A DNA stretch of 64,000 nt from Paraspadella gotoi (GCA_051294375.1 CM119263.1:18748628-18812627), one strand, 5' to 3'; shown: positions 1 through 64,000, counted from the stretch's first letter. The notes: generated by a model from the letters alone, not told the origin. Made by a program: numbers and translations.

Positions 1-2925
1 TCCTGTAATGTCCTCTGAGAGAATATTTTTTCTGTTTTTCAAATAAAAGAAAATTTTGAAAATTTCCCCTCACTATGTGTTATAAGATGAGAAAAATCAA
101 AACTCGAGCGCCTCGCGAAAATGGAGAAGTGGCCGAAAATTAGATTGGCCGAAAAGCATGAAATTTATATATATATGTATGTATAGACAAAACTTATTCA
201 GGATAATGCAGTATAGAATTTATATGATGGTGGAAAAGGAGCAGATAAGAAGAAGAAATTGAGGTGAGAGTTCAAAATAGGAAAATGGTGAGGATATGAA
301 AAAAGACAAAATACGGAGGAAAAAAAAACCAAAATAAATGAGAAAAACATAAGAAGATAGAACGTAATGGAAATTGTTCGGAAAATGGAAATATTTCGTG
401 AATTAAAGAAAAACAAAGATGATAAAAATACTGGTTAAAAAAGGGTGAAGAAAAATTGGCTCTGATTTCAACGTCGTCGTAGTCGTCCTCGTGATTGTCC
501 CGATTGGCGACACCTCAATTTTGCTTGACGTGAGGGAAGAGCTGATTATTAGAATAATCTATTAAATTACCTTAATGATGAGAGGACTGGGGTAAATGAT
601 TATGATAAAGAGTTGAGAAAAATATGGTAGAAGCAATTGGAACAAAAAAAAAAAAGCAAAAGGTATAGAGGCAATAAAAATTGTTTTTGTTTTTTTCAAA
701 TTTCTTTTCCCATTTCCAGAAATTTCCATTTCTTCAAAACATAAAAACAATCGATATTGGCCGTCCTTTCATGCAACAGCGTCTCCAAAACAAAAATTGA
801 CACCTCCCTCGGGAGAACATCCCCAATTGCGTAACTGCCAAGCAAAAGGCAAGAAGAGGCATCGTCATTGAGTAAAGGCAGAGTCGTTAGTCGAATGAGC
901 AGAAGGCGCGAAGACAGGTTGGCGAGTTGTCGAAGTGGGGAGGTGGAGAGTAGGGTGATGTGAAAATAATAAAATTTTCTAAACTTAATAAAAATATTTT
1001 TTAATTTCATACATTAGTAGGCACCAGTGAGCTATATTTATATATAGTAATAAGCATATAGATTTCAAAATGCAAATTGATTCCAAACTTTCACTTCACC
1101 CTAGTGGAGAGGTTGGCTGGGGACGACAAAATGGCGCCCATATTTCCCTGGGATCTTTTGTCCTCTTGTCGTGGATTTTGTTCTTTTTTTTAACGGAATA
1201 ACGATAAGCCATGACGTTTCAATCGAGCCTAGCGTGCTTCAAATTTTTTTTAATCGTTGATTTCTATTGTTTGATTGTTAATTTATACTCTAGACATATG
1301 ATTAAGTAAAGCTTTTATGGTGCAGTGGCTGCTCTAATATGCTTTAAAATAAATGCCTTAAAATAAATTCAATAAAGTAAATGCAATGAAATCAATACAA
1401 ATAAATGCAACATAAATAGAAAAAAAGTTCATGATATAATAAACGTGTTTACAAAGAGTAAAAAAAAATTATAAAGTTGTTTGATATAAAGAGAAGCGAA
1501 CAAAGAGGGTCCGTAGATAAAAGAGAGAGAAGAAAGGCTTTGGATAAATGAGCCCACGATAAAAAAAATCCCTTTTAATGAAAAAGGACTCGCGAATGGA
1601 GAGGCCGAATTCTAGAGAAGGAGAGATGGAAGGAGGTCGGGGTGGCGAGGGTGGTTTTAAAAGAGTTGGGTGGGGCGTTGAACTGAGGGACAATCAATAA
1701 ACGAGAGTTGAGAGTTGAGATCGAACGTCACGAGTACCGACGATGACGTCTTGATTGGTAGGCGGAAAGTTGGACGTTTGAATCTCGCGGGGTCAAGGAG
1801 CCATAAATCTTGACGTGGTTCGATCGGGGGTCCATAAATTTATCTGCGCATTGCATCATCGTCGTCCATATCGTTCATTTCTTTTAATATCTTTCACTGT
1901 TTCTCCTCCGTATTTGTCAAATAATAGTTGTTGCTGCGTTGTTATTAATGTTTTTTTAGAGTTCGGCTCGGTCACGCAATATTTTTGGAAAAATAACGAC
2001 AAACGTCAAAAAACTCAAATCGATTTTTCTCAACTGTTTTTTATTTTTTTAAGTCGCGCGGTTTTAGTAGATGTAGCGCTGTGTTGCATTGCTCTCTCTC
2101 TTTTTTTTTGTCCTCATTTTTTTTGTTTTATCGATATCAATAAGAGCTATTAAATTAAAAACGTTTAAAAACCGTTTAACGATGAAAGCTAAGTCGCTCC
2201 TGGATCCACTCCGATTACTAGTCCTCTTTCGGGCCACTGGTGTTTTCTTTTGTAATCACTTCTGTCCTCTCATCTTCACTACAGGTCACTTCACGAACTA
2301 TCCAGCGGTTACTCCTCAACCCACTCTCGGATATTTGTCACTCCAGGGCGGAGTGGAGCCAATCTAATCCTCCTTTTTCCTCTTATCTTTCAGCGTCGAA
2401 CGACCATCGCGAAATTCGCTGCGGAATCGAGATAAAAGCAAAAAAGTCAAAGAGTTTTCGGTTTTTTTGTTTTTTTTTGTTTTTGTTTTTTTTTAAGATA
2501 CAATCCAATCATTCAACGGGCACCTAAAAGAACCCTGTAATGCTCGTACTGTACGTTTCTTTTATCTAAATCCAGAAACTTTTATAATTACTAATAAAAT
2601 TCTGAAAAAAGAAAGTAAAATGACTATTTAGAATATTTTTTTCAGTTTTAATCAAGCAATTAAAGCAGGTCGTTGCAATAGGTTTAATTAACGCTTGTAT
2701 GATATAATTTATTATATATTCATTATTCATTCGTAGATAATCTGGGAGATAATAAACTAGACTATGTATGAGAGAATCTCGATTGCATTATAAGAGAGAG
2801 GAAGACCTTAACCTCCCGTAGACTATCCCAAGTCAGGGGCAAGACAGCATATTTATTTATTTATTTATTTTCCATATTGTTTGTCCCCATAAAATGTTTC
2901 TAACATGCAGGTCGACCGAACTGAC

Positions 2926-3052
2926 CTAGAATCGGGAGCAGTAGGAGCAACAGGAGCGTGGCCATGTGCTTGCGATGGAGCCGGTCGCAGGAGTCGTCGA
3001 CGTAGAAATCAGAGGAGATCCACTCCTGGAGTACGGAGAGTTGTGTGTTTGT

Positions 3053-3140
<88 letters not shown>

Positions 3141-3169
3141 CGTACCTTGAGGTTGAGGAGGAAGGACAT
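2926..3169 (-). CDS. Possible 5' exons of an innexin/pannexin-family channel gene (partial)
   Basis: Exon 3169-3146 (MSFLLNLK, donor GTACGT), a (TC)n-filled intron, then exon 3025-2926 (acceptor CTCCAG, donor GTCAGT): EWISSDFYVDDSCDRLHRKHMATLLLLLLLPILG. DDxxDRL followed by a hydrophobic helix resembles the innexin N-terminus/TM1. No downstream exons recognised in the window. Confidence 0.45.
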
Positions 3170-6100
3170 GTTGAGGAAGCCGCCGCCGCCGCCTCGTCTG
3201 TTAGAGTCTTTTTCCTTTCGCTTTTTAGACGCACCTTGTCTGAATGGGAGAGAAGGGAAAAAAAAAAAGAAATCGAGAAAAATGAATAAAAAAACCTGCA
3301 ATACTCCTGGAATTTAGTTGAGTTATCGTGCAAAATTGGAAAACGGAACCAAGTCGCTGCTAAAAAAAAAATAAAAGAGTCAAATTTTGTCTTTCTATTG
3401 CTTCCAATATTTTTTCTCTTTTACCTTTGAGCCAACGTGTGCGTTTACAAGCTTTCCCGGATTTCCGGGTCTGAAACATATTCTAAGCCTAAAGAAAAAC
3501 TTGACCTCGATTTTTATTTTGTCAAGAAAAGAAGGAAAGAAGGAAAGTCGAGATAGCGAGGCCGTTAAAGCCGCTATGATGCTTGAAACAGGTTTTACGG
3601 TTTCTCGTTCTTTCGAGGACGACGACGACGACGGCGACGACGACGAAAGACCACAAGTACAGTCGCACGCACCTCAGAGGCGTTCCGCCCTTTTCGTTAG
3701 TAGAAACACAATCTGTTTCATGATGGAGTCCGAGTTTTTAATTTATTCCCGAACCCGGGGCTTTTTCAATGTATGCGGGTTTATGTGGGGGCGGGGGGAC
3801 TATGCATCGGTCGCTCTATTGTAAAAAAAAATATATTACAATTGAGTTGCCTTTTAAGTTTTAACAGTTTTATTGTTACCAACTATAAAACACTAGACGT
3901 AATGATTTTAATGACGTCCATGAAGACGATGAAAACGACCTCGCAGGCTGAGGGAAAAACCACAAAGAAACTAATGACACCGATGATCAACTAATAAACG
4001 AGCGGCACAAACAAGAAAAAATGTTAAGGTCGTCTGAGACGACGAGAAAAATTAAGGAAGCGTTAAGCGACTTAAAAAATGTTAACTCCCAATTACTAAC
4101 ATCTTCTATTAATTAACGTGGCGCTATTAATGCCTCCAACATGATTTTTGTTGCTTTGCTTTAACTCTCCGAATGACCGAGGTGACCGAAACCATTCTCT
4201 TCATACAACGACGTCCAAAACGCCAACACACCGACGGGCTCCCGCGGTTGTGTTCACGAGACATTTGGAGGCTTTTAAAGAAGTTCGTGACCGGAGGCAA
4301 ACAAAGACGCACCATTGACTCGATTGCTTCCCACTGCAGGGAGTTGGACGAAGTTCCAGTTTTTTGGCGGATGGAGTTGGGGAATAGAAATTGGGCTTCG
4401 TGCTATGAACAATTTTTGAACATGGCATAATGGAATAATAATATAAAGCTGCAGGAAAAGTGAAAAATGTTCCCGTCGTATTTCTGATGAAAGTTTATTA
4501 CTTGTCATTAGATGATAAGACTTTCACTCTTCCGTAGATCTGATCCCGACGATTTTCTTCGTCTTTCAGCCTCATTCAGCTATTGCTCCCACACCGCCAC
4601 CCCGTCCACAAGTCCCATTTACCCCTTGCTGTCGAGCCGACCATTAAGAAATAAGTCTAGCCACTCTGAGCTGTGACGTTCTCCTTGTTTTTCTCTCTCT
4701 CTCTCCTCTCTTCTCTCCCTCTCTCTCCTCCTCTCTCTCTCTCCCTCTCTCTCTCTCTCTCCTTCTCTCTCTCTCTGCTCGCTCTCCTCTTACTCCTCTC
4801 GTTCGTCTCTTCTCTGCTTCTCTTTAAGTCCTCCCAATCATCAGAGTTATTGCCTCGGTCATAACTCCTTATTTAGAACCTACCATTTTAACTCATCGTT
4901 TACTTTATGCACTTTAACATTCTTTCACTTTTACGATGTTGAGTATATATATCATTTAATAAGTCTACAAATTAAAAAAAATACCCAACGAATTATCGAA
5001 ATCGTTATTTCATTCCTATGCTGTTCAACATATCTCTGCATGCGTATTCATATATTATAAAGAAACAACTTTCTGAAATTTGATTTTAAATCTTACGCAG
5101 ATTCCTGTGTCCATACCCTAGAGAGTTTGGCTTTCCATCAAGCTTCCGTGGCTTCTCAAAAGCGACTACACTTACCCAACCTCACTCTCGTTTCGCCAAA
5201 ACCAAATGGATCTTTCCTACATCAAGAATTTTCCTCGTTATAATATTTTTATATCCCCAGCGTCAGGATTTTTTTTTTCCTAAATTGGATTTATGGGAAG
5301 CGAAAACTTTCTACATGCAACAAATGAGTTCATTGAACTTAATTTTACCACCTTTCTCTTTCTTTGTTTTTATTTCTCTCCTGTTATTGTTTTAAAGATT
5401 CCTTTTTTCATCCTCTGCTTTTTTGTTTTCGTTTCAAAAAGCCACCTTTTTTCTTTGCCTCTTGGCTCTTATCCGCGACGTCATTATTATTCCCCGGGGA
5501 GGAATTGAGAAAAATCGAAAGCAGTAAATCTTACGTCTTCGCCTAGGAGACAATCACTTCGTAACGCCCCCGACGCCTTTAGTCTTTAGCGTCGGTGGTC
5601 GCGAGAATCCCTGGGTAACTTCAATCTTATGACGCCATCACTCCTTTACCTCTGCAGTTCACCATCGCAGCGTGATTCTCCGCTCCAGTGTGAAAGCCAA
5701 ATCTCACAATCATCTCCGGAGATTTGCATAAGAATTGGTCTCGTTGTCAGCTCGATACAAAAGAAAGAGAGAGAAGAAGAGATATAAAGAGAACGCTGAT
5801 TTCCTTTTGTTTTTTTTCCCTTAGTAATCCTGTTTCGGTATTATGGGGCGCGCAATCAGTCTCTTGTCTCCCGTGGGTGCGCGCGTGCGAACGCAGAAAC
5901 GCGCGCGACGCGTTTCCTTTGATTACCTTCCTCCAGGCATCTCGGTGAGGTCGTGACAACCCACGCTCTCAACTTCCCCCCCCCCTGCCTTATCCACTCT
6001 GACAGGCCAACGTCATTGTTTCCTTATTCATGTTTTTCCCTAACCTAGTGACACTGGTGACAGCTGCTCCCGAGCACGAGCTTCCCTCTTGCCTTTTTTG

Positions 6101-6678
6101 ACAACTTACTTCCCATCTCTTACTTCCCATATCTTACTTCCCATCTCTTCCTTCGATCTGTAATCTGAGCCATTCTGATTGGAAATTCTCACACGCTCCT
6201 TCGTTTCACGAGATATGATATTAACTTTCTGAGCGTCCGTTGGAATATTAAAGTAAATGAGAATCGCGGCATTGGTTTCTCAGCACCCTTTTCTTCCTGC
6301 ACACCCCTTCACCGCCGAGATCACCCCGTCGCTCCCTCTGTCGCTCCGTCGTCATTAGTGACTCGCAAAGAAAATGTATGTGGCCGCCGCAGTGTCTCCA
6401 TATTGAGTCGCGCAATCGAGAGAGCGAGACGATGTCCACGAGCCAACTCTAAACCGGTCGGCGGTCACGTGATCGACAGTTACGGTTCCAACTTGTGCGA
6501 CGATGTGACGCTTAACGAACGACATGTGATACCATTACCTAATATTGAATTGCTGAGTATCGTCGTGAGGCTCAAGTGAAAAAGAGTTTTCTATATTTAA
6601 AAGTTCTCCGAGCGCCAATATTCATAGCAGAGTAATAATAACTAAGAAAAACTACTTATTCATTTGGCACAGCGAAGA

Positions 6679-6831
<153 letters not shown>

Positions 6832-8001
6832 GAACGAACCATATGCAAGCATGGGCCGCTGAGGACATAATTCCAAGACGATAAAACCCTCGTTCCCACA
6901 ATGCCAGAAATTTTCTGGCTTTTGTTTTGCTGAGGGAAAATGTCAACGCCTTATAAACGACCTTAGCTTTTAGAATTAGCATTAATATGACTTAAATAAA
7001 TTCTCGGAGTATATCCCTGATGAGCGGAGCGAGCAATAAATGGGGAGCGCCTCTGTCCCTAAGATGAGAACGAAAAATGATGAAGGGAAGTGAAGAAGAA
7101 GAGATGATTTTTTTTCCTTTTTTTTTTTGAGAATGACGTCATTGACGTTTTAATAATTTTTCTCATCAAAAGACTCAGATGTTCCGAAGAAAAAGTCTAA
7201 ATTAGAAGCCTTCCTTTTGATATTTTTAATAATTAATGAAACATTTTAAATATAATTTATTATTAACAAATAAAAAAGAGAAATGGTATGAAAACTGGTT
7301 TGTGTGTTAGGCCAGTGAGTCGAAACAACAGTCAAGGCTCTTGAACTATTTGATTTCACCATCGCTTCCATCCTTCTCTTTCAAACGCCAACGCCCGTTT
7401 CAGTTCACTGACTTCCGAGTGCGAAAAAAAAGGGAACCACAACCAGAAAGAAAAGCTTTTTTTTTCACCGGGATCTCTGTGAATTGAGAAGTGTAAAGTC
7501 TTTCTCCTTTCGTCCTTCAAGTTCAACACAAAAGAAAGAATACGTAGAAGGAAAGCGGAAGAGATGAAAGGTTACAAGTGCGTTTTTAAGTTGAGTCGAA
7601 TTTCCAATTCATTAATTGTATTGTACGCATATCATATGTAAAGTATCAATCCAGAGATTTTAATTCAAACCAAAGGTTTTTTTCTTTAAACATCAAATTT
7701 AAGTATTATTCGCTGTCACGATTATTTTTTTTCTGTCAAGTTTTTCCCTAAGCCATATTTATGTATCATTTCGCTTTTGTGGCTTTTGTTTTTTTTTCGT
7801 CCCTCATATCTTTCCTCTCCAGCGCCTCCGTCTTTGATCTTAGATTTCCGTCTTTCCAGCTCACTGCCTTTTCCTTTTCCGGACTTTTCGCCGAGCTCCA
7901 ATCAAATATGCATTTACTACCATAAAAGGAGAGATCGAAAGAAATGGAACCTTTTTTTTCCGGGGGAGTTGTGAGAAAAAAAGAAATAGAAAAAGAAAGA
8001 A

Positions 8002-8111
<110 letters not shown>

Positions 8112-11100
8112 AGGAATTACCAGAGAATTTATTCAAGACAATTAACGAAGTCGGAATTTGATTTTCTTAACCATATTTGCGAACTCGATTTTTTATCCGC
8201 ATAAAAAATTCCCAACCGACTAAAACCGGCTCGATCAACATTTATTTATTCACGACCGTTTGCCATATCACGCCGACTTCATATTCATCTTGGGAGTCAA
8301 GTCTGAACGAGGCTCCTCCTTCTGATACATCAACGCTCGTTGTCAAATGTCAAATTTCACGTTTAATAAAATTTTGGCCCCGGAGAGTTGCGCAAACAAG
8401 AAAATCTCGAGTTTCCTTACGATATAGGGTTGGTTACCCGGTTTAATTTTCCCCAGCTTCCCGTTCCTTCCCCCCTCCTCTCACCTCTTGTACGGTTTGG
8501 CAGGTTTTAACTTTTTTCTCGCGCCCTCTCCTCCTCTTCCTCCGCCGCTGCTGAATGCTCCTCCTTTTTTGACTGTTCGATGGATGTTCACGCTTCCGTA
8601 GCCGCTGTCTGACGAGCCATTGCTGCTGCTCCCCGAGCTCTGAGAGGTAAGGAGCGATCGGGGAATAGAGGGAGGTGGAGTAGGGAGTAGGCGTGGTGAG
8701 GTGAGGTGCGTTGATTGAAATCAGTGTTGTGGCGCGATGGGTAAATATCGTTTTGGGTCACAGGAGATAAGGGTAGAAAGAGAGCGGGAGAGGGAGCGAT
8801 GAGAGATGATTTGAGAGCGGAAAAAGGGATAAAAAAATGAGAAAAAGTCGTTAAAACCCTTATCAGTCGTTAGACTTCAACGCGGCCTCACGCAACCTCA
8901 TCATCACTCATCCGTTCGTCTCAGGCATTAAACCTGTGGGTTCGACTCGCCCCTCCCTCATTATCTGTTAGAACCATTTGGTTTTACTGTATTATTTGTA
9001 AACCTTATTTGAACGAGCCACTTGGTTTAACTGAATTGGAGGAAGGTAAGGCAAGAATAACAGTTTTCCCGTTATTATTTCTCGCGGAAAATCCTCTCGC
9101 TCTCTCTCTCTCGCTCCCGAGGTAACGATCGTAAAGCGATTTTTCTCGTCGTTGGTTCCGACGCTCAAGCGCCTTCTTCCCCAACTCCGCCCTAAACCTT
9201 CACCCCCACCCTTTCCTCTCAGCGCCCCCACCATTTCCTCCCAGCGCCCCCACCCTTTTCTCTCAGAAAAGCCATTGGCGCCGCCGTTTCCGCCGCAGTT
9301 TCCGCCCGCGACGACGACCGACGGGGCGGCGCCGGTAATCCTATTCTAAGTGATGTAGAGTTGGGCGAGTTGCAGATGAGGTGAGGTAAAATCGGGTCGG
9401 GGAAAACGGTAAAATTATATATGGTAAAGTGAAGCTGCGGAAAAGATATTTGCAGAGATATGTCTGTCTGGTGAGGCATATTTGAAGTGGGTTAATATTA
9501 CGCAAAGTTAGTTAAATTGTGATGTGGATAAGGACGTGAGTATGATTTTGTTTGTCCGACTGAAAAAAGGATGAAATAATTCCGAGAGTGGAGGATGATT
9601 CCTCTTTTATCATAACCGAGATGGGACGTGGTTCCGGGAAAGAATGAGGTCATCATCCCAAGAAAATAGAAAATTTATTCTGGTCATCGCAAGAAAATCG
9701 CTTTTTTCACATTGAACATTGTTTTCATGCACGATTTGTGAACCAGTATGTGCACATGTTTTAGTATGTATAAATTTGAAACCAACAGCACTTGATATAG
9801 CTAAATCGTGCACTAAAACGTCTTCCATAAGAGGCCCATACTCATAAATATTGGTTAATGGCGTCAACTGAGGCTTAACACTCAATTGTTTTACGGCGAA
9901 ACATTTTATTTAATCAAGTGAAAAATCACTTTGTCTTCGACAACCACTAAATAAAGTGGAGCAACAAAACGGTTCAACAAAATCCCGTTCCCTTTGCCCC
10001 GCCGCGCAAAGGTCGTAGTTAATTGCTCGTAAAGGCGGAAATCAACTCGAGCGAAAAAAAGCGTCGAAAGGTGAAAATCGTTACATAACGATTAATCATT
10101 AAATAAACAGCTGCCTTTTAACGAAAGCACACGGTGAGCGGTTAAAGCTAAGGGCAGTATTAAAAAAAAAAAAAATCGACCAAGCGGAAAATTTAAACGA
10201 ATAAGTTTCTGCTTTAAACGGAACTTTACGGTTACACGGAGGGACGATAAAAAGTCAAAGGGAGGAACGAGAGAAAAAAAAAAGGAGGAAAAAGAGGAAA
10301 AAGAAATAAAATTGAAAAGAAAATTGAAGGCGACAGTAATCTACGGAGGGGAATTGGGAAAGTGAGAGAAAAGGTAAGATAGGAATGAAAAGATAAAAGG
10401 CGAGAAGATTGGAGGTGACGCGAAGAGAAGCAAATGGGGGAAAGAAAAAAAAAAGGAAAGAAAAACCCAAAATTGTAAAAAACTATACCGTTACATAGTT
10501 TCGACAGGGAAAAAACTATAGTCATTCTGATTTTCATATTTACTCAATACTTATACATCAGAATAATCGATTATTTGGTACATAAAAGGATAACAGCTGA
10601 GAAAGGACCAACCACATAATGCCTGACAAGTCTCCTCAGCATCCGAAAACAAAAAAATATCCCGAGAATGGGAGAAGATGGAAAAGGAGATTAAGGAAAA
10701 GAAAACTAAAAGAAAAGGCGGGGAAAGAAAAGAAAAGAGGGGGAAAAAAAGAAAAGTGAGAGAAAGGAACGGAGCTAAAAGCGGAGGAGTCGTTCAAGGA
10801 GAATAAGAGAAGAAGAAGAAGAAGAAGAAGAAGAAGAGAATTAATGCGAAAAAGATTAAGGAGAGTCGATCAAGAAAAGGAGGAAAGACCGAAAAATAAC
10901 TATGACAACTACCTCTGAGTTTTTCAGAATAAACTCTTTTAAACACTATTAAACAGTTTTATCTAAAAAAGAGAGTGAACATATTATCGACCTGCAGCGT
11001 TCTACCACCACGTTTGTGGGAAAGAAAGAAAAAACCCTGGGACGCCCTTTTTGCGTGATATTTGGTTGCGACGTGATTAGGAATAGGAAAACCAGAAACG

Positions 11101-11123
11101 AATCCTGCATCAAATTCCATATC

Positions 11124-11263
<140 letters not shown>

Positions 11264-13774
11264 CTCCACCGCACAGTCTTCCTTCTCGTTTTGTTTGTCC
11301 TTCTTCCCTCTGAACCAGAATTCGCGTTTTATTGACAAAACGTTTAACTTTAGAAAAAGTTATCCTTGATTTAAATCAGACAGCAAAAAAACGGTTTACA
11401 TGTTTAAACGAAACCGTCAATTAATTCCATCAAACAACATCATTAAAATTACATTGTCATCATAATCTCGCTCAGGAACCAAACAGAACTCGGCTGAACT
11501 CTAGTATATTGTTGATATTATTGTTACTGCCTCTGGCCCGACCGTCATTATCACCGCGCGTGAACGCTTCTAAACCATCACTGTCATTACCATTCCGGCA
11601 ATTGTCTATCAGAAGCCGTCGAACAATGACGCGTTGGTGGTCGAGGGCGGCGAAGGAGTTTTGAACGGCGGAGGCGAGGGGAGGGGGGAGAGCGGGGTGG
11701 GTGAAGTGGGGGGAAGGTGAAGGAAAGGAGGGGGAGGAAAAGAAAAAGACAAATAAAGGAAAGAGGTGGTTGGAAAAGGGAAAGATTAAAAAGAAAAGTT
11801 TAAAAAAAGTGAGGGGGGAGGAAGAAAAGAGGAAGAAATGAAGGGTGAAGAAAAGAGAAAAGAAAAATGAGAAGAGGAGGGATAAAAGAAGGGAGTCAAA
11901 CGCCAACCGCGATGGCGAGAGAGTTTCTTTGAGGTTGTAGAGCGATGTGCCAAGTCATCGGACCGGGCAATGGTGAGCACAGGGTGAAGTCGACAGGTAA
12001 GGCCGAATGGTAAGTTTAAATCTTTTGCCGGAAGCTATCGCGTCGGGAATCCAGCGGCGGAATTCGTCCGGCGTGCGAAGGAGATCCGAGCGACTCCCCG
12101 CGGATCGACAAGAGATTGGCGAACCTTCCAGGAATTTGGATTTGGAGGAAGAATGAAGAAAAATCGACCGGAAAATCCGGATGGAAATTTGTGGTCGAAT
12201 GGAAGAGAGGGGATGGAGCGAGTAATAAGGCAAGGTAAGTTACGGGTTCGATATTCGGCTTAGCTTCTATTCAAGTGCGTTTCTTTTTCTTTTCTCTTCG
12301 TCGAGACTGGCGGCTTATCTTTTTTTTTTTAAGGCGACGCCTTCCAGAACTTGTCAAAGCTTCTTCTCTCAGCCCTTTGGCAGAGGATTAAGGGGTCAAC
12401 GGTGGGCGGCCCGGGAGTTGGTTGTCGTTTTTGTTGTTGTTGTGGGACCGGCGACCGAATCGCAACTCGGACAAAAAAGTAGAAATAATTTGCGTTTAGA
12501 AAAAGGGTTCTTTACTGGGAAATGCTTGTCCGAAGCGTCTCGAGTCTTTTGGGAGGTTTGCGGACGGGAAGGCCGATATAAAACGCCGAAGTGTCGGGCG
12601 GAACGATCGATGATTAGTCGATATCTTCCGGGATCGGAGAGAGACGAACTGTGATTGGTCGATTGATTTTCGAAGTCGGGCGCCGACGAACGAGTTTAGT
12701 TTAGAATTGGAATTGAATTGATGAGCTGGTTGTTGTTGTCTTTGTTGATGTTGACGAAATGATTCGCCCCAACGCGTTCGGTTAGCGTCACATCCTGGAC
12801 GGAGACGTTGACGACATCGCCAACTCCACCGTCCTCGACGTCACTTCGAACGCGTCGGATTTCGACGCCGCTTCCTTCCCGCGGCGCCGGCAATCAGGAG
12901 GCGTCATCGGTTCGGCGGCGTCCTTAAGACGCAGCGCCGACGCCTTGGAAACGTTGGCGCCCGGGCGCGACGGTTTGCTCTCCACTTTGTCCATGCGAAA
13001 TGTTGTACGAAATAATTTCCAAATTGAATCGTTGATTTTGTATTTATGCCGCGTTAGCGTTTGTCTGTGCTTTTGTTTGTTTATGTTCGCGAGAATAGTT
13101 AATGATAGAAAGAGTTGAAAGATAAAAATGGATTATCGATTTATATTAAGAAAAAACATAAGGAGAAGTAAAATTTGTTGCGGTGCCGTGTAATAATGTA
13201 ATTATTAAACTAAAGAATGCATGGTTAAGAGGCAAAACTTGTTATATTTTGAGAAGAAAAAATCGATTATAAAAAAAAGTGAAGTTTAGCATTTTGAGGT
13301 TTCGATGCTTGTAAAATGTCTACATAGGTTATTTTTTTTTGTTTTGAGGCAGGTTTTATCTTTTTGTAAGGGATTTTATGACTTTTTCAGTTAAAAACGT
13401 AGTATAAGTTTGGTTTTGACCAGTTGAATGTTTTCTTAAGCCTTTTTTTCCTTAAACTTCTTCTTTGCGAATCCATTAAAATGTAATGCGTTTTTTTGCT
13501 TTTTTTTTTATCGGTTTTCTGCGGGAGAGGGAAAAAAAATGTCGAGTAAGTGAATGAGAGAAAGAAGAAAGAGAGACTGAAAAATAAGAGAGAGTGAACT
13601 GAAGATGAAAGAGAGAGAGAGACGGAGAGAAAGATGGAACGAAAAGAGTTAAAAAAAGAAAAAATACTATTCGCGGCAGTTTGGAAAACTCTAGACCAGA
13701 AAGGAAAATGTTTTACCGAGAAATTAATAAGCGAGACCGAGAAAAAGATGGAAATGAGAAACAGATAGAGAGAA

Positions 13775-13872
<98 letters not shown>

Positions 13873-14404
13873 CGACCAAGAATAACAGAGCGCCTGTCTC
13901 TGAATTAGGGAAACACGAAACGAAGTTTGCCTTAGAATTCATATTAAAGGTTGCTTCATTCGATGAAATTTCAATGGATGGAACCAAACCGGTATTTGGA
14001 CGTTGAGAGGCAGACAATGCACATAACTCGGTAGACAGTAAACTGTTTTAAAAATTGAAAGAACAAGAAATATATAAAAGAAAAAAAGAAAGAAATTATA
14101 ATTATACCGTCATTAAATGTCTATTGCAGTATAATTTTATAACAGAGAACAAAAGCAGTCGTTGTGTGATATTTCGAATAGACTTGAAGTTACTTTGGGA
14201 GAAGATTTATAAACAAAGCGAAAAAGAAATTGACTTTGACAAAAGTCGAGGAACGATTTGTTTCTCGAGGAGAGATTAAATTAAGACGGTCAGTCTTTGA
14301 AAATGAAAAAGGAGACGGGGAAGAGAGGAAGAGGAAAACTCAAAGAAATTAGAACCAAATTCGATCGATAAATTTTTGGAGAGAACACCACCGGAGGGAG
14401 ATAA

Positions 14405-14472
<68 letters not shown>

Positions 14473-14477
14473 AGACA

Positions 14478-14548
<71 letters not shown>

Positions 14549-14647
14549 TCATGGGACGGAAAATTCTTTTTATTTTATTTTCATTGATTATTCCCCACGG
14601 TAAATTTCGCTTTGTGTGGTTGCGATAATTAGGGAGAGAGAGAGTGA

Positions 14648-14749
<102 letters not shown>

Positions 14750-14965
14750 CTAGCGCTCCGTATCACTTAGTCGTGTGCTGAAGGCATGAAGAATTATCAA
14801 TCGTCTTCGATAGTAAAAATCGAAGATGGTCAGAGCGTCTCGGCTTCTTTCTTTTCCTCCCAACTCCAAATGATTTTTTTCTCTCTTTTCTTTTATTCTC
14901 TTCAGGGAAAAAAAAGGTTTTTTTATGCCTTCATTTGTGCTTCTCTCTTGGCTGGAGACTTGGCA

Positions 14966-15038
<73 letters not shown>

Positions 15039-16814
15039 AGAAATCTCGTGTCTCTGAAGCCGAAGAAAATAAGAACAAACGAGGGAGAAAGACTGCGACG
15101 ACAAAGAAGAGGAAGAGAAGGAGGAAGAGGAGGAGGAAGAGGAGGAGGAAGGGCAGGAGGAGGACGAAGGAAAAGTATGGAGGACGGAAAGAGTTTTTTT
15201 TTTATTTAAAAAAAAATTGTTTCGTTTTTTTTCAAAGGCTCATTTTTCCAATTGAGGAATTTTTCTGGGCCACTGATGCATCGATGGTGTGGGCGTTGGC
15301 CTTTGCGGTCGTTTGTTTTCATCTCAACCGCATCTGGTTGGCACCAAAAGAGGTTGGCGTCGATGCCACAGCGGACTCAAAGAGCGCCGGTAATGAGGGG
15401 CGCCACGAAAAGCAGATGGCAACCAGAAATCACATTGAAACAGCTGCAATCATAAGGTCATGCAGTCTGGATCCATGAAAAAGTAAATAATATTTATAAG
15501 GAATAACCTACGTAAATGGTGATCGTGCCTTGTGCCTTGTGCAACCGAAACACATCGGCCTTTGGGCCTCGAAATCTATCGGGGCAGATATAGAAAAAAA
15601 ATGACCGAAAAGGATTTAGAGTCAACTGTGGCTTCAGTAACGAAAAGAGAAAACCGAATCCGATAACAACCACCAAAAGAATCCCTTATATAATATATTT
15701 ATATATATCCACGGAAATAGTACATAATCAGTAAATATATGAGTGTTTTCGTTTCGTTCCACAAAATGGTTTCGTTATAATGAGTCTGCTCTTTAATATG
15801 AATTTCCTTTTGATCTGCTTTTCCCACGCGATTGCGAGACTCGTCTTTCGAGCGCCTCTCGTTGCAACGTCAGCCTTTCCAAGTCAAAGACGAATCCATT
15901 CATCCTTTTTTATGGGTCAATCGTTAAAAATACAGAATGAGGACGAAGACGTTCCAAAGGAGATGATTTCGGACCGTGAGTTCTTCGGCTCAACGCCGTG
16001 GTAGAAGAAAAATGCTGGTCTTAACAATTTTATCTTGCATACTAGATGATGACAAAATATTTTTTATTGCTTATATCTTATGGACGTCGATAGCCAAAAA
16101 GAAAAACTACTGAATAGAACTGAGGATGAACCATATGGCTTGCAGATAGTCATTTCGGTTGGATCAATACGTACATGGATAAATTAATTGTCTCTGACTG
16201 AATTCAAAGACGCTGAATTGATTACTAAGGTTGATTTTTATATGTATTTCATATATATATTGAAAATACTTGTTGAGTGACACGCCCCAAATGTGTGTTA
16301 GGCGGTCACCGGGCCATAACGTTTGAATCCCGAGGGGAATGACGTGACTGCGGCTCCAACGACGAGTGGTTGGTGGTTTTTTCAATCTACCTCAATATCG
16401 ATTTATATTTAGTACATTGACACTTTTTTGATCACGATGTATTAAAGAGTAAACAGTAAAACAACAATGTTAAACCAGCTCCAACTACGAGCAACTTACT
16501 ATACTGCCCCAAAATTGTGTTGTTGTTTTCGAACTTAAATAATTCAAATAAAGATGTAATTGGCGAATAAGTTATTTCGGTCGAGGTACATATACAATTA
16601 ATACAATTATACATATTACATAATACATATATCTCGTAGGATTAAGTCCATAAATAATGACTCAGAGTCGCCGGTTGGAGTCAGACGGGCGCAAGATGAC
16701 CGGTCGGGTCGCCACGATACAAATGGCAGGAAATAAGCCTCCGGTTTGCCTTGAGTTGTGCCACCCATTAGTCATTTCATGACGAGGACCCACGAGAGAA
16801 AGAGGGAGAGGGAG

Positions 16815-16865
<51 letters not shown>

Positions 16866-18498
16866 TTTGAAGAGAAAAAATTTCTTATTTCGTTTCAGCT
16901 ATCATTCAATAAATTCATTTCGTTCGTTTATAGATATATGATCAAAGTGAAAATCGATAAATTAAATGAGTGAATGAAATTTTCGTTTCTCTTTTACTGC
17001 CATTGCCAAAATAGAGGACGCGAAGCATGAGTGCAAATTATGGAGGAAGAGAAACGGAGGACGAAGAAAAAGAAGAAGAAATTGAAGAGGACAAATCAGG
17101 AGAGGAAGAAAGTGAAACAGTGGAAGAAGGAAACGGAATCGGGCAACAAACATCTGAAGCAAAAACAATTCGAACGCAGAAGAGGAGAAAAAAAAAGAAA
17201 AAAAAGAAAAAATAAATGTAGGAAAATGAAGAGAAAACATTTAATGGATGATAACGCGGGCACGTGAATTTTGTAGACGAACAAGAAAAGCGGAACACTT
17301 GGAATCGACGGTTGAGTAGGATGAAAAAATTATATTGTAAAGCGTGAGTGGGTTTTTTTTATTCCAGCTGTTGAAGAAAACAATCGATGAAAGAGATAAC
17401 TAAGAGTCCATTCGTTATCTTATCAAGCAATTTTCAAAAACCTTTCCACATACGGTATGTTTAATTGTTTATGTTAAATTTTAAAATAAAGAGAAATATA
17501 TAAAAAAAAACGAAAAGCGCTATGGAGAGAGAGAGGCGACGAGGACGACGAAAAGTCGACGTCGTTTGACGAAGATCGCGCGCGCTCGCGAAGATTCGAC
17601 GACGCACGCGCGATGACAGGAGGAGAGCGGCGAACGCGAGCGGCGAACGCGAGCGGTAGAGACGAACGCGAGCGGCGAACGCGAACGCCGAGCGGTGAAC
17701 AAAGAAATTCGCAGCGAACGAACACGAACTAGAACGAAAGGAGATTTAATGCGAAAAGGAAAGAACTGATTCGCGACGATCAGCTGATACAGAGATGACA
17801 AATCTTTGTAGTAGAAAGAAGAAATTTATAATTGAGAGGATCTTGGTGGCGTAAAGAGAGACAGAGCAAAAGAGACAGATAGATGTTAGTGATATGGAAT
17901 AGTTATTATTTAATTTTAGTCAACTGGTCAATTTCTTAATTTTTTTTTCTAGTAATAAACTCCTGCTCTGCTCAGAGTTTTTGCAAAAGATTATCTCAAA
18001 GCGGTGACCTTTTATCCAACTATTATCGCTGTTTTTTTGCTGAACCTCTTTTCTTCTAAAAAAAAAAACACCGAGGATGTTTTGCACATTATCGATAGGT
18101 CGTTAAAGGCCGCTCGCCACGCCCCCGAACCTACTTCCTCGCTCCGGTCGACCCCGTCACCTTTTTTTTTTCTTTTTTCTTTTTAAATCTTCTTCCCTGC
18201 GCCTCCCCTCACTCGCCCCCCCCCCCGTCTCGCTCTCCCACGTCTTCCTTAATCCATCTCGCCCCAGTTTGCGTTAGCGCAGGTGCCGCGGAATAGAACG
18301 ACGCTCCATCTGCTTGATGACGATCTTCTAAAATTAGAATCTCTCTCTTCTCTCTCTTCTCTCTCTTCTCTCTCTCTCTCTCTCTCCTCTCTCTCTTCTC
18401 CCTCTCTTTCTCTCTATTTCTCTCTCTCTACCTCTTTCTCTTTCTCCCTCTCTCTCTCTCTCTCTTTTCTCTCTCTCTCCTCTCTTTCTTCTCCCTCT

Positions 18499-18582
<84 letters not shown>

Positions 18583-19054
18583 ATGGACTCGAAGAAATTT
18601 CAGTGGCGGGCCGTGGTGTAGTGGGAGGAATGAGAAGAAGTTCCGCAAGGAATTAAAAAAAAAAAGACAAATAGAAACAAATGATCCTTTGAAAGAGTAC
18701 AAGCCAATAGTTTGTAGTACAGTAAAAGTTTAGTACTTAGTAATCTTAATACTTATGAAATATCAAAAAGTATTAAAATAACAGAAAAAATACAAAAACT
18801 TTATTATTTTTCTTTTATGACAACGAATTAAATTCTAATGAATAGTAGTATAGTATAGTATAATAATAATTGCTCATAGAAAAGAGTAAAAATGTCACCG
18901 AAGGGAAAAGCGAAAGTAAAGGACTGAAAGATACGATGCTTTTATTTTAGTATAATGTGTTGCGGTTGTCACAAAAGAATTTTTTTTCGGAACATTAAGC
19001 CTTAAAAAAGGGTGGGGGATTAGGGAGAAATTAGAGCCTCTCGAGGGGTTTAAG

Positions 19055-19185
<131 letters not shown>

Positions 19186-20040
19186 AAAAAAGAGAAAAAA
19201 TTGTAAATTTTATGACAGGATTATCTTTTATAACCTCTCACAATTTATATCGCTCTTAAAGAGGTCTCTTTTAATTGCTATGACAAAGTTTAATTCGTGA
19301 GAATCATAGCCAGCGAAAAATAACAAATATTCAAGGTTAAATATCCTTTCTTCGGACCTAATCGAAAGCAGGTAAAATTCGAACTCGAACTCTTGATCCG
19401 GTTGTTTGTTGAATCATGCAAACATACAATATACAAATGATTAAATGAAACAAACGTCAATAATCAATATATCAAATCAAAGCTCTAATTAATCAGAATA
19501 TGAAAATGTAATTAATATCAATAAACATGAAACAATTTTTGAGATATTACTTAAAATGTAATACTTTTCATAATTCCGAAATCATACAAAGTTTGTGCCT
19601 CTTTTCGCGATTCGCGATTCGCTGGTTTTTGCTAATTCTCGCGAATCAGATTCGAAGCTGAAAACTTTACTCGAGTCGTTGTTCCGATGGGACCAGCGTC
19701 TTCATTCTTACTATTAAGTAAGAGACCCAAATTTGTATATTTAAATTGAGTTATTATACCGAAATTTACTTTTAAATCTAATGCTACATTACGCACTGCT
19801 GGCACACATATCATATGACGCGTTAGCAGTTGCCGAATTTGTCGATATCCGAGCTATCAAAGTAAATATAGGAAGGGAAACTCGTCAAATAATAACGTAC
19901 CCGGCGAAAAATGAGCAAATATAATTTTACATCAATTGTGGAAAAAGTTATAGGTAGTAGTAAAAACAGTTTCCAAAACGCAGAATAGTAGTAAAGTGGA
20001 GCTTTTAAAAATACATCTGTATAGGATGCTTTTTTTAGTT

Positions 20041-20144
20041 GTGTTTTTAGAGGCAAAGTTTTTATTTGATTCAACACCGAGATTTTTATTTAGAAATAAA
20101 AATCTCGTTGTTGAATCAAATAAAAACTTTGCCTCTAAAAATAC
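20041..20144. repeat. Near-perfect ~104-bp palindrome (foldback/MITE-like core)
   Basis: Arms 20041-20091 and 20094-20144 are reverse complements with 2 mismatches and a 2-nt loop (AG). Confidence 0.9.
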
Positions 20145-21692
20145 ATCTTAATTTTTTGGTATAATTTTTCAAGTTGATCAAGTTTAAAACTAGGATTTAA
20201 CAATTATTATATTGAATCTTGTTTCTCAATTTTTTACGTACATTTTACGTACGCTGCCGGAATCAATCCTTTTCATTTAAAAGGTGGAACAATCGACAAC
20301 CATAACCCATCGAAAAGACTAAACTTATTTTCTTTCTACCTCTTTTTTATTTTTCATCTTTTTTCCCCCAATATTTTCCTAGCTTTATATGAAAGAAACA
20401 GAACAGCTTAAGAACGGAGCAAAAGCGAAGTAATTATCCTCTCAATTAAGTTAATTATTACGAAGGCCGCTTTCGTCCGAGATCACAGATCATCTCAAAT
20501 ATTGCTTTTGGCCTTTTTTTTCTCGAGCTAATTTCATGGTTATTTTCATCGCAAGAGAACTGATTTTTCTTGACAAAGCTTTTTCCATGACTTCATCATT
20601 TTGTTAATAAAACATCCGCAACTGAAGCAGAATTGTGTCAAAGCGATCTCGATAAGGTTCGGCATATTTCTTTAAGGGGACGAAGACGAGAGGACGCGAA
20701 GACTTTATCAGAACTTTTGATTTACAAAATTCGTTGTTAAATAAATAAATATGTCAAATACAAATACGTTTTGATCAAAACTAAAGCCAAGTACATATTA
20801 TTATCTAAAATCAAAAGAATGTTGATTCGTTCTGTCCAATTTACCACTTGACATCATTTGTGTCTCACCTTTACCGAAGACTGAAGGAAGGATCAGACAA
20901 AAAGTTCGCAGCAGTATATTTATATTAGGTTTAAGCTTGAAAAAACTTTTGGAACCCCAAAAATTTATTCAGGCTGTGGTTCGTATACTTCTTAGAACAA
21001 AAAGTTCTCTAGTTTTTATATATATATATTTTTTTAAATGGACGATTATTTCAAATTAATATATTCATAAGCTTAAGTGTTCATTCATAAGTTTTTTCAA
21101 CAATACAGCTACAAATACCGATTTAGCACATTTATCATTACAATTAACATATCACTATTTGTAGTAAACTTTTTTTGCTAAAAAGGAGCAAAAGTTTTCC
21201 AGGTCGCTCCAGAAGACCGGCGACCCGCATCTCGTTCAAGGTCGTTGACTTGCCAAAGATCGTGACCTTTGTTCTTTACTTGTAGTCATTCATTCTCTTT
21301 TCACTTTCTCAGTCGTTCGACCGGTTGATATTCATTCCCCGTCAAGATCTAAGTCCAAACTCCAAAAATGTCTCATAAATATTTCACATTCATTCAAAAA
21401 CAATCCGAAACACTCTTTCTCCGCGAATAACTATTTCAATAATAGTTTTTTCCAAACAGCAAAAAGTATTGTATTGTCTTGTATTGTTTTGTATTTCAAA
21501 GAAAATATTATGATTAATATTTTGCTATTGTTTGAAACCGTTCTTATTACAAAATTTCCTATTCTTAAATTTCTCCTTGTAGAATAATAATGCATTATAA
21601 AAGTCGAATTTTTAAAAATATTTATTCGATATTCAAAATGTTTCAATAACTTTTTATTTTCAGAAAAATCCTTTAAACTTCCTTCAAACAAG

Positions 21693-24600
21693 ATGTCGAC
21701 GAATGCTCGCTTCGAAGGGATCGTCCACGCTGACTTGGAGGCCGTCTGGGCTTCCTTCCGTGGCTTTGGTCGCTCAACCCTCGACTACTGGACCATTCTT
21801 AAGAACGTGACTCTTAAGGGCACCGAAGACGTGCTGGGCGTGGAGAGGGTTTTGACGTCGAGTCGAAACGCCATCACGGAAAGGCTGGAGTCACGTGACG
21901 ACGAAAAACACGTCATGACGTACTCTCTGGTTGGCATCGCTTTTATAAATTTCCCAAATTCAGAAACAATCTCTGAATCTGAATTTAATTTGAGTTAATT
22001 TATATTCAATTTATGATCTGTTAAATATTGTTGCCCTTGAGAAATTTTAAACCCTTATGGTGGACTAAAATCCACCATCCGTTCATCAGCGGCCCTTGGT
22101 GCAGGAGGCAAGTTATTCGCCTCCCAACCCAAAGGTCCGGGGTTCTAGCCCGGTGGTCGCCTTGCAGTTAAGAGGGACGGGTCGCTTAACCCGCCTGTAA
22201 CACGGAGTTACAGCCTGATCCGAAGCTGAGGGACTGCTTATATTGAACGGTTCTGTAACTAATACACAACAATCATTACTGTCTCTTCACCCTTCAGGTT
22301 GGGATCGACCCCAATCCAGGCTTAAATAGTTACCTGACGACAGCAACCTTGACAGAGACGTCTGCTGGCACGACGCGTATCGTAATCGAGTGCAGCGCCG
22401 AATGTTCCAACATTCTGGTGGCCTCTGGTTTTCGCAACAGGCTGGAGACCGTTTCTTATCCGGCCATCGTGAAGGGCCTTAATCTCCTTCACAATCCCGT
22501 CGTGGCCTTTCTCACGATTCGCGATGTCACTGGTTTTAAGATTCCCAAGATGGACAAGTTCTCGGAATCGGATCCTTATGTGAGATTTTCGATAATGGAT
22601 GAAAAGGGTAAGTTCTCTGATGAATTCTGGTTTGCATTTTAAAATTTAAAGTTTTCTCTCACTCAGTATGATTTTTAAGACAATATGCAAATGAGATATT
22701 TATACTAACTTTTATATAAAAAAATTGAAACATGGTTTTACGGGCTTTTTAATGTCGTTATTCCCCCCCAAAAATTGTATAATCGCGGTTTAATGTTGCT
22801 TCTATGGTTTACTTCGGGGAGTTGTTATTTGAAACAATTCCTTTTTTTTTCCGTGAGGTTCCGTCATGGAAACAAAAAGCACCTGTTGTTTAAACAACGA
22901 TCCCAACCCCATCTGGTTCGATGAGATCAACTTTTGCGTCGGCAAAAACTTCGATCGTCTAAGAGTCGAAGTTTATGACGCTGATTTTATGGACGACGAC
23001 GATTTCATTTTCGGCGGGGAACTCATCGTCGGCGAGATCAAAGCGAAACTGGAAGAAAAGGAAAAGGAGAAAAAGGAAGGAAAGGAAAAGGAAAAAGCGG
23101 AGGAAAAGAAAGAGAAGAAAAACAGCATGGAACCGGGTCTTTTCGCCATTTTGGAAAAGGGAGACGCCAAAGGTGCTCGAGTCGAGTTCAACGTCGAGTT
23201 CCTTCTCAGCGAAGGCGTCGCTTTTAACAACATCAACTCCATCGCTTTGCTGGAGAAGCAACAGAACGCGTTGAGAATGATGAGCACACTGGAGGAAACG
23301 AAACAGGCCATCCTCGCCATGCTGCTGCGTTTCGCCGCAGAGCCGCATCACGTGATCGGATTCGATCGATTGAAGCTGGGCTCGCACGATTTGCCAGAAA
23401 TCCCGGGTAAAACTATTAATCTTTATAACATTGTATATTTTTTAAAACATAATAAACGGCTTAAACATAATTTAAATCTTCCTTTAGGATTATGTCAAAT
23501 CCTTCCGATCGACAGAATGCCCAAGCCAAAACTGTTTGCCGGTCTGTTGCGTCGTATGATGGAAGTCGTGTACAGCTTGTCAGGATCCAACCAACGCATG
23601 GAGAACGAATGGACGGCCTTATTCAATCCGGACTACGTTCCCATACCTCATACTGTGGAGATGCTTTCGCTCTGTTGGAAAGACGACGCGGAATTCTGCA
23701 GACAGTTCTTCCAAGGCATCAATCCGCTTCAAGTGAAAGTTGTCGAGAGCGTCGAAGAAATACCGAAGGTTAGTTCGAACAATTAATTTATAATTCACCG
23801 ATCAGCGATCAGTAGGCGATATTTCATTACGTCATTATCATAAAAAAAATTGAATTACCTTTACAGGAAATGAGATCTTTGAAAACCCTGGACGACTCAA
23901 CTCCGATCAAAGAATTAGTGGCCGCAAAAAAGCTGCTTATCGCTGATTTTCACCTATTGGCTGACATTCCTGGACGCAACATGGAAGAAGGCGGCTTTTA
24001 CAAAAATCCAACTCGACCTGAAATTCTGTATTATGCACCAATCGCTCTGTTCTACCGGTATGGTTGGTCTAGTAAATTCTAGTAAATTTTATATACAATA
24101 ATAAAAGAAATTAATCTAAAGAATAAGTTGTGTTAAATAATTGTGGCAATAACGTATAGTGTTATTTCTTTTTTTATTGAAATAAAGGTGTGAAGAAGTC
24201 TTTTCAACCGGACACAACCTGCGTGTTCTTGGGATTCAGTTGACACGATTCGAGGACAAAGAAAACCAAGTCTTTACTCCAAATTCGAATTCGGCCAAAT
24301 GGCTCTACGCCAAGATGATCGTGCAAAATGCGGACGCCCAGGTTATTAGAAAAAAATCTATAAAAGTATATACATTATTTTTTTAAATAATCTTAAGTAC
24401 TTGTCGTTTATTTCTTCATTCATGCTAGATGATGCAATTCGTGAATCATATGGGCATCGCGCATTTTTGTCTCGAGCCAATCGCAATCGCTTTCCACAAC
24501 TGGAAATTTGGTCTCGATTCAGAAACTTATCAGAACTCAACAGTCTTGAAAATGTTGGGTCCTCACCTCGACAATGTGCTCGGAATCAACTGGTTGGGAA

Positions 24601-26602
24601 AAAAACTTTTAATTGGAGAAAGAATTTCTGTCTCCGATAGGCTTGGGCCTGGTAAGGAAGTTATGTTTGTTTGCTAAGTTATGTACTGTGGCGGTATATT
24701 CACACCGCCTCACGTCCACCATCCTTCAGCCAAATCCATTGGCTCAGAGGGGGAACACACCATCCCAAGCGTAGTGTTCCATCCACAGTCCTCACGACTT
24801 CCCTCTGCGTTGGCAAAGCGAGACCGTCCTAGGGTAACAACCCCCGTGACTGGAGGCGTCACTAAGGGACGGAAGCCCCCAAAGCCAACAGTGAGATGCC
24901 CCATCCCAATGGGCATCACAGGCAACCCGGCTGTTGCCATAGTACGAAAATAAAAAGAATGACGACAAACTTTATTTTAGAAAAAAATGTGACATTGTGA
25001 AGCATGATGCCTCACTCTCGTTTACTAATTTTTATTGTCTCTCAGTTACTCAATTAATTTACCGAGTCACTTCTTGACTCTTTCTTTTTCTCTCTTTTTT
25101 CAGTACCAGTACATATGCCCGTGTTCATCCGTTAAGGTACGATCGGCGGGGTCCAGATGCTGAATGAGGCGATGAAATCTTTGGATTACGATGACTTCGT
25201 CTTTCCTCGCAGTCTCGCCAAACGAGGCTTCGGCACCTCGGCGGAGGACGACGGATTCAAGGGATACTACTATAGAGAAGACGGCTGGCTCCTCTGGAGA
25301 ACTTTGAAAAAGTCAGTTCGATTCTTTGAATTTCGAGGCAACCAAAGATTTGAGCATCGTTAGACTTTGACGAACATGAAATTTATTTCAATTTAGTATT
25401 TAAAGCCGAAACTAATCAACCTTTCAACGCGATAATTTCTCCAGATACGCTTCCACCGCCGTCGATGCGACCTTCGAAGAAGATGGCGACGTTGCTAACG
25501 ATAAAAACTGGAAGAAATTCGTCGACGATGTTGCTGACCCGAAACTAGGAAACTTGAAATTTTTTAGGTAATAAGTGACTATTGACTAATCTCTTGTCAA
25601 TAAATTCTCAAAGAATTAAGATGAATTCGATAATTTCATTACAGAACCAAGGAACCCAACGTCTCTGGTGACAAGTGGGAGGGGATGAAGATCGAATCCA
25701 AAGAATCCTTGACGGAATTGTTGACAGCAATCATGTACCAAGCATCGGCTTTTCACGCCGCGCAGAACAATGGGCAGTTTGAACACTTCAGTTTCGCGCC
25801 GAACAAACCAAACTCTATCAAGGTTTATGAAAATTTTATTTCATATAAAGAATGATACAGTAGCATACATCAGCAACAAAATAAACCCAACAAATAAAAA
25901 AAAATTAAGAGGTTAACGCGAAGGAAAACTATGCTACGAGATCATTTCTATATTTTCATAGAAATAAGACAAAACTTTATTTTTCATCAAAGTTAATAGT
26001 TTTATATGTTTTTAAAATTAGTTTACATTTATAGAGTGACTGTATTTTTGCAGCTGGCCATGCCGCCCGCGAACGCGGAGTTAAAGTTAGAGGACGTCAT
26101 GGCTTCAATGCCTGACTTTCGTGAACGGGCTACGACCTGTTTCCTTATACACGCGCTCACGCTGCCCACTGATGAGCCTATGTCCAAAGTCACGGCGCTC
26201 AAGGTACGCATCTTTTTATTTACCAAAGTTTATTAAGTATATGTAAACTCTTTTTTGAGATAAATATAAATATAAATGTGCAGATGTTAAAAGATTTGAT
26301 TACTTGGTACTTGAGCAAAATGAAATTTTATCAAGTTCGTTGTACTTATGCAGAGCTAATGACATTCCACAGTACTTTTCATTTAGTACTAAGGTTAATT
26401 CAACATTTAAACGTGTAATTATTGCGATTTTATGACTTTCTTTTTTCAGGATCTCCTTCCGAACGCTCACGATGAGCTGATGGCCGACCTCGATGTCATG
26501 AAGTCAACGATCGAGGAGAGAAACGATGCCATCAAATCCAACGATGGAATAACTTACGGCTATTTCCATCCTGACGTTTGCAACGCCTCTGTGGATATTT
26601 AA
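21693..26602 (+). CDS. SRPBCC(START/Bet v1-like)-C2-lipoxygenase fusion protein, 12 exons, ~907 aa
   Basis: Exons 21693-21929, 22298-22607, 22858-23406, 23488-23768, 23867-24057, 24188-24341, 24429-24651, 25137-25311, 25445-25567, 25645-25822, 26054-26203, 26450-26602 join via GT-AG introns into one open frame (2724 nt). LOX motifs: WKDDAEFCRQFFQGINP, WLYAK..NADAQ, NHMGIAHFCLEP, YYYREDG.LLW, ASAFHAAQN, C-terminal SVDI*. C2 motifs: MDKFSESDPYV, PNPIWFDE, VEVYDADFMDDDDFI. N-terminus: AVWASFRGF..GVERVL..ITERLESRDDEKHVMTYSLV..TRIVIEC (polyketide-cyclase/PYR-PYL-like SRPBCC pattern). Confidence 0.92.
22041..22289 (+). mobile_element. tRNA-derived SINE-like element (family A, copy 1) in LOX intron 1
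   Basis: tRNA-like head 22089-22160 (A box TGGTGCAGGAGG, CCC anticodon loop, B box GGTTCTAGCC, GCGGCC/GGTCGC stem). The whole block recurs in reverse complement at 34278-34528. Confidence 0.85.
22164..22237 (+). ncRNA. Type-P5 twister-ribozyme-like motif (P2/P4 imperfect)
   Basis: P5 GCAGTT/GACTGC; GA-CGG..TAA-CCC-GC; P3 TGTAAC/GTTACA; loop TCCG-AAG-C, whose CCG can pair with CGG (T1). Confidence 0.6.
24690..24955 (+). mobile_element. SINE-like element (family B) in LOX intron 7
   Basis: GC-rich island in an AT-rich intron. Shares GCCTCA..TCAGCC, GTGAC..GTCACT, GAGAT..ATCAC and GTTGCCATA blocks with the elements at 56319-57066 (-). The tRNA-like head is degenerate. Confidence 0.75.
24809..24889 (+). 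ncRNA. Type-P5 twister-ribozyme-like motif (degenerate P2/T2)
   Basis: P5 GTTGGC/GCCAAC; GA-CCG, mini-P1 TCCTAGGG, TAA; P3 GTGAC/GTCAC; P4 GGG/CCC with loop ACGG-AAG-C (CGG pairs with CCG). Confidence 0.5.
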
Positions 26603-26881
26603 TCGCAACGTTTATTGTGGCGATTACCTTTCCGAAATTGATAACAAAAGGATGAGAAAGTTAAAAGTAATGCATTGTTACTATGTCGCTTAGTCATCAA
26701 AATGTTTTTTGTTAGTATGTACTACGACTTCGGCTTTTATGTTAACTCATTTACATATGGAATCCCTTTTTGCTATAATATATTTCTTAGGCCAGAAAAT
26801 TGCGTTGCTGTCCATGATAAAACCAACCAATCCCATATCGACCTCGGAAACGTCGCGCTACGAAAATGGAATATGACAGGC

Positions 26882-26912
<31 letters not shown>

Positions 26913-29553
26913 AAAAGAGAGAGAGAAAGAGAGAGATGAAGAGATATGGAGAGCAAATTAACGAATCGCCCTACATTCTCGCCCAAAAGCGTACAGTTGG
27001 AGCAACAATTTCGGACTCAGATTATTCCACCTTATTTCTGGAAGCCGTATAGGCTTAGATCGGCGTGATCATGACGTGACTAAATAATAAATATTCGTGA
27101 CTTTAGGTTGATGAGATCGCGAGGATAAAAACCGACGCTTCGGTGACATGGCGTTAACAAGTTGAACAAGACGATACATGACAGATGAAAGTGAGAAAAC
27201 CTAGACGAGATCCCCGTCTATCAACTGTGTGATACGTCCGTGAATCGTCAGACTCCTCCCTTTCTTTGATTGACCCCATCAATTGGGATTAACGACATTT
27301 TCCCGAGAGGCCGTGAGGCGTTTCGCGTTTCGCATCCGTTCCTTCTTCATCTTGATTCTGATCGATGATCTTAGTATATTAATTTTTTGTTTGTTTCAGT
27401 TTTATTTTTACGAGATTTCTTGCTGATACTTAATTGCTTTTTTTTAATTTCTTTCTTTCTCCTTTCTTTTATTGGCGGAAAGAAACTTCCGTGGATTCAT
27501 CATCGGACATTTATTCATTTTACGTATTATCCTATCTTATTATTTTTATATTTTTTAAAACTTTTTCTCACCGTATCATACTTTCTTTACTTCAATTACC
27601 TTTTCCTTTACTTCCTTCTTCCTACTTCCTTCTTTTTTCGACATTCCTGTCTTCCTTCCTTCCTTCTATCCTTCTCTCCCTCCTCCCCTCTCCACCGGTC
27701 GCGCTCTCTTGGTCGTCAACCCAAATCCCAAAGAGTCGCTACTTTTTCGTCGTAACGACTTTGGCTTCGACGTGAGGCGACTTCCAAACGCGAATGGCGT
27801 CCGTTCGAGCCGCGTCGGTCATCGCCAGGGGAAAAGTGAACGAACGGTGTTTCAATTCGTGTGCCAAATGGGTTCGTATGCGCCTGGGGCCGAAATGGGT
27901 CAAATGTGCTCGAACTGCGGTTGTCTGGGTCGCGTCCGAAGAGGAATGCGACATAAGATTGGGATCAAGAATCGAGAGATCGCGCGAAGTAAATTGAGTT
28001 GGAAATGTCACTCTACTGGGGTTTGGGTCAACGAGACAGGCGATCGTGAAAAGAAAGCCCGTTTCGCTTTGAGCTTGGTCGTCGATTGCGCTTTAAGAGA
28101 TTTTCACCTCAGAATTAAAGGCGAATCGTCACAAAATCCTGCATTCAACCCATATCCATTCTTTCCTCGCACTCAGGCATAAACAGACTATTTGTACTCA
28201 CCCCACGTTTGACAGTCCAAGTGAGTCGTCGTCGTCTCTTTTAAATCCGGTGGGTCAAGATGAAGGATGCGAAAACCAAGTGTGAATATACACTAGCTTT
28301 GGTAAATTATGAGCGTAGATTCCAACTGTTAATCCTTATGAAGACATATAAGATATTCCCGCGCCATCACAGTCGTAACGTCATGTTGGTTGCTGATGTA
28401 TAATCGATGATTTATATTGTTGCACAAGTTGATTGTCGGTGAAGCACTCGATGTTGAAGTTAAAATTTAACGATGATAAAATTGATATTTTAATCTCATT
28501 TATTTTTGCTATTGTATTTGATTTTCTTGCCAAAGATGGCCTCTAATCTTCTTTGCGGAATGGCGCCTTTGATGTGAAGACTTTTCCGAGACGGGTTCGT
28601 GGGCAGCATTATCACAAAATTAGCACAATTAATTTTTTCGAATATATGGAGTTTTATAGAGGCAGATTTTAGAATGAGCGAGTCAGAATTTAGCCGGTTA
28701 AGTTTGAGTTTTTGTTTGCTTCTCGAAAAATGCATGAGATAAAAGTACGAGAGAGAGAGAGAGGGAAAGAGTGAGAGAAAGAGAGTCAGAGAGACAAAGG
28801 GGGAGAGAATGAGAGAAAGACTGAGAGAAGGGGGAGAGAGGGAGAAAGATAAAGAGAAAAAGAGATAATGAGAGGGAAGAAAGGGATCGTAATTTTACTC
28901 GGTTTAGCTCCTATAGCGTTTCAGATTATGTAGGTTTTTTGTCTTATTTCGTGTAAATATTTTTTTTCCGTTTCATTTATAGTTTTTGATTTTTGGTAAG
29001 AAAAAGGCTCTTCGTGTTTCAGGCGAGCGTCACTATGCACGTGTTATAAAATTGAGCGTCACTACAAGAGCGTCACTACAAGAGTGTTTCAGGTTGAGCG
29101 TGGCGAAGTCTTCCGAAGGCCAAAAACCATAGTCACATCCTCGCGAAAAAAAAACAGGCCGCTCAAATTACGCCCAACTTACTTTCGCGTCAAACGGCGC
29201 CGAGATCGAAAACCGACTGCGCGCCGGTTTTCGCGGCGCCGCTTTTTGTCGCGCCTCCCTGTGGTGATCGTCTTTCCTTTTTTTAAGGGCGATGGTGAGT
29301 TTCGCTCAGGTGATAAGTTCGAGCGAAGGCCGCGCGCTTTGTCGTTCACGAGGAAATGAAGTTTCCGAACAGATTTGGATTCCGTCTGATTCTTTGACGG
29401 GTTTTGACCATCGTCCTTCTGGGCGTCGTCGTTGACGTCGTCGTTGACGTCGTTGTTGGCGTCGTAGTTGGAGTCGTCGTTGCCGTCGTCGTCGTCAGAA
29501 GATGAGGCGCCGTTGGAAATTCGCGTGAGCCTCGGCGCCGTCTGCGAGAAGAG

Positions 29554-29656
<103 letters not shown>

Positions 29657-29897
29657 AAACGAACGTTAACAAATGAGGGGAAAACAAAACAGTACCAATA
29701 AAAAACGAGCGAAAGACAAAAAGGGAAAAAATTGGACGTCAGGAGAAAAAAATGCGTTTGGGAATGGGAACGCGTGGCAAATACTGAGGGAAGGGAGTGG
29801 CCTCTGGTCGGAATGACGGAGAGTTGGTAGAGGATATGAGAGAGAATAAGTTTTAAGTTGAAGTGTCGATGTGAACGAATTCAAAGAGAGAGATAGG

Positions 29898-29964
<67 letters not shown>

Positions 29965-30575
29965 GACGGAAAACTCGAGCAATACTAGGAAGTAGTAGAC
30001 GACAAAAAAGATGAAGAAAGAGAGGATTAAAAAAAAATAAAGTTAAAAATAAATGGAAAAAAAAGGGGAAATCTTTCACGACTGTGCTATCACGTTGACA
30101 CTAATTTATTCTTGGATCTTCGTCGATGATAATAGTAGTAAAAAAAAGATGAAAGACCGTTTGAGTGATGAGCGCGAAAATCCTTAATTCCGGCGACATT
30201 AACGACGCCGATTAGTCTTTTGTTGTTACGAGTTTAGGTGAGATTTTATTGGGCGACGAAGCGATGAGCGTCATCCCGCAACAGTTGAAAAAGAATGAGA
30301 TTATGTTTAATTAAAAATTTATAATTTCACAATATAAACCATGGATGAGAGAAGAAAGTGTAAATTGGGAACTTGTGTTCTCCGCTGAAGATGACGCTGA
30401 GGCGACTAACCGGGCGAAATTATTTTGTTTTAGCATTGAACATTGACATTCAAATTTAAAAATAGAACAAGGGGGTGACCGTTGGAATCGATTTGCGAAC
30501 ACGATAGCGTCGTATTGCGAAACTAAAATCGATTAGCTCGATGCGACTCGGAAAAAAAAAGAAGAAAAATCCATC

Positions 30576-30619
<44 letters not shown>

Positions 30620-32556
30620 GCAATCCCATCTCAGCATCACTCGCGCCCTCTTCTTCGCTTTTACCAAATTTCATTTTCGTTTCGTTTCCCGCGCAATTTA
30701 CGCTCACGAAGATCACGTTTTACTGTCCGACTTTACTTTTTGGTGACTTGACGAATTGAAAATGCAACATTCCCAGAGATCAATGACGCCTCATTCCCAA
30801 GTTCTCCCCGCCTCGCCTTGTCCGTATTCTCGGTCGAAGTCGATAACAGTCGTCACCTGCCTCACGTATATCGCTATCCCATCACTGGAAACTTTCCCCT
30901 AATGATTCACCACTTTCCATTCTCTCTCTCTCGAACAGCCGAACACTCCTCCCGCTTTTGCGTTTTTTTTATCACTCCCCCATCCTCGACTGTCTCCACC
31001 CCCCGACGCCCCCGCTTTCGCCGCCGTTGGTGGCGCAGTCAGCAATCGCGGATCCACGTGAACGTCGCGTGACCGGAAAAACTTGGGGGGGGGGAGTAGG
31101 GCGGGTATGGTGGAAAGTTGGTGATCGGTAAGCGAGTTGGAAGGATAATAAATAATAAATAATAAATAATAATAAATAATCGGTAAGCGAGTTGGAAGGA
31201 TAATAAAGAAACTTTATATTTATGGTTAACATGTGCACGCAAATAGTTGAAGAATTATGCGCGTTCTGACGCAAGCGAAATGTGTTTTTAATTTGATTTT
31301 TTTGAAATTATCAAACGTCATTAATGATTTGTATGTATGTGCTGATGAGTTGCCATCTCTTTAAGTTTAACGAATGGCAATGGAAATAGAAATTAAAATC
31401 AGGAGATTAAAATTGGTGGAGCCGAATTCGCAGGTAAGGTAAGTGCGATGCCGGTGACGACGACGATCACTTTAACGACGAAGAGGACTCAGTTCGGTCC
31501 GACGTTTCTCGTCACGCAAAAAAAAAAAACACCAAAAAAACCGTGACGGCATCGCGAACGGCGGCGTCTGTCATCTGTCAATCGACTGACACGACTGCTA
31601 GGCCGACCGACCGACCAACTGCTCAAACCGACCAAGTACCGACATCGCCTTTTATCGTGACAACAAAACCGACTGCCTGTCTTTCCCCTCTCCAAAAAAT
31701 GGAACCAGCCCGACGGAAGAGCGTCATCTTTTCGCTCGTCCCTCTTCGCCCAACCCCAAGCCCACCCCACACCGAACACAACCCACCTTTCGCCATCAAT
31801 CGAACATAGACGTTGGAACATTTGTTACTCTTCGGCGTCAGAATCAATTTACGTAATAAATCGTCGTCGTCGTCGTCGTCGTTCGGGAAAAACGAATCAT
31901 CGAAATATTTAATTATCGTCGTCGCCGTCGTCTTTTTGTGGTTGTTATGGCATTGTTATTCTCATTGATTACTGATTAATTACTGATTAATGATGAGTGA
32001 TTACCCGATTTTAGCCGCAAGAATAATTTAAACCATGAAAAAGAATTTATTGCATGAATTATCATTAACTTTTATAGTATTCTCGTCTTTAAAATTCAAA
32101 GGAGATGATATTTTGGGTTTAACCGCGAAAAAAAAAATTAACACGACGAAGAATAGGCAAGGAAAAAAAAAATTAATATAATAAAAAAAGGAATCGGATA
32201 AACAGAAAATACGGTACTGCGTGGGATCAGCTTCCGTCCGTAAAAAAAAAATAGTAGATTTACGGACGATAATATTGAGATTAATAAAAAAAGATTGGGA
32301 TTTGGAATCGAGGTTATCCTTTTCAGTGGAAAATAAGGAAAGACAATACCTCGAACTTGATAATGAGAAAAGTTAAAAGAGAAGAGCGAAGTCAAATAGA
32401 AAAATCACATAACAATTTGTATTGTCCTCTTTTTTTCTCAGTTAATATTTGAAAATAATATTGTTTTTCAAACTAAACTCATGCAAACGAAAAAAAAATC
32501 TTCATGGGAGATGGAAATCCCTACAGAAATTAAAATCTAATCCCGGAACCAAGTGC

Positions 32557-32601
<45 letters not shown>

Positions 32602-33277
32602 CTCTCTCCCCTCTCTCCTTTCTGCATATAATATGGAAAACAAAAATTTGGAACGTATCACTGAGCCTAATATTTCCTGTTTTTGTGGAAAAACCACATG
32701 TTGCTCGCGAGTTTTTTCCCTTTTCAAAATTACACTTAATTTCAGATATCACCTAAAATTTATATGTATACCATTACATGTATAAAACAACTAAATGTTA
32801 GTTAACATTAACTTGAAAATGAGGTATGTTTAACATGAACATGAAAAATGAGAATAATCATATGACAGGAAGAAAGCATAATCTTGGCAAAAGCAGTAAA
32901 ATTCTGATTATTAAACACAAATTATTCAAAGGTCATTCCAATCATTGATATTACGTAGTATTACTAATAGTATCGAATATTGGAACCGCAAAAGTAGTAA
33001 ATTTACGCATTTCTTTCAAAATTCAAACAAAATATCCGGGAAATTTCACGAAATATTTCGGTCGACATTCGCCGGATGTTTCCTCTTCGTCGATGACGAG
33101 GATCCGTTTGTGACTGTGAAACGAAAAAAAAAAATAAATCGGTTTTGCTTCACGTGAACTGCGGTCACAGAGAAGAGGAGAAAAAAGAAAGAACAAAATT
33201 TTCCATTTCTGGCTCAGTAAGCGAAATTCCTGGCTCCAACGCTTTGGCATTGTCTCTCTCTCTCTCTCTCTCTTTTG

Positions 33278-33322
<45 letters not shown>

Positions 33323-33331
33323 AGATGAGAG

Positions 33332-33364
<33 letters not shown>

Positions 33365-34277
33365 CGTGAGCATAGGAGCTCAGAGGCAAAGAAAACGGAA
33401 GGAGGTGGAGTGGAGAGAATGTTTGGGTTTTGTGTTGGCGGGATTTCTGTCGTTCGCGCTTTCGCTCGTATCTCGCATCCGGAACGAAAGTGGCGTCATT
33501 AATGATGCACTTCACAGGGAACCTGGGTACAGCGTATCGAGTTCAAATATATATCAGAAATTCAGATCCTTACCTTACCGAGATAGACGGAACTTTTAGC
33601 CAGATTAGCCATGCCGATTGCGGAGTTGGAAACGCCTGGAAAGCATTAATTGATTTTTTTATGTTCTCATGTTATAATTTTTTTCAGAGACAATAGCATA
33701 AATGATTAATGAAGTTTTGCAATTCACTGAAAAGAGAGAAAGAAAAACTTTAGGTATAAAAACGAACGTAATTGAAATTGATTGACAAAAAATTGAAAGT
33801 GGAAAAATAATGGTTTTGTTCTTTGTTTGTTTCACAAACTTTTATAGAACTTTTTTATCAATTTATCAATTTTATTATTTCGTTACAAATAAAGTATACG
33901 CAAATGTTTGCCCTGCATTCCGCGCGAAAGCAGCGGCTTTGCCTCGCCGATGTGGAGAAACAGCTGAATTTTCTCGTGGTTGGAAATGGAATCATGATGC
34001 GGGGAACGTAAAATTCCCTAGCAAGTGCTCGGACATTGTAGCCGTAGTGTTTTTCCACGAAATCTTTATCATTTATTACTGTAAGTGAATATATACGGTC
34101 TTATGGTTCATGATGCCTATTTTTTAAAGCCCAGTATAGGGACAAAAGTAGTTGTTATTATAAACTGCTACTATGTTCTTTGTAATTAAAACTTCTTTCT
34201 CCCGCCGTAATAAAATTTTTTTCACCAAAATATGTAGTTTTCTTTTGATTTTATTATGGGGTTATTATGATCAAGAT

Positions 34278-34528
34278 TGAAGAGACAGTAATTATTGTTA
34301 TGCGTTAGTGACAGACCGTTCAATATAAGCAGTCCCTGAGCTTCAGGGACACCCGCCTGTAACACCGTGTTACAGGCGGGTTAAGCGCCCGATCCCTCTT
34401 AACTGCTAGGCGACGACCAGGCGAGAACCCCGGACGTTTGGGTTGAGAGTCGAACGACTTGCCTCCGGCCACCAATGGCCGCTGATGATCAGTTGGTGGA
34501 TTTTAGTCCACCATAAGATTTAAATTTC
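34278..34528 (-). mobile_element. tRNA-derived SINE-like element (family A, copy 2)
   Basis: Reverse-complement match to 22041-22289 over the full length, including the upstream TGGTGGA-CTAAAA-TCCACCA hairpin, tRNA head and twister-like body (34329-34406, remodelled into palindromes). Confidence 0.85.
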
Positions 34529-35373
34529 ATCTCCACGGCCTCATTTTGTTTTAATTTCACCATCCCAACCAACCGTTGCGGGCTCAATCCCGACGTTTCC
34601 CTGCTTAATTGGCAATGATTGAAGGGGTTAGCGGCAGGATCCCGCTCTCTCCCCGATTGTGATATTTCTCGCGCCTTATTCGCGCTACTTGCGTAAAGCA
34701 TTTAATTCACTGTAAGGTATTTTGTTGGTTTTATTTTTTTCATCAGATCGATCATAGTAGAATTCGTTTTTATTAATTTTGTTCTATCGAAAAAGTTTAT
34801 TGACAAGTATATATGTATTTTACTTTCAATAACTCCTACAAGATATGGTATTCATTGATCATTTAAAATGCTTCACCGAAAAGAAAATTTCGCTTCTGTA
34901 CTTCTTTCGTTTTTTTTTTGTTTTTTTGTGATATCGTTGTTGTACCTTTTTTGGACCAAAAGCAAATTTTTCAAAATCCCTCTCGTAACTATTGAACTCT
35001 TGGCCTAAAGTAAATTCCTTGAAAATCCCATAAAATTCCGCTTCTTCGTTTGGACTCCAACTCTTCCGATAGGTTTTTTAAAATTTTATATAGTAACGAA
35101 AAATTAGAATAAACGGCAACGGATTTGACAAAAAGAGAAAGTAAATACATTTTCGGAATCGTCAGAAGGTCTACTTTCTGAATATTTGCTCTGTTTTTAG
35201 TGTATTTTAAAGTTTAAATTGAGTGATCGCTTGCCTTAAGGATTTTCCTTTCTATCGATACCAAACCCAATTTTCTATCGCCTTTCAATCTTTGAAGTGT
35301 GAATTCTGTAATTCTGTACTTTTATTATTATTATTTTATTATGTGTAAATCCTTTCTTTTTTGTTGTCTTGGT

Positions 35374-35570
35374 ATGTTAAAGAGACAGTTTGAGTATTTT
35401 TGCAACAACAATTTAATTTAATAATGAACAAATAACTTTGTGCTCAAATTCGAGCAAAATTCCACAAAATAATTTGGCGCTGATGAAGGCTCGAATTTGA
35501 GCCGAAACATGTTCGTCCCTTATTAAATTAAATTGTTGTTGCAAAAATACTCAAACTGTCTCTTTAACAT
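35374..35570. mobile_element. Penelope-like element pseudo-LTR remnant: perfect 51-bp inverted repeats enclosing a hammerhead
   Basis: 35374-35424 is the exact reverse complement of 35520-35570. An inverted copy of hammerhead stem II (GCTCAAATTCGAGC) lies at 35442-35455. Confidence 0.6.
35476..35517 (+). ncRNA. Minimal type I hammerhead ribozyme
   Basis: GGCG-CTGATGA-A-GGCTC(GAATTT)GAGCC-GAAA-CATG-TT-CGTC: complete core, stem I GGCG/CGTC, stem II, palindromic ACATGT stem III; predicted GUU cleavage site after 35513. Confidence 0.75.
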
Positions 35571-35935
35571 TATCATTTTATTTTATTATTACTTTTAGGT
35601 TTATTCTTTTTCAATCTTATCGCCTCAATTTATTTCATTCAAATCATTTCATTAAATTTTTTTAATCAATTCATTTCATTTTGTTTTATTGATTCATTGC
35701 ATTTTAAACGTTTTCCCATCAATGATTCCCTATTATCAAATCAATAATTTGGTATCATCACATTAATAATTTGGTATCATCAGATCAATAATTCGTTATC
35801 GCAACAATCAATATTTTTTTATTCCGGATTTTTTCCTTAATTTTCTTTGATAGTAACGTCTGGGCGAGATCACTTTACTTTTTAATATTTTTTTCATTAA
35901 CAACCGAACAGCTGAATTCCAAACGAGGTAATTCG

Positions 35936-38050
35936 ATGTCTTCGTCGTCTTCCCAGCACCACCTCCATCTCCTTTGGGGCGTCGTTCACTATTTCCTCTA
36001 CGTTCTTCTCGCCGCCATGTGCTCGCCCATCTTCCGGGCGTCGTCTTCATTGTCGACGACACAGGTCTTTAGATCGACTTCACTCGTGTAATTGTCACTA
36101 CGTATAGAGACGGCACAAAACAACAACAAAACACAACACAACTTATTTATACTACCGACGACATAAACTGCAGTTTATTGTTAACGACGCTCAATTTATT
36201 ATGAATTTTAACAAGTTCTTAACGGAAATTATAAGGTTCACAACTGTACCACTCATATTTTAATCATTGCAACGAAATTAACATCTCATGATGCATCAAG
36301 TTTCCCTCCTTCCATCCGAAACCTTTAGGCGTTCCAATATCTCTTCATCGGCGAATCTCTCTCAACCCTCCCTGTCCTTCCCATCGCCATCCGCCGCTGG
36401 ACAGTTTCCAGCCCCGCCGACTGGACGACCTACTTGACGGTCGGCTTTTTAATCAACGCCAACTTCCTGATGTGGCGGACGGCAGCGGCGGTGATGCCGC
36501 TTGGCGACTACGCGGCCATAGACGCGTGCGGCGTCCTCTTCGCCCCTTTAGTATCTGCGTTGCTTCGGCGTCGATGCGTCGGCCTGATCGACGCCATCGG
36601 GGCGGCGTTTGCGACGTTGGGAATCGCTCTCGTCACCAGGCCGACCTTTCTATTTCGAGCGACGACGTCGACTGCGGAGATGACCGAAAGCGTCGCGAGG
36701 TAAAATCCATCCACGTCGAGTCTGAGATTTACCTTTAAAGCTCGACCTGGCCGCCGACCAGGAACCTCCGACTTTAAAGTTCACCTGTCTTTTGGTTACT
36801 CTTACCAACAAAATTTTATGGCGACGTTGGAGAAGGAGACAATGTTTATGACAATTTACATTTATTACAATGTAAAACGGGAGAATACTACATGACAATG
36901 AAGGTTTATTCGAGTGAGTGTATCATCCAACGGTGTCGACTTATAAGGAGGAGAGTCAGAAAGACAGAAAAAGAGAAAGAAAGAGAGAGAGAGAAACGTG
37001 GGTCGTAACTCGTAACAAGTGACCCAACGGGGACGAAAAGGTAGCTCGAATAATCGACAGTCCTCCACAATTTTTAATTTTGACACGGTCAAATCAGTTG
37101 AAAGAGTTTCCAAATCCACATTTAATCTATTTTTATTCCGCAGCGACGTTTCACTTTTGGCGACTTCAACCCTAAATTTCGTCCCGGTATACGCCTACTT
37201 CTTCGCCCTCTACGGCGGACTCCTCACGATGGCGTTGCCTTTTATTTTTGCCAAATTCGATCACCTACACTGGTCAAACTTTATCTGCATTCGTGTCTTA
37301 TGCTCCGCGGTAAGTCATTTTAATTATGGTCTACGTATGCATTATGAAATCTTTTTTAAAAGAGAAGGCACATTTTGTTATTCGGTCTCTCTGAAGATTC
37401 CTTTTAGGTGACTAACCGTTACTCAATTTCGTTATTTTTTAATTTTTTTGTTTTTTATACTCTCGCCGGGTTCTGTATTTGGGCACGATTCGCTTCATAA
37501 AAACGTTATCTGACACTAAATTTTAATCATATGATTGCTTCGTCTTTGCTACCATTTCCGGATTTTACTTTCCGGAGACTTTCGACGACGCCTTGGCGAC
37601 GTCCGGCGGCTTCCTCGTCGGCGTCCTCTCCACAATCTACCGAATCGTATCTTGCGCATGCGTCGAGTTGGAGGGATTAGGGTCCGGTACCGCGGGATTG
37701 TCTGGTAAGTGTTGTTATTTCTACTGGGAAAGTGTTATAAAATAGTACTAACAAGCGATAAAACGTTTGAATCCTAATTAGATTTGAATTTTAACTCGCT
37801 GCCACTCCCTTTAAAAACTATACGATTCATAATTGAAATTTGCAAATCTACTACGTCCAAATTAGGCAACTTCATTCACGCGGCAGTCATCCCCTTGACC
37901 GCGTTGTTTTCATTTGCGTTCTTCGGCGCGAGCCCTATTCGTCATCGAAACCGTGGTGTCGTCGTCGTCTTTGTTTTCCATCATTGGGCGACCGCCGCTA
38001 ATTTCTTCTTGGAGAAAAGGACGTTCGGGAATGGCTTGATCAAGCATTGA
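35936..38050 (+). CDS. EamA/DMT-superfamily transporter (SLC35G-like); 3' exons uncertain or frameshifted
   Basis: Exons 35936-36064, 36329-36699 and 37144-37309 splice in frame; further hydrophobic exons at ~37578-37704 and 37866-38050. Exon 2 has MPLGDYAAI...LGIALVTRPTFLF, the SLC35G-type EamA pattern. Confidence 0.7.
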
Positions 38051-38662
38051 TTTTCAATCAGATGTTCGTTTCATGAGTATATATAATTTAAATAATTTAA
38101 ATATTACTAACTCGCTATAATAAATTAGAATTCTAAAGTTGTCTACCTAAACAACTAAATTAATTCAGAGTTGCCCGCGAAGACATCGTGCATCAAAAGT
38201 AAATAAAATTATGGTTTGGTTAAAGGCTTTCGTATTAGAATGCTGGGTAAGTTGCCGAGAGAATAAGTCGACAAAAGATCTTATATCTCTACTTAAAGGC
38301 AGGGGATGAAATGTGAACTCTGCAGAAATTGTTGTGTCTTGGATTTAGTTTGAAATTTTTAATATAGCCATCAATGAATAATTATTGTCAGATATCTCTT
38401 GTACTAGAATCTTATAATTAAAAAATAATAGATATAGACTTATTAATACGTAAATTATACTATTAGTAATTATAGAGGCAAATGAACTCAGACGAGTGCA
38501 GCAGCCAGTAACATTAATTGTTCATGCTTTACTTAAATTGATTTTTCGTTCTATCTTTGTTGTGAAAACAGTATTTATATGCTTTGTTACTATATAATTT
38601 TCCATTAATATGCTGTCATTTGACTTTTGAACGCATATTATTTCGCCTATAAAAATTCTAAA

Positions 38663-38740
38663 CGACCTTGCCAGCGATTCGAACCTGGAATCTTCCTGAA
38701 TCCGTAAGTCAGACGCGCGTTTCCATTAGCGGCACAAGCC
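38663..38740 (-). tRNA. tRNA-Arg(ACG)-like, with indels (pseudogene or sequencing errors)
   Basis: Minus strand GGCTTGTGCCGCTAATGGAAACGCGCGTCTGACTTACGGATTCAGGAAGATTCCAGGTTCGAATCGCTGGCAAGGTCG follows the eukaryotic tRNA-Arg(ACG) pattern with several extra bases. Confidence 0.7.
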
Positions 38741-38992
38741 GAATGGAGGTACAATATGACTATGAAAATAAAAAGCTTAAATTCTCTTATCATTCACTAC
38801 AAGTTTCCCAGGTCTCAGATGCCTTTCAATAATTGAAATGTTGAAAAAATAAATTACTTCGACAACGACGACGAATTTACGAAATAATATTACTAACCGG
38901 ATTTTTCCTTCCTGTTAAAATCGAAAGTCCCTTAACTGTAAGAACGAGTCCGAAAGATTTTAAAATCAACTTTCGACTGAAGCTTTCAAGTC

Positions 38993-39064
38993 GGTCCCAT
39001 GGTGTAACGGTTAGCACTCAGGACTCTGAATCCTGCAATCCGAGTTCGAATCTCGGTGGGACCT
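38993..39064 (+). tRNA. tRNA-Gln(CTG)
   Basis: GGTCCCA...TGGGACC acceptor stem, CAGGA-CTCTGAA-TCCTG anticodon arm, GTTCGAATC T-loop; intact 72-nt cloverleaf. Confidence 0.97.
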
Positions 39065-39070
39065 TTTTTT
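39064..39070 (+). terminator. RNA polymerase III oligo-T terminator
   Basis: T7 run immediately 3' of tRNA-Gln. Confidence 0.8.
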
Positions 39071-39819
39071 ATTTCTTTTAAAATGAATTGGAAAACATTT
39101 GAATGACAAAAGTTTTTTAAAAGTATCGAGGATAAATAAGTTTTGTTAATTGGTGAGTTTTTAAAATATAAAACTTGGCCTTTTAAGGTTTTTTTAATGT
39201 TTTAAGGAAAGTTTTCTCTCATTTTTTGAAAGTAATTGATTATACAAAAATAAGCTAATATATCAAAATACAATTAATATTAATATTAATAAACTAGCAA
39301 AGAAAAAATGATCAGTTAACTCCTTAAATAATTAAATACAATTTAATTGTACAAATATAACTTTTCAAAGAATTAAATTACGGCGAAAAAAAAATAAACA
39401 TGAGATTTAATTAATATTCAGTCGGGTCCGTCCCGGACGGCCTCGAACTTAACCGGAAAAACTTGGCCGCGAACTTTGGCTCAACGCGTAGTCGACGTCG
39501 CCGGGCAATTCCGGATCGGAGACGCGGCGCGAACGAGGAGACGAACCAACGACGACGACGCGTCCGCTGGAAGACCGCCTGAGCTGATCGTTGATCTAGG
39601 ACACTGGCGACGAAATCTTCGTAGGGTCGACATCTGAATAATCAATTTAAAATTCTAAATGTTTGAGACGGTCGTGTTAAAAGTGCTCATCAAGCTATAA
39701 GAAATGTGTGGAGTAAGGCGTAGTGAAAGTTACATACAAAATTCTAAAGTCAATTATGAACAACAAATACCATCAGTGAACAATTAATTTGTAAAAAATA
39801 TAATTTTATGTTTTTTAAA

Positions 39820-40238
39820 ATTTTCGCAAGAATAGGCGTATATTTATTATATACTATCCTTTATAAAATCAAAAAATTTTCAAAATAGGCTTTTCTTAAT
39901 TTTGATTTTGCAGATTTGAATTCCCGTCAAAAAAGTAGATGAAGAAAATATAATTCATTTTTAAAAATTCTTTCATTAAGTGGGCTAAATTAAAAAACTA
40001 TATTTAATATAATAAAAAGTTAATTTTCAAGGTTTAAAATATAGCTTTTTCTTAATTTTTGACCCACTTAATGAAGGAAATTTTTCAAAAAAGTTGTAAT
40101 TTTCTTTTTAATCAACTTTTTATGAACGAATCCAAATATGCAAAAAAAAATCTTAGAAAAAAACTGAGTTTTGAAATTTTTAACCACTTTTGGTTTAGTA
40201 CATAGTAAAATATGGCCTACTGTGTAATTGTAAAATTT
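39820..40238. mobile_element. Degenerate ~420-bp AT-rich foldback/MITE-like element
   Basis: Nested inverted matches around ~40020: TTCATTAAGTGGG (39972) vs CCCACTTAATGAA (40063); TTTTGCAGATTTGAATTC vs GAATCCAAATATGCAAAA; AAAAATTTTCAAAA vs TTTTGAAATTTTT; TAGGC vs GCCTA. Confidence 0.65.
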
Positions 40239-40339
40239 ATTTAGAAAATTTTTTTTTTTTATACATAAATGTTTCCCATAAGTATAATGTGTGTTCGTTC
40301 CTCACTTTTAGAATTTTAATTAAAGTTGAACTTAGGAAT

Positions 40340-43300
40340 TTTAACATACGCCTTAGTGTGAGGGTTCGCCCCTCTCTCCACGCCCTCATACCCACTGACT
40401 CACTGCCTATCGACTCATAGATCCACTTGACCTGAAGGTCTGCAGATGAATCTGATGCACGACCCGAAGCAGAAGGACGTAGAGTTCGAATTTCCGCCCA
40501 ATCGTCGCCCGATGCAGGATTCGAGGGCCGTGACCGAGAAGGCAGCCAGGAGAAAGACTTGGATGTGGCGAAGAAGGAATGAATTAATATACTTTGTACC
40601 AATTGAGTTTTTAGAATGATGAATAGGTTAAAAAATATGGAAAAACATTTCAAAAATCCATTCAAGAATCTGTAATAATATTTAAAAAGTAATTTCAATA
40701 CGTCGGTCTACATAACAAAGTGTCCCTATAAACTCGTCTCCTTTGGGCCGCGCATCCAGATCCATCGGCGGGGATCAAACACCCGCGGGAACAGATGAAA
40801 GTTTTTCTCGTCGCAGAGCCGCATAGCCGAAGTTCGGCACCCTGCACGTGGCGTGCCGCGCGGAGTATGCAGGACGGGCTCCGACCCTCTCATCTGGTCA
40901 CGGGAAAAAGAGGAGATAATCCTCTTTTACATAATTCGACAAGCAAATACAGTACGTCTATACATATCCGTTATAAAGATACAAGAAGACAGAGAGATGC
41001 CAGACGCAGCGTCTCTTTGACGACCGCCTTCAACGTAGGACATATTATAGACAAAGACGTTAAGAAAAAAGGAGAAGAACGCAAGAATGAAGTCAGAGAC
41101 CTCGTCGCGAAAGTTGTCATTTTAATGTTGTGGGTGAGGTTGTGATAAGATAGAGAAGAGATTATCGTAATATATATAGAAAAAACACGTTGAAAGAGGA
41201 TATATAAAGATATACTTGATGGCTAGTAATAGCCCACATTAATATATATATATTATGTATTAGATACTAAGATATAACATAGTGACCAACGCAGCACTGG
41301 TTAAGTCACCACCCTCCCATTTTCCCTCAACAAACGCCAGAAAATTTTGATTTTTTCACTCTAGAAACTGAAAGTCGCTTGTTAAATGTAATACGTAGTT
41401 CCCTTCAACTACAGCTGAAAAAGTAAATATAACGATTCTTTTAATCACATATATTGCCAGAAAGTGCAAAAGGTAGAATTTCTCGTTCACCCTTCGGTCG
41501 AGACTCAGTTCGTAGACGCCCCACAAGAGGGTGTTGGCGGTCGTGTCGACGCCTCCCAAGAGCAACTCTGCGATGTTGGCCATCGTCTGCTCGCGAGAGA
41601 ATCCTTCGCGCGACATCATGTAGGACGCCACAGGTTCGGGGCCCGAGGAAGCCGCTTTAGAGAAGCGGGGCGAGTGTCACAGTGTCACCAAAGAATTGAA
41701 ATGTTTAAAATTAAAGCATGGTTAAGATAAAAGTATATAATGGTTATTTTATTGTAAAAAGATTTAAATTTAATGATCAGCTTAAATATTATATTTTTAT
41801 AAATAACGCTTAATCTGAAACATGATGAGCTTTGTAAATTTTATTCAATTATTATCTCACTGCCTTTCTCACCGTTGTCTACGCGGCTGGCGAAGTTCTC
41901 GACGCATTCCGAGGTGACGGCGTTGATGACGTCCCACGCTTCCATGAATCTGCGGTAGAATCTCGAATTCAACCGCTTGTGAAGCTCCAGCCCCATCTCC
42001 AGCATTATCGTCTCTCGTGTCATGTCTTCCACAGCTGAAATTGGAGAATATTTATATGATTAGAACGAAACTTTTTTTTTATCAATTTATGATTCATTAA
42101 CGTCGTCTACCCTTGACGAAATCTTCCGTCCTCTGCGGAGGATGGTCACCAAGGCAACCGAGTCGCGTCCCGAAGAGGACGTTGGCCGTCGACTCCATCG
42201 CCCACTTGTAGACTTCGACGTGTATTCGGTCGATGCAGCCTACCTGGGCGACGGGAGATGAGCCATTAAGTTGAAATGATTTTAAATGTAATCGATTTTA
42301 ATCATTTCTCACCTTTCTGTTATTTTTCGCTAATTTTTCCCATCGATTCACCGCCTCTTTCGCCGTCACGTCAATCTGATTGGACGAAAGGGTCTTGGTC
42401 AGGATTAACAAAACAAAACAAAACTTTTCTTGTCCTGAACATTTAAATTAAAGACCCACCCAGGGAAGAAACTGGTTAACCTCTTGCGGCCGCATTAGTT
42501 TTTTGTTTGAGCTTTGTCGATTACGCCACCTTAAAAAGAAGTACTTTCTGGCTTTAAATTAAAATTGGTACTATATAACTCGATTTTAAAAAAATCTTTC
42601 ACTTTTGAACAAGCCTCCTTTCCTTACCATTCCTCCCCGTCAGCTGTGATGAGGGAGTTAGGAAGATTTCGTTCTCGTCTCCAGTGCTGCCAACTCGTTA
42701 GCGGCAATCTGGAGAAAACAACAAAATAATATATGCATATATGTATTAAACCTTAAATATCCTTAAAAAAAAACCTCGTTCTGTATGTTAACAACAACCT
42801 TCTAGGAAACAAGGCCTCTTTCCTGAAGAGCTCGGCCACCAAGGCGGGGTTGTTGATGGAGACGAGTTTGGTGAAGCCGAGATTGAGATGAATGACGTCA
42901 CCGAAATCCCGATGGTGATCCAGTTGGAGTTGGTGGAGAGAGGTCATGTATTTGGGTCGGAAAACCTGGAGAGGAAATTGGAGACCGTGTAGAAAATAAA
43001 TTCAAATATGAAAAAATGTATGAATTTTAGTATATTAATGATCATTAAATACATATCGTATTTAGTTTGAAAAGGTATAGAGTGATAATAATAGACCAAC
43101 TCTACCGAACCGAAAGTGATAACTATTAAGTTGCGTCATGCGTATATCGAAAGAAAATAAGCAGCCACTAGACGACGAATCTGTTACGACATGTCCGCTT
43201 GCAAAAAGCGAAAACACTGTCACCTGAACGACGCCGCGAATTCCCCGCAATCCCGGCAAACTTTCCGGATTCTCCAGTTTGCCAAATTCCGGCGCTTCCG

Positions 43301-43442
43301 AGGGAAACGGAGATATTTCCCGGTTGTCGCTGCTCTGCAGTTGCTGCTGTCGCTGCGTCGATTTCCTAGAATCGAATGGACAGTCGTGTGGGCGTCGTTT
43401 ACACGCGGACGCGTGGATGGCGCGTCGAAAGTGCGTTGTCAT
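40340..43442 (-). CDS. Cytochrome P450, mitochondrial clan (CYP27/24/12-like); 3' exons frameshifted, 3' end uncertain
   Basis: Eight in-frame exons (43442-43224, 42965-42799, 42708-42628, 42529-42460, 42375-42313, 42243-42111, 42034-41873, 41654-41491). Arg-rich presequence-like N-terminus with no TM anchor; DGEEWWRNR (C-helix); KWAMES..VLFGTRLGCL; I-helix ELLLGGVDTTANT. Downstream: K-helix LKAVVKETLRL (~41033-41001), FDPRRW (~40780-40762) and heme motif WLP[F]GHGPR[S]CIGRR (~40548-40502, Cys codon 40516-40514) broken by single-base insertions. Confidence 0.85.
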
Positions 43443-45916
43443 GGAGACGCGAAGAAATGCTTTTGCTGGATTTTAATCGGAGTGTTATGATTGTCACTTA
43501 ATTATGATTATTTTTTCTGTGTAAAATCCCAAATTATCTGTATCTTGCATTAGTTTTACAACATTCAAAAAGTTTTTAATAATTTCTTTGGCTAATTTAG
43601 TGTTAATTTAGCTGAATTATTTTTTCTTTCTTGAACGATGGTTTTTGGTCGATGAGGATAGGAGAAAAAGAAACAATAATAATGAAAAACATACGAAGCT
43701 CAATAATATAAGACGAATAAGGAGCAAACCAAGCGCATTTTCTCCACATGGATCATTAACGAAATCCTAAACATATTAATAAGCGTGGCTGAAAATCAGT
43801 TTCCGACTTCTTTAGATCGTAGCGTATATATTTTTTATAATTTTTTTCCGAGAAAACGTGAGAAAAAAAAATTTTATGCGTCTTTGCTCTGAGGATGACG
43901 TTTTTCTTAGAAATAGAAAACGAAGAATAATCGATATATGGGATTGTGTTTCGTTGCGAGATCGGCGAAACTCGGCGGGAGGCAAAGAAGAGCGCCTCAC
44001 GAGACGAGAAGTTGATGTGATTCTTTTGCCTCTGTTGCCACCGTTCCACTTTTTCTCTCTCTCGATAACTTAAGTTATTTTTTTAGGCCGAGAACTCGAG
44101 TCAGGTTGACCACAATTGTATAGCTTGAAGGTTGGGCCGCATTGAAGATGACTCGAGCGGAATCCCGCGGCGGAGAAAAGCCTTCTTAACTTCGAAATAA
44201 AAGAGCATTTGCCGACGGGGGACGAAAGATATATATAGGACGATTTGACTATTGCAATTTTTCTAAATTTATTAAAGATATTTGTCGGTATGTAATATTT
44301 CAATACGGCTTGATTCTACTTTTACCCGATTTAACCGATTCAATTGATGGCTCCAACTTTTTTATTTATTTTATTCATTCACTATCTCTTTTTTATCTTT
44401 TTAAATACAACATTTCTCTTGTATGTTTTAAAAACTCTCGTAAAAAAATAGTTAATTCTGAGGTCGACAGGCCGTTTATTTATTATTTTACCTTTACTGT
44501 ATTCATTTAAATACTAAAGATGTTTTTGTTTCCCCACTTCCAGCTCTACTAGGTGACTCTAGAGAGACTCAATGCTTTCGGCAAAAACTGTTTTGAAACA
44601 GAAGAGCAGCGTTTGACGCGGGGGAGGACGGGATTACCCATTCCCAATTGAGAAGACAAAATCCGGAGTTTTCAAAGGGATTACATGTTATTATGAAGTC
44701 AGCTTTCGAAATAAACTATTTCCCTAAGAAATAGAGAAATGCCGTCATAAATATGATTCCGAAAAAGGGGAAACCGCAAAACTCCGTGAAAGGATTTCGA
44801 ACAATTAGTCTCTTGAGCTGGGTAAATTATACAAACACTTTATCCGGGATTCAATCTTGAAGCATATGGATATCAAAATTATAAAAAACCCTATTCAAGC
44901 AGGTTTCTGTCGAGGTCGATCCACTCAGGAACACTTGATTAGATTGTCGGAAGATATTATGAGAGGGTTTCAAAAAGATAAAATAACAGTTGCAATCTTT
45001 CATGATGTGGAAGATGCCTTTAACAGAGTTTGGCATGATGGTTTGATTATAAAGATGAAGGAACTGGGCTTTCCAGACAGTCTCATTCAACTAATTGACT
45101 CATATCTTACAAATAGATTTGTTACAGTTAGGATCGGAGATAGTAACTCGAGAAAAATTTACATGTCTTGTGGTTGTCCGCAAGGAGGAATTATATCACC
45201 AGACCTCTTCTCTATTTACGTATTCGATATCACCAATAAGGTTCCGAAGATAGTAGAGAATAGTCAATTTGCGGATGATACGGCAAACTGGGTTACAGAA
45301 GTGTCCTTGGAGTTGTGTCAATTTGAAATGAAGAGGACAATGGATGCGATCCAGAGGTGGTGCAGTAAATGGCGCCTTAAATTAGCTCCAGATAAATGTC
45401 AGTTAATTATTTTTTCAAGGAGACGAAGAGCGTTGTTCGGTAGTCTGGACTTAGAATTATTTGGGGTTAAAATTGGGATTGTTCAGGAAGCAATTTTTTT
45501 AGGGGTTCCCTTCGATAGTAAATTAAAGGGGAATACTCACATTAATAATTTATGTAAACGTACGATACAGAGATGTGGAGTATTGTCCAAATTACGATTT
45601 AAATGCAAATATCTGAGTACTAAAATTATGTTAGAACTTTATAAGGTATTCGTTATTTCACTGTTAGAGTATAGCATGAGCTGTTTTTGTACTATTTTCT
45701 AACTCTCTAAGGAATAAATTAGAGACAGTTGAATTTAGATTTTTAAAAAGCATATCTAATGTACCAAGATCAATGTCAAATTTCTTAGTTTTGGAATTAT
45801 TTGGGTTTAAAACCATTGCGTATTAGAATAATTAAGAGGGCACATTTGCAAATGCGAGGTTTGATTGAAAAAACGCCCCTTTTACCTAAATATATTGAAA
45901 ACATGAATGATTTATA

Positions 45917-46156
45917 GGGCGGGCAGAAGGGCAATATTGAAGAGGCTGGTTTTACAGGCGCCCACACCCGCAGCGGTGTCACCTCGTGGCGACAGCGAGA
46001 CAGCATGTTCATGTAGTCCAGAGCTTTGAATCTGGCAGTAGGCCCATGCCTACAGGCGGGTTACCCGGTCCATCCACTTTCTACATGACAACCTCAGGGC
46101 TCGAACCAGGACGCACATTGGGATGGTGCATTAGTCCACTGAGCCACTGAGGCCGC
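45917..46156 (-). mobile_element. tRNA-derived SINE-like element (related to family A) nested antisense in the LINE 3' part
   Basis: Minus-strand head GCGGCCTCAGTGGCTCAGTGG...GGTTCGAGCCC (A and B boxes, 46156-46089); shares TAACCCGCCTGTA with family A. The 3' boundary is approximate. Confidence 0.75.
46010..46087 (-). ncRNA. Type-P5 twister-ribozyme-like motif
   Basis: P5 CATGTAG/CTACATG; AAA-GTG-GA-TGG..TAA-CCC-GC; P3 GTAGGC/GCCTAC; P4 CCAGA/TCTGG; loop TTCA-AAG-C (TCA pairs with TGG); one P2 mismatch. Confidence 0.65.
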
Positions 46157-47738
46157 TGTGAAAGTAACAGCTTTAATCCATCTGTGGTGTAGGACCACCA
46201 GAATATGTCCCTTCGAATTTTTAAGTGAAGTACCTAATAATTTTCCTTTGTAAAAGTTTTTTTTCTGTTCTAAATCTTAAGATTTAACCCTGTTCTCTTT
46301 GTATAGGATACTGTTTGTATTTGAAAAGAGTTATGAAAAGATTCAATTACAGACTTCAGTAAAAGATACGGATTTAGAAATGAATTGAAAATTCCTTTTC
46401 ACCTGTTCGGTGCCGTAATACTTTGACCAAATTTGTTTCCGATGATAACTATTGTTCTCGTTATGCTGTGATTAATTGTAAACCTGTCTGTGATTATTTG
46501 TAACTGCGACCCATGGCCTACCCCGGCCCGTCCTTTTTGAATAAATCTAATCTAATCTAATCTCGTCTCTGAGACAAAATTAGTATTATGTCGTGAATAC
46601 TCGTCAAATCTCCCAACTGACAGTAGAAAGATTTTTTTAATATAGAAACTTTGACAAAATCAACAAACAATCAAAAAAAAATATAACACGAATCAACTAA
46701 AACTTTATCTTAAGAATACATAATCTAACGAAAATAATATCTTAGGTACTATCAATCGTCACATTCATGACAAGACATGACATTTAAATTAATTATGGAG
46801 AAACCAAAATGGACACTTCTGACTTAACTTAAAATCTGATTTGAATTATTGGCTCGGAATATAATGTTCATTATTGGAACATATATATGGGATTTTTTTA
46901 GCAGTGAAAATTTGACGATGCACGTACAATCGAAATCAACCTAGTTGTAGACTTGTTCTTAAAATTGCTATTTTTGGTTTTTGTTGTACATAAGTATTCA
47001 AGAACGTATGTTTTACTCTTCCCGGCTTTGTCTCTGAAAATCATTGAAGCGCTCACCAGGAAATTTGCAGAGAGAAAATATTCCTCCTCTCTCTCTCACT
47101 TTCTCTTTTGTCTCGTTTATTTTTCCCACCTCTGTCCTTCTTGATGTTTTGCTCCTTCACTTTTCCTCCTCTTTTTCTGTTTTGTGGAAGTCCTCGATAA
47201 CAGAAACTTTTGCACAGCTTAGTACTGAATTATAATTTTATGTTCCCTTCTTAAAGAATAGTTTAATTTATACTTTCAGTATTTATTACTAGAAATACAC
47301 AAAATTCTAACCGTGTTCAAGTTAAGCCACGTGCAATACCTGCCACTGCCAATGCCAATGCCACTGTCCGTCTCTGTCTGTCAACGTCCGTCCAGTTCTG
47401 ACCGGAAGGGACTTTGTCGCCTTGTTTGTTCCTTTGTCTTCGGCAGAGGCGGTAATTAGCGTCGCGGGAGGATGAAGAGGAGGAGGAGGAGGAGGAGGAG
47501 GAAGATAAGATGAGGAGGACGTTTTTATCCGTTGATTGGATTCGAAGAGTTGACTTTTATCTCGTCACGAATGGTGGAGCTAAGAGAAGAACGAAGTGAG
47601 GAGCGAGGGGAGCAAGAGAGAAACTGTTTACAAGAAAAAGGAGTTTTAAGGTGATAGGAGCAGAAGGAATATTGTTTATCGCCCACAATGGGAGATAGGA
47701 GCAGCATGGAGAACGAGTGGAGCAAGATTGATAGATTT

Positions 47739-47787
<49 letters not shown>

Positions 47788-47803
47788 GAGAGGAAAGAGT
47801 ATG

Positions 47804-47837
<34 letters not shown>

Positions 47838-48123
47838 GAGGAGAGAGAGAGAGAGAGAGAGAGAGAAGAGAGATGAGAGAGAAGCGAGATGAGAGAGAAG
47901 AGAGAGATAGAAGAAGCCAAAAAAAAAATAGAAAAAAGAAAAAATGGAGATAGGACACAGATTAGAAAGAGAGGAGAAAAATGGAGTCTGAATGAGGAAG
48001 AAATGAAGGCTGAGAGGAAAAGAAATTACGGGCACAATAACTCACAAGTGGTTGAGTGAAAAGAGAGTGAGAGAGTGAAAGGGAAAGAGAATGAGAAGAG
48101 AAAGGGAGAGAGAGTGAGAGAGT

Positions 48124-48165
<42 letters not shown>

Positions 48166-48260
48166 GATCTCGGTCGATATTCGGCAATAATTAACATTAC
48201 ATGGTCATCCCGGCGCGAAAACGATTTTCTTTCCCCATTGGAAAGGAAAGAAAGAAAGAG

Positions 48261-48314
<54 letters not shown>

Positions 48315-50209
48315 AGAGAGAGAGTAGAAAGATGTGAATAGAGAGAGAACGTGTAAGTTGTGATGCAGAAATGCTTTACCGTACTGAAAAAATTAAAAAG
48401 CGATTCTCGTCATCATATAATTATAACTAAGTTTAGAAGAATGAAATATTCCTCTTCTTCAGATAATTTAAAAAACGATAATCATTATTGTTAGCCCTAA
48501 AGAGAACTGATAACGCGCTTTCCTCTCCGAAGCCAGGCGAGATCTCTGCTTCCGCGAATTCGAAAAAAAGGAGAAATATAATGACGACAAAAAATCTAAA
48601 AATAAAGATCGATGAAAAAAGTCTGTGGAGATGAAATAGAGAACGGAGGTAAGAGACGAAACAATTTGAACGAAAAATACGGAAGAGAAAACAATAAAAG
48701 TTAAGATATTAAAAAACTGAATAATAAAACGAAAATAAAATGGAAATTGAAGCCACACGGTTAAAAAAAACGGATAAGAGAAATGGATGAAAACGATGGA
48801 TAAAAAAAAACGGAAAAGATTGAAGGAAAAATTTATTGAGGGAAAAAGATGAAAAAAAAGGAGATAGAATCTTGGGAAAAGCCGTCCAACTTTTTGACAC
48901 ACAAGTGGAATCCCGCCTTTTGTCGTTTCTATGGACGATGTGTCGTCCGCTCGTCGTCGCTGTCAGCGTCGTCGTTGTCGTCCGTCAGTCGTCGTCCGTG
49001 CGTCGTCGATTCTTTAGTCATCACTCGTCGAATTCCACAATCATTCGTATTTCCTAGGCGTTTAACATTCGTTCCTGTTTCCTGTCTGTTTGGTCAGATT
49101 TTAACTTTTATTAACTCTAGTTTTTATACCGAGTGGAAAGTTTTGTTTTAACAACGATCATATTCGTCACAGTCAAAAACAAAATCGCTAAAATTTTGTC
49201 CCCTCTGGCTCTACTCTTTATTAAGGCGATCGTCCTTTTCTGGCGGAGCAAGTACATCTGAACAGCATAATTTACGGGTAAACGTGTGGATTTTTTTTCT
49301 TCACATTTTTTGAACAGAATGATGTCCTCGTTGTCATCAAAATATCATAATTAAAAAAAATTAATCTTGAAGCTTGGATCATAAATGCATTTCATCCAAT
49401 TTTCTTTGTCTTAATCTCTTGTAGTAGCGTCACGTCGGCTACAACGTCGTCGTTGTTCAGTCTCCGCTCGGTGACCGTAGTAGTTCGTCGTCATCGTCGT
49501 CATCCGTCGTCTTTCTCGTCGTTTTGCTTTCCTACGCCGGTTGTCATCCTCGTCATCCTATTCATAAATATTCATGAGATTCGCGAACTCGGTCAAAATT
49601 TTTTGTTCCCAGGGATTTTTTTTCCAATGGGAATTTAAACTCCGCGAAATATTTTTTTTTTCTGGAAAGAGAAGATAAAAACAGTCGAAGCATTTTGATA
49701 AATTATTGGCATTTAATTTCCGTTCGCTCTGGCGATTTTTTTGGTTATTTCTTATCTTTGTTGAGAAAAGGTTCTTAATTCTTCTTTATTTTTCTTTTTT
49801 TTTCCCCTTTTTTTCTTTTTCCAATCTTTCTTTAAAGAAATATCTTCAATCGATGCTTTTTCTCTTTCTCTCTCTCTCTCTCATCCTCTCTCTCTCTCGT
49901 CTCTCTCTCTCTCTCTCTCTCTCTCCTCCTCCGTCTCTCTAGAGCTCTCTCTCTACTCCTTTTTCGCAACATCGATTCATACTGTCGCTTTCCAGTATAT
50001 CGCAGCGTTCCCATCGCAGTCTTATTATTTCAACCACTAGTTATTTCCTCTCTTTGCCCATTATTTTTTTTCACTTTGTCTGTTTTCCGTTTTGTGTTAT
50101 CCTCCTTCTTTTCTTTCTGTTCCCCTACTTTTTTCTCTTTTTTTTCCTTCATTCTTGGGTTACCTTCTTCCCTCTTGATCTCCGTCTTTTACCTCCGCCT
50201 CGCTTCTCT

Positions 50210-50248
<39 letters not shown>

Positions 50249-52151
50249 GCTCTTCTCTCTCTTCTCTCTCTCTCCTCGTCATCATCTCGTCTCTCTCTCG
50301 ACGAAAACATTGGCGAAGCTCGGCGCGGAAAAAGAATGGGGCTCGAGAGCGTCAAGGCGTTCCGCGCGAATTTCGCCGCGAAATCGAGGGCGGGAACAAT
50401 TTTTAACGAGATTCCTATCCCTTGAACTCGAGAGGAAAAAACTCGCGCCGTCGAAGAGAAACTGGATTGGTTATTTGGATTGCCATTCGATTGACGATTC
50501 AACGATCATTGCACGTTGTGCTTTTGGGTTGAGTACTCAATTTCGTCGGTGATTGATGTTGATTAAACTGATGTTTTGGATAGATATTTTTTTCGCGTAG
50601 AATAATTGTTTCAAAGTATCTTTTTTTTTAATTAGCTTAAATTAATGATTAAATGTCCTATTTACCCTGTGACTTTTCATTCATTCACTCGGGATTTCCA
50701 AATATGGCCACTGTATTAAATTGATTTTCAAGAATCTATAAATAAATTACGGTCATGAAACCCCAACTAACAGACAATAAATCCCGATCTCGGCTCATAT
50801 TTTTCGAAAAGAAAAGATCATAACTTGGCATAAAAACGGTAATTTCGGAAATTTCAAATAAAAAAATAGGATTCCATAAAAAAGAAACTTGTTTTTTTTT
50901 TTCTTTCTCGAAGGGAATAAATAAGTCGTAAAAAAAGCTCAGGTGTTCCGGAAGCAGAACGTCGGAGTCAATAAATTCAAAAAGAACCGAAATTTTCGTT
51001 CCCGTCGCAGTTTTCAACTCGAAATAAAAAAACAAGGGAGTAAAAAATATTTTTTGAGAAAAAATGTTAGTCAAAAATCAAGACGCCTTGCAACATCTGC
51101 GATCTTTTTGCTTAAAGCTTCCGTTCGTCGTTGTCGGTCGTCGGTTTTAAAGGTTAAAATTGGATGAAGCAATTTGAAGCCGAGATTGCGCATAGGAAAG
51201 TAAGAGACGAACGCAGAAATGGACTAAAATATAATTTTAATGTTTTGGGCCAACGCTAAAATTGAACTGAATAATCAATTAAAAATAGTTTTTATAATAC
51301 TGAGTGCTCATTGGCAAGAGGTTTTAATAGCATTTTTTGGATGCAAAAACGAAAAAACTGAAAAGGGGAAAACGGGATTTTTGGTATGAATGGAAAAAAG
51401 AAATAAATATCTAAAATATCATTCCTGAAACTATATTTAAGTATTTAAAATCTATTGTTATCAGGCCTTTACAACTGATTTTAATCTTTTATCCCTCATC
51501 TTTTCAACTCTCTTTAATTTCACTTTTATGTTTCCCCTCTCCCTATTGTAAATTTTCCATTCGCTCCCCTATTTAATTTCCATTCATTGTTTTTCCGTAC
51601 CCATCAAATTTCCATTATTCAACGTCGAATTCTCAGAACGTTTAACTTCTTCGTTGTATCGAACTTTATTTTCTCTCTTTTCTTTTGTTCTTACTTTCTT
51701 TTTTTTTCTTTCAAAAATCCTCTCTTTATTTCCTCTCTTTGTTTCGACTCCTTTAGCGCATTTTCCTTAACTCGATTCTTTGACCTTTCCCTTCTTTTTC
51801 ATTTTTCTTCTTTTCGTCTCTTTCCTTTTTTTCTTTCCTCCTTTAATCTTTTTCACTCTTTCCCTCAATTTTTATCTCATCTCTCGTTTCTCTGACCACC
51901 CAGTCTTCTCTTATCTTTTCTTTAAAAACACGATTGGAAAAAAATAGAGAAGAAAATAGTCCCTTTCCCTCTTTTTTTCCTCCTCCTTCTCCTCCTCCTT
52001 TCTCCTTTCTTCGGATCTCTGCTCCTCTCTTCGTTTCCTTCGATAAGTTCTCCTCCTCATCCTTCTCTTCGGTCACTTCTCTTCCTCGCTCAGCAACGTC
52101 TCTCATGCTGGATGTCGTCGACTACCTTTTGCTTCTCTGCTCCTCTCTCTC

Positions 52152-52188
<37 letters not shown>

Positions 52189-55100
52189 CTCGTCCTTCTC
52201 TCCTCTCGCTCTCTCTCTCTCTCTCTCATTCGCTCCGGGAAATTTGTGCCGCAAACGGCAACTCTGTTTCTCTCTCTTCTTCTTTCCTTTCTCTCTCTCG
52301 GTTTCTCTGTTTTCTCTCTCTCACTCTTTCTCTATCCTTCTCTTCTCACTGTCTCTCTCTCTCTGTCTCCAGAGCCACCCTCTTCCCCTTCACCCTTCCT
52401 AAATCACTCCCTCTCGTGCCAAACTTAATTTTTGGTCGTCGCCGTTTTCGGTTTTTGTTTTTGTTTATAATTTCATGTTTCTGGCGCCAGAATTTTTTTT
52501 TCTTCTGCGACGAGAATTTTTTTTCCTCAAGAAATAAAATCGTTTAAAAAAAAAAAAAGAAATAAAATCGTTTAAAAAAAAAATAGGAATAAAAAAATCG
52601 GAAACTAACATTACATTTCTTAGGCATTTCTAACTTTGGATTTAATAAAGTTTACGTGAATAATTTTTGTTTCCGGGGATCTGTGTACGTATAAACATCT
52701 GGTGTTTTTGTTTTTTTTTTTTAGAATTTAATTAAAAATATTTTTTTGGTAAAACCGTTTAAATCTGTCGAAAATCTGATGGAACCAAAAGGAAATAGAA
52801 ATTCGGAGGAAAAAATCGTTTTTTACGACTGAGAGAATAACAACTCACGATCCTCGGGTGGAGTAACCCAGATTTAATAGCCAGTTTTCGTTTCGTTTTA
52901 TGATGTCTTTTTGTTTTTTCTTTGTAAATTCTTTGTATTTAAAACGTACGTATTTAAGGGTGTAATGCCTCCAAATTTGACAAAGTTTGCAAACTATTGA
53001 CAAATTTTTTATCTTTTCGTAAACTACTCCGTTTTCGTTTCGATCTCATGAGCAAAAAACTTTTAAAAACCGCGAATCTGCTCGGAGACCGATCTGATTG
53101 GTGGAATTTCGTTTGGTGGATACGTGAGAATGTCAAATGTCGGTAACACTTTATCTTTCGTTATTGGCCATAGTTTTCCGACTTGGAGTATTTCGCGATT
53201 ATTAACATCTTTAACGGATTAAAATACAAATCGTACCAAAAGTACTAGCAACGGTTGAGGAAAATATCAATAGTCAACCGCCAAGAAACGAGAATTGCTT
53301 ATTCGCTACTCGTAAAAAGAATCGTAGAAAACTAAGTTTTAGAAATATTATATATCACAAATCACAACCTGTGTCGGTTGTTGTTTAAATCACCTGCTAT
53401 GAAGAAGTCGTGAAAACTACTTTTTTTTGGTGTCGAGAGCATTAAAAAAAAACATTTAAAATAAACCCTGGAATCGAAGAATCGGCAAAAAAGAAACTCC
53501 GTCTCCCTTAATCGACATCAAAATACAATTGAGGATAGAACTTAATCGTACATTCGGTAACCGCGGAGACTCGAGACGCGAGAAATTATTACACTTTTGC
53601 TTTCTCCTTCTTTGTAGCGAAGCGGAATCATCGGGAAAGACGTTTCACGCTTCGAAGACTTTAACGCAAAACAAGAGAATAACAAATCTAATGAATTCGT
53701 TGGAAAGAGAAAAGGAAAAAAGGAGAGAAAAAAGGGCTCTGGGAGAATTTTCCGCCGCTTCGAACGCCCGGAGAAACAATGAGAAACGTTTTCTTTTTTC
53801 CCTTGTTTCTACTGGATTGTCTGGCGGATGAAGGAATTTATTTTACATTCGCCATCAACAAAAAAAAAGACTTGAAGGTCGAATTCACGAGGAGAAACGA
53901 TGCCAGTCGGAGCTGGAGGCGGTCGTCCTTTTGCGAAGAGGATATTGACCTTCCCAACTTAAGTTTAGCGAAATAAATTACAATACGACCTTGGTTTTAA
54001 TATTGTTATGCATCTTTTAAAAACATCTCTTGTCCTTAACTAATGGCGGCTTATCGTCGAAGGCGAATCAAAAAGAAAAAACAGATGCTAACTACAGAAA
54101 AAACTTGAAACAATCTCGCAAATGGATTTTTTTTTCCTTCAACCACGTAAAACCAATTATGGTTTTTTGAAAAGGCAGCTGAGGTCCTCTGCAAGACAGA
54201 GGCATTCGCGCGCATTTCTTTATTCTTTCAAGTCGTCTCACGTTTTCCCTCCATTCCTGTCACAGGAATATACATAAAGGCTGGAGTTTGAATGAATTCA
54301 AGCCGAGACAACTTTTTTTATCAGCTGACGCGTGGAATTAAGAGAAAGAATTTTAAATAGAATAGCTATTGTAGTGCCCATTGCAATAATTTCTGGGCTC
54401 GTTGTAAACATTCTGTTGATTGCAGTCCTAAAATCATTTAGTTTATTGGTTTTTTGGACTCTGAAAGAACAGCGTTTCATGATTTCATAAGTTTTTAAAT
54501 ATTTTTTGTTTTTTTGAATACTTCAGGAACGTAACCTTGAGGATCATTCAATTTATCAATAAATCATCATAATGGTTAAGTTCTGGAGCAAATAAAATCA
54601 GAGATTTACAAAAAAAAAAGCATGAACGGTACTCGTCGCGCGCCTGCGCCCATCTCCAAGTTCCAAAACGGAGAAGAACACGTCAGACAAGCAATTTGAT
54701 AAAAGGTCTTGTCAAAATATCACACACAGCCGTCATCCCAATCGTAATCAATGAAGGCGAACACGCTTGTTTGTAATACGAGCCTCTGTATGCAATCCCA
54801 AACTAATTATTGGGAACTGGATACATCTTAATTGATAATTTCATTTATAATGTCAGTGACTCATTGTGTATTCAAAAAGCGTTTACATTGATTATTGATT
54901 AAGCTCTCTTTAATCTTTTATCAGCTTTCTTTGTTAATTAAATTTTGGATGGCCTCGTCATAAAAGCCAATAATTCGTTGATGTTACGTCACTACCAATC
55001 GTTATTCCATTCGCTAATAAATTTCATCTTTCTCGCGCCTTCATTGTCAAAGGAATATTCTTAACGATCATTTAATAAACATTTGAACACATAAATGATT

Positions 55101-56368
55101 TTAATATTTTCTAAACTCACTAATTTTTTAAATCGCTTTGTTAAAATTTCCACCATGTAATTCTGATTAATTTTCTTAATATTTTTATGACGGAAAAAAC
55201 CTAGAAGAGACAGAGTCAATGCGACTAAATAAAGACCATGATATAAAAATAATTTTTTTTTACACCCCCCCCTTAGAGATGATCCCGTCTTATAAAACGC
55301 AATTTATCCTCGCTGCTATATTGCTTTTGTGATTATCGACCTGTTCTTATCTCTCTTTCCTCCTCCTCCTATTTCTTTTCTTTCTAAAATAATCCCTTGT
55401 TTCTTTCTTTATTTCTTTCTATTCTCTCCTCTCATTCTTTCTCTCTCATTCTCTAACTATTTTCTTCCATGGACGTTCTTTCTCGGCTTCTCCGCTTCTC
55501 AACTTCTGTCTTCCATTAACAACCATACGTTGACAAGGGAGGTGGTTCCCCTCTCTAGTTCATCCAAACCCCCCTCAACCCATTTTTCAACGTTTTATTT
55601 TTAACCGGCAACTAAATCTAAGTTTCTTTTATCGCTAAACTCGCAGAATTTAACAACAAAAACATCTCTTTGTTTGTAAATAATGAGAGAATAAGTTCAA
55701 TATTTCGTTCGGTTCTCCTTCATATTTACGTAAGTCAGGTTTAAATAAGCTTCAAAACCTCTCCAGCTCCGCGTAAATTGGAGAAGAATTCCATCTTTGC
55801 CGGCACAAACGATTCAATTTTTTTTTCTCGGGATTCTGCGACTTTGAAGCCACAAGAGGGACCCTTACCTCTTGATTCCTTTAGCCAATCCCTCTCCTCA
55901 CGGGTCCCCCCCCCCCCCTACCCCTCCCTTTTCTGCCATTATTACCCTCTCCATGCAAAACCCTCTCCTACTTCATCCTTTTTCGTCCTCATCTGCAATA
56001 ATTTTTTTCCCACAACATTTTTTATGAAGGCGAACTGCTTATGGTGGCTCCTCGGTTGACCCGGCTCGGTGGATGGGAATGAATTATCATTGGAATGTCA
56101 ATTACGTTTATAATATAAATCAAATTATAGAAATTGAGTCAAGGGGCATTCATGAAATGTTATGAAATTAAACGGTAAAAGAGAAGACATGAGGGGGAAA
56201 ATAATGATTTCATTGAAGAGAGACCAATTTTATTTATTTATATCATTACCAGTGCCTGATTGTCTCCGAGGTGGAAAGGAAGAAAATACAATCACACAGA
56301 TGGTTATTTAATAATAGTATGGCAACGGGAAGATAGCCCGTGATACCCGGGCGCGGGGTATCTCACAA

Positions 56369-56451
56369 CTGGCGTAGGGGCTGGCGGACACTTCAGTGAC
56401 CGCGCTCCTGTCCACTGGCATGTTTATACCGCACCGTCACATTTAAGCCAG
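56369..56451 (-). ncRNA. Type-P5 twister ribozyme candidate (repeat copy 1)
   Basis: CTGGC-TTAA-ATGT-GA-CGG-TGCGGTA-TAA-ACAT-GC-C-[AGTGGAC..GTCACT]-GAAGTG-TCCG-CCAG-C-CCCT-AC-GCCAG: P5, 4-bp P2 ATGT/ACAT, T1 CGG/CCG, T2 GC/GC; predicted U/A cut between 56426 and 56425. Confidence 0.7.
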
Positions 56452-56858
56452 AACCGGGAAATACCCAGGGATTGAACCCGGGAATGCCACGGACTGAATG
56501 AGGATGATTTAGCCTGCTCAGGGCCATTTGAGACGAAGGCTGAGGACGGACAGCATGAGGCAGCTTTAAAGTCCTTTAGCTGCCAACAGGCATCCCCACA
56601 GACTTCTCACAGGGCCTCATCCCTGAAGGAGATTCTAAGAGAAGGTTTTGATCTCAATTGCATAGTGAGAGCGACGGGCGAGCGAGTTCTGGAGCGTAAC
56701 CAGAGAAGTAAGGGCCATAGGCGTGATATGCCATACCCTAAGCGACGTAGGTGGGCGCAAATGGTGCGCAGCGTTGCGTGTTTCGAGAGTAGGGCTCACG
56801 GCACTTATGGCAACGGGAGGATATGCCTGTGATACGCCGGGGGGCGGGGTATCTCCAA

Positions 56859-56937
56859 CTGGCGTAAGGGCTGCGCGACCCTCAGTGACCGCCTCCTGTC
56901 ACTGCATGTTTTATACCGCCCGTCACATTTAAGCCAG
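56859..56937 (-). ncRNA. Type-P5 twister ribozyme candidate (repeat copy 2)
   Basis: Same layout with P3 AGTGAC/GTCACT and P4 AGGG/CCCT intact; differs from copy 1 mostly by 1-nt indels. Confidence 0.65.
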
Positions 56938-57844
56938 AACCGGGATACGCCAGGGATTGAACCCGGGACGCACGAATGGAATGAGATGATTTAGCGACTG
57001 CTCAAGCATTGAGACGAGGCTGAGGACGGAACAGCAGTGAGGCAGCTTTAAAGTCTTGCTGCACAAAAGAACAGCTTTTCCTTTCTCCCACTACAAACAC
57101 CGATGGTATCTATCACAAATAAATGAATGCTCGCGATATTTTTAAAAAAAAGTTCGTCCTACATTAAAATTCTGAACGTGATTTTAAGTCTCGCCCGCCC
57201 CAGAAAAAACCGCCATACTGAGGGTCAGAATACGCGAGCGAACAGTGGCCCCCGTTGAGGTCCTGGCGGGCAAATTTCTTTTTCCTCCGCCCCCAAACAT
57301 TCTCCGCCCCTTAACGCTTATTCTTTCATTTTTTTTTCGAGCGACGAGGTTATGAAGCCATATTTTTCACTCCTCCGCCCTTTTTCTCCTTTTTTTGCTT
57401 AGCCTTTAGAGAGCTTTTCCCTTTTTTTACCCCCCACCGCATTTCCTTTTCAAACAGTTCCTTTTTTCTTTTTTTTATGAGCAAGGTGGCCGCCCATCTT
57501 GTTTTTCATCGCTCAAATCGCTTTAATCGCTGAAAAAAAATGGCAACGCTCGGGCGTTCGACCCTCGCCCGCAATTTTCGACGCCAAAAATTTCGTGTTT
57601 TGAAGAGACTGCGTTGATGAAGTTAATATGATTTTATATACTGTTGGCACCACGAAAATTAATATGAAAAACTTTTTTCCGTCATTAAACCGTTAACATT
57701 TCTACTTCTACAAATTTTGATTGTACAAAATTTTCCGCATGAGCCAGTCATAGTCGAATCGCACTCGATCCCACATTGTCTTCCGCCCTCACACGGCCAA
57801 TCAAAGGTCCTATTCCCTCCGCGACCGTGAAACTAAAGCCCATC

Positions 57845-57879
<35 letters not shown>

Positions 57880-58072
57880 CATCTCTCTCAATCCTCTCAT
57901 CTCTCTCTCTCTCTGCTCTTCTCTCCCATGGAATTCCTGAATACAACAAAATCCTCCCTCAACCGAAAAAAAGTTAGGGTGGCAATAAAAGGTTTTATGC
58001 CGGTTCGTTTATCCTTTGGCCAGCCAAGTTAACGGCCGGCGCAAATTTGCAATTTTCGGGCAAATATTGAGA

Positions 58073-58214
58073 GCTGGCGGCTGCGGCTGGCGGCTGGCGG
58101 CTGGCGCTGGGCGGCTGGCGGCTGGGCGCCTGGCGGCTGGGCGCTGGCGGCTGGCGGCTGGCGGCTGCGGCTGGCGGCTGGCGGCTGCGGCCTGGGCGGC
58201 TGGCGGCTGGCGGC
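58073..58214. repeat. GC-rich heptamer minisatellite (GGCTGGC)n
   Basis: Directly visible imperfect tandem array; produces the GWRLAA/PAASR ORFs. Confidence 0.9.
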
Positions 58215-60254
58215 TTAGGACCAGACGCGACAATGACGGTGAGAGAGTGCGACTACGTGAGGGAAACCGTTACGAGTCGATTATTTTTTCTTAAGAAGTG
58301 GAAAAAGTCTATCGGAATAATCGAGAGATGAATGTTGATACGTGCGAAAAAAAGAAATTGAACTAAAAGATCCATGAAGAGCCGAAGAAGAAATGGTTCG
58401 GATTGACATGTGATTCTCACTTCCGAAATTAAGGCTGATGCATCGCGGGACTGTTACAGGAATATCAGAACAAAAAAGTTCATCTGCTCGAAAAGAGTTG
58501 AAATATCAATTTTTACAATGTTTTTACTAACTTTTTTTCTAATGTTCAGTGACAAAAGAGAATTCCAATGGTTTTTTTTCTGAATTTCGTGACACCCGAT
58601 TGTATCCTGTGCATGCCCGACTACATATCGTTATAAATTTTTTCTTTTCCTTTTAACCCTCGTTTTGGCAAGTTTTGAAAAAATGAGGAAAACAACGGTG
58701 AGGAGGAGGACGACGGACGGACGACGACGGACGACGACGACGACGAAGATGATGAAAATTGAGGGGAGACAGATTTTTTCTCTTTCTTTCGGCCTCGGCG
58801 TCGCTAGTGCTTGCTTCGAAACGAGAGGGGGAACATGTTTTTCCATTTATGGAGGCCAAGTGACCGGGAAATCCTCCCTCTCCTCTCTCTCTCTCTCTCT
58901 CCTCTTCATCTCTCTCAGTCTCCAGTCTCTCTTCTCTCCTCTCCTCTCTCTCTCTCTCTCTTTCATTCCCCCTCTTTTGGGCTCCCCTAGTTCTTTTTAT
59001 ATTTTTCCCTTCGCAATTATATTTTTTCTTTTCCCATTTCTCCTCTTCCTTTTTTCACGATACAGAGAAAAGGAATTCCTTTCTTTTTGTTTTTGAGAAA
59101 AAGAAATAATATTTTTTTCTGTTTTTCCAATCTTGTTATGTAGTAATATTGGCAAAACTTGTTTTTTTTAGCAAAGTAACTACTTAAACGTTTAAAAATG
59201 ACAGTCCAACGAGTTTTAATACATCTAATGTGTGTTCATGTTTATTTATTATTTCTGGTAGAAGAAACGAGGTCGTGATCGTCAAAGCAATCGTAGTTTC
59301 TCTTTTCTTCTCTCGCTACTTTTGTTTTGTCGCTGTTGATTGCCACGTTTGCCAAGACTTTTTTTTCCCCTTTATTCTTTCTCTCCTTCTTCCTCTTTTC
59401 TTTTTCTATTCTTCTTCCTTCTTTTAATACGTCTTCTTCTCATTCTTCTCCCTCTCTTTGAATCTTTTGCTGTGTGAGTTTTGCGACTGTAGTGTATGAG
59501 GGGGATAACCACACGGACGAACATAATGACGATGATGATGATGATGAAAATGGAGATTAATGGACGCGACTATTGCTGTGCTGTTCCGGTGACACTCGGA
59601 ATGTAGCGGAATATTATTGACGTTTATCAAAGTAATTTGACGAAACATGTTGACGATGTTCAAGCTTTTTTATCCGATTGATGATGGTTAGAAACGCGAG
59701 GAATGAATGACGACCCACGATGAGACGATAACTATATGTCTCTGACTCCGTTTTCAAATCTTTATCCATATTCGCCCCGTCGCTTGAGCTGGGGATTGAA
59801 GACGCCAGATTTTCGCCGCGAAGCAAAAAAGAAAAAAAAAAAAAATGAAAAATTTAGTAAAAAAAACTTCGATTTTTCATCATTATTCAAAAGACAACTT
59901 TAAAAGATTTTTTTTTTTTTTTTTTTCCATTTTACCTCTCCTCCTACTTACTGTATTTTTTTTTTTATAAGTCGCGCCTGAGTGTTTTTTAAAGAAAAGA
60001 CGAGGGAGAGTTGGGCGGCGGAAAAAATAGGAGAGACCGGACAGCGGAGAGGGGAAGGAATGAGAAAGAGGAAAAGAGTAAGGTTAAGGGTGAGGCGCAA
60101 AGGAGGAAAAAGAGGAGTGGGTAAGGGCTCAGCTGTTTATGGTGAGTTTGGAAATAGGCTGTGATGGGATAGAGAAAGAAAAGGGGAAGAAAGGGAGGAA
60201 TGAGAAAGAAATTTTGAAAGAGGCGGTGGGAATCTAAAGAAAGGGAGAGAAGAG

Positions 60255-60292
<38 letters not shown>

Positions 60293-60545
60293 TGAGAGAA
60301 GAGAGGAGAAGAGAAAAAGAGAGAGAGAGAGTATGAGCGGTCGCGTCGCAGAAGTAATGGAATGAAAAGTTGAAAAAGATGACATGATCGACGCATTTCT
60401 CCTCCTTTCTAAAAAAAAAATTCTCTTTTCAATTTTTTCATATTTATTTTTCCCCAGAGTAGATATTTTTTTTTCTCTTTTCCCTTCTTCTTTCTTTCTT
60501 TCTTTCTTTTTTTCCCTTCTNNNNNNNNNNNNNNNNNNNNNNNNN

Positions 60546-62145
60546 TGTTAACATAAGTATTCAAGAACGTATGTTTTACTCTTCCCGGCTTTGTCTCTGA
60601 AAATCATTGAAGCGCTCACCAGGAAAATTTGCAGAGAGAAAATATTCCTCCTCTCTCTCTCACTTTCTCTCTTTGTCTCGTTTATTTTCCACCTCTGTCC
60701 TTCTTGATGTTTTGCTCCTTCACTTTTCCTCCTCTTTTTCTGTTTGTTTGTGGAAGTCCCTCGATAACAGAAAACTTTGCACAGCTTAGTACTGAATTAT
60801 AATTTTATGTTCCCTTCTTAAAGAATAGTTTAATTTATACTTTCAGTATTATTATTACTAGAAATACACAAAATTCTAACCGTGTTCAAGTTATACCAGC
60901 CACGTGCAATACCTGCCACTGCCAATGCCACATGCCACTGTCCGTCTCTGTCTGTCAACGTCCGTCCAGTTCTGACCGGAAGGGACTTTGTCGCCTTGTT
61001 TTGTTCCTTTGTCTTCGGCAGAGGCGGTAATTAGCGTCGCGGGAGGATGAGAAGGGAGGAGAGGAGGAGGAGGAGGAGGAGGAAGATAAGATGAGGAGGA
61101 CGTTTTTATCCGTTGATTGGATTCGAAGAGAGTTGACTTTTATCTCGTCACGAAATGGTGGAGCTAAGAGAAGAACGAAGCTCCTCGCACGACGAACCAA
61201 TAACTGTGAGGCACGCTACGGGAGCCCAAGAGACCGGAGAGCATCACTGTTTTACAAGGGATAAAAGGAGCGTTTCTTTAACGGGCTTGATTCCAGCGAG
61301 CAGAAGTATGAGGGCGAATATTTTCTTTTCATTCGCCCATCCTCAATGGGGGAGCGTGCGATACTAGTGAGCGCCACGTGCTCAAAAACCGGCCCCTGAC
61401 GACGGGCGCGGGCGGGCGGAAGTTCCGGCCCCCTGAATTCCAATGGAGATACGGGTGTGCGCAGCACAGTATTGATAGACTTTATTGAGAGACGAGACGA
61501 TGACGAGAACGGAGACGAGGAGAGGAGACGAGAGAAGGAGAGAGAGCAGAGAAAGAGAGAGAAGATAGGGACCGGAAAGAAGATCAAAAGATGAAGGGAG
61601 GGAAGAGATATATGGATATGGACGGAAGAGACGAGAGCAAGAGAGAGAAGGAGAGAATCGATGAGAGAGACGAAGAGAGATGAGAGAGACCGCAGAGAGA
61701 GAGGACTCAGAGGATGAGAGTGAGAGAGCGAGCAGAGATAGAAAGATGAGGAGACCAAAAAAAATAGAAAAAAGAAAAAAAATGGAGATAGGACAAGATT
61801 AGAAAGGAAGAGGAGAAAATGGAGTCTGAATGAGGAAGAAATGAAGGCTGAGAGGAAAAGAAATTACGGCACAATAACTCACAAGTGGTTGAGTGAAAAG
61901 AGAGTGAGAGANNNNNNNNNNNNNNNNNNNNNNNNNNNNNNNNNNNNNNNNNNNNNNNNNNNNNNNNNNNNNNNNNNNNNNNNNNNNNNNNNNNNNNNNN
62001 NNNGAGAGGAGGAGAGAGAGAGACGATCTTCGGTCGATATTCGGCATAATTAAAATTACATGTCATCCCGGCGCGAAAACGATTTTCTTTCCCCATTGGA
62101 AGAAGAAAGAAAGAAGAGGCAGAGAGGAAGAGAAGAGAGAGGCAG

Positions 62146-62186
<41 letters not shown>

Positions 62187-63516
62187 AGAGAAAGAGAAAG
62201 AGAGAGAAGCTGTGAAGTTGTGATTGCAGAAAAGCTTTCGTACTGAAAAAAATTAAAAAGCGATTCCGATCTCATTCATCTATAATTGTTAATATACATA
62301 AGTTTAGAAGAATGAATATTCTCTTTCTTCAGATAATTTAAAAAAAGATAATCATTATGTTGCCCTAAAGAGAACTGATAACGCGTTCCTCTCGAAGCCA
62401 GCGGAGATTCTGTTCGCGAATTCGAAAAAAAGGAGAAAATAAATGACGAAAAANNNNNNNNNNNNNNNNNNNNNNNNNNNNNNNNNNNNNNNNNNNNNNN
62501 NNNNNNNNNNNNNNNNNNNNNNNNNNNNNNNNNNNNNNNNNNNNNNNNNNNNNNNNNNNNNAAAAAAAAGGAGATAGAATCTTGGGAAAAGCGTCAATTT
62601 TTGACACAAAGTGGAATCGGCTTTTGTCGTTTCTATGGAGATGATGTCGCCGTCGTCGTCGCTGTCGGCGTCGTCGTTGTCGTCGTCATCGTCGTCGTCG
62701 TCGTCGATTCTTTTGTCATCATCGTCGATTCAACAATCATTCGTATTTCCTTAGGCGTTTAAATTCGTTTCCTGTTTTCCTGTCTTTTGTTCAGATTTTA
62801 ACTTTTTGTTTAACTTTAGTGTTTTTATTGTTAAACGAGTACAGGAAAGTTTTTTTTTAAAGTATCATTCGTACAGTCAAAAAAAAATCTAAATTTGTCC
62901 CCTCTGGCTCTACTCTTTATTAGGCGATCGTCCTTTTTGGCGGAGCAATACATCTAACGCATAATTTACGGTAACGTGTGAATTTTTTTTCTTCACATTT
63001 TTGAACAGAATGATGTCCTCGTTGTCATCAAATATCATAATTAAAAAAAATTAATCTTTGAAGCTTGATCATAATGCATTTCATCCAATTTCTTTGTCTT
63101 AATCCTTGTAGTAGCGTCATCGTCGGCTACAACGTCGTCGTTGTCGTCTTCCTCGGTGACGTAGTAGTCGTCGTCATCGTCGTCATCGTCGTCTTTCTCG
63201 TCGTTTGCTTCCTCGCCGTTGTCATCCTCGTCATCCTATTCATAAATATTTCATGAGATTGCGACTCGTCAAAATTTTTGTTCCAGGGATTTTTTTTCCA
63301 ATGGAATTTAACTCCCGCGAAATATTTTTTTTTTCTGGAAAGAGAGAAAAACAGTCGAAGCATTTTGATAAATATTGCATTTAATTTCCGTTCGCTCTGC
63401 GATTTTTTGTTATTTCTTATCTTGTTGAGAAAAGGTTCTTAATTCTTCTTTTTTTCTTTTTTTTCCCCTTTTTTTCTTTTTTCCAATCTTCTTTAAGAAT
63501 ATCTTTCAATCGATCT

Positions 63517-63565
<49 letters not shown>

Positions 63566-63781
63566 AACCCTTTTTTTCTCAACAGTGATTCCAATCTTTC
63601 GCTTTCCAGTATTCGTTCCACCTATATTTCACCACTAGTACTTTCCTCTCTTGCCATTTTTTTTTCTTCTTTTCCTTTTGTGTTATCCTCTCTTTCTTTT
63701 CTTTCTGTTTCCCCTACTTTTTCTCTTTTTTTTCACTTTCACTTTCTTGTTACCTTCTTCCTCTTGATCTCCGTCTTTTAC
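60546..63781 (+). repeat. Direct duplicate of ~46985-50192 (probable assembly/haplotig redundancy)
   Basis: Colinear match from CATAAGTATTCAAGAACG to CTCTTGATCTCCGTCTTTTAC, differing mainly by small indels; bounded and interrupted by N runs. Confidence 0.9.
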
Positions 63782-63822
63782 NNNNNNNNNNNNNNNNNNN
63801 NNNNNNAAAAGAAGAGAGAGAT

Positions 63823-64000
63823 TAATGTAATAGCGTAGTTCCTTCAACTACAGCTGAAAAAGTAAATATAAGCGATTCTTTTAATCACATATATTGCCAG
63901 AAAAAATGTGCAAAAGGTATGAATTCTCGTTCACTCCTTCGGTCGAGACTCAGTTCCGTAAGACGCCCCACAAGAGGGTGTTGGCGGTCGTGTCGAACGC
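63823..64000 (-). repeat. Duplicate of ~41383-41552 (CYP I-helix exon end and adjacent intron), truncated by the window edge
   Basis: CTTCAACTACAGCTGAAAAAGTAAATAT...GACGCCCCACAAGAGGGTGTTGGCGGTCGTGTCGA matches the CYP locus with scattered insertions; follows an N gap. Confidence 0.85.

What the first reader, a model, noticed from the sequence alone, without database searches (positions are those of the whole stretch)
21693..26602. Lipoxygenase with an SRPBCC + C2 N-terminus instead of PLAT: candidate two-step oxylipin enzyme
Seen: one intact 12-exon frame encoding an SRPBCC-like domain (~aa 1-145), a C2 domain with Asp-rich Ca2+ loops (DKFSESD; DADFMDDDD) and a full LOX domain retaining iron ligands (H-x4-H, HAAQN, terminal Ile), with no PLAT domain. 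Known: animal LOXs are PLAT-LOX, and the classic fusion is coral catalase-type allene oxide synthase-LOX. SRPBCC folds bind lipids, and some are catalytic (polyketide cyclases, onion lachrymatory factor synthase). From unverified memory, SRPBCC-LOX is reported in a red alga and C2-LOX in fungi; I do not recall all three domains together in an animal. Inference: C2 gives Ca2+-triggered membrane docking, and SRPBCC delivers fatty acid or converts the hydroperoxide product.
Basis: partly seen in the sequence, partly recalled or inferred. Interest (0 to 1): 0.88.

Follow-up and report, generated by a model that had tools for sequence, protein, structure and literature searches.

The report
Amphioxus-type lipoxygenase in an unnamed animal
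This is an intact, spliced gene for a fat-oxidising enzyme (lipoxygenase) carrying a lipid-pocket domain and a membrane-binding C2 domain, a build already described in amphioxus and also present in lampreys and bacteria, so it is a divergent new member of a known family, predicted to make the mirror-image (R) product, rather than a new kind of enzyme.

Summary
Observation confirmed. Twelve exons give a stop-free 907-aa SRPBCC–C2–LOX protein without PLAT; all 11 introns appear as GT-AG joints in one run's contigs. Iron ligands H581, H586, H785, N789, I907 and five C2 aspartates are present. The novelty claim fails: a preprint reports C2 plus 1–5 SRPBCC domains on amphioxus LOXs, and lamprey, amphioxus, cyanobacterial, myxobacterial and Shewanella proteins with the same three Pfam domains align with it at 24–31% identity. 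One relative, Shewanella violacea LOX, has been assayed. This scan also noted the build earlier in a cyanobacterial genome. In trees the gene sits on a long branch inside the animal clade (99/99). What is new: a divergent subfamily with its own introns, in an animal whose phylum I could not fix, and Gly at the Coffa site where 19 of 19 relatives have Ala (R product predicted). The two-step idea is weak: in the red-algal relative the extra chemistry maps to the LOX pocket and deleting the first N-terminal barrel raised volatile output. Likely a Ca2+-docked LOX with a ligand-binding SRPBCC module.

The parts
21664..21692 (+). Transcribed leader before the ATG; starts right after an AG acceptor at 21663 and is open in frame, so an upstream exon is not excluded
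   Evidence: record 1 starts at 21664 with 3 unaligned letters; no cover 21000-21620; no upstream SRPBCC exon found by tblastn
21693..21929 (+). Exon 1, aa 1-79, first half of the SRPBCC (PYL-like helix-grip) domain; R52, E63, Y77
22298..22607 (+). Exon 2, aa 80-182: second half of SRPBCC (to about 22495) fused in frame to the first C2 strands and loop 1 (D165, D171)
22858..23406 (+). Exon 3, aa 183-365: rest of C2 (loop 3 D223, D225, D231; to about 23204), Lys/Glu-rich insert aa 246-271 (23046-23123), helical linker
23488..23768 (+). Exon 4, aa 366-459, start of the LOX domain; intron 3 before it is 81 nt and stop-free
23867..24057 (+). Exon 5, aa 460-522, LOX domain
24188..24341 (+). Exon 6, aa 523-574, LOX domain
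24429..24651 (+). Exon 7, aa 575-648: iron ligands H581 (24447) and H586 (24462); Coffa-site Gly631 (24597-24599)
25137..25311 (+). Exon 8, aa 649-706
   Evidence: joint 24650>25136
25445..25567 (+). Exon 9, aa 707-747
25645..25822 (+). Exon 10, aa 748-807: HAAQN with iron ligands H785 (25754) and N789 (25766)
26054..26203 (+). Exon 11, aa 808-857
26450..26793 (+). Exon 12: coding to the stop at 26600-26602, terminal Ile907; 3' UTR covered to 26793
22055..22262 (.). High-copy interspersed repeat inside intron 1 (SINE-like by eye); second copy at 34305-34516
   Evidence: depth about 68,000; blastn 86% over 213 nt
24686..24945 (.). Second, unrelated high-copy repeat inside intron 7
   Evidence: depth about 56,000

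Best explanation
The gene encodes an intact SRPBCC-C2-lipoxygenase of the family already described in amphioxus and found in lampreys and bacteria; it likely works as a single-site iron lipoxygenase that would dock on membranes through its C2 domain when Ca2+ rises, is predicted to give R-hydroperoxides, and likely uses the SRPBCC pocket to bind a lipid ligand rather than to catalyse a second step. Shown: gene structure, splicing, domain order, iron ligands, family membership, Gly631, five C2 aspartates. Inferred: Ca2+ binding (canonical C2 loop spacing recalled; loop 3 aligns to cPLA2 C2), R stereochemistry (Coffa Gly/Ala rule), that SRPBCC tunes substrate supply or activity as the N-terminus does in red-algal PhLOX, and that any cleavage or ketol side products would come from the LOX pocket.
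For: End-to-end blastp of the spliced protein: P0077 33.7% over 919 columns, Nostoc 28.8%, Coleofasciculus 29.2%, Branchiostoma 26-29%, Shewanella 28-29%, lamprey 31% LOX plus 26% N-terminus. Same three Pfam families in P0018, P0020, P0021, P0023, P0028, P0036, P0037, P0059, P0060, P0062, P0064, P0065, P0069, P0077 (SRPBCC below cut-off in P0077). Model of lamprey P0037 (pLDDT 80.7) matches helix-grip folds at 1-147 (Z 18.8-20.4), true C2 domains at 148-269 (Z 16.5) and LOX domains at 293-823 (Z up to 36.9). Tree: family vs 5 other bacterial LOXs 100/100; window+P0077 with 8 chordate rows 99/99, 100/99 without outgroup. H581, H586, H620 in 20 of 20 relatives, H785, N789 in 18 of 18. Gly631 aligns with the Gly of coral 8R-LOX; 19 of 19 relatives have Ala. 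P0059 carries A739 and L770, the numbers the paper gives for SvLOX, which makes 12-HpETE and volatiles. In PhLOX, N575L and Q777L cut AOS activity and first-barrel deletion raised volatiles.
Against: No activity data for this protein or for any animal member that I saw. The SRPBCC pocket is strongly conserved (14 invariant columns in 8 rows over exon 1; R52 18 of 18, E63 17 of 18, Y77 18 of 18), which fits a catalytic site as well as a binding site. Deleting the whole PhLOX N-terminus abolished HPL products. The window departs from the family at M576 (His in 19 of 20) and K632 (Arg in 19 of 19), so family chemistry may not carry over. The linker profile does not score above shuffles (1.7 vs 4.2 bits). 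The Coffa rule has exceptions (recalled). The long branch (stem 1.18, tip 0.82) weakens placement within the animal clade. The window's own spliced protein was not folded; the exon 3-4 piece folded alone gave pLDDT 36.
Confidence: 0.72

Rival explanations
1. Two-step enzyme: the SRPBCC domain is a catalyst, like onion lachrymatory factor synthase or polyketide cyclases, that would convert the hydroperoxide or an unstable allene oxide made by the LOX domain.
For: R52 and E63 align with the Arg and Glu of PYL receptors, which the LFS paper equates with catalytic R71/E88; LFS, norcoclaurine synthase and hydroxynitrile lyase are among the fold matches of the lamprey domain (Z 17.4-18.8); the pocket is conserved from bacteria to chordates; PhLOX and SvLOX have HPL activity while SRPBCC-less CcLOX does not.
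Against: The same residues are fully conserved in PYL receptors, which are not enzymes; Tyr91, the likely LFS Y114 counterpart, is found in 0 of 18 relatives at that column; deleting PhLOX's first barrel increased volatiles, side activities map to LOX-pocket residues, and PhLOX2 keeps SRPBCC but lacks HPL; family members without the adjacent SRPBCC exist (P0027; five amphioxus LOXs).
Confidence: 0.1
2. Multifunctional LOX like PhLOX/SvLOX: a single iron site would give hydroperoxides plus cleavage aldehydes and ketols, with the N-terminus shaping the channel.
For: SvLOX is a family member with LOX, hydroperoxidase and HPL activity; the Q777 counterpart Q792 is kept (18 of 18).
Against: The N575 counterpart is A573 (Asn in 16 of 20 relatives) and the F826 counterpart is L838 (mapped through SvLOX numbering), both tied to PhLOX's extra chemistry; Coffa Gly changes the oxygen channel.
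Confidence: 0.13
3. The full three-domain protein is minor or absent: the main mRNA would start at Met164 and lack SRPBCC.
For: No contig spans the whole gene; a second contig enters at 22545 with at least 255 nt of AT-rich sequence not found in the window and with stops in frame before the ATG at 22550.
Against: Record 1 (depth 33.6) runs from exon 1 through the C2 start with 0 differences; the join is a 30-nt graph overlap that a paralog sharing that 30-mer would also make; starting at Met164 would cut the first C2 strand; P0077 is the full build on one 2816-nt contig.
Confidence: 0.05

Closest known systems
Amphioxus C2-like + SRPBCC lipoxygenases (Branchiostoma LOX1 AHW81486.1 and paralogs; bioRxiv 10.1101/2022.05.18.492404)
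   Same: Domain order SRPBCC-C2-LOX, no PLAT, 26-29% identity end to end, same animal clade, several paralogs; B. belcheri/B. floridae LOX1 also keep acidic residues in both C2 loops
   Different: One SRPBCC rather than up to five; Gly not Ala at the Coffa site; long branch; 1 of 8 inferred chordate intron positions matches
Lamprey LOX XP_032817193.2 / LOC116946267 (823 aa) and hagfish fragment
   Same: Exactly one SRPBCC + C2 + LOX; modelled fold confirms the three domains
   Different: Lamprey C2 lacks the Ca2+ aspartates; Ala at Coffa site; different introns
Shewanella violacea SvLOX (SVI_2441, BAJ02412.1) and red-algal PhLOX/PhLOX2 (PMC11507377, PMC4319731)
   Same: SvLOX has PF10604+PF00168+PF00305 and aligns over 6-907 at 28%; PhLOX is 898 aa with two N-terminal barrels and a helical linker (its second barrel as C2 is my inference; PhLOX was not in my sequence set)
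   Different: Lacks the N575 and F826 counterparts; Gly at Coffa site; full Ca2+ ligand set; intron-bearing animal gene
Cyanobacterial and myxobacterial SRPBCC-C2-LOX (Coleofasciculus, Trichocoleus, Nostoc TCL26-01, Prochloraceae, Pendulispora)
   Same: Same build, 27-29% identity
   Different: AU test rejects grouping the window gene with cyanobacteria (p 0.002) or with the Shewanella/myxobacterial rows (p 0.016)
Unnamed Logan protein P0077 (885 aa) and ENA exon fragments P0001-P0024
   Same: Closest relatives: 34% overall, 41% in the LOX domain, HAxQNN motif, shared introns after aa 459 (10 of 10 fragments) and 522
   Different: P0077 has Ala at the Coffa site and no C2 aspartates; sources unnamed
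Coral catalase-type AOS-8R-LOX fusion and PLAT-LOXs of animals
   Same: LOX fold, iron ligands, Ca2+-dependent membrane docking as a principle, Gly-type R specificity of coral 8R-LOX
   Different: No heme catalase-like domain, no PLAT barrel

Membership tests
Non-heme iron lipoxygenase (PF00305) | LOX catalytic domain by profile | tested here: met
   34.1 bits on exon 10, cut-off 23.6; 403 bits to relatives' profile vs -0.5 shuffled
Non-heme iron lipoxygenase (PF00305) | His, His, His, Asn and C-terminal Ile iron ligands | tested here: met
   H581, H586, H785, N789, I907
Non-heme iron lipoxygenase (PF00305) | Dioxygenation of polyunsaturated fatty acids | not testable with these tools
   needs enzyme assay
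SRPBCC-C2-LOX family (amphioxus, cyclostomes, cyanobacteria, myxobacteria, Shewanella) | PYL-like SRPBCC then true C2 then helical linker then LOX, no PLAT | tested here: met
   fold of lamprey relative; linker alone did not score above shuffles
SRPBCC-C2-LOX family (amphioxus, cyclostomes, cyanobacteria, myxobacteria, Shewanella) | End-to-end homology and a LOX domain inside the family clade | tested here: met
   100/100 against 5 other bacterial LOXs; no PLAT-LOX or plant LOX was in the tree
Canonical animal PLAT-LOX | N-terminal PLAT barrel | tested here: not met
   no PLAT hit in 11 of 11 exon frames; aa 1-300 assigned to SRPBCC and C2
Coral-type AOS-LOX two-step fusion | Catalase-related heme domain N-terminal to LOX | tested here: not met
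   N-terminus fully assigned to SRPBCC and C2; no catalase hit
Ca2+-binding C2 domain | Five acidic ligands in loops 1 and 3 | tested here: met
   D165, D171, D223, D225, D231; canonical spacing recalled, loop 3 aligned to cPLA2
Ca2+-binding C2 domain | Ca2+-dependent phospholipid binding | not testable with these tools
   needs liposome assay
Catalytic SRPBCC of the LFS type | Arg-Glu dyad plus Tyr (R71, E88, Y114) | tested here: inconclusive
   R52/E63 mapped only through PYL alignments; LFS not among the 60 of 63 profile hits shown; Tyr91 not conserved; dyad also in PYLs
Catalytic SRPBCC of the LFS type | Turnover of a substrate by the isolated domain | not testable with these tools
   needs enzyme assay
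PhLOX-type multifunctional LOX | Asn575 and Phe826 positioning residues | tested here: not met
   A573 and L838, mapped through SvLOX numbering

The most novel reading that the evidence does not exclude
The helix-grip domain, whose Arg52-Glu63-Tyr77 pocket is kept from cyanobacteria to chordates, is a cryptic enzyme that takes the LOX product and rearranges it, making this family a heme-free two-step oxylipin synthase; and this R-type copy comes from an animal phylum outside the chordates, so the family entered animals once, early, and was lost in most lineages. The non-chordate host alone is roughly an even bet; the catalytic SRPBCC is the unlikely part.
Probability: 0.08. Interest if true: 0.75.

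Novelty: new member of a known kind. Interest (0 to 1): 0.3.

Why it matters
The architecture is not new, so the headline claim falls. Two smaller points are worth keeping. First, the amphioxus preprint says such LOXs occur in no metazoans beyond amphioxus and jawless vertebrates; this gene, its expressed paralogs and unnamed relatives form a third, fast-evolving, intron-rich branch of the same animal clade, and if the host is not a chordate the 'amphioxus novelty' is older. Second, it is the only sampled member with Gly at the stereo-determining site and one of few with a full Ca2+ ligand set, so it is a good test protein for what SRPBCC and C2 do in this family, for which I saw enzyme data only on algal and bacterial members.

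Tried and rejected
Word-indexed protein searches with exon 3-4 (444 candidates) and exon 10 (7 candidates) found nothing; weak evidence only. Scans of genome contigs and the first metagenome scan confirmed no locus; the second gave 1 locus of 173 pattern matches, L006, an intronless 938-aa frame not followed up. Plasmid tblastn with exon 3-4: no match; with P0089: 8 LOX-domain-only records, 5 used as outgroup. ESM Atlas: C2/RasGAP look-alikes under 0.9 for exon 3-4, no usable hit for P0059. Single-sequence fold of exon 3-4: pLDDT 36, not used. No whole genome held, so genomic paralogs could not be counted; no paralog or extra upstream SRPBCC exon inside the window. No listed holder is on record as RNA. 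Rfam found only a tRNA, giving no lineage marker. Exon 8 from 25104 rejected (stop; RNA joint at 25136). Spliced-leader reading of the 5' end considered and left open. Host phylum not determined. Literature searches: lipoxygenase+SRPBCC 6 papers; amphioxus+lipoxygenase+C2 domain 1 (29); lipoxygenase+C2 domain+PLAT domain+invertebrate 0 (43); lipoxygenase+C2 domain+Fusarium 16 (48); +C2-like 1 (92); lipoxygenase+lamprey+amphioxus+horizontal gene transfer 2 (102); lipoxygenases/polyketide cyclase/C2 domain/domain architecture, 3 of 4 terms, 2 (103); none of these listings showed a non-chordate animal member, but the library lacks most subscription papers. Rows left out of trees: near-identical cluster members and all exon fragments except hagfish P0071; also the outgroup, P0028, P0085, P0067.
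Full report
Gene structure. Reading the window and joining exons by coordinates gives 12 exons from 21693 to 26602, 2724 nt, 907 aa with a single terminal stop. My first model, with exon 8 starting at 25104, had an in-frame stop; the RNA joint moves the acceptor to 25137. Of 3 runs listed, X1 holds 0.53 of the sampled words, close to the exon share of the stretch, and its contigs show 11 of 11 introns as GT..AG joints. Record 1 (546 nt) covers 21664-21928 and 22297-22574 with no differences; record 3 (2465 nt) starts 62 nt before the end of exon 2 and runs to 26793. They overlap by about 30 nt, and a further contig with unrelated AT-rich upstream sequence enters at 22545 (not in the window). 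So no single contig spans the gene, and the support is one run of one study. The SRPBCC-C2 border, however, lies within exon 2, which is one genomic frame.

Domains. Scanned exon by exon (11 frames), exon 1 gives Polyketide_cyc2 (20.3 bits, under its cut-off), exon 3 gives C2 (25 bits, over) and exon 10 Lipoxygenase (34.1 bits, over); no PLAT. Exon 1's best solved-structure matches are PYL/PYR receptors (E 0.05-1.4). Profiles built from relatives, with the window and P0077 left out, score the spliced protein at 88.4 (SRPBCC, aa 4-141), 17.7 (C2) and 403 bits (LOX) against maxima of 8.3, 3.3 and -0.5 in 200 shuffles; the linker scored 1.7 against 4.2.

Host. The window is intron-rich with AG microsatellites. 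A neighbouring P450 on the minus strand matches only mitochondrial-clan structures, CYP11A1 and CYP24A1, in 5 of 5 hits; that this clan is animal is recalled knowledge. The phylum was not determined.

Relatives. A full HMMER scan with the exon 3-4 frame gave 30 hits. The spliced protein aligns with named proteins of Trichocoleus/Coleofasciculus, Nostoc, a Prochloraceae bin, Shewanella, myxobacteria, Branchiostoma (24-29% end to end) and lampreys (31% LOX, 26% N-terminus). Fourteen of the proteins I scanned carry PF10604, PF00168 and PF00305 together; one Shewanella record is even named 'Lipoxygenase/Polyketide cyclase/C2 domain'. The closest is unnamed P0077, 885 aa on one 2816-nt contig, 33.7% over 919 columns. 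A model of lamprey P0037 (pLDDT 80.7) matches helix-grip proteins at 1-147, true C2 domains at 148-269 and LOX domains at 293-823; this is a relative's model, not the window's.

Literature. bioRxiv 10.1101/2022.05.18.492404 (passages, abstract, sections 11 and 18; supplements not seen) states that all amphioxus LOXs of this group have a C2-like domain, most have one to five PYL-family SRPBCC domains, that lamprey and hagfish have homologs, and that none are seen in other metazoa; it cites earlier reports by Yuan et al., which I did not read. PMC11507377 (parts 1 and 2 of 6 plus passages) assays PhLOX and SvLOX; P0059 matches its SvLOX numbering at A739 and L770. PMC4319731 (passages) reports SRPBCC on PhLOX2. 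PMC3669278 (passages) found no C2 motif in Fusarium FoxLOX and gives the Coffa Gly/Ala rule. bioRxiv 10.1101/142687 (passages) gives the LFS residues.

Origin. On 524 LOX-domain columns (24 rows), the family is separated from 5 other bacterial LOXs at 100/100, the window pairs with P0077 (100/100) and both fall with 8 chordate rows (99/99); without outgroup 100/99. AU tests reject joining them to cyanobacteria (p 0.002) or to the Shewanella or myxobacterial rows (p 0.016 each, apparently the same constrained tree). The branch is long and its place inside the animal clade is open (76/76). Ten of 10 unnamed exon fragments end at the window's intron 4 and P0077 shares 2 of 2 testable positions, whereas only 1 of 8 positions inferred from lamprey and amphioxus isoform differences matches (aa 747), which chance could give. 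At least three other X1 contigs match C2 and LOX parts at about 80%, so the host expresses paralogs. One origin in animals with heavy intron turnover fits best; separate uptake from an unsampled donor is not excluded.

Mechanism. All five iron ligands are present, so an active dioxygenase is likely. Gly631 aligns with the Gly of coral 8R-LOX where 19 of 19 relatives have Ala: R products are predicted. The C2 keeps D165, D171, D223, D225, D231; lamprey, P0077 and most bacterial rows lack several, while two amphioxus rows keep acidic residues in both loops. Ca2+-triggered docking is therefore likely for this copy but is not a family rule. The SRPBCC pocket is conserved (R52 18 of 18, E63 17 of 18, Y77 18 of 18), which shows it matters, but the Arg-Glu pair is shared by catalytic LFS and non-catalytic PYLs. 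In PhLOX, AOS activity depends on N575 and Q777 in the LOX pocket, removing the first barrel raised volatiles, removing both abolished them, and PhLOX2 has SRPBCC without HPL. That points to a regulatory or substrate-binding N-terminus. The window has Ala and Leu at the N575 and F826 positions, so even PhLOX's side chemistry may be absent. I put a single-site, Ca2+-docked LOX at 0.72, a multifunctional LOX pocket at 0.13, a catalytic SRPBCC at 0.10 and an SRPBCC-less main form at 0.05.

Verdict. Real, intact, expressed, and a new member of a known family. Residual interest lies in the unnamed host, the divergent subfamily and the predicted switch to R stereochemistry. Interest 0.3.

Noticed in passing
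window about 40430-43403, minus strand: Mitochondrial-clan cytochrome P450 (best solved matches CYP11A1, CYP24A1) with an Arg-rich N-terminus; by eye the heme-motif exon near 40480-40560 has frame breaks, so a pseudogene or assembly errors.
   Followed up: partly
window 36329-38047, plus strand: EamA-type (SLC35-like) transporter gene fragments, Pfam 28.1 bits against a 28.2 cut-off.
   Followed up: partly
window 44809-45699, plus strand: Reverse transcriptase fragment, RVT_1 94.6 bits, LINE-like by eye.
   Followed up: no
window 38993-39064, plus strand: tRNA-Gln(CTG) gene.
   Followed up: no
window 22055-22262, 34305-34516 and 24686-24945: Two unrelated repeats with summed contig depth above 50,000 in run X1; the first has a tRNA-like head by eye; no Rfam match.
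   Followed up: partly
window 21930-21941 and 22298-22309: The first 12 bases of intron 1 match the first 12 of exon 2 at 9 positions, against 1-5 for the other 10 introns; possibly a trace of intron gain by duplication.
   Followed up: no
window 21663 and about 43425: Both the LOX and the P450 have an AG acceptor 20-30 nt before the ATG, and the LOX contig starts exactly there; 5' UTR introns or trans-splicing.
   Followed up: partly
window 22545-22574: A contig with at least 255 nt of AT-rich sequence absent from the window joins here just before ATG 22550: a paralog sharing 30 nt, or an SRPBCC-less form.
   Followed up: partly
P0036, P0037 (lamprey): Current lamprey entries carry an SRPBCC domain, which the amphioxus preprint said was not identified in jawless vertebrates; the older 668-aa entry lacked it.
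   Followed up: yes
L006 3708-6524: Intronless 938-aa frame in a metagenome contig matching the LOX start at 34%; probably a bacterial family member.
   Followed up: no
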